Below are positions 1 to 64,000 of a stretch of 64,000 nucleotides of DNA, piece by piece. Below the pieces are notes generated by a model, which was not told the DNA's origin, ran no database searches, and worked only from the letters and a program-made list of their open reading frames with translations. Within the stretch, counting starts at the first letter, position 1. Each line of letters begins with the position of its first letter. The DNA is from Psilocybe cubensis (Eukaryota). Location: NCBI GenBank assembly GCA_017499595.2, contig CM038999.1, forward strand, positions 1,860,001-1,924,000, in the 5' to 3' direction. Both the position numbers and the translations under genes were made by a program.

Positions 1-193
1 AATTTCCGGAGGCAGCCGTATGAATCAGTGTTGCGGTGTTGTCGGCACTGTGCTCATATCACACCAACTGCGTTGCTATGGATAACTATAACAGCGTTAT
101 GATCTGTTTCGGCGCAGATGATAAAACTGGGCAGCCTTGGAATATGTTCCCTTGTCCCTGGTACCCCATCCCATCCTCACACTGATCACAGCA

Positions 194-1806
194 ATGTCGA
201 CCATTGAAACTAATGCCAAACTTTCCGTCTCCACTGAAGACGTGAATAACACTCCTGCTTCTGGACAAGCAAATGGAGGTCTTTCTACTCCTCTTCCTCA
301 GTCTGCCATCGAAGGCTTCGACCGTTGGATCAAGGACTTTCAGAAATATGAGTCTGTCCTGGTTAGTCTGTTTAATTTGCTCACCTCCAGTCCTCTAATT
401 AAACAATCTATAGAATGAAATGGCCAAAGTGACTGCAGATCCCAAGTTTAAGGAGGAACTTGCTACTATCGAGCACTGTCAGTAACTATTGGATATGAAC
501 AGCTTATTGACACTCATATACCTTTGGATGGTATCTATCAGGGTTCAAAGTTCTGAATGAGCCTGAGAGGACTGCAGCACTGTATACTCTTCTTCAGAGC
601 TCTACTCAGGACCAGCTTCGTTTCTTCGTTGCTGTTCTGCAACAAATGATCCGACCGGAGGAGCCTAAGGCTGTGCCTAGTAGGTGTACATCTCAATGTG
701 ATGTTAGCACATTAATCTAATTAGATTCTCGCAAAGCTCCTGAACCAGCTGCTCAAGTTAAGCCCAAGCTTGGGAAGCTCGCATTCCGTCCCCCTAGCTT
801 GAACATCGATGACCTTGAATCGCCGATCACCCCAACACCGGCTCATGAACAAACTCATCACAGTCTTCTTGCACAGGCGGCATTGAACCGCGAAGCTATT
901 CGCCAGAACACGCCTGCTACGGAGAGCTGGGCCAACATGGTCAATACTCCTTTGATCCCCATGTTCCAAAAGGACGTTGGAAAAGAAGCAAAACCGGCCG
1001 CAGGATCTACCAATTCACTGCCCGGCTTCTCGGGAATCAATCCTTATACTTTGAATATGCTTGCCAACGCCGGTCTTTCAGCTGAAGCCCAAGTCCTTGC
1101 CGCTCAGTTGGTCATGAGCGGTCTCGTTCAACCCACTGGTCTTGCTCCTCCTTCTTCGGCGAAGCCTAAAAAGGCACAAGGACCTACTAACTGGAGAACT
1201 CCGACAAGTGCTCGTTATCCTGCCAGCGCTCTCAGGAGCAGTGGCTTGCGTCCTAGTAGCGGTTTGAAGAGCGCTGGCCTGAAGAGTAGCGGTCTAGGAC
1301 CCACTCCTGCTACGCCACTGAGCGCCGTTGATTCTCCTCGTGAAGAGGAATTCGAGCCTGAGATGCTCAACGACATCCCGACTTGGTTGAGAAGTCTCCG
1401 CCTACACAAATATACTTCAGCCTTTGATGGACTTACCTGGCAAGAGATGGTTGTTCTTGATGATGCAACTTTGGAAGCTAAAGGGGTAGCAGCTCTCGGT
1501 GCCCGCAGGCGCCTGCTGAGGACCTTTGAACACGTCAGAAAGAGGATGGGAATGGACGAACCAACTAGTGCCACTCCCACAACAAGCGCGATTCCGACAG
1601 GGGCGGCCTTTGCGGCGGCCCCTGAAGTTGATCGCGTTCCCCACAGTGCACTCCCTCGGTCGAAATTGTCGATCAATTCGCCTATCTTCACTCCGTCCTG
1701 GGACTCCTCCAAAGTCCCGAACAGTGCAACGCCCACCGTGTCTGCTACCGAACCTCCTGCCACTACCACTGAAAGTGTCGTAGTTGCTAGTAGTTCCCCA
1801 GCCTAG
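194..1806 (+). CDS. VTS1: Vts1/Smaug-family SAM-domain RNA-binding protein (spliced)
   Basis: SAM domain [18 protein letters not shown]...[16 protein letters not shown]. The N-terminal exons splice to a Vts1-like segment [29 protein letters not shown] introns lie between 362 and 724. Confidence 0.8.
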
Positions 1807-2737
1807 GAGAACCTCACTGTACTATATACTTTCATCTTTCTGGCCTGGCACGATGTACAATGTATAGCAATGTGATGTGAGTCTGGTAGTTAGTACCAGG
1901 TTAGTACTGTAGCTCAATATATATAACTGTTCTGCGGAAATGGAATAAATCATTAATTCATGAACCACATAAGACCACAGATACTTACTGTACCTGCCAC
2001 AGCTACCACTTTGCACCCTAAAATCGGTCAAAAACGATCGATCCGTTCAGACTTGTTCAGACCAAGACCATCGAATCCACCAATAATACATACGGAGTTA
2101 CTAAATTTAGGCATCTACAAGTTGATTGCAATCGACAACCTTCGACAACCCACTTCAACGTTCAATATGAACCCAACTTCAGTTGGAGCCAACTTCACTA
2201 ATTTTGAACCACCTGCCATTCCTTACTTTCTTCAATGGTTGGCTTCTATGAAATAGTATTCCAGAGCTACCTTAAAGGTGTCTACGTGTCGATGCAGTGT
2301 GTGTATCTCCGGTTTCAAGTGGAGTGGCAAGTTACCTGACATATGAGTAAGGTATAGGCCCGATCGACATCGCGGTTACTGGAGAACAGAGGGATTGCGG
2401 AATCGAGCACTCAAACCCTTCTTAGACCTTAGTCTGGCACGCGCTGGAGTATTATGCACATCATGTTGCTTACGAAAATGTCGTGTTCTCATTTCCACGA
2501 CGGTAGGCAGGCATATGTGAGATTAATCAGATAAAAACTGGAGGAAAATACACGCAGGTCAAATCCGGATGACAGGGAATTCGCGTTGCCTTCATATGGG
2601 TATCATCGGCGATATGAAATGATTATTTTCGCCATAAAGAGATCACAGGCACGAATACCAAATTCTGAAGTGCAAGGAAAGATCAGACGCATCCTTTACC
2701 ATCTAATCTCTTGTCCGCTCCGTCAACCACATCCACG

Positions 2738-4704
2738 ATGCCTAACGAAACCGACAATTTTGACCCGCTCTCCCTTGCTATTGCGCCTCCACCTGACGAA
2801 ACACCAGAGGAACGAATAGTTCGAGAACTCGCGGAGAGAGAGGCCGTGTTGCGGAGCCGCGAAATCGATGCAGAACTGAAAGCGGCGAAGGTTGCGATGA
2901 AGCGTTATAAAAACGCTATAAAAATACTTGTGTTAGGTCAAAGTTTGAGTGGTAAGTCGCAGCTTTCACTACCGTGCTACTTTCCTAACAGTTGCGATAT
3001 GTACCAGGCAAGTCAACTACAATCAAAAGTAAGTATCGTACAATCATATGATTTATATATTTATTATGATATTGGTAGACTTTCAGAGGAAATATGCCCA
3101 GAAAGCATGGGCAGATGAGCGCGCGACATGGAAGGCCATCATACTATTTAATCTAGTTCGGTCTGTGAACATCATGATCGATGCCTTGAATCGCGCGCCG
3201 GTTTACGATCCTCAGAAACAGGCTGCCTCTCCCATAATTGCCCTCGGGGGTGCTCTTCTAGCCGAAAGACATCAAAGCATAATCCTTCGCCTAGCTCCAC
3301 TACGGGAAGTCGAAAAGGATTTGAAGCTTTTCCTAGGCGCAGGCGCAACTGAGGTCGAAGCCCAAACCTATACCACCCCAAATGAACAGAACCAGGTCAT
3401 GTTCGAATTCAAGAAAAGTAATACGCAAGAGTTCTGTGTGCGGTCATCTTCGGGTTGGAGGGGCGTCATTGACCGAATCAAAACTTCCCAGAATGGGAAA
3501 GAATCGCAGGTTCATCGGGTAGTTTCTCAAGTAGTTGACAGTTGCAAAGCAGACATCCTATGGCTTTGGAAGGATCCAGTGACGCAGAGTATTCTTCACA
3601 GTCAAAGACTAAGACTAGAAGATTCTCCTGGATTGTAGGTTTCTCGCATTTTGGTTCATCGATGACTCTCACTGTGTCTTTAGTTTTATCGATGATATCG
3701 ATAGGATCGTTGCTACCGATTATGAACCATCCGATCACGACATCATGCGCGCTCGTTTGCGAACGACAGGCGTTCAAGAACATCACTTCATGCTCGACCG
3801 AAGTAATAATCTTTCGGTTTTTTGATATATGCAAATCTAATGCGCTATCATTTCAGCCAATGGAACAAAGCTCGACTGGATTATGTATGACGTAGCAGGT
3901 AAGGGACCCCTTTACGGATTACTGCTGGATGTTAAAATAGGATTTTTCAGGAATTCGCACTTCAGTGAGCTTTGATTGCTTCCTCAACTTTACCCAAATT
4001 CATGTCCTTCATTAGCGAGCAGCTTGGGTTCCATACTTCAAAGAAGTGACCGGGCTCTTGTTTTTGGCTCCAATTTCCGCGTTCAATGAGCGTCTGGAAG
4101 AAGACACTAGTATATTCAGGCTAGAAGACACCTTTATGCTGTGGAAAACTCTATGTGGCAACAAACTTTTGTCCAGAGTTCAACTTGTACGTTCTATCTC
4201 TTTTTATTGATTTCAACATATAACGTGATACCTATTTAGATCTTGTTTTTGAACAAAACCGATTTATTGAGGAAGAAACTTGAACAAGGTATCCTGGTCA
4301 AAAAATATATGCCTGAATTCGATAAAGAAAATACCTATGAAAACGTGGCGACATGTAGGTCATCTCGAATGTTTTGATTGAACACATACATGATAGCGAT
4401 GGTATTCCCATAGGGTTCCGTAAAATCTTTAAGAAGTATTTCATTCAGCATTCAGAACCGGGGCGTTCGTTTATATCCCATTTTACATCCGTCATAGTGC
4501 GTTTCTACATGTTGTTTTGAAATTTGATACCACCGTCCACTAACCTGGTATGAAGGATACGGAAGCGACCTCTGTGACATTAATTGCCGGTAAGTTCTAG
4601 TAACGAATTAGTCATAGATATGCCCTCAGAAGTTCATTTTCCTTCGTTCTATAGTTCAGTCAGCGATTTTACAGCACGATATGGCCGAAGTTGGTCTCCT
4701 GTAG
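2738..4704 (+). CDS. Atypical heterotrimeric G-protein alpha subunit (copy 1, many introns)
   Basis: Spliced motifs: LGQSLSGKSTTIK (G1), DIMRARLRTTGVQE (switch I), WIMYDVAGIRTSRAAWVPYF (G3), LFLNKTDL (G4), HFTSVID (G5). The C-terminus is ...MAEVGLL*. Confidence 0.85.
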
Positions 4705-4963
4705 ATGAAAATACCACCCAATTCCATTCACATACAAAAACTAGTTGGTAGGAGTATAGCATCAACCTTAGTCATTATCCCTATTTTATTTTATTTGTTT
4801 GTTTTCTGTGCTGTACTCTCAATGGAAGTCCAACTGTTGCACAGGGTTCCTGGAAAATATCCTATATCCTAACAACTACACTGTGATCTGGATGTAGGGC
4901 TTATGTTATACAGTGATACAAGCATTGTTCGAGATAAACATATGGTAAGTATGCGTACATTCT

Positions 4964-6949
4964 TCACAGATCAGAATGTTCCTTTGGAATGTCTGTGCGT
5001 TTATCGTACAGGTCGAACACAGCGGATGTGCCGGCTGCCTGTAGTTCTAGAGCAACCTTTTCTGCACCTTCGTATACCCGTAACAGATTACCACCGGTCA
5101 ATCCGGCAAGTTCGTATTTATTCCAACCACGACTGTAGAGTTCAGCAATCTAATTTAAAAGAGAAATATTAGTCAAACGGCTTAAGAAGGATTGAAAGTC
5201 ACCAACTAATGCCGGGTACTTGGAGACGTCCTCAAGTCCCTCTGGGACATCGCCAATGCCGTCGAAATCGCTGCCTAGACCAACACTGCAAGATGGTCAG
5301 TTCGTTTGACATACATCAGGGGGCACAGTATGTGTATACGCACTGTTGCTTTCCAGCCACTCGTGCAATATGATCAACGTGATCGGCTACGGCCTTGACG
5401 GTTGCATTATTTGGTTCTGCAACAAAAAAGGGTGCAAAATTGACCTTGTGAAGACTTTCTGATTATTACACACGCATTTCTAACCGTTTTTTTAATCACT
5501 CACCATTACTACAGCATCCTTCTTTCCTTCTTCACGTCCGATGAGTTCTAAAACATCATCTGGGACATTTCGTGGGACATCGTGCACAGCACGCGCAGAT
5601 GAATGCGACCAGATGACGGGCGCTTTTGAGTGAGAAATGGCTTGCTTAGCTGTTGCATCCGAGGTGTGCGAAAGGTCAACGAGGACGCCCAAGCGGTTCA
5701 TCTCGTCGATTAAAGATCTCCCGAGGTTACTGGATTGGAGTGTAAGGGTAAGCATCGAACTTTACATCACACCTGAACGGGACAACACACCTCAGTCCCC
5801 CATGGAGCGGGATCATGCCCGAAAAAAACCCGCAAGAGTCCGCGAACGCATTATGGCAGGTATGTGTGAGTGTAACATAGCGAACGCCGAGTGCATGATA
5901 TTGTCGAAGTACTGCTATAGAGTTTCCAAGTTGATGTCCACTGTAAATGACAAGATTGCGAATAAATTTGAGAACCCCCTTCTGAGAAATACATATTAGT
6001 ACGTACCCTTCGACACCCAGAAGGCTGGCTATTCTTCCTCCGATAATGGCTTTTCTAATATCTTCCGTATTGAGGGCTAGAGCAAATGTCTAAGAAGACC
6101 GGTGTTTATTTTGAACTCAATGTAAATTTCGAACAAATCAAGGAAAAGGAGACCAACATCAGGGTACTTGTTGATTAGTATTTTCGAAATATCAATCTGC
6201 TCTAGGGTATCCCTGTAAAGATATGCACAATGAGTGAATACTTCTATTATGACAGGCATCGAATGGATAAGCACCGAACACGCCATGTTCCTCCGAGGAA
6301 GTCCTTGCCTTCCAGGTCTGGGTCGGGGCAAGAGACATATACAGACCTGTAAAGAAGATACATATAATTTCCGGGACTTGAGAACGATATGGTATCCCAA
6401 ACTCACCAGAAAAAACCACCAACCTTCCCTTTCCTTAACCGAGGAATATCAACATGTCCAGGCATCTCAGACTCAAGGTCAACTGCAGACGCATTGTTGG
6501 CATATTGGGCGCGAACGAGAATGGGTAAATCTTCAAAGTCATAACTCAGATGTCGAATTTCAGTGAGTTGAAGACGAGGTGTATCCTCTCACCAATGTGG
6601 CCATCCTATGACATCAACAAGCATATGTATAGCACGTTAGCACGTTTCGGTTAAAAACAATACCAAGAACACGCACAATAACAGGGGCTTTGTCTAGAAT
6701 GGCCAAAGCAGCCAGCATGGGGTCCTTAGGGAGCTTTCCCAACCACGGTGCAAATGCATCTCCAAACACCCTCTCGAATCCGACCAGAAGAATAACAGCA
6801 ATAACGAACAACAGAGTCAATGTACCCCAAACCACACCGCGTACTTTGGGGTTAGACTCGCAGGCAGTGGGAGCCTGGTTCTCGGTGTCCTGGTCCCGCC
6901 GACCAGAGAGTAGGCGCGTGTTCTCAGACGGGTGGCCGTTGGACGTCAT
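4964..6949 (-). CDS. Membrane dipeptidase (peptidase M19, renal dipeptidase family)
   Basis: N-terminal transmembrane segment followed by [15 protein letters not shown]...[24 protein letters not shown] and GLGSDFDG motifs. An upstream in-frame ATG at 7159 is possible. Confidence 0.85.
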
Positions 6950-7540
6950 GATAGTAGAAGGAAGAACTCGTTGGGCTGCAGTCAGCAGAAGCAGCTTCGC
7001 AGCAGACTTCGTAAATCTACCAGCCGCGTTTTTGCCCTCGTGTTTGGATTTTTTGTTTCGCTTCCACCAATGCCCTCTGGATGCGTCAGAGTTAGATGAA
7101 CTGGAGCTGGAAGAAGAGCTGCTGCTGCTGCTGCTCGAGGATCGTGACCCGCGTGCCATAAATAGCCCTCTTGTGAAGTTGAATCGACAGACGTGAACTT
7201 ACCAATCACCTCAACTCATTCCTCAGCTCCAGTGGTGCCAAGAAAAGGCGCGTGCCATGCGTTGTCGTCAGGTCGTGCGAGATGATTTAGTCGATTGCAC
7301 AATAACTCGCCACCGTTATCACACGTATTGCTTCCAGGAGAGTACAAGTGTTACAGGTTCCATAGTAGAATAAATTCAATTTCTAAAATACATTTGTCCC
7401 ACCCATAATGTGACACAAGAACAGGGTAATAGATAGATAAGAAATGCAAAGAAGAAAGCGAGATGTGTGGATGCAATGGAAAAACTAGCGACTATCGAAA
7501 TGGCGTTCTACTTTTCGTTTGGACCAAAACCTGAACACAT

Positions 7541-9645
<2,105 letters not shown>

Positions 9646-10296
9646 TTGGATTATGATTAAAAAGGAGTAGTGGCTGGGGAGATGGTGGTGGGGAGTAAAG
9701 GATTGGTACGAGCGGGAGAACTGATTCTTATAGCCATTCGCATCACGGGGTATTCAGTTCCGGAGAGCGCACACATGTGAAATTTAGCACAACTCGACAT
9801 ATTCGGTCTGCCCCCGTCCTCCGGCCGGACCAATATAGCAACCCCCCCGGCATGCAGCATACCCGTTGTGCCCTATGTACAGCGTCTATTCCAGCGTATG
9901 TCCCCGCCTTTCCACTAGCTAGCTCTTCCAGCGGAAATCCGAGACCTTGACGGAGGAAGAGTGGCACTTCAAAGCTCCAATGCGGTGTTAACAAGAACCC
10001 GTCCCGGAGAGATATCCTTGTTCCGTACACCCACTAAAATTTTTGTCAAGCATTTCCTTGGGACGTAAACTGTCCGAAATACTCTAACAAGAGCGTATTA
10101 CCCCAGGAACTAATGTTATCCAATAGGGATCTCCGTATTGCACTATTTCATCATAGTGACCGGCTTAATATTCGCGACCTATTCATATTCACCTGCTCAA
10201 ATCGCATTCCCTGGCCAGACCTTTCTATAGGGTGTAGTTGGTGCCACCGCGGATAGGTGTCTATCATTCTAGGGTATTATATATATTACATATATA

Positions 10297-11481
10297 TCAT
10301 GATTCATCTTTGGCCACGGCTGCTCTGATGACTTGACAGCATCGCTCGACCGCCTCTGACATAGATATGTTCAAACTCTCCAACAGGACGAGGCCCTCCA
10401 CCTTGTTCGTAGGCTTACCATGCTCTACGTCGCCATCCTCGAATACGTCCTTGTTAGCCTCGACATACGCCGGGTATACGATGTCTTCCCAATAACCTGG
10501 GGGGTCCCGCCAAAGGGAACCCTCTGGGTCGGATTGGACTCCAGGAGACGGCATCCAGGAGAACAACGCGGGGTAATTCGCCAAGAGGACACGATACATG
10601 CGACCGATTGGGGTAATTGCCGAAGTCGCATTGCGGGGGTAAAAATGGAATGAAAAAGAGAGTGAAAATTGTTAGCTGTGCCCGAGAAACCGAGAGGACA
10701 AATGGTTGAATAAGAAATTTGTTACCTGCTGTATGATAACCATGTCTTTCGTGGCGTCGTTTTCTGAGAACATCATGGGGGACACGCAACATGATGCGAA
10801 CGTCTAGTTGCTCTATAACCTCCTGTGATCAAAATTCGTGAGTCGTCAAAAACACGGGCCAATGGAATTTGTAGTGTTGCACATGGAAAAACTTACTTTG
10901 TGCCAGTATAACAGGAAACCATCTACCAAACCCCAGACAATACGCTCACCATCAGCCGCCTCTATATCCCTCTTGATCTTCTCGAACTCGGCGATCCACT
11001 TGTCTCGGACGGAGGCGTCGACACTGATCTCCTTCTGCTCGTTGAGGTGGTCGTGACTCCGATGGTCAGGGGGGATCTGACCAGTCTGTTTGACCTTGTG
11101 CAGAAACTGGATGAGGCGAGGCCAGGTTATGGCACCCGCAGGAGCATCCCAATCCTGGACATTATGGACAGGATGGAAGGGGACGAGTTCCTGAGGCTGG
11201 GGAAGGTGACCTATATGAGCAAGGGGCAATCCGACAGAGGAACACAACGCACAGGTGCGAAATCCTGCGAAGGACAAGAATGAGAGGGAGGGACAGGGGG
11301 ATAAGAAGGGGCCGTACGTCCTGGTGTATGATGACACTGTCTGGCAAGATGCGGTTAAGATGTTTGGCGAGGGTTGTCTTGCCCGAGCAAGTTGCACCGC
11401 TATGTGGTGGATTAGATATATGTCACGGATGAATGTTGGAAATCCAACATACCCCACACCAATCAGAATCACTCTGGTCAT
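10297..11481 (-). CDS. Nicotinamide riboside kinase-like P-loop kinase
   Basis: Spliced IGVGGATCSGKTTLAK P-loop, IIHQD, DWDAPAGAI, LVDGFLLY and WRDPPGYWEDIVYPAY motifs. The start codon is uncertain (11481 or 11499). Confidence 0.75.
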
Positions 11482-11627
11482 TGTTGCAATCCAACTCATA
11501 CTATCAGTCACAATCAATACCAGGGGACGGTCACGTGTCTCTCTCGCCATACGTCATTGCCATGCGTCATAGGGGCGCGCAGAGAGACTTATAAGACAGC
11601 GTCTGTGGACAAAGAATCCAGTCAATC

Positions 11628-12519
11628 ATGTATCGCACACAAGCCATCCGCATTGCCCGTCTTTCTTTAACTGTAAGTCTCTTTTCCTCTCTCTCTCTCC
11701 AGCACCCGCTCATTTTCCCCAGTCTACTCGCGCATATGCAACCCCACCTCCGCCACCCGCAGGTCAGCCTGCCCCAAATCCCATGCCTCCCAAATCAGAC
11801 AACACCTTGATGTACACCGCCCTGGGCCTGGCCGCCGCTGGAGGTGCTTACATGTATTTCAAAAACCCAGACGAGGTCAACGACCTCAAGGCAAAGGCAA
11901 AGCAAGACGAAGAGATCCTCAAGCACAAGAGTAAAGACGCCCTCGAGGACGCCAAAGCTCGCGCAAACGAGTCCTATCAACGGGGAGAGGCAAAGGTCGA
12001 CAGACTCAAGGTGATCTGAACCGCCGTCTCTTACTGCCGTGCCGTGACTGACATTTGGTGTAGGCCGAGGGAAAGGAGAACATCGACTCGTTCCGTAGTT
12101 CTGTTACAGATACACGCGGGAGAAGCATAGGGGAAGACCTCGAGGCCAAACTAAACTCGGCCAAGGGTGCTACCCAGGATAGCTTGACACGAGCGCGTGA
12201 ATCGACTGAAAAACTGTACGATGACGCCCGCACTACCACCAAGGACGGTTTGACAAGAGCCCGCGATTCAACAGAGCATCTCTACAACGATGCTCGTGCC
12301 ACTGCTGAACAAAAGGCTGCCGACGCCCGTCAAGAGGCTGAGAAAAAGTCTGAACAGGCAAAGGCTGGTTGGTCCAATTGGTTGGGGTGGGGAAAATCCG
12401 AAGTCGAGGCCGGTGCGAATAAAGTAGAGAACGAGAGCGATCGTTTGAAGAGAGAAGCCGCACAAAAGGTTGCCAATGCTGCTGGTGACGTGAAGAGAAG
12501 AGCTGAGAAGCACACCTGA
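11628..12519 (+). CDS. LEA-like helical hydrophilic protein with a probable mitochondrial presequence and one TM segment
   Basis: MYRTQAIRIARLSLT|STRAYAT presequence-like start and hydrophobic ALGLAAAGGAYMYF. The tail is A/K/E/D-rich with a 22-aa tandem repeat. Two GT-AG introns. Confidence 0.55.
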
Positions 12520-13423
12520 TATGGCATTGCAATGCTCAACGGACATTCATTTGTATTATCACTGTATAGTATTTTAGTAGTTGCTCTATTTAACGTGAAC
12601 TTTGCTTTAATTCATCGATTAGCGACGGGGAACCTGGCTGTAGGTAAATCGAGGATGATGGATTGTCACTAGGCCGACATGAAGAAAAGCCTGAGAAACA
12701 TTGAGTACTGGAGCAAAGCGACACATGATCTCACCTTTTATCTAGGCGACGAGTCAGTGTCAATATTCAAGGACTGGATTCCGAGCACATGTCTAGTCAA
12801 CAAAGAAGCACATTATAATTTTCCAGTTTACAGACTGGGCAAATCGACTTTGCAGCAACTCTGCTGGAGATTTGTTCTCGGAAAATGATGGCAGGGAGGA
12901 AAGAGGCTTGGGAGCCGTCTGTCTTTCCAAATTCTCACGGCAACATACATCTGTGTTCTCTTGCCATCATCCATGTACCCTCAGGTACCGCCTCCGTGGC
13001 TTCTATCGAACAAAACGGTTCAAAACCGGCACGGCTTGCGCCTAGTCCCAAATCTGTGCTCGCTTTATGGCCGTTTGTCCGTCTGACAACGCATCACACG
13101 AAAACATGCAACAATCGACAACTGGAGAAGCTTGCCTGCCATTTTAACTGCGAGCTACTTGTCCCTGCCACAAAGACTCGTCTATACCTGGGAAAACTCT
13201 AGGCTCCCCTTTCGTACACCTAATAATACAGGGCCACTCCAGATTTTACTTATGACACCTTGACTGGACCCTTTACTTCTTCTCACCTTCTTATTCTTTT
13301 CTCTGCTGTAATCCCTCTGCGTTCGTGCTTGGTTCCAACTATAGCCCACTCCGCTCATAAACGCTGCTCCCCGATTTCTGCATACCCCATACTAGTCCTT
13401 CCTTTTGCAACAGCTCTTGATCA

Positions 13424-15843
13424 ATGTCCAAATTGTTCCGCAGAAGTTTAGAGGAGGGCGACGAGGATCCCATTGCACTGGCATTGGCCCCTCCAGGGAA
13501 CGAGACTCCATTGGAGCGCCAGGAGAGGCTGGCGGCTGAAGCGGAGGCCCGGCAACGTTCTGAAGCTATCGATGAAGAGATCAACCGTCAGAGAATGGAG
13601 AAGAAAAAGGGTCCAAAATGTATTCGAATACTCCTGCTGGGTGAGTACCATCATAGCGTGTTGATCGACATCACTGACTGACTCTCTCATCATTGTAAAG
13701 GCCAAAGTGAATCAGGTAAGAAGATAACCTACATAGCTTGCTTGCCTTATTGAACGTGTTTCCCAGGCAAATCTACAACGCTAAAAAGTACGTTGGTTCG
13801 TTGTGGGTATCGCTGTTTGGTTCATTGACAGGAATACAATAGATTTCCAACTGATGAATTCGCCCAAGGTACTTATGGGCTCCGATACGTGTACGGGCTC
13901 AATTGCTGATCCAGTCTTTTCATTCCATACGTGCTTTAGGCCTTTCGTCATGAGCGCGCATCATGGCGAGCTGTCGTTCAACTGAATGTCGTTCGTTCTG
14001 TCAGACTAATTCTTGACACCATCACCGAAGCCCAAGCTGCCTCCAACCCTTCCTCCCCTTCATCAGCTATGCTGGCCATTCCTCGACAGCGCACCGAGTC
14101 CATAGAATCTGGATCAGTGCAAATTCGATTCAATCCTGAACTTCTCAAGTTGAAAATGCGACTCCTTCCATTGCAGCAAGTGGAAGAAGCACTACTGCGC
14201 AAAATGACGCCTGCTGGATCAGCCGAATTCGAAGCAACTCACCTCTCCCCTGCAACCAATCTTCCATATAGTTCGCGCGCGGGCAAGTTTAAAGAGATCG
14301 CTATCAACTCGACTGCTCAATGGAAAGGTGCATTTGGGCGATTAATGGCAACTGCGAGGGCCAGCATGGATAGTGCGGCTGATATCGACTTCGAAGACCC
14401 TAAGGATCCTGGAGTTATTTTGCATGCTTGTGCTGAGGATATCATTCAGTTATGGAATGATCCGACAGTCAAGGAACTTCTCAAGGCGAAAAAAATTCGC
14501 CTGGAGAGCATGGCTGGATTGTATGTTTCTTACTTTTTTGCTTGTAACTCCCGTTCTAAAATTGTACGCACTAGCTTCCTAGACTCTATACCTCGTATCA
14601 CCGCTCTACGATATGTGCCAACTGACGGTATGTTACGCAATTGAAGTTGCATAGAACGTTGATTTCATTAATATCTTACGACTAGACGATATTTTAAGGG
14701 CAAGGTTAAAGACACTAGGGGTATCTGAACACCGCTTTAAATTAAAATCTGGTCAGTTCTACACAATCTTCGGTAAAATGCACATATTCTCAAATGGACT
14801 GTATAAGGAAATATGCTACATCATGACTGGAGAATATTCGATGTTGGCGGCGCACGTTCCAAGGTTTGTGCTATATTTTAGTTGTCTAATTTTCACACTC
14901 ATCGATAATTTTATCTGTTGCGCTTTTAGCGAGGTGAGCCGACTGTCTGTCTTGCATTATGCTTTGGTTCTAAACCTATCCGTGACAGAGGCATGGGTGC
15001 CATATTTCGATGACATTGACGCCATCATCTTCCTTGCACCTATATCAGGCTTTGATGAAGTAAGTGGCGGCTGATATGAGCTTGTCATGTTGGTAACCTC
15101 TTTTGAAAAGGTTCTGTTAGAGGATCCTGCGGTGAATAAATTGGTCAGTGAATGTGTGTTCATTCTCTAAATACGATTGTTTACGCTATTCATTTGCAGG
15201 AGGATTCATTGTTGCTGTGGAGGCGTATCGTGATAAATCCGATTTTGAAGAACACTCAATTGATATTGTTCCTCAACAAAACTGACCTTTTGAAAGGTAA
15301 ATTCATATATACGACTAACGCGGATCTTTTTGTGACCTTGTTGTTCTAGCTAAACTTGATTCTGGAATTCAGTTTGGTCATTATGTTACAACATATGGGA
15401 ATAAACCAAACGACTATGAATCGACGTCTCGATGTGCGTCAAATTCCAGTCACCTCTTTTTTGATTGATGATCTTGGTAGTAACATAATCCTTCAGATAT
15501 GAGAAAAAAATTCTGTAAGTTTGGCAAGGATCTGTCGGAACATTATTGACCACAACTGACATATCTGTCAATAGCCAACATATTTACTCAGAATAGCCCG
15601 AAATCGCGACTATTTTACGTTCATCTGACTTCTATGACTGTGCATACGCTTTATCTTGATTGATTGAGAAAATTACTAAGCTTTTTCTGATTTTACAGGA
15701 TTCAAAATCCACCGAAAAAATTTTGATGAATGGTACGTCTCTGGCCTCTTAACAGATTCATTAGATTCTTATGTGCACTCCTGTTGTTCCTAGTCAAAGA
15801 TATGGTTATTCGAGATATGCTCCAGGAGAGCAGTCTACTTTAG
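13424..15843 (+). CDS. Atypical heterotrimeric G-protein alpha subunit (copy 2)
   Basis: LLLGQSESGKSTTLK, DILRARLKTLGVSEH, WRIFDVGGARSKREAWVPYFDD, LFLNKTDL and HLTSMTD. It has the same DP(L/I)xLA(I/L)APP N-terminus as copy 1. Confidence 0.85.
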
Positions 15844-16310
15844 ACTTGGTGATTCCGGGATGTTATCTTTTTTATTCATCTCTTTCTATGTCTTGTTTTA
15901 TTGTGCCCTTCACTATGCCCACTTGTCTAACTTCTGACAGTGGTATAGATAAAGCCTACTGTAATTGTTGTGTAATCGTCGTACAAAGCGAAGGAATTAG
16001 TCCTTATGCACTGTGGAGTTGTGTGCTGTATTATACAATTGCCTCCACAAAGTTTGGTTAATCATTTTGATTCATGCTTCATTCACTATAAATTAAATCA
16101 TCATCTCGCGTCGCCAATCGGGAATGATCACGTGGATTTAGCAACTGCCTGTTGGCACAGTTTTGGCGTCCCCTTCCTCCGACTCCTTTTCTCTCAGACC
16201 AACTGGTTGTTGAGTTACGCTAAATCCAAGGCTTGTAAACTTAACTTTTCAACATTCAACGCTTGAAATTTTACATTTCTTGCGGGTCAAAAAAGAGACG
16301 TATCCAACCC

Positions 16311-17183
16311 TACAGGTCTAATTGAATTGGTGTCACACTTTGAGGATTCAACCCAAACTCGCAGAAAGTCGGATCGACTGGGTCACAGGTCCAACATGGA
16401 CCGTGGCCCAGACTTGGACTTGGACTTCGGGGCTTGACCGAGATAAAATCTCACCGTGGCCCACATATGGCCTTTGTGTAAACCTCCAGTGGACTAGATA
16501 TGTTCCACATATATTCCTGTTGTTGTACCATGAGTGACAAACATGGAGCTTAAGGGGAACCTGTGGGATGAGTCACCTGATTGGATCAAACTCGAAAACT
16601 CAGCCGAAACTCAGCTTGAACTTGGAATATTTGCGGCATATTGAGACTCATTCAACTGCATTTAACATCATTTGTGGTGGTGCATTGCTCAAAAAGATTT
16701 AAATGGTTCTCTATCACCAGAAGAATTATTGTTTAGATATTTATGAATATTGACCAAATCTCTAGTGCTTTAAACAATATTAGGGCTCTTCAGAATGATC
16801 AATGTTATATCAAATTTATATAGGGAGTTACTTGGATTACTTAGAAAATTAATGCCATAGTACCATGCTAGTTTATAATGAGTTAGAGAAGCTACTTAAT
16901 CCAATTTTTTAAATTCAGTGGTAATTTACTGGTTATTTATCAGATTCTGTCAGCTGTGGCACAAACACAATGGCAATGACGGGCAAAGGTAACACTAAAA
17001 TAACACCTACGATGGACCTTGCCTTGGACCTTGGGAAAATCTGACAAATATTCCCAGATTCATGTGAGGGCCAAGTCCAGGTCCAGGTCCAGGTCCATTT
17101 GGCCCTCGCTCCCAGTCGATCCGACGCTCTCCAAACTCGAGGCTTGACTGGACCGATTTTAACCAATTTCGACAAAGCCTCTA
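16311..17183. mobile_element. Degenerate non-autonomous TIR DNA transposon / MITE-like element (~870 bp)
   Basis: Exact 15-bp inverted match GTCGGATCGACTGGG at 16368-16382 and 17111-17125, 57-58 bp inside similar termini (TACAGG...GAATTGGT and TAGAGG...AAATTGGT). TGGACY hexamer tandem repeats lie at both ends around an AT-rich non-coding core. No target-site duplication seen. Confidence 0.6.
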
Positions 17184-17189
17184 GCACTG

Positions 17190-18299
17190 ATGTCTGATGT
17201 ATTATCCAACTTCGGCTGTCTCGATGAACTCACCCAAGTAATCTATCAAAGCATTTATAAATTTGTCGTTTTGTCCACAGTCACCGACGATAAGTGGAAT
17301 ATCTTTATTGGACTTTCCGGGACACAAGGTCGGTGGTGGCGTGGATGCTGGACAGAGGACGATATTCATCGAATTTTTGTCTGTGTCGTCTTTTTATTTT
17401 TTCTCCGCCACGGTGAATAGATCATGCTCATGTGTATACATAGGGCTCCAAATCGTCGGACAAACTTCTCGAGTCCTTCGCCGAAAAGTTAGCGGAGGCG
17501 TTCATTGAAGGTGAAATGTGTATCAGTGACTGGAGTCCCGACAAAGGCGCGGACATCAAGGTAGACCAAATGACCAATCTTCTGAGCCTTTCTTTGAATC
17601 TTGTCTTGGTCTGAATTTACAGTTTACACTTGGCCCTACGTCGAGGAAACCAATGCATGTATCCCTGATTGAGATGTCGCCTGAGGAAGCCGCTGCACAC
17701 GCAACAACTATATTTATAGAAGTACGTCGCAACAAAATCAAGCTACCAAAAAAGACTAGAGATGTATTTTTCGTTATGAATTTTTTGTGCAGATTGCAGT
17801 TCAAGCTCAGTCGAGGAAATGTCGATTATACCCTTCATCTTCAACTGAGCATACACCCCAAACATTTACACCTCCGACGACTGTGCATAATGTCAGCGGG
17901 GGGCTCTCTTCAACTTCAAAGCGAAAAGAAACGAGTACGCTGCTGGTTTCAGTTAAAATTTTGACTCATCATTAACCTCATATTGTCACGCAACTCACTT
18001 CAAGGTCCGGAGCCCAGGCCCAGGCAAGAAAGCGTGGAACGGTCCCCTCCGAAAACATCTGCAATTAAAGTAACAAAGGATACGAAGCTCCTTAAATCGC
18101 ATGTAAAGCCGCCTACTAGACCACAACCCGGACCTTCAACGCAAAGTTAGTAGCATACTTTTCTTTTCTTTTCTGAAAACTCATTTTGTTTTAATAAACA
18201 GAACCTATTGCACGGGCGCAGAAAGGCGCTTCATTGGCAAACCCCAACAAGAAAGCCCGGACATATAAACCCATTGAGTTCGAAAGTGATGATGAGTGA
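17190..18299 (+). CDS. Probable PAXX-like (XRCC4/XLF superfamily) NHEJ factor
   Basis: The spliced protein has a head-domain-like pattern KFVVLS...WNIFIG...WWRGCWTEDDI and a helix LIEMSPEEAAAHATTIFIEIA. A disordered linker leads to the C-terminal KGASLANPNKKARTYKPIEFESDDE*, which resembles the PAXX Ku-binding tail. Confidence 0.6.
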
Positions 18300-18860
18300 T
18301 TCTTTCCTCATGCTACTAATAGTAATTATCGGATCGTCTTTCATTGAATGCTTTCAAAAATTCAATGCGGGCAACGATGTATGGATTACTGTGCTAATAG
18401 AGGAGCCACTACCCCTCTATGGTAGACCTGCATAGCTAGATACAGCAAAATATCTAATAAAGCGAAAACACATTCATATTCGGATGACATACGTGCACGT
18501 TCGTTATTCATGGTCTCTGCGGCCTCGTGAGCATTTTACATATGGAAAATCTTGGATTATCTCTTCGTTACACCGGTAATACCACGCCGAGTTGAAGAAG
18601 GGTGAACCCATCCGGAAGACTACATATTCTCTCAAAAACTGCGGGGAGCATTATTCCGGCGGGGATTGCAACTCTCTGGTACTCTTCGGCTTGTATTGAC
18701 CTTGAAATTATTGGGGCCTCGTTGGCTTCCAGGAACATAACACAGAGAGGATCATCATTCGGGGATAGCCGAAAGTAAGGCAGAGCTTGGATTTATATAA
18801 ATCCTCCACCTCGCTTGTTCCACCCCCCTCCTCTGAATCACCACGTTCTTTTCTACAGCC

Positions 18861-20589
18861 ATGTCGTTCGCTGCCAGTCTTTTTGGAACTGGCGAGTCCT
18901 CATCTGAGGCCAAAAACGTTGAGTCCATGTTTAAGCAAATCATGGACGTCCTTCATCAAAACGTTGGTCGCGTCGTTACAACAAACAACTCAGTTTACTC
19001 ATTTCTTCATGAATTCCGCAGCATCGTGATATCAGCGAACTCAGGCATGAGTGCGCAGAGTTGAGAATGGCGAATGCCTCACTGGAAAGACAGGTTCGCG
19101 AAGGCCTCCAGGTATGTTATGACACGTTGGAATCCACTAGCGTCTCACATTGTATGACAACCAGTACAACATGTACAACTCTCGTAATGGAACCCCTGGC
19201 TTCATGACGCCAGCACCTCCAAGTCCTCAACTCAGGCCTAAACTATCCCCATTCTTAATGCACAGTATACCAGCTATTACTACAACTTCTCCTTCCCCTG
19301 AGCACAACTACTATCGACCATCGCCTTTGGGGGATAATACTTTAACAGCATTTCCTTTTGTGAACCGCGACATTCCAGGCTTTTACGTCGTTATTCCCGC
19401 CGGTGGTGCTGGAACTCGCCTATGGCCCCTGTCGCGTGAAGGGCACCCCAAATTCCTGTTAGATGTTACTTTGAAGGGGCGGTCGCTCATTCAAGCTACA
19501 TGGGACCGTCTCATACCGCTTACTTCTGCCGCCAGAACTACCATTGTAGCTGGCCCAGCTCACGTCAAGAGTATTCGTGACCAACTCCCAGACCTTATTC
19601 CCGACAACTTATTCTGTGAACCTGGGCCCAAAGACTCTATGGCCGCCATTGGTCTAGCTGCTGCAATTCTCGCCCAGCGGGATCCTGACGCTGTCATCGG
19701 ATCGTTTGCAGCTGATCATATGATTTCCGGCGACGATGCATTTCTTTCAGCTGTCGCCGAGGCTGTCGAGGTCGCCCGCAAAAATTACCTTGTCACAATT
19801 GGTATTGCTCCCTCGCACCCCTCTACCGGATTTGGTTATATCCGCCTCGGCGATAAACTTGCAATGAAGGAGGCGCCAAATGCTAGACTGGTTTCTAGCT
19901 TCAAGGAAAAGCCTGATGCCAGGACTGCTGCCCAATATATTGGCACGGGTGCCTATCGCTGGAACGCGGGTATGTTCGTTACGAAGGCGACTGTATTGCT
20001 CGATCTTCTTGAAGAATACAAACCCGAGTTGGCGGATGGCCTCAGGAAGATTGCCGCTGCTTGGGATGACGAGTCTCTTCGTGAGACTGTTCTTAGTGAA
20101 ATTTGGCCTGGTTTGGAGAAAATCCCCATCGATAATGCAGTGGCAGAGCCCGCCGCTGCACAGGGTCGTGTTGCTGTTGTCCCCGCAACGTTTGGTAAGA
20201 CTCACTCTAATGCCTAACCATGAAAACTCTATTCATTTGTATCGTGTCTAAAGGTTGGGACGATGTCGGTGATTTCTCTTCCCTTGCGGACCTACTACCC
20301 GCCGAGGCCAATCAACCCCGTGTCCTTGGAGATCACCATCTCGGTATGTTTTGTATGTCTCTGCTGTTAATGCTCTTCTAATCAACCCCTTTCATTAGTA
20401 CTTACTGAACAAGTAGCTGGTGGAATTGTTGTGCCCGGCTCTGGACGTCTGATCGCATGTCTAGGTGTCGACGATTTAGTGATTGTGGATATGCCCGATA
20501 CCCTCCTTGTCACCACCAGAGCTCGATCTCAGGAAGTCAAACGTTTGGTCAAGAAAGCTCGTGATGCCGGATGGAAACAACTTTTGTAA
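18861..20589 (+). CDS. Mannose-1-phosphate guanylyltransferase, bacterial ManC-type, with a coiled-coil/Pro-rich N-terminal extension
   Basis: VVIPAGGAGTRLWPLSREGHPKFLLD, FAADH, TGFGYI, FKEKPD, WNAGMF, IDNAVAEP and FGWDDVGDF motifs. Confidence 0.85.
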
Positions 20590-20976
20590 AATATATGGAC
20601 ATTCTTTCGGACAGGTCATTCGTGGTTACCTTTAATGGGATCTTTCGGTCTTTTCAGATATCTAGCTTATTTATATCTTCGTCGATACCAAAATTTCTAC
20701 AGCTACACAGGGTTGGGAAGAATTCTAATGCCTGTTAATTAATATACTCTCCTGAGATCTTCGCCTAAACATTTGACTTGTCAAGTAGATCTTCTATTAG
20801 TGGCCTGTTTTGCTTTCAAAGGTAACATGAAGCAGTGGTCATGTCACAAGTTCCGGGCCGACTTTGTTTATGCGTCATTTCCACTTAAGTCTGGCGTCAT
20901 TGCTCGCACACGGTTAACCTTCCCGTGATGTCCCAACTTCAAACTGCCTGTCGTTGGCCCTCGTAGTATCCGACTC

Positions 20977-23211
20977 ATGAGTGTATCAACGCACCCCGGA
21001 CTTTTAGAGTCTCGACATCGACCTCTGAGCTACGGAGCCACGGAAAGACATTCTTTTGCAGACGATGGACACAGCCATACAGAAAGTCGTAGTGGCCTCC
21101 ACCGAGGATTATCTGCGCGACAGGTGCAAATGATAGCTATCGCAGGGACTATTGGAACTGGCCTATTCCTTGGGACTGGCCGTTCTCTAGCTCAGGGAGG
21201 TCCTGCTAGCATGCTAGTATGCTATACCATCGTGGGGTTCATTGTCTATGTGACCCTCTTGTTATTGGGGGAAATGGCGACCCAATATCCGGTGGCGGGG
21301 TCTTTCAACGCATATTCAACTCGTTTCTTTTCACCGGCTTATGGTTTTGCTTTGTCGTGGAATTACTGGTTCAATGACGCTGTTTCAGTGGCGTCTGACC
21401 TCACAGCCGCCCAGCTTGTACTTCAGTTCTGGTCAATAGAGAACGCTTGGATAATTAGTATAGTTTTCTGGCTCCTTTTAGTCGGTGTAAATGCATTACA
21501 TGTTGGAGGCTACGGGGAATTAGGTGCGATTTATTTAGTATTCCAAAACTCTGCTTTCTAAATAAGGGGGACTCTAGAATATTGGCTCTCGTCGCTCAAG
21601 GTTGCCACTGTTGTTCTTTTCATTATGATTGGCACGCTTGTCAATGTTGGGGTGAATCCTGAACGAAAATTTATTGGATTCGATAATTGGAGAATTCCAG
21701 GAGCTCCATTTGTTGGAGGCTTTGGAGGCTTTGCTAGGGTCTTCGTCACAGCTAGCTTTGCTTGTAAGTGTAAACCTAGGCTCTTGATTTGTCAAGCTAA
21801 TAAAAGTTCTTATTTCTCAGTCGGAGGTACAGAAAGTTTAGGGATAACCGCCGGAGAGACAAAAAATCCGTCGAAGAATATGCCTAGAGTTGTCAACCTT
21901 GTGTTCTGGAGGTAAAGTTCCCTACTCTTCTAAATCAGATCCCACTTTAAAACCTCATCAAAATATCAAGGATTATGATCTTCTATATTTTAACAATCTT
22001 TATCATAGGCCTCAATGGTGATCCAACCTTTTTTTCTGTTGTAGCGATTCACCGATCATTGACTACTATATCAGTGCCCTGGGATTATCCAAACTTGTCG
22101 AACCGTGCTACGACAACTTCTCCTTTCACCATCGTCTTTGTTTCAGCTGGATCATGTGCGCTGCTTTATTGATCTACTCTAACCAGCTCACAATGACAAT
22201 TACCAAAGCTGTTGCGGCATCCTTCATGAATACTGTCATTCTCACATCTGTATTATCGGCCGGAAATCATGCCCTATTTGCAGGCACCAGAGTTCTTTAC
22301 GGTGAGCAACTTTCGGGAGAAAGGACTGCATGTATCCTAATCAACAGCAGGACTTGCTGTGACTAGTCCTCCTCAAGCACCACCTATATTTGCAAGGACT
22401 ACATCCGCCGGTACACCATTACCAGCTCTTTTAATGACGAGCAGCATCAGTGCTCTGTGTTTCCTTAGTAGCTTCATTGGAAACGGCGAACTATGGGGAT
22501 GGTTGCAGAACATCGTCGGGGTCTCCAACCAGGTTAGTTAGTATCAATTCGATTTCGTAGCAAATTGTATTGATTCATAGAACGTAGATTGCCTGGTTGT
22601 CAATTGGATTGTCTAGTTGGAGATTTCGCAAGGCTTGGTTAAGGCAGGGGCGATCTTTTGACGAATTGAAATATAGGGCTTCATGGACATGGCCATGGGG
22701 CCCGCCCTTTGTGGTAGGTGCATTCCATAAAAGTCTTTAGTATAACTTTCTTATATTGTAATAGGTTGGAACGGTCTCATTGTTGATCTTAAGTAAATCT
22801 TTCCTTTGGTAGTCTTTGGTTGTCGCTGATATGAACTTTTTTCAAGTACAAGGGTGGTCGTCTGTTTTCCCTGTCTTCTCAGCGTCCGACTTTATATCAT
22901 TCTACATTGAGATACCAGTCATGGTTATCATGCTCATTGCGTGGTTACTATTGAACAGGACCGCACCAGAAACCGCTCAATCGGAAGCACAAATGGCACC
23001 AGAATTATCTCAGTTGCTTCCAGATAGCAACAACAATTTAGGTATTAAACCAATGCCTCGTTTATCTGATCTAGTTGACGTCAATGTTGTGGATCTGTAC
23101 CGAGACGAGTATTTGGAAGTTGAGGGCGATTTTGAAGTGGAAGACAAGGTCACCAAGCGTTTGAATGGAAGATTGGGACATTTATGGAGATTGTACTACT
23201 GGATAATTTGA
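20977..23211 (+). CDS. Amino acid permease (APC/YAT family)
   Basis: LSARQVQMIAIAGTIGTGLFLGTG, GEMATQYPVAGSF, GYGELEYWLSSLK and GGTESLGITAGETKNP motifs. Confidence 0.92.
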
Positions 23212-23363
23212 AAGAATAATAAACATACATTTCATTTTACAATCAATCAGGCGATGAACAATCGATATAAGTTCTGCTGGCAGGATTGTATCGATTATCC
23301 CTGGTAGCCTTCACTTTTAATGTCCTCCGTTTAGGAAAGCATATAATTTTTGCCGGCCATTGG

Positions 23364-23879
23364 TCAGAGTTCAATATTATCGAAAGCGTCTTCAACCTGT
23401 CCCCGATGAGCTCTCCCGATTCTGCCGTTCTGATTTGACTGTCTAATGTGAACGTCACGGTGATTGATAACAACGTTCCAGCCGGCAAAACGAGTTTGTC
23501 CAAGTTGTTCCACTATCGAAACACTGCGATGCTTTCCTAATTCGCAAAAGACGCCCACACAGATACTTTGTTCGCCAGTGAGTTGGGCTTGTTGAACGCG
23601 AGCACTGATGAGGGCGCATATTTCGTGAAACCGCCTTTGAACATCATCGTTGGACAGAAATGCATCCCTCAGTGTCTTGGAGAGACCTGTATGGCCCGTT
23701 CTGAGTTTTTTTGGAGGGTTGGGCAATTTGCGACAGTCAAATGATAGGTCAGGGGCTGGGACGAGGGGGCCGCGACGGTGACCATAAGAAGTGACTTTTA
23801 TAATTGGTAAATCGTCTGCGACGGTTGCATAATTGGTGTTCTTGAATATGTCTGGAAGGTGATTATCGTCGTTTGACAT
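23364..23879 (-). CDS. Stand-alone RapZ (YhbJ/YvcJ) C-terminal-domain-like protein, intronless
   Basis: VTSYGHRRGP...DLSFDCRKLPNP...GHTGLS...VGVFCELGKHRSV...INHRDV follows the RapZ-CTD pattern SFGFKxG...FDVRFLPNP...TG...GCTGGxHRSV...HRD. Confidence 0.7.
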   Translation of the reverse strand: MSNDDNHLPDIFKNTNYATVADDLPIIKVTSYGHRRGPLVPAPDLSFDCRKLPNPPKKLRTGHTGLSKTLRDAFLSNDDVQRRFHEICALISARVQQAQLTGEQSICVGVFCELGKHRSVSIVEQLGQTRFAGWNVVINHRDVHIRQSNQNGRIGRAHRGQVEDAFDNIEL

Positions 23880-24026
23880 AACTTTGAAAGTAAGTCAATG
23901 GTCCAATTATTATGTCATGCTTTCAAATTCGAGTTTGTTGCCATGGGAATAAAATGGACATAGTGGCTGTCTGTGGCTGTACTATGGTTGAAAGTAAGAA
24001 GTTGGTCCTGCATTTAGAATTTATCT

Positions 24027-26158
24027 ATGGCTCTAACTGACGATTCATCGTCCTTTGAACGAGAATTACCTCCTCCACCTATCTCAACCAGCAGACAGGC
24101 CTCCATTCAATCACTACACTCTCTATCCGATGCCCCTGATCATAGTACAGATTATCGCAGCAGCTTCACTCGTGATCGATCCAGCCGCGAATCAAGGCGT
24201 TCATTTCACAACGAAATAGAGTTACGCTTCCAACAAATGCATAGTCGCTTGCAAGCAGAAAAGCGACGCGCTGAAGTTGCAGAGAGGCGAGCTGAAGATG
24301 CCGAGCGAAAATTGCGAGAAATTACCGGCCATCTGAAGGCTATAAACGATGCCAGACTTGAAACCCTGCGAGATGCTGGTAGAGCACATGAAGAGCTAAA
24401 GCAAGTGTTCTCTTTATAAATTGGCGATAAATTCTCACTATCATTTAGGCTTTACCGCGTGCAGCTGGATAATGCCCAGCAGGAGATTTATAGAGCCCAA
24501 GATATTATTGGTGTTGTCGACAGACAAAGATATAACGCGGAAAAAGATGCTGAGAAGCAGAGAAGAAAGGCACGCCAATTACAAGAGACTGTGCTGATCC
24601 AAAAAGCCCGTGAAGAGGCTTTCCAGCAAGGTCTTCAGGAGGGTTTGGCAAGAGGAAGAGAGCTAACATTCGGAGAGTTTCAATATCATGGCGGAGAAGA
24701 AGTTAGAGAGCATCCACATCGAGAACGCGTTGACGACAACTATTCACCCCAAGGTAGTCGATCATCATCGCCTGAGCGTAACCCTCCCAATCATGCATAC
24801 CCTTCAATGGCAAGATCCATCGCACCGAGCGACCATTCAAGAGCGCCGACTAGAATTCGTGCATCTCCTTTGCCAGCTAATTCTCCACTTCCAATTAACC
24901 CACCTGTTCAACCACTTCCTCATCCAGCTGGTCCATCAATTGCCCCTCCAAGCATACATCCTAGCGAGAAAAGTCGTCCGCCAAGCGTGCGGAATGTTGG
25001 CCTCCCAGTACATCCTCCTGAAACTGTTCGGCCAGTAAGCATAAGGAAAGCTCCAAGCATAAACGAAAGTATTCGGCCAACGAGCGTATGGAACGCTCCT
25101 TCGCTGCATGGTTCTGAAAATATTCATCCAATACCCATACGAAACATATCACATACACCTCGTCTAAGCAATGCCATTATACCCCCAGATAACCTTATAC
25201 CGTCCATGGATGCCGATAATAGAATCAGGATACCTCCCCCTTTTGAATTCCAAAGCGATTTCCAGAAAACTCCCGAACCATCAGTGTCAGAGTTACCAGT
25301 AATGCCTGAAGCAAGCTTAGAACCTGTACCTATACCTCCTCGAGTCGCACAACAACGAAAGCACAATTCTCACAGCCGAAATTCTTCCTCTGGTTCCAAC
25401 TCGTCTTCTTTGTCGCAACTTGATATCGTTAACTTCAACCCGGCCCTTCGAACCCCAATGAGCGTCATCCCTGAAGTCAACAGCGTCTATAGTGGCAGTC
25501 CACAACCACGATCCGAAGCCACAGCTCAGAGCGTACGCCATCAACCTTCTCTTGTGAGTTAATTGTATTTGTGTTGGATGCCCAGTTCATGACATGTTTC
25601 TTCAGGGAGGAAACTCGTTTAAGCACTTTCCGGCGACTGTTAATACTCCTGGCCCCGAGAACCAAAGCCAGTTTAGACCTCGCTCGAGGTCTAGTTTTGC
25701 ACCTTCCATGGCGGAACATCCTACACAGTCTCGGCGTGAATCACGTATCTCAACTTCCAGTACGGTACCCAATATCGACATTCAAGCTCCCGTAAGCACC
25801 TGACACTGGAAAATCTAATCAACATCAGTATGACCTCGTTATCCAGTCAAACACGGCATCTATAAAAACAGATTCTCAATGGGGTGAGGGGTCAGGCAGA
25901 GGAGCAACCCCCTCCTCGCAACATGCCTCTTTACCCAATATCATCGAATCAGAAGAACAAGGGTCCAATGCCTCTGCCTACAGCTACGGTGAAATGCCTG
26001 GAAGTTATGTTAATATCAACTCATCTGCTATGATGGACCCGCCGATTATTCCGAAAAATATAGATTTTGACGAAGAATACAAAGATGATGACGCAGTCTC
26101 TTCTGCTCTAAGTGCAGATACATTGACCACACCTCCCGGATACCACAAAAAGCTATGA
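24027..26158 (+). CDS. Hypothetical protein with an N-terminal coiled coil and a Pro/Ser-rich disordered tail
   Basis: Long exons 24027-24400 and 24449-25553 plus downstream exons joined by GT-AG introns. The N-terminus is heptad-rich. Confidence 0.6.
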
Positions 26159-26588
26159 TACCCTTAACTAAACACAATTGTTCGCAGTGCGAGTCTTATG
26201 GATCTGTTTTCGAGACGGTGCGTGAACTCCCTTTCTGGCAAGGCGGCAGACAATAAATTTTTTACATCAAATACACAAGATTTAAACTAGTGAAGTTTGT
26301 TATTCGTTGGGCATGATCGTATATCACGAATCTCCTATTGTAACCTTGATATATTCCCAGCATAGATTGGTGCAGTATTCTAACAGTGTTTGCGGACATT
26401 GCTGTGTAAAATGTGTAGCTTAAATAGATATTTGTGACGTTTTTATCGAAATCGCATACGACACTATCAGTGGCATCATATACGTTGCCTTTTTTCATAG
26501 CTCAAATCAAATAAACCTGTATCGTTTAAACGTCCAAGAATACATAGCATTGCGATATGAGCATTCGTTGCAAGTTCAACAATTCTGT

Positions 26589-27980
26589 TTAACAATCCCT
26601 CCTGCGTTTGCTAGAATCGTACGTTTCCTCTCGTCTTTTCTCAGATCGATCTCTATCGTCACCCCTTCGTCGGCCACCGTCATCATCCCTGCGCCTTTCA
26701 TCCCTGCGCCTATCTTTATCAGAATCGCGTTTACGGTCCTCGCCCCTTGACTTGTCATACCGTCTTTCATCCTCCTCTCCTCGGCGACTGGTATCCCGTC
26801 TACGGTCATCATCATAACGTCGCCTTTCATCTGTTTCGGTGCGACTGGAATATCGATCAGGTGAGTTCCGCCTAGACGATGTAGCCGACCGCCGAGGTGA
26901 GCGCGACCTGTCCCTCTGCCGACTGCCTCCCTTAGACAAAGCAGAATCTGCCCGTTCTTGCTTGATAACAGGAACGTATCGGCGTTCTGGACGTTTAGCT
27001 TTGCTGTTTTTCTTGCTACCGTCGTCATAGACTTCTTGCTCCTTCGCCCCGATGCCGAGAAGAGCTGGTCGGGATGCAGGAAGATATGGTTCAATCAAAC
27101 CTTTGCCAGGTTTTCGAGTAGCTGCTGTTCCTTCTTTCCAACCCATTCCTCTGAGAAGAGCGGCCCCAAATTGAGAAACGGGCACACGGGCATAGTCCTC
27201 TAATGTCGCAGCATCTGGAAGTTCTTCCACGTCTTGTTTCAGGGCATCCGCTTCCGAAATTGGAGTCGGAATGATATCGACCATGGGCCCATCGTAGTGC
27301 GAATCTCCTGACGTCTCCGCAAGGATAGCGCGCAAAGCCTTTTGATCGTCCGTTTCTTCTTCCACAATTTCCATTTTCACCTCTTCCGTTTCAGAAGAGG
27401 CAACCTCATCTTCTACAAGATTAGCCTTCTGCTTCACTTGTAAGCCTGAGAGCACAGGGCCCGAGTTAATGGTATCCCTAGTCCCAAGTCCTCCGACGCT
27501 TCCATCTTTCCCTGTTTGAGCAGCGGCAGACGGCGGTACATATTGGGTGGCTGCTCGTCTCTTGCGAGCAAGCTCGCGCCAGTCTTTATTCTTGAGAGCA
27601 GGAATAATCAACGGTTTTTCAACCTTCTTTTCACCGTTCAAACTGGATTAGATCGGTACTTTCGTGAGTTGAAACAACTGCATGTCTTCAGAAGTAAACA
27701 AAACACACCGCTGAACTCCAAATTTATCGAATCCCGTCACTAATTCGTCCTCATTCGTACTTTCTTCGTCGCTCGAATCGTACGTGTGTGCTTCTCGAGG
27801 AGCTGGAGAATCTTGATTACGAGCCAACGGACTCCCAATTGGTGTAGGCTCGCCGTGAATGTGAGGCGGAAGTTTTGGAATTTTGAAAGATGACCCTGCA
27901 TCCGATTCAGGTCCCGAAGACGCCGCTCTCGATACTGGGGTAGGTCTGCGGATTGTAAAAGAAACTTTGGAAGGCTCCAT
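26589..27980 (-). CDS. SPP2: Spp2-like G-patch pre-mRNA splicing factor
   Basis: G-patch YARVPVSQFGAALLRGMGWKEG...RPALLGIGA, an R/D-rich C-terminus and one intron near 27640-27710. Confidence 0.75.
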
Positions 27981-28187
27981 GATGGTGGTTAAGAAATCAG
28001 TTTGTTCAGTTTGTGTTCAAGCTTCAACTCCATTGACAAACTGGACCTGATTATGTAAAGAGTGTCAACGCCCAAACCCTGTCGCAGTCTCAGTGCCGAC
28101 TTTCCACAACTAGTTGACCCTGTTCGCATAATATAACTAGAATGTCCTACAGCCGTCTCCTCTCTTGCTCCCTCCTTCCCCTCTCTT

Positions 28188-29520
28188 ATGGACCTTAGCT
28201 CACGATTAGCAGCTAACACCAAGCTGGTGCATGTCGTCCGGGCATGTTCTTGTGCGTTTGCTCTGCCTTTTCACCGTTTGACTGATTGTCTTGATCGTTT
28301 ACTGCATTTAGATTCAACTTTCTTCCTTGGTTTCTGGGACTGGGTCACTACCTTAAACTTTGAGACGCGCGTAATATGGAGGTAAGCAACTGAGCCCCAT
28401 AGTTTCTGTAAAAGTTGCATTTCTCGCCTCTAGGAGGACTACGGACAAAAGCATTCGCCGGGCGTATTGTACTTCGCGATATGTTGGGCTTGTCGCGTTG
28501 GCGTAAGATATCGGTTGATACCATCACAAGCTCTTGAAGTTAAACTCTGTCATAGAATAAACATGTCGGTTGTATCATTCCTTCAGTTCAGCCACTTCGA
28601 CTCTCAATATCAATGTCGGATATGGTATGGATACCAGTTGGCAACCAGCACCATATTGTTGTATGCGATGAATTATAACCTCATATATCGGCGTAAGTGG
28701 GCAGCCACAAATATCTACAATGAATACTAACCATTCTAACGTAAATTAGTACGCGCGTTGTACAAGGGTAGCCCTCTGATGAACAGGATATTGATTACTG
28801 GTTCCACCATTGAGGCAATGGCTGTCATATCGTTTGGGGGATGGTCTATTGCTACTCTCTCGTTTAGTAATGATGGAGGTTGTCTTCCAATGCATGCGCC
28901 ACCTCAGGTTCTGTACCTAACGTAAGTTTCATTGGTCAGAAATCGCTACTTCAAACTCAGTTTTTTGTTTTATGCATTAAGTGTATCCCAAATGGCGTCC
29001 CAAATCGCAATTTGCGCCTTAACTTCATTCAAATCTTTCAGATTATATTTTCAGAGTGGGTGGACGGATATGCCTTTGCTATCGCTCGTTACTCGTGATG
29101 GTTTTGCTGTATTCTTGCTTTTTATGGGTGAGTTCCCATATCCGTGCCGGGATGCGAATTGTTCATATAATTTTGCAGGCCTGCTTGGTGCTATGCTTTC
29201 GGATGCCACAAACCGTGAACCAGGGAGCCACACTGCCCAACTTTGCTATTTTATTTTCCCGTAAGCCTTTGCATATGCTATGTAAAATCGTAAATGAGAG
29301 CTTAAGTTTTTTTCAGCCTCTATGTCACCCTTCTTTCGCTCTCTGTAAGTCATAATTGTTAGACCATCTAGAATGCACTCACCCATACCTCAATATGTAC
29401 TTCACTATAGAGCTGCAGAATCATTATCAACATCAAGACTTTTACTAGCGACAAGTGTCCCAGATTGCCTAGTAACTGTGGGAGCGACAACATTGTTCTA
29501 AGTACAGTCTGTACCGCTAA
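28188..29520 (+). CDS. Agaricomycete multi-TM membrane protein (DUF6533-like); boundaries approximate, possibly degenerate
   Basis: FWDWVTTLNFETRVIWR...SRY N-terminal motif, then RVRALY, LLSLVTRDGFAVF and CRIIINI segments across about 8 short exons. Confidence 0.5.
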
Positions 29521-30719
29521 CCCTAGTTTTTCATAAAATTTCATTATTATATTAACCTGCCAGTAGATGGTGAGGCTATACATCCTTGTAAATGATGCTT
29601 TACGATAAGTACGGCACTACTTGGCGATGCGAAGATTTCTAAATGACCCTGCCTAACGTGGGCGAGTCGGACTGCACTTCAAGAGAGAACAATAGCTTGA
29701 AACAGGCAATCCCCTTTTTTGACGCATACTATAATCACAAGATTATGACCGTCGATTTCGAAACGCTACTCACCTAGAGTGATTTCTTGCGAAGTTTACA
29801 TGCTCTTCCAAAATTCAACCGTGGTATTCAATCGTGCGCATAGGTGTATAACCGCGTATTGGCGGGTATGCACAGGCAGGCTTTGGGGAGCGATGCATCA
29901 TTGGTAGAATGTGTACAAGGCTCGACAGAAAAACTCGTAACTGAGGTGTGAAAGGTTGCAACATACCACTTTTTGCCACCGGGAAACAGCCTGTTGGTTT
30001 GATGGTGCAGAGTGACATTATTATCTGCGCCTAAGTGTTCACTATGGGAGACTTTCCATGGGCGCACGACGACGACGGAGAAGTTTGATGTAATGCTCTG
30101 GATGAGTATCTCTGTTATGGTTTGAAATTTTGATCACTGTTCAAAACCAAAAACCAAAAACACATAATTTAATAAAGTAACTCGACTGACATTGAATAGC
30201 ACGGCATCCCTTCTCAACTCCCCACGCAAGGACAGCCTGACACCCATCGCATCTCTCAAGTCAATGCTCAGAACTAGACAGAGCTGAGCAGGAATTATGA
30301 CCAAGATTTGAATATCACTCACATCCACAAGATAAGGTGACTGTCATGTCCAGGTTTGGTCCAGGTTAATAGTCAGCTAGGAACTTCATGGTTTTATCTA
30401 TGCCAAACTCGTATTCGGTATACATTTTCCCAATTGTCGTTAACTACCGAGCAGATTGCGGTCATGGGTGGTCTACAGGGAGTGAGATGTACATCTTGAT
30501 AACTGCTCGTAAGTGTCCAAGCCAGTGTGAGCCTCTGGCGAAAAATTTCGAGAGAAAACCCAAACAACAAATTATGATAGTGGATGCCGTCCAGTCGCCG
30601 AGCGCTTAACCGGTTAAAGTAGATGTCAGCACGTGACTGTGTCTGGACCCTGGAATGCGGCACTCAGCTGTATCCTGTACTTCACTAGCACAAGCTTATA
30701 CAAGAGACAGGAGACCAGC

Positions 30720-31437
30720 ATGTCGCAGGCCCGGATATCCAAAGCACTTAAACATCTATACCGTCTTTCTACACAGCGTGGTCAACTCGCAATAACGCAT
30801 TCAATACCAAAGAAACCTCAGGCTCTCCAATTTCAACGGAGTATATCTACCACAATCCCTAGGCATGCCGCCCTTGCTACATCCCTACCAACTCAGCCGA
30901 CTGTCGTTTTGCACTCACCGTCACCAGAACATATTGAGAAAGAGGAATTGGACATTGAATTGCTGCCACTTGAACAGGTGAAGCTTGAAATAACGGACCG
31001 GGCAGCGGAGGTAAAGAGTTGCATTTTCTTGGAGGAATTTTGATTGAACACATATTACAGCAATTAAGAAAAATTTCTGAACGAGAGAATAATCAAAATT
31101 CTGCACTCAGAATATCCGTCGAGTCTGGTGGATGTCATGGATATCAATACAAAATGGATTTAGCCAAAGAACGGTCTCCGGATGATTAGTAAGTTGCTTC
31201 CTTAAAGCCCCTGGTTCGATTCATTTTTTGTGTACTAACTCTTAGTTCAGTCAATTCAGTCATCCAAGCATAAAACCTTCCAATATACTCGTTGATGCAG
31301 TTTCTTTATCATTGCTCAATGGTTCGACAATTGATTTCGCGACCGAATTAATTGGAAGCAGCTTCCGCGTAGCACACAACCCGCAGGCAAAAGGAAGTGG
31401 TTGCGGGTGTGGTGTAAGCTGGGAGTTAAAAGAATGA
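30720..31437 (+). CDS. ISA2: Mitochondrial iron-sulfur cluster assembly protein (IscA/HesB family, Isa2-type)
   Basis: Presequence, then ITDRAAEQL, LRISVESGGCHGYQY, GSTIDFATELIGSSF and NPQAKGSGCGCGVSW. Confidence 0.88.
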
Positions 31438-31622
31438 TTGAAGTTATAGTGCATGGAACTGGACTCAAGGTCTGATGTATATTACAATCTCTGTATCGAT
31501 ATTATTGCCCAAACACATTACAGAACTTACCTCAACTCAAGGATGCCTCGTAGAGGTTTTTTAAGGCAACTGATGGCGTCATCTCCTCTGATCCCCTGCC
31601 TGCTTGGCGTAGAGGTTAATTA

Positions 31623-32211
31623 TCAGAACGGGACCGCAGTAGCAGCTAATCTCGTGACGGGATGGAACGGCGCAAACTTCCAGAGACTAAGATAAATTGG
31701 TTAGCTGTTCATCTTCGTGCAAAAACGACTGTTGTACCGTGGGTGGACTGCGGCAAGTTCAGGCAGCGCCTGAATCGCTTCTGGGGTGACTGGTGGCCAA
31801 TATTGGGAAGTCTGCAGATCATGGTGTGAAATACAAAACCTACGCCAAAATTCATTGCTTGTTTGGCGCAACAAGTAACAGTGCTTACGGCAGTAAAATC
31901 GAGATCTCAACCCTTGATCCAAACCAGATCATACTTTCTACAGAAGTATCAATTTTCTGGGCTTCGAATGGGTCAAACAATGTGACGCACCTCTCACAAG
32001 CACGCTCAATATCTCGTCATCTATCGACTTCGGCAATGCGTCTCCTTTGAACTTGGAAATCTTGTATGCCTAAATGAACAAGACAAAATCTCATGAAGCT
32101 CGGACTGACCTGTGAATGCAACACATTGGCGGTGTTCAATTCCATGTTCTTTAAACTGTACTGGAGGTCCTTGTGACGGTATGTTTCAGGAGTCTGAACT
32201 TCCAGAGTCAT
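31623..32211 (-). CDS. Possible small orphan spliced gene (~131 aa) or gene remnant
   Basis: Five putative exons joined by four ~50-nt GT-AG introns stay in frame: MTLEVQ...HSQ|AYKISK...LVR|ESMIW...LLP|FCISH...HPR|LWKFAP...VPF*. No family recognised. Confidence 0.3.
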
Positions 32212-33075
32212 TCATTAACCTCGGAAACGTAGACATGTCGGCTTGCCTTGGTCCACTCTCCAACTAAGACGAGCAACGATTCAAGATCCTTTCGAATTTT
32301 GACCGGAGCTTTGTTGGTCACGACAGTGGCCGAGTCAGTGCAGTGAAGTGCGATTGCTTCTAGAAACATATCATCCCCTGCACCGTTGTGATGTTAGTTT
32401 GAGAATTTGCTGCCAGTCTTCTCACCCCACCTTCAAGATGCAAGGCAAGCAAATTGCAAACTGTCTCGACGTACATCATAAAGGAAGAAAACTCTGGGTG
32501 TCGATCGCTTATTTTGGGGGCCACATCATATATGATGTTCAGTGCCCGAATGAGAGCATTCTATGTCGCAAACCTTGTTGACATTTACACAGGAAACAAT
32601 CAACATGCAACATGATTACCTTCATGAACGCATTTTGATACAGTAGGGCATCACGCTCTCTGTAAATGTTTATTAGCAACAATCGGCCCTTATTCCACCA
32701 ACGTTGCTCACTTCATATTCTGCAAGTTGTCCGGAATGGTGGGGAGAAGTTGAAGAGGAAACATTATGCAAATATCCAACGTGGTGGTCAGGAATATGGG
32801 TTTTGGGGATACATTGGGTTTTCTCCGCCCTATTTAGCATTTTTCTTCATTGTGGTAGTGGCCACGGTGGCACGTTCATCCCCTTTTATTGCCAACTCTG
32901 TGACCAAAGAAGTGCTCTCACTGCCCATCACGATTCATTGACCCTTGAAGGCATTACCCACCTTCATTCTGATCGCCGCATAATTCAAAAAGCAGTGGAC
33001 AATGACAATGGTCATTTACGTTATATTTTCACCTCCAGATGTATTTAAACAGGAAATTCCTTCCACTCTTTCTTC

Positions 33076-34009
33076 TCAATGGAATCCAGTGAAATTTAGT
33101 TCGTGGTCCAGGCGATGCTTCAATCCCCACTCCCTGATCTTATCATAATTCCGACACTTGTGCATAATGTTGCCCATTATTCGCACCTCCTGGACGCGAT
33201 CAACCCACTGCCACACCAGAGGTGTAACATCAGCAGAGCACATCAAAGATTGGCGGATATTTTCAACGCAATGGTCTAGGTGCTGTCTATTCATGTGCAT
33301 TCCTTCTTTGTAGTATTCTGGATGAAGGGCCTTTCGCAACATATTCTGCCAGAAATGGTAAAGAAAGAGAGTGAGTGAACAGGTACATCAAAGACCTACC
33401 AAACAATGTAGTTGGTGAAAGACATCAAGGTGAACAACGTAATGTTTTTCATCCCCTGGCAACCGATAGGTTTGGTTCACAAGCTTTGAGGCTTCCTCTT
33501 TGGTGATCTTCGACACTCCAACTGATTCGAAACAATTTAGTGTGGCCCGCAGAATAGAATAAAGAAGGCCTCATACAATCATACAAGTCTTCCCAGGCGT
33601 CGTCAACCTCTGGGGAGGGGGCCTGCTGATATAGGCTGACGTCCGAACCGAAACCTTCATGGAATACCCTGTTTTCATACGTGATCAAATGTTGAACAGG
33701 GGCTTCACCACTGGTTAGCGAAATACGAATGGTGTTTACAGGAAGCGCGGACAACGCACAATACAGATACGTTGAGGATACATCGATATGATTGAAATAG
33801 AAACCAATTGCTCCGCCAATTAGCATTGCCAAAAACAAAAATTGCAGGAACAACGCTACTCGTAGCAGACGAATTTTGTGAAGGCACTTGGAGTCTGAAC
33901 AAGGAGTCTGCGGCGTTGAGCAGTCATCGGAGGTGAGAAGGGAAAGGTTTTCCAATGAATCTTGGGGCATAGAATGATAAGGCGATTCGGACTTTATTGC
34001 CATACCCAT
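33076..34009 (-). CDS. UstYa-like (DUF3328) oxidase, 255 aa, 4 exons
   Basis: Exons 34009-33760, 33702-33577, 33521-33400 and 33345-33076. N-terminal TM segment, then YSP...PSPEVDDAWEDL, LDVFHQLHCLNMLRK, HLDHCVENIRQSLMCSADVTP and HKCRNYDKIREW. The two HxxHC motifs are diagnostic of DUF3328. Confidence 0.93.
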
Positions 34010-34851
34010 GGGCAAAGGGATGGTCGAATATAAAGTATAGTTCTGGTTATATATTGGTGCAGTCTGATAGAATGGGGTCTGCTCTTGCCAGGTGGTGCAC
34101 GGAATCCAGTAAGGTTGGACAGAGAATCTGATTTGGACGTTGAAGCTGGTATCTCGTGGTCTCTGTTCACCGCCCATGGCGGAGTAGGCGTACTCGTGTA
34201 GACGGGATGAATGATCATTCGTGGCGATAAGGAGTGCCAGGAAGCATAAAGGGCAGGATCGAAGCCATACGAACAAGTAGATAGAGGTTGATCGTTAAGC
34301 TTTTGTTCTTGTAGGCCTTGGGACAAAGCAGAGGTAGCAGATATTCACATACTGAATGAAAAATATCTTGTGAAACAAACGCCCATTTTGGTCTCCTGAA
34401 TGTTGAAGTTGTGTGTGTGAGCACTTGACGGTTGATGATAACTACTGAAAATATGTGTATAGTTCGGCCAGGTGCCGCAAAGAATAATTTTGCAACTTGT
34501 GTCCTACTGGTCACATACTGCAGACGCATTGAAAGGCAAACCTAGCTTCGAAACTCGGGGTAGCAGAACTAGTACATACATGTAGACTGCATGCCCATCC
34601 TTGAAAATTTGCAGACCTTCTTTGACGCGCTTGGTAGATGGATATCACCCAGGAAGGCCTACAATGCGGGGTTTGCATATTTTGGCGCCGAAGTCCAAGG
34701 CCGATGAGTTTGGGATCGAAAAATGGAGCAGTCAGGTGGAACAGACAATGTCGAAAGAGTAGAGGCCTGGGTTCCGACCAAAAAACGTATAAAGGTAACA
34801 CAAAATTTTGTAATTGAACCATCTTGTTATCTGTATCCACCAGCAGGTAGA
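34010..34851. promoter_or_regulatory. Putative bidirectional promoter of the DUF3328 and precursor genes
   Basis: Head-to-head arrangement, with TATATAA on the minus strand at 34047-34053 and TATAAA on the plus strand at 34788-34793. Confidence 0.45.
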
Positions 34852-35864
34852 ATGAAGGCCTTCAACACACTTTTAGTTTCTGTTTTGCTCACCGCAACAG
34901 CCAATGCGGTGCCTATGGTGAGCCAGTGTTGCCATACCAGTGGGAACTGAATATCAATCCTTAAACTCAGGGAGAAATTCAAGCGCGCAGCAGCCAAGTT
35001 TCCCAGCGAGGAGAGGCAACTGTAGGCGCAATCAAGCCTGGCAGTTTATTGAGCTGACCGATTTTCACAGGCTGACAATGCCGTCGCACCACAAGCATGG
35101 AGCGGCTACAACGAGAGACGCACCGAAGAGGCCTCAGATGTAGGTCTAAACACATTCTCTGTTTAAAGATACGCTAATATCGCTAAAGGCTGACAACGCC
35201 GTTGCCCCGCAAGCCTGGAGCGGATACAACGAACGTCGCAGTAACACAGAAACATCGAATGTGAGTGAGAGAGCCTAAAATCGTGAATGTCGTTTAACTG
35301 GGAGCTCAAAAGGCCGACAATATTATAACACCACAGGCATGGAGTGAGTACACCGAGAAACGCGCTGAGGAAGCGTCGGAGGTGCGTTGAGGCCCAGGCT
35401 GTTTGAAGCGAAAGTAACCTAGAGCGACCCTCAGGCCGATGACGCTGTTGCTCCTCAGGCGTGGAGTGGATATGCCGGAAGGAGCTCTGAAGAAGCTTCC
35501 GATGTACGTGTCCAACAGCTCGATAGATCACAGAACTCATTGATAGCAGGCGGATAACGCTGTCGCACCTCAAGCTTGGAGTGGATACGCCGAAAGACGC
35601 GCCGTAGAGGCCTCCGATGTAAGTGGTACTATCACCATTTAACTGTGATGAGTACGAGCTGAGCTGATATATTAGGCCGATGATGCTGTTGCACCCCAGG
35701 CCTGGAGCGGCTACGAAGAGAAGCGTTCTGAAGAAGGAACTTCGGAGGTATGGATTATACCGTTGGCTACTCTGATTGAAAAAACGTGCCTGATGTCGGA
35801 TCGTTGTAATTAGGCTGACAACGCAGTTGCCCCGCAAGCTTGGAGTGGCTACGAGGAGGCATAA
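34852..35864 (+). CDS. Secreted Kex2-processed repeat protein / dikaritin-type RiPP precursor, 195 aa, 9 exons
   Basis: Signal peptide MKAFNTLLVSVLLTATANA-VPM. Exons are 34852-34917, 34971-35021, 35071-35139, 35189-35260, 35313-35381, 35435-35503, 35550-35618, 35676-35747 and 35814-35864. Seven repeats AD(N/D)AVAPQAWSGYxE, five followed by RR/KR, are separated by acidic spacers. All 8 introns are GT-AG and phase 0. Confidence 0.9.
35071..35864 (+). repeat. Seven-unit exon+intron tandem repeat (~115-140 bp period) of the precursor core
   Basis: GCNGAYRAY...CCNCARGCNTGGAGY recurs at 35071, 35189, 35313, 35435, 35550, 35676 and 35814. Confidence 0.9.
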
Positions 35865-36456
35865 TGGATGAATTTTGTAGCCTATCGGGCGAGATCTCTC
35901 TGCAGCGCAACAGCTTGGGTACCAGAGAACACATTCATGCGTATTGCAGAGCTTCTGTCAATGTTCTCAGTATATAGTATCACCGATAGCTATTGAGGGG
36001 AGATGCAAGTTGGTTGGGTCTGAGGCTGAGAGAATGAGTCAAGTTAAAAGTTAAAATACAACCGGCATCTTGCTCACATTTTAGGCAAACATAGAGACTA
36101 ATTAGGAAACTGTATTGCCGGCAAACTCGAAATCACGGGAAATTATTTCACACATTGTTCACAAACAAATAACCTAAGCTGCAATCTTGTAGAGAAATTA
36201 ATTGCGATAACAGGAGAGCAATTACAACAAGAAAGATGGTCGAGTCCTAATTCTAGATATCAAAGGGTGATACGAATGAAGCAAGATAAAACAGTAGCTA
36301 AACGATGGAGGTCAAGGGGCATACATAATGTGGGTACCGGCGTCCATCCACAGGAGAGTCCGATCGGATATTCAGAGAATTAGTAGATATACACGAATAT
36401 GAAATATGATGATGGGTAATGAAGGGCCAAGGGAGATACCACATGTCCGTCCAGCC

Positions 36457-37639
36457 TTAGCAAATTGCACAACAACCCCAAGATTTACTGTCCTCGTCTT
36501 GTGGCAAAGTGCCTTTTCCACTGCTCCGTCGACGATGATGCTTGCTAGAATCCGAATTTTGAAGGTGACTCGGAGCTCCATCTCTCATGAGCATGCTCGC
36601 TCTCGTTGCCGTTTCAAAGACGTCGTCCACGCCTTCAATCTTCAAAGCGGAACATTCTTTGTAGGCACGAGCGCCAATGATGTTGGCTACGCGTTCGCCT
36701 TGTTCTCGGGTTACCCATTGACGGGGATTATCAGGTGCACTTGGTTCATCGTTCGACGGTCGAAGATCAGCCTTGCAACCAACCAGGATAACTGGAACCT
36801 GTGGACCACAGATGCTGCGGACCTCTTCAATCCACTGAACTCGGTGTTAATTACGTCATTGTAGATGGATGAGCAAGATTTACATTACCTTTGTCGTAAC
36901 GTTATCTAAAGAATCAGGAGTATCGATGGCGAAGGCAATAAGAATAACATGAGACTTTGAGTATGACATGGGTCGGAGACGCTGACAGAGTAAAAAGTAG
37001 GACATAAGCTCTAGGAAGAGGCATCGTGAGAGATGGCGAGACAGACCTCGTACTCCTCTTGTCCACTGGTCGATCCGAATAAGAGGGCGGTGAGATAGTA
37101 AAAGAAGAAAGCGGAGGCGTGACATACGCAGTATCCCACAAGGCCAATTGGATGGGCTTCTCGTCGAGCCTGATTTCGGCTACATAGTTATCGAAGACGG
37201 CTGCAACGAGGCGAGGTAACCGAATGAGAACCACCGATATCTGATTCACCTAGCGGATTGAACATACTCGGTTGCTGGACACGCGCGGCGCGGCGAGGAG
37301 GTTAGGGGATGGAACGAGGCAGAAGAGCAGAAAGGACACACATATTCCTTGGGAAACTCTCCAAGGGCAAATGTGCACAAGAGAGAGGTCTTTCCGCAAG
37401 CACCTGTGCATGTCAAGACTTAGGCTTCAGCTAGTCGATGCAGCACGAATACATGCCATCGCCGACAATGACGAGTTTCCGTCGAATCTGGGAGAGGAGG
37501 GTGAGCGCGGAAAAGAGAAAAGAAAGAAATACATACGGGTGTTTGGTTGGACATTCGAGGATGGTTGGCGACGAAGAGAGCGCTGAGGGTGGACGTGGAA
37601 GTAGTTTGCGGAGAGTGTTGTCCGAGCAGACATCGGCAT
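36457..37639 (-). CDS. RHO2: Rho-family small GTPase, Rho2-like
   Basis: [55 protein letters not shown] and LVGCKADL motifs. The C-terminal CAAX-like end is CCAIC*. Confidence 0.85.
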
Positions 37640-37707
37640 TGAAACCAAGAGGTTTATTGTCGGTTGTTATGTTTTGTTTCCTTAGCCAAGCACGACGTCA
37701 TTTAACA

Positions 37708-38385
37708 CTAGTAAATTAAGCCTTCCACACGGGCCTTAAAAGCGACCGCCTGTGCTTCGAATCCTGCCTGCAATCCCTCCGCAAACAGCGTCTCCACGAC
37801 ATATCCAACTGGCCCAGAGAACACCTCCCGCGCCTCATAGTATGTACCCCCGCCAGCCACTGGGCTCAGCGCCTGCCATCGCTCTGCATTCAACACCGCC
37901 CCAGGGATCATTATCTGCCTCCATGCTGCCCTGTGGCTGCTCGCGTCTATTGTCGTGATGTTTTCGTACGACGTCTGCGAATGGAGCAGATTCGGTGGCG
38001 TATCTGCATCCACCGGCAATGGAAGAGGGGGGATTTGCGCTTGAATAATGAGGCGTAGGCTCTCGTGGGGGGTTTGGTCCGCCAATGGGATGAACAACGT
38101 GTTTGTCACAACTTGCGATCTGCACCCAAAAGAATGCCGGTTATTTCCCACTCGAGCTTCTGGGCGCATCTTTGCTCACCTAACGAACGGATTCCATTCT
38201 GGATAACTTGGGAAGTCAAGTAGCACCTCCCATGCGGTTTCTATTGGCGCATCGATGATAATACTTGCTTGCGCTGTAAAGACTCCTGGTGTTGCTGGAG
38301 GTAAGTTCGATGGCGGAGGTGATTGTGCTGCAGTTTGATACCCGATTCCCAGCAAGATAATGGTCCATATCTTGACAAGCTGCAT
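37708..38385 (-). CDS. Secreted SRPBCC / polyketide-cyclase-like (START fold) protein
   Basis: Signal peptide MQLVKIWTIILLGIGYQTAA, then SIIIDAPIETAWEVLLDFPSYPEWNPFVR and YEAREVFSG...GFEAQAVAFKARVE. Confidence 0.7.
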
Positions 38386-38772
38386 GGAAGCTGGCATCGG
38401 GCTCTGGGCGTTGATATCTTCTGCTTCTCAAAAATACCACCTTTTAAGGATGTCTTTGGAGGTCGCTGGCTGCACCTTCCCAATTCACCATATTCCACGC
38501 TGTCAATGTGTTACAGGGCAAACAAATACGCCCAGTGTAGTTGCATAGAGAAAACATGTGTGCCTTGTATATATTACTTTCCAGACAAGGTCAAACCTCC
38601 GAACGTTCCATGATGCACAAGGAAATTTGCTTCATTTCTACGTCATTCAAATTATAAAAACTTGCTCATCATAAAGGAACCCATTGTATCCGCTGCAATT
38701 ACGGAGAACATTCAATGCGCGCAATTGACAGATAAAATTGACAAAATGTCGCATACTTGCTTCCAGATAGAT

Positions 38773-39850
38773 TTAAAGACGTTTTCGCTTCAAAGAATTC
38801 CCTTGGGGCAGGCACAGTGAGCTTTGTTCAAGGGCAACGTGTTCGGCTGAATCCTTCTCAATCCCTAGATCTTCTTCTAGAATTTGGGCATCTTGAGGGG
38901 GCAAAGAGTCCGTAGCCAGTTGCCAAAAGCTAGAAATTAATGAAGTGAGTTTCTCAAGATAAAGTAAAGGCTAGCCTCTGCATGTATTCGCCCACGTTAT
39001 GAACACCTTTCTCCGTCGGATCCATTCCGCTCTCCACTTAGTCCAGTCGGCGTATATGAATTCGAGTTCTTCCGCAGTGATGGGCGGAGCTCCGGAGCGG
39101 AGAGGTTGTAATGTGCTGTTGACTTTCAAAATCTTGTGTTGTGCGTCAAATAACGCACAGAATGGCGGGTTGAATACAGCTGTAAATCATACCCTCGATT
39201 TAGTCGCCTCTATTTGCGAGGTGAGTTCATTGTTAGTTGGTGTTGCTTTGATCTTGGCTAATTCTGCACACGTGTATATGCGCTCATTCTTTGATCAAAT
39301 CATATGGGGGCAAACTGGACTTACCCGCCGAGTAAGATTTGATTTCACTGGATGAAGCTTGGATCTGGTCATCGATTGCAGCAAGTTCCTTCTTTAATTC
39401 GTTAATGCGTTCAGGAGAAAGACATTCGATTTTGGCTTGATTATAGACGAAGAATGTCGTCTTGCCTAGCGAGAGAAATATCATGATAGGGTTGAAATCC
39501 GGGGTAATGACGTCAAATATTCCTACCGTAGATTTTCTGGACCAATTCGCCTTTTTCTGCCAATGCGACGAGAATTTTTTGTACAGCGGTCTTTGGAACG
39601 GCACCCTTCAAGTTAGCAGCAACATCTACAGCGCCATACGGTCGATTCATCTACGCATTTTCGGATGAATACAACGCGACCAGGGGTGGCTCTCCAACAT
39701 GGAATTATACTCTTTTAAGGTATTCAAGGACTGCATTCTCAGCTATATATACTTTGAGTGGATATTCAGCATTAATTTCTTGATTTTATTACCTTCCTGG
39801 CCTTTGAGGACTGAAACTTTGAGTTCTTGCTTTCCTTTGGAGGAGGACAT
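38773..39850 (-). CDS. HOP2: Meiotic homologous-pairing protein Hop2 (TBPIP)
   Basis: VLEYLKRMNRPYGAVDVAANL...KIYGKTTFFVYNQ winged helix, a coiled coil, and WIRRRKVF...EDLGIE. Confidence 0.85.
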
Positions 39851-40111
39851 AGGTATCAATGTTGAAGACAAGAACGCGGGGTGTCCCGCCCAAGTCCCGC
39901 CGGCACCGCGATATCGATTGGCGGTTGCCGGCAAGCCGAAGGCTCGCCCCGGAGCTTGAGCAAATTATATGCGTACTGTGTGTACCACTGGATTTCTAAC
40001 ATTCACATTGTACTCCAGGGGATACCACGCGCCCGTAACGTTCTTTCTTTCTTTCGTTATCTCATCTCTTGACATTGTGTAGTGCATCTTTATGATCCCC
40101 AGGCTCTGCGA

Positions 40112-41326
40112 ATGAGTCCGAATGCCGCACAAGCGCATCCAGACACTCAATCTCTCAACTACATCATACGGTCTGGTCTTGCAGGTGGAGTAGCCGGGTG
40201 TATTGTAAGTAAATTAATCTGTAGGCAGCAGCATATTGCTAAAGCCGGTCTGGTTTCAGGCAAAGACAGTCGTCGCCCCTCTTGATAGAGTAAAGATCCT
40301 TTTTCAAGCCTCCAATCCCGAGTACAAGAAATATGCTGGTCGGTCTTCACTGTGTCATGGTTACATAGCACCTGAATTGAATGGAATCGCAGGAACATGG
40401 AGTGGTGCATTTCGCGCAGTTAACAGCATATATGGACAGGGAGGAATTAGGGGGCTTTTTCAAGGCCATTCAGCCACCCTTCTTCGTGTATTCCCGTACG
40501 CCGCGATAAAATTCATGGCATACGACCAAGTGCATTACGTGAGTGTTCATATGAGTTCTAAAACACAAATGTTCACGATTATGCTGAACCATGTTTTAGG
40601 TTCTTATGCCAACCAGGGAGCAAGAGACTAACACTCGGCGGTTTCTTGCAGGCGCTATATCCGGTTTGTCCCAACCATTACTCTTCCCCGTGTTTTTCTG
40701 GTCTCACGATTCCTCAAGGAACTTTATCTGTATTTTGCACATACCCATTGGAGGTCATAAGAGTGCGAATGGCGTTCCAAACGCGTCTTAATGGAGACTC
40801 GACGCCATACCGGCCATCCTTCCTCACAGCTGCTCGACACCTATACCATGAAGGCACTATCACACCTATGGCGTCATCACAAGCACCTACTTCGAAGAAC
40901 CTTCTCGACCTTTATCCCATTCTCAAATTCTATCGAGGTTTTACGGTGACTATGATGGGAATGATTCCATACGCTGGTGTATCGTTCCTCACCTGGGGAT
41001 TCCTCCGTTCTCATTTTCTGGCTCCATCAACGACTGGGCGACCCAAAGCGACTCCTCTAGCGGATCTTGCATTCGGAGCACTCTCAGGTGCGATTGCACA
41101 GACAGCATCGTATCCTTTTGAGGTGACACGCAGGAGGATGCAAGTTGGAGGAATCTCAAGACCGGATAGATGGCTTCGTTGGGGTGAGACTGTAAATGCC
41201 ATATGGCAATCATCTGGCTGGCGAGGGTTCTATGTTGGATTGAGTATAGGGTATTTAAAAATAATTCCGATGACGGCGGTCAGCTATGCAGTGTGGCAAA
41301 GCGGGAAGAGGATTCTCAATGTATAG
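40112..41326 (+). CDS. LEU5: Mitochondrial carrier, Leu5-like CoA transporter
   Basis: [45 protein letters not shown] and three PX(D/E)XX(K/R) carrier signatures. Confidence 0.8.
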
Positions 41327-43312
41327 AGACACTCATGTAAATTACAATTTTTACTACTATTGATCGATGTGCATAAGTTCATTCTAAATAGACCCACATG
41401 TCCGATGCCTTAGATAGTACTTAATACATACAAAATACATCAGTTCGTGGGAGATGACCATTATCCAACATAGCTTTTAAAGAAATAAAACTAGATAAAA
41501 TGTCGTTAGGCGTTAGGAAATAAGCGTTCATTTTGGAAGATGAAAGAAAGCCATCTTTCCTGGCTTAAACATAGTCATTGCCTATGCGTCGGACTTCCGG
41601 TACTGACAACCTCTATCCTGGGTACAAAATTCTCCAATTCTATTGACACCGGAATGCAAGGGTCTCTCGGTCTGTTGGACGGGTCACGACTCAAGTTTCG
41701 ACGTCGTAGATAAGTCAGTGGACAGGGTCTGGGATACTGGACATATTTTTGTTACCTTTGCACTGCCCCTTTCGACGATGGATAGTTGTTCGAGAGGTAA
41801 CATCTACATCTGAGATAGATAGGAGCTCGATGATAGAACTTGTTACCCGCGAAACGTTGAACTCTGGATAGACAATCATTATAAAATGATTGGGTCAATC
41901 AGTGAATCAGCAGAACAAATTCAGAGAAACAAAAAATATAGCAGAAGCAACTAAGTCGTTGGAGTATCGCTAAGCAGTGTCGATTTATAAAATCTTATTG
42001 AAACGCTGGCCGTATAATAACTGAGGAAGTGCATCGAGCAAATTGGTGACCGGTCGACGCATTGGAAAGCGAACACCAGTCGGGATTTTCGTGTTTACCA
42101 AAGTTCGGTGCTTATCAAAGTTCGAACAACACAATTGGCTGCGGCCAAAGTGGTAGGCAATGAGGTAGTAAACCGCCGCAGCGCTGTGTGAGCAAATTCG
42201 ATTGTAAACGCGTCATATAACAGGGGAGTCGGGGGAGATGGAAATCAAATTATTATTGGAATCAGGATTATCACATTGCGTGCATGTCGGGATGACCTTG
42301 GAGGATACTCTATTTTTGGGGAGATTTTCATACTTGTAGGTGACGTGTGCTGGGCGCTTCCAGATGAGCGCTTTGAACATCAAAAGCTTGGATAACGCAC
42401 AAATACCTTATAAGACAGTCAACACAAGTATAATAACAAATTATGGGACTGTAGCAATCGTCGAATCCATGGTGCATTGAAAAAACTTCACCCTTCCTAT
42501 GTGCTAGAAAATCGAGCGCCCAATACCGACGTGCCCTTTGAGAGAGCCCTGACAATATGTTAGAGGAGCGGACTCGTTTCCCGCCCGAAGTTTATTTACG
42601 AGGTTTGAATTCTTGTCTTTACACTACAAGTGTTTCCTCGGCTTATTGGATAGTGCGGTTACCCATTGATTATTGCCTGCAAGATGTTGGCAAGATGTTT
42701 GGGAGAGTTGCAACGGAGAATGGTGAATTCTTTATTACCGGACGACACGCAATACTATCGGCAGCCTTTGGAGCTAGCTAAATCCAGATAGCGTTAGCCA
42801 GAGCGCGCTTGAAGGTGAATGAAGTCGCGGTGAGGGTGACAGAACTTTGACTGGTACTAGTAGTGTGCCATATACACTGGCATAAGTACAGTGGAAGAGT
42901 GTCACAACAGTGAGCAGAATGTTGCAAGTCACATGTCGTAACAACAAGGTCACACCGTCAACGTTGACTAAAAACACAGAGAAGACCGAGCGACTCCCGA
43001 ACAAATCGATACGTATGTTTGGTCCTGATTCGCGGCCGTTAATTACTGATAAAGCACCGCCTGACATGCGAGTAAGTGTATTTTTACATATACAACAAAT
43101 GCACTACTTAAAAGCTGATGATCATTCCCATTTGTAGTCCCTAAATAATTATATACCGCCGCGCACTTGCAGGAGTGACAGCTGCTAAACCACTTGTCCT
43201 TATTATAATCCACCTTTTATACCCACACAACTCTGTCGACCTTGCTGCTCCATCCATCTGCTGAATCGCACTGTCAACACTATCACAAGCTTTATTACCT
43301 CGTCCCTCCATT

Positions 43313-45895
43313 ATGGATTCGTTCTCTTCAGATTCTGCTGGGGGGAAAATTGTCAAGGAGAAGAAGACTCGAAGGCGCCTTCGACTCAGTTGTGTTGAAT
43401 GTACTAAGCGGAGACAAGTATGTTCTCTACGGCAGTATATCTCTGTGTTATTGACCTTTTCGCAGAAATGTGACCGCAAACACCCTTGCTCTTTGTGTAT
43501 CACGAGAGGTGTAGCCCATCTGTGCCGCTGGGAGTCCGTCCCTGTGGCCCGCCCACCTCCAGCTCGACCTCCTATCAGTGCTTTGCGAGAAGCCAGTCTT
43601 CCGACAAATCACGACCAGGAGGAACTTATTTCCGAACTCAAACAGCGGATTGCTACACTGGAGCATGAACTCAGCAAGGCACGGGAGCAGCCTGCATCGC
43701 CCTACCATACACACTCGTCTGGCAGTCGCACCCAATCAACATCTCCGTCCTGTAACGCAACTGACGTAAGCACGAACAGTGGCCTGTCTGATCATCTTTC
43801 AGACATCTCTCATCGACAATCATCCGTGGAAATCCTCCACGAGCAAAGCTTCCGCTCGACAAGAGGGTCACCAGATCTTCTGCCCGTCGCAAGCCCCTTG
43901 AACGACGAAACTTACGAGTCAATATCCTACCTTGCCCATTTATCTTTGGCTCATCATGGAGAATTTATCGGGCGTGGAAGTGTGATTTGTGCTCTTCATT
44001 CGGTAGGCTTCTCCCAGTTCTTTATATATCGAGCTCTTGAAACTTATATCCACCTATAGATGACCACACGACGGGTCCCGCGCTTTCTTTATGCCAAATC
44101 AACCGACCCCCTGTCAGATTTTCGCGAACCAGTTCGGAGGTTTTCTGACATATCTTTTGCTGGAAGCGTCGAGGAATTGGTCGCACTGTTGCCTTCAATG
44201 ATGGTCGTAGAAACTTTAACTTCCGCGTTCTTCGCTGAAGTAAATTGGCGATATGCTATTCCCGAGGACTGGTTTCGGGATGCGCGATCACAGATGTGGT
44301 TAAGCTTACAACATAGGCGATCCCAAATCAACACCAACTGGTTGGTGTTGTTATTCGCTGTGTTGGCATCTGCACCCCAGGCTGCTTACGATGAAGTTGA
44401 GCCTTATGCCCCCGTGCGAACTAACGACGACTATTTTATGTGTTCGATACTTGCTCGTCGTCTGGTCGAAGACGAGTTCTTGAACGTACCTAACAGTTCC
44501 GTCATGGTCTCTGCCGCTGACGGGACAGTTCTGGGGTGTCTGGCCATCCCTATGTTGTGCAATTATCTTGCAGAGCGAGGACGCATCAGCGAGGCGTGGA
44601 AACTTGCTGGCCAGGGTATCCGCAGTGCGGAAGCGGTCGGAATGCATCGCGACCCAGAATGGAGGCTGTGGCAAATGATGTCCAGCGATGAGAAGCTGTT
44701 GAGGAGGCGGGCATGGTGGGGTTTATTTATTGCGGACAAGTAAGTTGATCCAGCGATGCTCAGATGTTACCTATTCTTATCCTCCAAAGAGTGTACTCGT
44801 ATATTCTTGGTCGGCCCCAGATACTGAGGCCAGAAACCTTTGAAGTTGATTCATCCCCTTCGCCTAATCCAAATGGAACGCGCAACATAGTTAACATTGG
44901 ATTAAACGTGATCGTTTCTCTGATGGAACTGTTGAGCAATGCCATAGAGAAAGTTTGTATTTCTTTTGAAGTTTGCCTCAATCAAGGTATTAACAATCAC
45001 GTTATAGTGTTTCAACGACGTTTCTCCATCATGCTCCGCCTTCTTCCAAATGGATCGTACTTTCGAGGAATGGGAAGAGCGACTCCCAACCGAATACCAG
45101 CGAGGATCAGATTCACGGCTGCTGCAAGATTATAGTCCTGCAGAATTAAAGCTTCTCGCTCTCCAGCGATACTTTATTCACACATGGCATATGATTGGGC
45201 GGCTTAAATTTCACTTGGCTATAACCACTGGCCTGGGCTCAGTACCTCATAGTCCAAATGATTTACGTCGTAGTATGGAAACTTGCGTCACCATTACGTT
45301 GCAAATTATTCGCTTCCAAACTGCGACATACCAAGCTTCACTTCGCCCGAGCGACGACAGCTATGCCTTCGCCTATCCGGTAAATTGCTGGCTATTCGAG
45401 GGTTGCTTCTCTTTGTTTGAAGCCTCAGTGGCGCTTATTACCACCATGTCACGACTCCGATGGCACGAGATGGAGGCTGAGACTAATTCTGCCCTCGATT
45501 CGGCCATGTTTGTATTCGATAAGGTTGCCCACAGAGAGAAGGGCAAAACGAAGGACGGCGCCACTAGAGCCATTGAAGTTTTGACCACTATCCGAGATCA
45601 AGGCTGGCTGGGGAAAGGCGAAAGACTACGGCTACCCAGAATCAAAGATGACCCCGAATCCCAAGAAATCCAGGGGGTACTCGACGTTGAAAAAGACTCT
45701 AGAAATGATTTTCCTATATCAGGCGTCTTTGCATCGTCGTCGCATTATTCAATGGGGCCAATGCATCCCTCAGACATTCACCTTCCAAAGTTTTCTCAGC
45801 TTGAAGACTTTGTTGGCTATGGAATAGGAGCTCGCGCGGCGGCAGATCACATGGACATCGTGCATGTGGGAAATGAAAGGATACATCATCTCTAA
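43313..45895 (+). CDS. Zn(II)2Cys6 transcription factor with a fungal TF middle homology region
   Basis: SCVECTKRRQ|KCDRKHPCSLCITRGVAHLC, and GMHRDP...LRRRAWWGLFIADK...LGRP. Confidence 0.88.
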
Positions 45896-46716
45896 TATCC
45901 TTGTCCCCTGGCTCTTTCTTAGAGTGCTACGATTTTTTCTAGCTTTTAGGAACTGGTCACTACAGCTACCTTTCTAGGCCACTCCCACAGCCACCCAAGG
46001 GTCGACTGGCGCGAGGTTCATGTATATTTTTGCACCATTGCTGTACGATTTGCTCGTTATCCAACAGGCGCCATCTATCACCCCTTGTTTGCAGCAGTGT
46101 CCAAGTTTAGAATCGCGATTTGTGTTAACACGTCGCTGTCAAGACATTTGGGGGTTGCACAGCAGTGGGAGTTGAACGTGGACAACAAGAGCCATTTGGG
46201 AGTGGATGTTCGTCCGTCTAGGGCCGCTATCCTGGCCAGTGTGGGATGATTGAGAGTAGATAAATGTCCCGGATAGATTTCTGATCAGTATAGCCTATCT
46301 ATATGGTTGTAATTACCTGGCAATGAAATAGTGTGTATCAGAAAAGAACGCTTGAGGCTGAATCTGAATCTGATGTTGGCGGAGTTGAAGATAGCGAGTT
46401 GTGCGGAGATGAGATAAATGGTGGATGAGCAGCCCTGATTTGGAAGTTGATCCTGTTTTGATCGAGTGTGATCCACCCATTCTCTGACAATTACCACCAT
46501 CCCCGCTGCCCCTTCGCTCCGAGTCCTCTTTCTCTTCGACGCCCATGGTCCCTTTCAATCTGCTTTGACCACCCAAGCAACACCCCGGAGCACCTCCATT
46601 CTTCTCCGCCCTAGCACCGCCCTCCGGTCACACAATAGCATTGCTCACAATCTTGGACCTCTACCCCACAGTCATATAGCGAACCCTCTCTCAGCCTTGG
46701 GCTGGGAACATCAGTT

Positions 46717-49700
46717 ATGCCAGTGCCAATGAGGACAAATTTCCAAAAGGCCGAGGCAAAGTACAACGTTACCACTGAGTGTCAGTGCCGTATGTGTTCT
46801 TCCCTTGCGTCATTCTCATATTCTGCTATCTAGTCCCCAGTCTTGGGTTGCATTCAGCGGCTGCCACCGGAGATGTTGGCCTCGTCGAGTATGCCTTGAA
46901 CAATGGTCAGCCCATCAACTCCGTTCTCGATGGTGTCCTGCCCCTCCATGCTGCCTGCGCCGGGGGGAACGTGCAAGTTGTCAAGTCTCTCATTGATCAT
47001 GGGGCTGATGTCAATGCGCCTCGGTACGTTGCATCGTCATATCTACCGAGACCCTGTTAAATCTATCTTCTATATACAGATTGCCTCGAAAGTATTCCAA
47101 CGACAAGAACCGCGACGCATCTGCTCCCATCGTTGGCACTTCTGGATCCACCCCTCTCCACTTTGCCGCCGCTAATGGCAACACCGATGTCATCTCCCTC
47201 CTTCTGCTGCATGGTGCACACCCAGACCGCCCTGACAAGCATGGTGTCACACCAGAAACTCTTGCTCAGCAAAACGGTTGGGTGGAATGCGCAAAGGTCT
47301 TGCGAGAATGGACTGCAAATAAAGACCGAGATCTTATTGAAAGAGAGGGCTCTCGTGGAAGTTCAATTCCAAACTACCCAGAGTCCTCTTCCAGCACCCC
47401 GCGCAGGCGTTTGCACGTGAAGCAGTCAATTGATACGGCCTTGAATATGCTTAAGGCCCCGGATGCCGCATCCAGAGCAACACAATCGATGCATGCCACA
47501 ACACCCCCTGCATCTCCACGTAAGCCCTTTGGGGAGTACACTTTTTATCCCTCTAGCAATTCATCAGTTGAACCAGGATCACGCCGCCCATCGCTGCCAC
47601 ATGTTCTGCAACCTCCAACTGAAGAATTTACAAGAAACCGTAGACCGTCATTTAATTCGACGTCTCAGGATATTCAACGTCGACCAAGCTCTGCGGGGCA
47701 CGATGCCGATCGCAGTCAGGAGCCAGAACAGATGTATCCTGTTTATGGTAGAGGTGGTTCGGGGCGCAGATTAGGTAGCAAATATTCCTTGCTAAACCTT
47801 TTTAAGAAAGGCCAGTCGCAGTCTAGTGACGGAATGGATGCACCACCGGCTTTACCAGCGAGCTCATCGGACTCAGGTTCGTATTGGGATCACTCTAGTT
47901 CAGCCTCGGGGAAACATATTGGATCATCATCTAACCCCTTTTCAGGTAATTTGTCGGGACCAACGCCGAGTCCTGATGCATTTGAGCAAACCTCATCTAC
48001 CACACCTGGTTCTGTTTCTCGTCTTGTTTCTAGAGTTCACAGAGGTAGTGATGCTTCAACGAAGGGGAGCCGTCTTGGCCCTCAGAATCATTCTCTTCCT
48101 CGAAAGCCATCAGGTAACTTGCAGACGACCCAATCACCTTCTCGGGGCAATGTACCATTAGCAGTTGAACTTCATATGGCACTTGCCCATCAACAGTTGC
48201 AAAATAGAGGACAATCCAACACACCATCAACTGACGACGCCGACAAGGTCAAGCCTTCGAGTCCATTGGCAAAGATGTCTCTTCGTCTGCCTGCTCATAA
48301 TCGAAATCGATCAGCCTCTTCTGGGAGCATGCCCATTGATTCCAGTGGTTCTCAGGAAGCTGCTGTGTGCGCGTCGACGTCCCATGAGAATGATAGTGGA
48401 AAGCCGAGTCCAAGCCCAAGACCAGGTATTCTCAGAGCTCACAACCGCATCCCGTCCAGTGGTCCAGGGGGGTCTCCTGTTAATTCCAGGACTCTCAGGT
48501 TCGATTCGTCTTCCAGCAATCCAATCGTAGACAGAAGGGCGAAGGATAGTCCACGGTCCTCTTCACTGCCATTGCGATCCTTTAACAGCACTGGATCACT
48601 TACCAAGCTACATGTTCAAACACATGATCACGAAAGCATGGGTGACCGTTACAACGATGATCATCAAGATACTCACCGTGTTGCTGGTGCAAAAGACCTC
48701 GAAGATGGTGACGGTGATGAGGATCAAGACGAAAACTATGGGCAACCGATTACTGATGGTCCTCTCGTGGGTAGCCCAAATCTTCCTTCTGTTCTGTTGC
48801 AACGCCAACGAGGCCGGTCATTTACTTCCTCTTCTGAATCATCGTTATCACCTATCTTGACCAACGAGAACGTGAACGCAACTGATCCATCCGTATCCAT
48901 CCTCAATGCTGACTTCCCATTCAGTATCAATCGTCCTCCCTCACTATTGGCCGAAGATCCTTCAGAAAATTTCTCTTACAACGCCGAGCATCTACATGTT
49001 CCTCAGCTTTCTGACAGTCGGAACAGAGGTGACTCCTTGAGCAGCAACAGCACTTCCGACAGCCGTGGTAATATGATGAGCTCCAGCAGCACCAGTGGGA
49101 GTGGACCAAGTGTAGGTGTTGCGAGTCCTGGAGCCTATGACAACTCGGCTTTACCTTCTGAATCCTACGAAGCGTATGGGGAAAAACACGGCATTCAAGG
49201 GTCACCAGCTGTTCCAATTAACATCCCGGGCTTGAATGAGAGGCGCGCACATAGCCCCTTGGATATCGACATCACTTCCATATCATCACACGCGCAAGCA
49301 GAAGCATTAGTAGAACGCGCACGGCAGGAGGTTCTGGATATCGCGAATTCTCAGGATGCATCTTCTCCTCTCACTGGCGGCATCGGTCGAACACCCTTGA
49401 GTGCCAGGTTGGCTGCATACGGAGAAAGCCTTGCTTTGGAAAGGAAGCTCCGAGAACAAAAGGAAGGGGAAGGCAATAAACAGGATGGTGCCCGTATTCC
49501 TCTACAGCCGACCAATGGCCTTCCTTCCGCTGAACAGAGCATTCAAACACGTACCTCGAGCTCTAAAGGACGAGAGGGTGTGGAAAGACAGCTGAGCCTT
49601 GAAGCCAAGCCGAGTTCGCCACGTCCCAAGAGGCGGCCAAAGGAACCTCGCAGACCGTCAACTGCGGAAGGCCGTGAGTTATCCTTTATCTAATTCTTAT

Positions 49701-50200
49701 ATGTTAAGGTGGATATTGATGTTTTAATTCTAGTCTCTTCCAATAATCAGGACGCTTTCTTCTCAGAGCGTGCCTTTTCGCACCATCCATCACATTCTAC
49801 TTCCACATCCATTCCAAACTATTCCATACCCCCACTAACTCAGGGACCTAACCGCAATCAATCTCAATCGTTGGGAAATATTAATGTACCATTAAAGAAC
49901 GGTATAGGCGAATCCTCTTTGGTAGCGTCTCCGGCGGCTCTCGCTGCCCCGAGTCGTGCTAGCTCCATCGATGAAGCAGATACAGAAACGGATTCTATTC
50001 CCACTTTGCACCGCGTCACTCCATCAACTATTCCGAGCACACGTTCAAAGAGCTCGAAAAAGTTGGCGAAGATGGGCATTCCTGTGACTGAGCAAGCCGC
50101 TGCTGCAAGCCGTGCCACACCACCGTCTGCTGGCACCCTACCGAATTCGAAACGTTTTGGCATCAAATCCATTATGCAAACCCTCAAAGGCAGACCTTGA
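46717..50200 (+). CDS. Ankyrin-repeat protein with a long Ser-rich disordered tail
   Basis: LHSAAATGDVGLV, PLHAACAGGNVQVVKSLIDHGADVN and TPLHFAAANGNTDVISLLLLHGA repeats. One exon encodes about 870 aa. Confidence 0.8.
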
Positions 50201-50620
50201 GCGATACCCGAACAAGCCTCAACATAGTCTTCTGCACACCTTCAATATAGTCTCGCATTTCCCTTTTTATCCCACCCGTTGACTTCGCTGCATTCTTGGG
50301 CGCCCTTGTATATTTCAGTGTTTCTTCTCTCGTTATCTTGTTGGCATTGTTATCGTTTTCATTATTTTTTATTTGAGGTGTTTCGGTGTTGTATCATTGT
50401 ATATTACTTCTTCACTTCTGGCATTCTTCTTTCTTTTGTCTATGTACATTCATCGTTTCTCTACACTCGAACAAGGAAATCACATGAGTACTTCTATTTA
50501 AACTCCAGGGATGTCCATGGAAGCTCCCAAGCAACCTTCGATCGAGTACCAGTCCTTTCTCTAGTACTCCCACCAACACCACTGTTCCCTTCGACCCACC
50601 CAGTGTAGACGGAGTTCAGC

Positions 50621-51243
50621 ATGTCCACCGCCCGAAACCAGGATGTCCCTCTCAAAGAGCCCAGTCTCTTGCCTTTCCCTCAAGGCAAATTAACCGTAGA
50701 ACATCGAAAGCAACTCATAGTCATCCGGGCTTGCTTGATCTCTTGGCTCATAGCCCGGTCAGATGTTGATGACAATGTTCCCAATGCTAGTAACAACTTG
50801 GAGAAAGCTACAGAAGAGCTGAGTAGTAAGTACTGTCAGAACAATTATGCGTTTGGTGAAGTGTATGCTGATGAGAACACATTTCATTAGAACTACAAGT
50901 ACAAGCACCGTTTGCGTTTACGCCATCCCCAACATATATATTCCGCTCGGTGCTGTTGTCCTGCATCAAATGCTACTGGATTGCTCTCGTTGAGTCCCTT
51001 GATACACCCGAGAAAGATGAATTAGCGGCTCGCTTGTCACTGGTACCACCATACGGGCAGAGGATTCCCAAATTGAACGGAAAGAAGTGCGTCGATGCTC
51101 CCGCAGACCTAAATGAAAAGGAATACGAGGGTTTGATGAGAGTGTTGACACTTGTCATCGTGGATTTGACATCTGACGATGTCATGAAGATGTGGAGGGA
51201 ACTTGCTGAAGTGGGTGTTCAGACTTGGGAGGAAAGTGATTAA
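50621..51243 (+). CDS. Hypothetical protein (2 exons)
   Basis: Two open exons joined by a GT-AG intron at about 50825-50890. No family recognised. Confidence 0.6.
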
Positions 51244-51405
51244 GTGATCTATTTTTAGTTTATTCCAACCAATCATACCACTGAAAGTCACATTGAAGTT
51301 TATAACTAACGAAAAGGGTTACTTAGATATCAAGGTATAAGCCTACAAATTGGTGGTTAAAAACACCTAAATTTATATAAAAAACTTGTAAAAGATCGTG
51401 CAGCC

Positions 51406-53921
51406 TTAAGCTTCACCACCCTCGGCATCCAGCGAAATAACTAGTCTCTGGAAGCCAACTTGACGCGCAATGGTAGATTCTCTCCTTTCAATTGCTCTCC
51501 CTCCAATGTTGGTAGCATCACTAGGCATGCTTCTCTCCTGAGCCGATCCAGTTCGGGAGTAGGTAGTAGTTCGAAATTATTGATAATTTCGACTGTAAGT
51601 GCGAAAACCTCGTATAGAGCGAACCTCCAACCAATGCATGTTCTGACGCCCCCTGCAAATGTAAGTCTTCAAGGTGATTAATTTTAGCAAATTTAACTTT
51701 GCATTAGAGGAAATATGGCGTACAGATTCCCGTACACTCCTAATGATGGGCCTTTCTTTTCACCCGACTGTCTGAGCCATCTATCCGGATTGTAGGTATG
51801 AGCGTCTTCCCCGAAGATCTCCGTATTTCTGAAAGTGATATCCAAGCGTTAGTTGTGAAGGTCGATGAAGGTCGACAGGTGTGGTAGAACTGACCTGTTG
51901 TAAGCTGCTATAGATAGAATAATTTTGATGCCCTTCGGTATAGGTACTTCGTTCACATAATTGCCGTGGACAGTCTTGATAGGTTTGGAAAGAGGCAAGA
52001 TATTATCTTCTGCGGCTTGTCGATAGTTTTGGTACAATGCTGGATGAAATCTCATAGATTCCTAGAATCGTACAGATTTCGGAGTGGGAACACCATAGAT
52101 AACTAATGTTGAATAGTGTGCGCACCTTGATAACAGCACCCAAAAATACCATATTTTCCAGATCCGCAGCAGTAAAATCGGCATCTCCGCGTGCATGAAT
52201 AGCAATTTCAGTCTCCCTGATCTCATTTCGTAGTCTCTGTTGAACGTCAGGGTGTCTCGCCAGTTCTAAAAGAACCCAACATAGTGTTGTGGCACTTGTT
52301 TCATGTCCTGCAAGTAATATGGTCCTAGAATAAAAGGAACTCAACAAAGATATTTAACACAAGGAGATAGAACGACGTACCGCATTTGGGCCATCATTTC
52401 TTCATCTGTCAGACGGATGCTAGCTGTCTCTGATGCATTTGCTTTGACTGGAATAAGATATTGTTGTATCGTTAGAACTCAAAGACGGAAAATATGTGTT
52501 CTATAACTACCAAGTAATGATAAGATATCTTTATTCCCTTTTCCTTGGAGTAAGGCTTCGGCTTTAGAATCGACGAGTTTGCGGGTCACCGCGTTCGCTA
52601 ACTGTTCGGTATGTCTTGCATGAACGAGGGTCCTCGAACGAGAAAATTTGGACCTCAGTTGGAGGATCCAAATAGGAAGGACCGTTTGCATGAAAATAGC
52701 GGACTTTGGGGGCGAACCAAGTGTGTCCGACCTGAAGGTAACATTGAGTGATATATTGTGAAACGAGAAAAAAGTTACTGGACATTAAACCCATATATGC
52801 CTTCATAAATTCATTGTCAGTATTTCGCAGCGCGCCAAACTGATAATCAAATGCGGCTGGTAATACATAAAAATGAGATTACAAAACATTGTTATCAGAC
52901 CCCTTCTCACCTTCTCCAATCGAATCCATTGTCGCACGAGAAAGCCAGGAAGCAACATTAAATACGGCAGATTGGTCGGGGGAACTGGCGAGAATGTCAG
53001 ACCATTGTGCGGACAACTACATCGGATTGCTGTATGAGGCTGGGTCTCGAGAGTAGCAGTGGAATAAAAGTTATTACCTCTGCTCCTACACGTCGGAAAA
53101 TCGGAACGAACGCCTTGCATTCAGGTGCTGCAAAAAGGTCAGCATAGTGATTTCTAATTATTATAAAGGACTTACTACCAAATCCGGGGAGCATTACTTT
53201 TCTCTGACGTTTATGTATTTCGGCTAGAAAATATTATTACGTATGAAAAGGATGTTTGGGATCACTGGGGAATCATACCATCTGCCCATAGAAGTCCGCG
53301 ACCCATCAAGATGCGAGAAATCTCGGTTCGTTCAGGCCATTTGAGAAAACCATAACCTTGGGTACCAAAATTAGAAACTGTCATTTCAGAGGGCGCTGGT
53401 AACGTGCCTGAAGTGTGAAAGATGTACTGAAGGGCTTTAGGGTCGGAAATGAGTAAACGATCTTCCTATGGTCATTTTTAGTTATGATGTTTAATGAGAG
53501 AAAAAGAATGGGTTAGCACGCACACCAAAAGGACCTTTAATGCGAACAACGTCGCCGTAGATTTGTTGGTATTTGAAATCTGGAACACCTGCTTGACTTT
53601 GAAAGATTTCCGGGAGATTACCTGTGTATTTATGAGGCATCATCAACCCACAAGGCCCCGCGGAGTGCATTATATTAAGTACCCAGAATGTAGGTTTCAG
53701 GCTCAGGTCCTGGGATGTAAGACACACTGATGCGTCGAGCTCGTCGATAGATAGCCAGCAATGCGAGCACAACAGACAAGCTCAACACAAAACTCTGCGA
53801 GTAAGATCAGATGCAAATCGATTAGAAAAAGATGGTGCAGACATCATACTGTAATATCGTTTTTTGGTATGTGGGGCAGACATCGGAACCAGGACTGTAT
53901 AGCCTCTGTAATCGAAAGCAT
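51406..53921 (-). CDS. Cytochrome P450 monooxygenase
   Basis: N-terminal TM plus IPGP, I-helix LAGHETSA, ExxR (ESMR), PDRW and heme motif FAGGVRTCIG. Confidence 0.9.
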
Positions 53922-54443
53922 CTGGAAAGGTGTCAAATGAATATAGCGAGGCAAAGTTCAGATGGAGGTCAATTGGCACTGAGGGGCCGAGAGGCAGTGA
54001 GCTTATAATGACCAAAGATACAGGCACAGAGAGTCAAGGGAAAAGAACGACCATACATTGCACACCCTGGCGTGAGCTGGGTCCACGAACAATGCGATGT
54101 AAACGCATATGATGAGAACCATAACTCCATAGCCACTGCATAAATCGATGAGCCGCCCACATGTGACTGTAGCCGGATAGCATGAGGTCCTGCAAGAACA
54201 GGATGGCCAGGTCTGGCGGACAAAGATACTTAAACTCAGGTGAGAAGGCGGGAGCCGGTTCATCTAAATCAATTGATTTCAATGTGTACGGCCATACCCT
54301 GAAAGGCTACTCTAGAGTGAATCATTCGCCTAAACACTTTACGCACGCCGTATTTTCCCATACTCAGCGCTGTGACTATGAAGCGTCGTCAGAAACCGAA
54401 AAGATAAAAATACAGCACCGAAACGGATAAATTATTCCAACAA

Positions 54444-55875
54444 CTAGGTATAGTTTCCAGCAAAACCCTCTGCAAATGTTTGCTGCCACTTTTGCAACTT
54501 TTCCCAAGGCGGAAGCCCAAAGCAGCGGGGAAGGCGTTCCCAACTCTCCTCCAAACATAAATTCGCTTGCTCCAGGACATATTCCAGGCAGATGTAACAG
54601 AGATGCTCTCCGATAATTTCTTTTGCCTTGTCGTGGAACCCTTCCAAACAGTTGGTGCCTTGGGTATACCCATTTGCGTTGCTCAACTCTAGCATACGCA
54701 CAAGAAATGGGAAGCAGGGAATATTGCCTCTCATGTTCTGATTAGCGCATTTCAAAGTGGCTTTGCGTGGACCGAGTTTCTTATCACCTTCGACGAGATC
54801 GTATAGCCACTTGAAAAGGACTTTGTTACGGATGGATTTAAGAGTTTTCTGGGCCTTGAGGATGACGTCGATGTAATTTGCACCGAGCTTGAGAAGCTTG
54901 CCGTCGATTGTATGAACGCCATTCACTATATCTTCGTGTGGCAAAAGGGCAACGTGGTAGTACGCCATAGGCAGCATGGCCGGTACGCAACATTCCTCGA
55001 GAACAGGCAACGCTTGGAGGGGGAATGTTCGGTAAAATAGCCTTTCTTCATCATTGCTTCGACAGCCTGCAATAGTTGGTTTGAAAGGGACTGGTTTGCC
55101 TTTGCTTGGGAATAGAGTTTCGAGGCCCTCGAGTGCAGCTTCTCGACCTGATTGATGATCAAGCTTGACGCTGGCTACCAGGACTTCAAGGGCAGCCTCA
55201 AAATACAATAACGGTTTCCCACTAGGAAGGGTCCGGAGAATAATACTATGGACATTTGTTAGTAGGATGGACTTCATACCGAACCTCCCAAACTTACATG
55301 GTGCCATATATAAACGATAAGAAAAAACGAAATTGACGGACAGTGATGCCGAGGGTGTCAAGGTGGAGAACTGGGCGATCCCGGATCGTCTCTTCATGGA
55401 AAAGAAGATTGGTATCTAGCACATCGGCCAGATAACCGCCAGAAGTGATGAGCTTCTTCTTGTGTACGCAAAATATTGTGTTATCGATGACGAAGTAAAC
55501 ATCACCACCTTTAAGGTAGAACCGGTAATCTTTATCATAGCTGTGGTGTTTCTTCCCTCGAGAAAGGGATGAGCAATCAGCCCTTCGCTTGATGTGATAC
55601 GACCGAGTCTTGTGGATCTTCTTGAAGGGAGGTCTATCATGACCCCCTTGAGTGCTTTCATCGTCTCCGTCGTCGAAAGCCTCTCTCTTTCGTTTCTCGG
55701 CCTTGGGGAGGGTATGGACATCTGGGTCTATACCATGCAACAAGTGGTTGTATCTCCGTCGGTCCCCTTCAAATTGGCGAGTTCTATAGGGTGGTTCAAC
55801 CCATTTGGGATGTTTCTTTGGGCCAATAAAGTGAAGTCCCGGTGCAAGTGGTTGCTCGATTTTACGAGAGGTCAT
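54444..55875 (-). CDS. BTB/POZ-domain protein
   Basis: FYLKGGDVYFVIDNTIFCVHKKKL...LHLDTLGITVRQFRFFLSFIY, followed by an LETLFP...MLPMAYY helical region. Confidence 0.7.
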
Positions 55876-56237
55876 GATCACTGATGGTGAAGTGTGTAAT
55901 TAGACTGGAAGGAGATGCGTAGCAGAAGAGGTGAAAAGAGAAAGTAAGTGGTTGGAGAAAGTAAGAGGATGGTTCTTGAGTGTGTTGAGATCATTTTGTC
56001 GGCGCTTTATTGTCCTTTTCATTGTCTTCTTGAATTGCGAATGGGCCACCATGTAAATGGAGTGGCACAACGCACAAAGGAACGAGCAATAATTCAAGGT
56101 GTAGGAGCACGTGCCTATCTTTGATTGATTAAAGATTCTCAACATCACGCGACTCATTTACCTACATCAGCTCTGGTGGCAACAACTTGCGACGGACCAA
56201 CTTAAATCTTAACACGAATTCTGAAATTTCTAATGTC

Positions 56238-56586
56238 ATGGTCGACATAATCCCCTCCAAAACAGAGCACACTGAAGCTACAAACAGTGCTAGCTCCTCT
56301 CTAAAATCGAGCGAATGCTTGTCTTGTAGAATAACGGGCACTGCTGTGCTCGCTGGCACTGGCTCATACGCGGTTTGGCAATCTCGTGCTACTGCCCCAG
56401 GCTCACCGGCACAAAAGAAAATAGTGGCAGGGTTAGGGCTAGGTAAGTTGGGCTATGACCAAACCTAACTCTGCTATTGATCACTGGTGCCTACTTCAGC
56501 GCTTGTTATAGCGGGTGTTTTTCGATGGAGATCATGGAAATGTCAGTATCTGCTCTTCTGCAAAATCTTGGGTGCTAAACACAGGA
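56238..56586 (+). CDS. Small DMAC1/DUF4536-like mitochondrial membrane protein
   Basis: ECLSCRITGTAVLAGTGSY CxxC motif plus two TM segments ending GVFRW. The stop is probably split by an intron. Confidence 0.6.
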
Positions 56587-56652
56587 TAATAGGATGCCAT
56601 AATTTTTTCAGTGATGGCTTAACGAGACGTATATTTACTACACAAGTTCTTC

Positions 56653-57846
56653 TCATGAATGAGTGAAGTTTGCCTTTCTTTTTTCTGCGAATGCAGCCAT
56701 GCCTGTTGGCGTGTCAGAAAACCTCTGTGGAGTGGACGCAACAATAACTCACCCTCTTTCTGATCATTGGTAGCGAAGAGGCCATGGAAAATTCTCCTCT
56801 CGAAGCGCAAACCTTCTGCAAGAGTCATTTCGTAGGCTGGCAAAGAAAGATGATGATGAGTAACGGACGATCTCGAATGTATAATCCTCTTACCGGCGTT
56901 GACGACTTCTTTCCCAGCCTGAACAGCTATTTGACTCTTGCTGGCGATCTCTTTGGCCATAGTGATGGCTTCTTTCACTACTTCGCCTTCGCCCTCTCCG
57001 ACCACTCTGCTGACCATTCCCCATTGAGATGCTTCCTGAGCAGAGAACATGCGCCCAGTCAAAACCAATTCCATTGTACGGGATTTTCCAATGGCATGAA
57101 TAAGGCGTTGAGAACCTCCACCACCGGGAATCACGCCAAGGTTTATTTCCGGTTGCCCGAACTTGGCTGTTGGAGAGGCAAGGATTATATCGCACATAAG
57201 TGCGAGTTCGCACCCGCCACCAAGCTGAGAGGATGTGGTCAAGCCATGTTCATTGCAGAAATATCAATATGAATTCCTACAGCATAACCACTGACGGCCG
57301 CAATGAGTGGTTTTCGGAGTTGGTTGATCTTACCCCAATCCTCCAGGAACTTATTCTTGTAGACATCAGCATCTGCATACGAAAGTAGTACTTCTTCAGC
57401 CTAAAGAATATCTAGTCCGAGTAGAAACATACATTGCTTGTCCTTCATCTCTTTGATATCAGCCCCAGCTACGTCGATGCGACTGACGTTGAGTCCACAT
57501 GGCTTGAACGGAACTTGCAGTGCTCACCGGCAAATGCTTTTTCTGAACCGGTCAGAACCATTGCACTGACAGAGTCATCTTTGTCTGCTTCCTCCAAAGC
57601 TTGATTGAGTTCGGCGAACAATGGGCTGCTCAGAGCGTTCAGAGATTTTGGCCTGTTGAGCGTCACAAGGACTACTGCAGGCTCCGGGCGTGAGACGAGG
57701 ATATATTCATAGGAGCGTTGAGAAGACATGAACCGGATCGCGTTGGGGTGCAAATGTTGGGGAATAAAGTGACGCGAGCTCGAAGATAGTGATGCGCAAA
57801 GACGAGGTGTCTTATTGAAAGCAGAACGATGGAAATATTGTGCCAT
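56653..57846 (-). CDS. Mitochondrial enoyl-CoA hydratase (crotonase family)
   Basis: [58 protein letters not shown] and [13 protein letters not shown] motifs. Confidence 0.92.
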
Positions 57847-58101
57847 TCTTGACCGAATATGATATTTCGTGCTGAGCTGAGCAAGTGACCCTCGGACGAA
57901 GTGTGTCTCCCCCATGCTAATACGCGGGCCGGCTCCGGCATTCATTATCACAAGAGTTTTATCATCTCAGCCAGCTCACTCAGGAAGTCTTTTCGCAGTC
58001 CACAATCACGCGTGGCTGCGGATTCAGCGAATACGTATCATAGCCTTACAAAATATCTGTCTTTAGCTCGAAAATTTCGCAGTTTGCCTTACAACCAGCG
58101 T

Positions 58102-58544
58102 TTAGGGTAGGGGGACAGCGGGGGTTATGGGCAACACTACAAGCTTCTCCTTATCCCACTTGAGAAAAAATCAGACACGTACACCGATATACAGGTGGAA
58201 GAAGCCCTTCTTACCACGTTGGCGGTCCAGAAGACATCAGACTCCAGCATTGCTTTCGCCTCGCTAAGAGAATCGTACATCACAATCATTGAAGACGCAA
58301 GTGCGTGCAATGCGAGGTTTCCATCCGTCTCGGGGTCAGTCAGAACCCCGCCCACCCCTGACAATATTACCACATATTTCTCAGATTTAGCAAAAAGGCT
58401 GAATCTGTGTATGCACTCACTGAGAATACCGGAGTTAATCAGTCGAGTCATGTGTTCCAAGTGTACTGGCCTGACTTCGCTGCGTCTTTGCAGCAATCCT
58501 TCATCGCGATAATACGGTGCATAAATGAAGAATGGTTTGGACAT
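58102..58544 (-). CDS. YciI-domain protein (paralogue 1)
   Basis: FFIYAP...RRSEVRPVHL...GG...ESDVFWTANVWDKEKL. Confidence 0.75.
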
Positions 58545-58729
58545 AGTTCAATCTCTCAAGATATTGGGATGGATTGCGCCAAAAGACGAATTCAATGCAC
58601 GCTTCTTGGTGGCGAAGCGCAGGAAAGACAGGAAGCACTCGACAATTTGAACTATCTATAAGGCCGAAGTTAATCTGCTGACCGATACCATTCAAAGCTC
58701 GCTAGCAATATGATGATCATTCTCCCAGA

Positions 58730-59280
58730 TTATGGAAGAGGGAATGCACTGAAAAATGGCAAGATGACGATCTTTTCGGGATCCCACTATGCAACATATT
58801 CGTTATCTTGAAGATGACAGAAGAATAAGCCGCTTACAACACCAGATGTGTAGTAAATATCATTTTCGATGTATTTCTTCACTCTGTAGTGAACAGGGTA
58901 AGTAGAAATATGAGAATGGGCAACGAGTGAAACCAACTGGTCAATCGACTCTGCTTCAAAAAGGAAAGTAGATCCGACCATGTTCTTTGGCGCATCTGGA
59001 TTGGTGATGGCATCTGGGGTTGTGACAGCACCGCCAATGCCTATAAAATCTGACTGAGAAATCTTCGGGAAAATGTACGCCCCCATTACATACGGATGAA
59101 GCCACTCTCATGGCTGACTTTTGCACCGACGAGATGTTTTTCCCGGACGGACAATCTTCGCTCGAGGGTGCCCGGTTCTGTCTTGTCTGGAGCGTAGACA
59201 AAGAAACGGTGTGTGGCAGAAGACGAGGTAGACATTGATCGAGCGACCAGACGAGATAATGGATGTCGAAGTCGAAGCAT
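58730..59280 (-). CDS. YciI-domain protein (paralogue 2, with a mitochondrial-type presequence)
   Basis: MLRLRHPLSRLVARSMS presequence, then FFVYAPDK...RRLSVREKHL...MVGS...ENDIYYTSGVWDPEKI. Confidence 0.8.
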
Positions 59281-59427
59281 GAACGAGAAACGGAACGAAT
59301 CTGGAAGAAAGAGGAGAGGGACCGGGCCGGCGGGGATAGCCCCTAACGGGTGTGGCACGGAGTTGCAGCGGGTCCTGGCTTCCAACTAGCTTGTATCATT
59401 CGCCACTCACCATCAGTGCTTCCCAAG

Positions 59428-60426
59428 ATGCAGCTAGAGTCGGACAACGACGACTGCGTTTGGGCAGGCTCTCTTGCTTTCCTTAATTTCCATCCAGATT
59501 TCTCTTCCCCTGAAGCTAATGTCGTGCTGGCAGCAAAGAATGCCAATGTGTATTTCCGCGTCCATGCCCATACTCTCAAGACCGTGTCAGGCTTTTTCCG
59601 GACCATGTATAGTTTGCCGCAGTAAGCAGTTAGGCTTCAATCAGTTTAACAGTCTCAGGTCCCCTTCATTGGGTTTAGGTCAAAGGTCACCTTCGCAGAT
59701 ATAATGTACCTAGACGAAGATGCACAGATTCTCGAACGGTTGTTTAGCATGGCCTGTGGTCTACCGTTCAAAGAGATAGAGTCGTACGATATGCTGGAAT
59801 CCTTGTTGTTTGCTGCCGAGAAATATGACATGCCTGGGCCCATGTCCCTTCTGCGAATGTTCCTCCTCACACCTGCACTGGACAGCGACCCCATTCGCCT
59901 GTATTCCTCGGCCACTCGATATGGCTGGAAGAACGAAGGCTGTATTTTATCGCATAGAACACTGTCACTGAATATCCACGACAAGAGACACCAAAGCTCC
60001 TTGCGTAAATTGTCCACCGATGCCCTCCTTGACCTAATCACACTGCACAGGGATCGACGCGATGGGTGAGTGCAAAACACTCCATCAAAAGACGGATCCA
60101 GTTGACCGCTATGGAACTGTAGATTGAAGGAATGTCTGGATAGCCCTCCCTTCGTGTCAGGGGAACCCTCTAGGTGCATCCAATGCGAAACACCCATCAA
60201 CTACACAACTTGGAGAGAATTGAAGCACCGGATTGTTGCGGAGATGGACCTACGTCCTCTTGGGGACACAATACTGGATACAGGGTTGTGCACATGGCCT
60301 GAGGCATCTGCTTGCTGGCGAGCAGCATGTTCAAACGAAGGGTGTAAACGACTGTTGTATGATAGATCGGAGACTATACGGGTTATTCGAGAGTGCATCG
60401 ACAAGCAGCCCAAAACCATTGATTAA
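59428..60426 (+). CDS. BTB/POZ-domain protein
   Basis: FHPDFSSPEANVVL...FRVHAHTLKTVSGFFRTMYSLPQ, LDEDAQILERLF and AAEKYDMPG. Confidence 0.8.
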
Positions 60427-60570
60427 CTAGATTACATAATAATCCAATTTATGTTTTAATATAGCTGATGGTGTTTGGGCTAAATAAGGCAAATTAGTGG
60501 CATCGCTGTGTGCCGTTGGCGGGACTCGGAGGAGGTCCATTCTGAACTCAACAACCACCACCACTTACCA

Positions 60571-61669
60571 ATGCCTGCCACTAGGACCTCAAGCATCCCT
60601 CCACGCTCCAGACATGCCCCTGTTCCGAGTACCCCAAAGAGCGTCCGCGAAGCCCCTTTCGACTCGGAAGTCATTTCACTAGCCTCATCCTCCGATGCAG
60701 AGAACTCCATAGTTCAACCTACACTACGAAGGCAAGGCAAACCCCGTCCAATAGCACGCCCAAAGAAGAACACTGCTCCTGTTCCCGCCGAAGAGATTAT
60801 TGAAATCTCAGATGACGATTCGCCTGCGGAGGTCTCGACACAAGCCTCCGTCATTGCGGATTTCAAAAGACAGATAAACAGGCTCAGAGAGGTCGGTGCC
60901 CATCCACGGATGTTTACAACTTCTCTTACAGACATTTTCAGGAAAGCATGAAGCACAAACGAGAATGTGAACGTGCTTCAAGAGAGCTCCGAGAGGTCAA
61001 AGACGAAAATCGTCAGTTGCATGCCTTGTATAAGCCGGACAAAGGAAAAATAACTCTGGTACGTAAACTCAAAACCTTCTTATTATAGTAAAAGTTTTAA
61101 CCTTTGTGCTCCTAACTCAGGATTCCAATCAGGTCATGGATCAGTTGGACTGTGAAATATGTAGTTTGAGATTGTGGACTCCCTATATGTACGATACGCC
61201 ACATTCCATGGACCAGTTCCGACCATCTAACCTATCCCCTCTTAGCCTACCCGATTGTGGGCATGCTTTCTGCGAGTCATGCCTACAAAGCTGGTTTAGC
61301 AGAGCCAAAACCGAGTTCATGGTTGCTCATCCGCACAATCCTCCAGATCAACTTAACAACAGCGCCCTTGTGTCACAAATAATACAATCTCTCTCGCTCA
61401 GTCCCCAACTTGTTAACGATCGACATGTTATGAACATGCTTTGGCAATGTATACCTCCTTGTCCCACCTATACATGCCCGACTTGCAGAGAACCAGTTCG
61501 TTCCCGTCCCACCGAAGTTTTCACACTGAAATCTCTCGTGAGAACAATATCCGCCGCGATTGGAGAGTCGAGCCCTCAGAGGAAGGGATTGACCAACCGG
61601 AAAGGAAAGGCCCCTGCAGATGCTGGGGGTGACCCATGGAGCCAATTTTTTGCTCCTAAAAGACTATAA
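60571..61669 (+). CDS. C3HC4 RING-finger protein (putative E3 ligase) with a coiled coil
   Basis: CEIC...CGHAFCESC...(insert)...CPTCREPV. Confidence 0.75.
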
Positions 61670-61942
61670 CAACGACATTTTCCCTGCCCGCCTCTTTATA
61701 TTTATACATTTTCTTGATTGTACTTCATTACTTCATTATCTGTAAGTCACCCATTACATTTAGTGTGTAAGGCTAATTCAGACGATGCACAGGTATCTGC
61801 ACACTGTTGTATCTTAATTTTCTGTTTTCATTAGTTAGTCATGCTACGGATACAGTAGTACGGGTCATGGGAACAATGTGGTAATTAGTATGAATTCTAC
61901 ACTACTTGCTGGATTTTACAATGATGAACCAATGACAGACAT

Positions 61943-64000
61943 TCATTTCTTTCTTGGTTTAGTTTTACCAGCTACGGGGCCTTTTCCCGCCTTCTGCTTC
62001 TTCGCGTTTGCTGAACGAGACAACCCTGGGCCTTCAATAATCTCAACTTCATCGTCACTAATGGCGGCCACAGATGCCTTGCGCTTGTGGGTGTCATTCG
62101 CCTTAAATGTTGAAGTTCCGGTGTTCGAGAAGTTATCGACATCGATGATTTCATGTACTGTGGCCGAATTTGAGTTCCTACTGCGCGATGTGGGGCTCTG
62201 GTGCAACGATGATGAGGTGGCTTGCGTCGAAGATCGGGATATAACGGAAGGCGTCGGTGAAGTTCTTGAGGCCTGAAGGGTCTGAGGATCGATTGAAAAA
62301 ACGGGCTCAGAATCGAAGTCGGCCTTCAAACGAGCCACTGGATCCCGAGAGTGCTCCGATTCCAAACGCGTTTCTCGCCAATCCCGGATGAAGATATTCT
62401 GCGTCATACCGTCTTCGAAGGATCTTGCACAATTTTCCTGCGAGGCTCTCTCGTCACTGGGAGCCACGTGCGTCATGCCTTCGCCAGTAAACCTTGCTCC
62501 AAAATGCTCCAAAGAAACGGATCCAGAATTTTTGATCAAGTACTTGACTTTCAAGCGCCGTTTCTCTTCTCTTTCCCTCTCTTCTTCCTTTGGATCTGTG
62601 ATGATAGGTTCGCCCAAATTTTCGATCCATTCCCATGGTTTATTCACCACAGGAATTCCGTATACAACGTTACCTTGCGCATCACGTTGTGCATGGACGA
62701 GATGCATCACCAATGAATGAGGCTGATTATGTGCGAGTAGTGTTGTAAACTGAATCCGGTGTTCTGGGGGCATATCAGTAGGTAGATTGTCGATAGAAGT
62801 GTTTGGATAGTGTTTGAACGGGTCAAACGCAATTGATTTGGAATCACATTGCAATTCTGCACATAGTCTTTATTAGTACTAATAGACAATGAAAGTTTGG
62901 GTATCGTACCATCTAGAAGAACGAGAAGGGTATCGATTAGTATAGGATATATGTTGTCATCGAAGTCATCTCCGACGGAGTAATGCTGCCAACTCATTAA
63001 TCGTGCAACTTTATTCTAGAAACACTAAGCTTACCAAAGCAAGACGAAAAAACAAGTCAGAAAGCGTGATATAATTTTCTTTCACCTTCGGCGTCCATGT
63101 ATTCTTATAACTAAGAACAAATTGCAGAAGCCGAATGAGAAGGAGGAGATTTTCCTTTGCTTGAGACTTGACATGGCCATTGAAGAGCTCTTTCTCCAGA
63201 CTTTTGAAACTGATCTCGAGAGCTGCAATAAATGCTTCGTGAATTGGCGGATCAACTGATGGCAAGGTCGGGCCATCTCGAAAAGGCTGAGAGACGTGAA
63301 TAAGGATGCCCAGTAAATCCCCTGCACGTCTCAAACTATCTTGTCCGGGCAAGGTTCGGTCGGATTGCGAGTGGACCAACAGTTCAACAATACACTGAAA
63401 CCCGTTATTGATGAATTTAGCAGCAACAGTGCTATCGGCACCACGAGCCATTTCGCCAACATAGTACGCTTCTTCCGCAGTTTTTGTGTGATGAAATAGC
63501 ATAGAAGCAATCTTATTCAAATTGGAAATCGCGAACTCGGATGTAGATTCGTGATTAAGTGCCCTGCCCAGTTGTTTGACCTGCAATTGCATCTGAATTG
63601 TAGTTGCCGCTATTTTCCATGGGGTCAAAAGGTTACCCAGTTCGGGCCAGTCATAGATATTTGTCTCTAACGTACAATAATGAGTTTGAGGGTGTAAAAA
63701 TGTGAAATGTAACGTACCATCAGTTGAGTCGCAAAGTATCATATTTAACCCAGCTATTGCGCTCTTCCTCAGATGCTCTGAATCAGGATCTTCATCCAAC
63801 AAAAAAGGCGAGTTTTCAAAAGCGTCTCTAATGATTTCTAAATTCCGATATGCCCCTCTTCGAAAACCAGACTCTTGGCATAAGCGACATCGAAGGGTAG
63901 TTGTCTCTTGTCTGAGAGTCTCGGGAATATCAGGGTTATTTTCCAGAGAAATCAACGTCGGAATGCTAGCAACCAAAAGCGAAAAATGTGGTTCGTCATA
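61943..64000 (-). CDS. 3' part of a large gene, probably Mediator subunit Med12/Srb8 (starts beyond the window)
   Basis: Long helical exons and a C-terminal PWEWIENL...NSGSVSLEHFGAR motif resembling fungal Srb8/Med12 tails. The assignment rests on recall only. Confidence 0.5.

Follow-up and report, generated by a model that had tools for sequence, protein, structure and literature searches.

A repeat precursor beside a UstYa oxidase gene: a candidate locus for a ribosomal cyclic peptide in a mushroom close to Psilocybe

Analysis of a 64-kb stretch of DNA (hereafter, the window) revealed two divergently transcribed genes, encoding a repeat-containing peptide precursor and a protein of the UstYa/DUF3328 family, which together represent a good but unproven candidate for the source of a ribosomal cyclic peptide in a mushroom. 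On balance, we lean slightly towards reading the locus as a dikaritin-like peptide pathway that consists of these two genes, in a mushroom of the Agaricales that is close to Psilocybe. The two genes are real and their splicing is as modelled (Table 1), and the precursor is an expressed gene that has remained unannotated until now. The pathway draws its support from expression, membership of the PF11807 family, selection on the repeat core, preservation of this core in a distant relative, the layout of the two genes and the precedent of the dikaritins. Against it stand the linear peptides of Agaricomycetes, the low frequency of pairing between KEP and DUF3328 genes in Basidiomycota, the lack of accessory genes among the ORFs tested, the abundance of UstYa genes in Agaricales and the fact that the locus was picked for the adjacency of the pair.

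Table 1. Features of the precursor-UstYa locus, in window coordinates.
Feature	Position	Strand	Description and basis
UstYa/DUF3328 gene	33076..34009	-	4 exons, 255 aa; Pfam, X1 joints, homologue alignment
UstYa exon 1	33760-34009	-	N-terminal region and membrane helix, residues 51-69
UstYa exon 2	33577-33702	-	joints 33702/33760 and 33521/33577 in X1
UstYa exon 3	33400-33521	-	ends in first HxxHC (HQLHC); Pfam profile positions 96-137
UstYa exon 4	33076-33345	-	HLDHC, RQSLMCS, H-x-C-R, stop; Pfam positions 138-219, E 6e-23
Divergent intergenic region	34010..34851	.	842 bp, ATG to ATG; X1 and sequence
TATAAA	34788..34793	+	64 nt 5' of precursor ATG
Precursor gene	34852..35864	+	9 exons, 195 aa, seven repeats; spliced model and X1 joints
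Precursor exon 1	34852-34917	+	signal-peptide-like N-terminus, 22 aa: M-K, hydrophobic stretch, A-N-A
Precursor exon 2	34971-35021	+	non-repeat pro-region, 17 aa; joints 34917/34971 and 35021/35071 in X1
Repeat exon 1	35071-35139	+	ADNAVAPQAWSGY and NERR linker; spliced model, repeat alignment, X1 joints
Repeat exon 2	35189-35260	+	RR linker; spliced model, repeat alignment, X1 joints
Repeat exon 3	35313-35381	+	variant core PQAWSEY, KR linker; model, alignment, joints
Repeat exon 4	35435-35503	+	linker G-R-S, without dibasic site; model, alignment, joints
Repeat exon 5	35550-35618	+	RR linker; spliced model, repeat alignment, X1 joints
Repeat exon 6	35676-35747	+	KR linker; spliced model, repeat alignment, X1 joints
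Repeat exon 7	35814-35864	+	ends ...SGYEEA, then stop; model, alignment, joints

The spliced precursor is 588 nt long (195 aa and a stop codon), and its eight introns, of 46-66 nt, all have GT..AG borders and are all in phase 0, because the length of every exon is a multiple of 3. The nine-exon structure proposed in an earlier note on this DNA was borne out by the contigs of run X1, which carry joints for 8/8 of the predicted introns, and the seven repeats of the product read exactly as they had been written there. The record of run X1 does not name it as RNA; we take it to be transcript-derived because its contigs carry intron joints. The DNA run X3 spans the stretch as one collinear piece free of joints, and run X2, which did not cover the precursor and yielded only unspliced, low-depth pieces of the UstYa gene, was left out of the evidence; no gene was ranked by read depth. 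Judged heuristically, the precursor starts with a secretion signal, that is, M-K, ~15 hydrophobic residues and then A-N-A, with the top 11-residue Kyte-Doolittle mean of exon 1 (2.27) at residue 7.

Each repeat occupies an exon of its own, and P-Q-A-W-S-x-Y is common to all seven. In the repeat alignment, A1, D2, P7, Q8, A9, W10, S11 and Y13 are invariant (7/7), the core PQAWSGY is exact in 6/7 repeats, and Q directly precedes the A-W-S-G-Y position in every one of them, while the introns of the gene are unlike one another. Across the 21 repeat pairs, the seven core codons display 75 synonymous-only versus 6 amino-acid-changing differences, as opposed to 39 synonymous versus 84 nonsynonymous differences in the linker codons; within the core, codon identity is 0.41 at the third position versus 0.93 at positions 1 and 2. 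The PQAWSGY core is under strong purifying selection and is not a chance feature. The claim that this core is new held up, QAWSGY being matched in none of the paper texts searched. Trimming of the STE13 type (X-A/X-P) was considered and rejected, because the spacing from the basic site to Q is 13 or 14 residues depending on the repeat and most dipeptides of the repeats do not fit.

A search with a profile hidden Markov model (HMM) of the repeat among 1.84 billion representative proteins yielded no annotated full-length homologue of the precursor and only three unspliced ORF fragments (P0010, P0011 and P0012), in agreement with the prediction that gene callers miss such genes. The precursor is invisible to them since every repeat is its own exon of 51-72 nt, and other precursors of this type are missed for the same reason, namely, one micro-exon per repeat. 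A search for longer proteins with a 42-aa unspliced piece of the window gave three candidates, none of which scored. A pattern scan of metagenomes returned at least 119 stretches; 118 of the 119 listed were discarded as single matches without tblastn similarity to the precursor. The informative one, L023, comes from a soil metagenome and is a distant relative in which PQAWSGY is kept exactly and each repeat again has one exon, although it has diverged in signal peptide, linkers, introns and promoter and no DNA similarity to the window was found outside the core. The N-terminus of L023 has the same signal-like layout as the window precursor, and a TATAAA lies at -65, compared with -64 in the window. 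This piece of DNA stops 823 bp upstream of the precursor ATG, contains no UstYa gene there and is too short for a linkage test; the UstYa gene of the window starts 842 bp upstream.

The basic sites of these relatives bear on the description of the repeats as Kex2-type. Dibasic KR or RR sites are present in 5/6 window linkers, as that description had it, whereas 0/5 complete linkers of L023 are dibasic, all of them having E-R only; among the fragments, P0010 and P0011 have KR and P0012 a single R (E-R). A basic residue after Y-x-E is common to all window linkers, L023 and P0010-P0012. Judging by these linkers, the term Kex2-type appears to fit the genome of the window and not the precursor family as a whole.

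The neighbouring gene is predicted from its sequence to encode an intact DUF3328 family member and a putative copper oxidase. A three-exon model (274 aa) was dropped, because X1 shows an in-frame 57-nt intron at 33703-33759; with the model thus corrected to four exons, the intact 255-aa gene with HQLHC and HLDHC described earlier was recovered. Contigs of X1 carry GT..AG (or CT..AC) joints for two of its three introns, and the third, at 33346-33399, which is not one of the 15 joints listed out of 17, follows from Pfam colinearity and the alignment of homologues. In the suggested check against PF11807, 3/3 exon pieces matched in profile order, covering positions 15-219 of 220 (15-91, E 6.8e-8; 96-137, E 3.9e-7; 138-219, E 6e-23), with scores of 33.1, 30.6 and 82.3 bits against a gathering cut-off of 25. 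HQLHC and HLDHC lie 22 residues apart and form the HxxHC(x)nHxxHC copper motif, the H and C residues of which show little or no variation in alignments with 8 and 11 homologues; conservation across 8 homologues also extends to RQSLMCS and HxCR. The 19-residue Kyte-Doolittle maximum (2.27) falls on residues 51-69, preceded by ~50 poorly conserved N-terminal residues, the start of which matches the N-termini of homologues. On hydropathy, the protein matches a topology with a disordered cytosolic N-terminal part, one transmembrane helix and a lumenal C-terminal domain, as described, together with an HxxHC(x)nHxxHC binuclear copper site, for CctR (PMC12435403, partial text). Activity that depends on copper and O2 and a homodimer joined by disulfides are further hallmarks of the family. 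A PDB sequence search with the orthologue P0001 gave only chance-level matches to Lon proteases (E 0.057 or worse), and an AlphaFold2 monomer of the orthologue P0003, built from an 11-row alignment, was too poor to use (mean pLDDT 49.7, pTM 0.28).

The two genes had been placed head-to-head ~840 bp apart, and the measured distance is 842 bp between the ATGs at 34852 and 34009; alternative candidate start codons lie at 34723 for the precursor and 34177 for the UstYa gene. Contigs of X1 enter the intergenic region from both sides, leaving ~34392-34575 uncovered, and the 64 kb contain only one UstYa gene and only one such precursor. The assignment to an Agaricales mushroom was sustained by the best matches, which for the last UstYa exon are from Flammula (75%) and Panaeolus (72%) and for the Rho neighbour from Psilocybe cyanescens (91%). 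The pair had been placed between Isa2 and Rho2, which holds approximately: a clear match identifies the Ras/Rho gene, but the Isa-like gene is called from a weak one (Fe-S_biosyn, E 0.089), and ~1.6 kb of transcribed DNA with no assigned gene separates the Isa-like gene from the UstYa gene. The surroundings were tested with 30/61 stop-to-stop ORFs of >=90 aa in 22-47 kb and 10 shorter ones at 30.9-33.0 kb, a set from which genes in short exons may escape. These ORFs included no transporter, tyrosinase, methyltransferase or peptidase, and they revealed neither an NRPS nor another candidate substrate gene; a Zn-cluster/Fungal_trans gene lies ~8 kb from the pair. In Ephemerocybe angulata, a UstYa homologue, perhaps not an orthologue (D9611_000059, 3.7-Mb contig), and the Rho orthologue (D9611_004038, 1.8-Mb contig) are on different contigs; no Panaeolus or Flammula Rho protein appeared among the 120 matches listed.

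A precursor with a DUF3328 neighbour, the gene arrangement that marks dikaritins, is what the predicted products of the pair amount to. Among the characterized systems, asperipin-2a of Aspergillus flavus (precursor aprA, DUF3328 gene aprY, aprT and aprR) resembles the locus in having a single DUF3328 gene beside a signal-peptide repeat precursor; one DUF3328 enzyme is required for it, and the end of its core, FYYTGY, is aromatic-T-G-Y where the core here has W-S-G-Y (PMC6514808). DUF3328 enzymes have a dicopper site, and one of them installs the ether between Tyr-O and Phe-C-beta in asperipin-2a (PMC12186524), the cross-links of which join Tyr side chains to beta-carbons (PMC6514808; PMC12186524). 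The system differs in being ascomycete, in having four genes, among which are a transporter and a reductase, neither found here, in a core devoid of Trp and in a precursor without sequence similarity to the one described here. The asperipin-2a cluster, too, has no tyrosinase, S41 peptidase or methyltransferase, and it has no Zn-finger regulator (PMC6514808). Ustiloxin and phomopsin clusters share with the locus a Kex2-delimited repeat precursor and UstYa-family oxidases, which there produce a Tyr-based macrocycle; unlike it, they have 2-5 DUF3328 genes, a tyrosinase, a methyltransferase, S41 peptidases and regulators, accessory families not found in the ORFs tested here, and a core of the form Y-x-I-G/P. 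The epichloecyclin cluster of Epichloe (gigA, gigB, gigC and kexB) likewise combines a single DUF3328 gene and a repeat precursor; deletion of gigB removes all cyclic products, no epichloecyclins being made, and Tyr is the cyclization residue (PMC10540207). This cluster differs in encoding a kexin of its own along with a SET methyltransferase and in being ascomycete, and the link proposed for it joins Tyr to the N-terminal residue and is not an ether.

The precursor also resembles the KEPs of Agaricomycetes (Coprinopsis cinerea 490115 and others; Lentinula and Pleurotus), that is, mushroom proteins with a signal peptide and repeats, in the cores of which an initial Q and a W are frequent and which are cut at RR and at a single R (PMC9769878). 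These differ in yielding linear products, DUF3328 or UstY having 0 occurrences in the text of PMC9769878, and in the presence of STE13-type X-A/X-P registers, which are not consistent in the window repeats. In KEP type P-3 (#165; Galerina, Psilocybe, Coprinellus, Fonsecaea and Cladophialophora), W is accompanied by P, DUF3328 is nearby in 4/7 members, and its genera are close to the relatives of the window (PMC7329392, partial text). Compared by description only, this type is probably a different family, because the repeat HMM matched no annotated protein from any genus.

These mushroom KEPs exemplify the alternative that a KEP-like secreted precursor releases linear peptides, perhaps pyro-QAWSGY, with a role in signalling or defence, and that the adjacency of the UstYa gene is coincidental, which we regard as a real possibility, if one well short of even. 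The KEP-derived peptides detected in four Agaricomycetes were all linear or only pyroglutamylated, many of them as pyro-Q (PMC9769878), and the invariant Q right before A-W-S-G-Y would suit such a product, just as the identity of the core in the distant L023 is expected of a receptor ligand. DUF3328 was counted within 15 genes of only 103/1680 Basidiomycota KEPs (6.1%) versus ~30% in Ascomycota, and the author suggested that KEP cyclization may hardly occur in Basidiomycota (Umemura 2020, PMC7329392, partial text); moreover, a UstYa protein needs no ribosomal substrate, as DUF3328 enzymes also act on non-ribosomal peptides, e.g. cyclochlorotine (PMC12435403, partial text). Yet DUF3328 counts peak at the very position adjoining KEP genes (PMC7329392, partial text), and the immediate divergent neighbourhood seen here would arise by chance at ~0.3% per gene, by our own estimate from ~16 UstYa genes per genome, as in Pleurotus (16; PMC8893723), and an assumed ~10^4 genes, a figure to be read with the selection effect in mind that the locus was picked for precisely this adjacency. 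The core, too, has the Tyr used in known DUF3328 cross-links, in an aromatic-S/T-G-Y context like that of asperipin-2a, and the ORFs tested included no NRPS or other candidate substrate gene.

That the repeat protein is secreted uncut, e.g. as an acidic cell-wall or matrix protein with structural repeats, seems improbable to us. Its appeal lies in the linkers, which are acidic and look disordered and which have no dibasic site in L023 (0/5 complete linkers) or in window linker 4; however, selection is focused on the seven core residues and leaves the linkers free to change, a basic residue recurs after Y-x-E in all window linkers, L023 and P0010-P0012, and cleavage after a single Arg is known for Coprinopsis KEPs (PMC9769878).

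In the dikaritin-like pathway that we favour, the precursor would enter the ER and Golgi, where the membrane-anchored, lumen-facing dicopper UstYa protein would oxidize the core; the likeliest outcome is a cross-link between side chains that uses the Tyr phenol. As our best guess, the link would be an ether from Tyr-O to Trp-C-beta that spans W-S-G-Y (-2 Da), by analogy with Y-T-G-Y of the asperipin-2a core; aryl-aryl or aryl-N bonds would be the other options for a Tyr-Trp link. No precedent for a Trp-Tyr link made by DUF3328 enzymes was found in the literature surveyed. Proteolytic cleavage would follow at the basic residue behind Y-x-E, at RR/KR in the window and at a single R in relatives, and after trimming of the ends each precursor could yield as many as seven small modified peptides. 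The fullest version of this reading, which we put forward tentatively and consider rather doubtful, is that the locus would be the first basidiomycete dikaritin-type RiPP, with one dicopper UstYa protein, a Tyr-Trp link in A-W-S-G-Y and release, in some species, by monobasic (E-R), Kex2-independent cleavage. No characterized basidiomycete dikaritin was found in the literature search. The phrase 'new RiPP system' used in the earlier note nonetheless overstates the novelty, as pairs of KEP and DUF3328 genes have already been counted in Basidiomycota (PMC7329392, partial text).

Genome-mining tools make many 'fungal-RiPP-like' calls in mushrooms from DUF3328 alone, and authors have cautioned against relying on them before a precursor is annotated (PMC11455885; bioRxiv 10.64898/2026.09.14.751415). 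The locus described here provides a concrete mushroom case, with a precursor that has been identified, is spliced and expressed, is under selection at the peptide level and lies directly beside an oxidase gene. Should the peptides prove linear, it would serve as a clear negative case against which mining rules could be calibrated; if a product does come from the pair, the dikaritin class would extend to mushrooms and a Trp-based cross-link may be added to the chemistry of DUF3328 enzymes.

Joints between exons mark the precursor gene as spliced. All eight introns of the spliced model have GT..AG ends and lie in phase 0, and the 195-aa translation begins with a signal-like segment of 22 aa, continues with 17 aa outside the repeats and then has seven repeats of 23–24 aa, exactly one per exon. 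Every repeat carries A-D at positions 1–2 and P-Q-A-W-S-x-Y at positions 7–13, the core reading PQAWSGY in six of the seven copies, and RR or KR occurs in five of the six linkers, linker 4 being G-R-S. No second copy of the precursor or of the UstYa gene was found when both spliced proteins were compared with the window by tblastn. Five public runs from two studies, none recorded as RNA, contain the locus, and three of these (X1, X2 and X3) were compared with the window. Whereas X3, an assembly of DNA size, covers the 5.5-kb stretch with a single collinear piece, the transcriptome-size contig set X1 has a joint at every one of the eight introns predicted for the precursor, bearing out the nine-exon model of the earlier note, and also at two UstYa introns (33522–33576 and 33703–33759) and at introns of the adjacent Rho gene. 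Because such canonical joints are absent from X3, we treat X1 as transcript-derived, its RNA status otherwise being a guess.

Coordinates and structure of the two divergent genes (window positions)
Feature	Position	Strand	Structure
Precursor gene	34852-35864	+	9 exons, 51-72 nt each; 8 introns, 46-66 nt
UstYa/DUF3328 gene	34009-33076	-	4 exons, 255 aa; model set by transcript evidence

A TATAAA element lies 64–65 nt 5′ of the ATG both in the window precursor and in the related gene of L023, a 1685-bp soil metagenome contig, and this common spacing supports the chosen start codon. The X1 contig with the spliced precursor extends 5′ to 34590, ~260 nt before the ATG, and the stretch 34590–34851 holds six upstream ATGs; translation from one of these, in frame at 34723, would leave the signal peptide buried within the protein. 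The contig may reflect a longer transcript that starts further 5′, or pieces merged during assembly. With TATAAA at −64, a position kept in L023, the main start is more probably 3′ of these ATGs.

Codon differences among the 21 pairs of repeats indicate which part of the product is under constraint. The seven core codons show 75 synonymous versus 6 non-synonymous differences, and identity across the 13-codon block is 0.41 at third positions versus 0.93 at positions 1 and 2, whereas the 10 linker codons display the reverse pattern (39 versus 84). Since, in addition, the introns have no obvious mutual similarity, the repeats are old duplicates in which identity has been kept at the peptide level and in the core only. 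In L023 (1–610, minus strand), by contrast, the repeat units are nearly identical to one another, introns included, which suggests that they were duplicated recently or evolve in concert; with unlike introns and near-saturated synonymous sites in the window, the one precursor family follows two different evolutionary modes.

Relatives of the precursor are scarce in protein libraries. A repeat HMM matched three of 1,835,955,588 representative proteins at E ≤ 0.001, all short Logan ORFs consisting of one repeat exon and intron read-through, which read A-D-[DN]-A-V-A-P-Q-A-W-S-G-Y and continue with EKR in two cases and with a single R in the third. This search returned no full-length annotated homologue, and a word-based search none among longer proteins; gene callers thus seem to miss the precursor, as had been suspected earlier. 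A pattern scan of metagenome contigs gave at least 119 stretches, and L023, with five pattern matches ~113 bp apart, is the only true relative among the matches listed. Its gene is designed as in the window, with a signal-like exon, a pro-region exon containing RR and KR and six or more repeat exons with the sequence ADAAIVPQAWSGYAERAVAD, of which one is a variant, VNLPEAWSGYTERAVAD, every repeat being followed by an intron. Outside the core-coding parts, L023 and the window share no DNA similarity, and PQAWSGY is conserved over a large evolutionary distance. All five complete linkers of L023 contain E-R only, so that dibasic sites are not conserved; the conserved signal downstream of the core is Y-x-E-R, and cleavage may therefore be monobasic. 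A yapsin-type protease could cut after a single Arg. The Kex2-type linkers described earlier accordingly hold for five of the six linkers of the window and not for its relative, and cleavage after a single Arg is reported for Kex2-processed repeat proteins (KEPs) of Coprinopsis (PMC9769878).

For the UstYa gene, the X1 joint at the in-frame 57-nt intron 33703–33759 ruled out a three-exon, 274-aa model, and the transcript-corrected gene encodes a protein of the length deduced previously. The intron 33346–33399 is not among the 15 X1 joints listed (of 17); it was placed because the Pfam match is seamless from profile position 137 to 138 and HQLHCLN-LRK is uninterrupted in eight homologues. All three long exon pieces match PF11807 above the Pfam cut-off and in profile order, confirming family membership. 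The X1 contig of UstYa extends to 34274, and a start at the in-frame ATG 34177 would lengthen the protein by 56 residues; homologue N-termini favour a start at 34009 or 34003. The protein is 64% identical to that of Flammula alnicola, 61% to that of Panaeolus cyanescens, 51%–53% to Laccaria-cluster and Ephemerocybe proteins and 41%–45% to those of Lentinula, Gymnopus and Colletotrichum; the best named match is Flammula at 75% (last exon), and a Logan fragment is 94% identical. Psilocybe cyanescens is not among the nine UstYa matches (P0001–P0009), though it provides the best match of the Rho neighbour (P0025); in this close relative the UstYa gene may be missing or lack annotation, which hints at a patchy distribution. 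A poorly conserved N-terminus precedes a hydrophobic helix (residues 51–69), and HQLHC, HLDHC 22 aa further on, RQSLMCS and H-x-C-R are all conserved in the homologue alignment. CctR is described as having a cytosolic N-terminus, one membrane helix and a lumenal domain, with HxxHC(x)nHxxHC forming the binuclear copper centre of a homodimer located in Golgi, endosome and vacuole membranes (Huang et al. 2025, PMC12435403); at the sequence level, the features of the UstYa protein agree with this description. A structure model of an orthologue had a pLDDT of 49.7, too low for use, and a sequence search with the orthologue found no related solved structure.

Tail to tail with the precursor lies a Ras-family GTPase gene, with a best match in P. 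cyanescens (91%) and several matches named Rho small GTPase. In both X1 and X2, two joints of this gene (36983–37342, minus strand) bridge gaps of 144 and 141 nt and include 17 and 7 additional letters, respectively, which suggests micro-exons of those lengths. Upstream of the UstYa gene, ~1.6 kb of transcribed DNA (31450–33075; X1 pieces 32232–32470 and 32712–33332) gave no Pfam match in eight ORFs, and beyond it lies an Isa/HesB-like gene, a weak call (Fe-S_biosyn at E 0.089 only). An odd X1 joint at 32656|32712 has non-canonical TC..AC ends and three extra letters; candidate explanations are an unannotated small gene, an intron in a UTR or a chimeric assembly. The region from 22 to 47 kb has 61 stop-to-stop ORFs with a length of at least 90 aa, and a Pfam scan of 30 of them identified G-patch, RapZ-C-like, Ras, mitochondrial carrier and amino-acid permease (fragment) domains and, ~8 kb from the pair, a Zn-cluster/Fungal_trans regulator. 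The RapZ-like piece (23364–23891, minus strand) matches PF22740 (RapZ C-terminal domain) at E 3.4e-23, a family that, by its name, presumably comprises RNase adaptors of bacteria, although the genome is that of a mushroom. The 30 ORFs yielded no tyrosinase, methyltransferase, peptidase, P450 or MFS transporter, a test that genes with short exons can escape; as far as visible, the pair is isolated, with housekeeping genes around it.

The locus has two real, spliced genes side by side: one encodes several copies of a core that contains Trp and Tyr and is under selection, the other an intact DUF3328 enzyme that carries the copper motif and a membrane anchor. We consider it slightly more likely than not that the two genes form a functional oxidase–precursor pair. 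Within the secretory pathway the precursor would encounter the UstYa protein and have its core modified by this oxidase, and proteases would cut after the basic residue and trim the ends. Our preferred guess, by analogy, would be an ether (−2 Da) from Tyr-O to Trp-C-beta, because W-S-G-Y resembles Y-T-G-Y of asperipin, exactly the part spanned by one asperipin ring. Alternatives are an aryl link or a bond that joins Tyr with the N-terminal end of the peptide, the linkage proposed for epichloecyclins (PMC10540207). In vitro, DUF3328 activity is described as using a dicopper site and O2 and as forming the ether of asperipin-2a between Tyr-O and Phe-C-beta (PMC12186524).

The main rival, to which we give limited though real credence, is a linear peptide, perhaps pyro-Q-A-W-S-G-Y..., next to an unrelated UstYa gene. 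All Agaricomycete KEP peptides detected so far are described as linear or only pyroglutamylated (PMC9769878), DUF3328 genes are counted within 15 genes of 103 of 1680 KEPs in Basidiomycota versus 1647 of 5372 in Ascomycota (Umemura 2020, PMC7329392), UstYa genes are numerous in Agaricales, with 16 in Pleurotus (PMC8893723), and strict conservation of the core is what a ligand would show; however, the precursor and UstYa genes are immediate divergent neighbours, and the core contains Tyr and is asperipin-like. That the repeat protein stays whole, uncleaved and structural is a minor third option, which we regard as quite improbable.

For the oxidase–precursor pair, the closest precedent is asperipin-2a, with one DUF3328 enzyme, a small cluster, the core FYYTGY, whose Y-T-G-Y part W-S-G-Y resembles, and Tyr-to-beta-carbon ethers (PMC6514808); the accessory genes of classical dikaritin clusters did not turn up in the ORFs scanned around the window pair. 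The claim of a new basidiomycete system stands in part: such pairs have already been counted (Umemura 2020), whereas the main texts of open-access papers and preprints yielded no characterised basidiomycete dikaritin. QAWSGY occurs in none of these texts, in line with the earlier view that the core matches no recognised dikaritin. Type P-3 of Umemura 2020 (from Galerina, Psilocybe and Coprinellus as well as two genera of ascomycetes; DUF3328 in 4 of 7; described as ‘W accompanied by P’; PMC7329392) might conceivably be related to the window precursor, going by its text description. Judged from sequence, the enzyme qualifies as a DUF3328 protein and the precursor, in the window genome, as a KEP, the dibasic sites being absent between the repeats of the relative L023; the locus has the architecture of a dikaritin cluster and may yield the product that defines the class.
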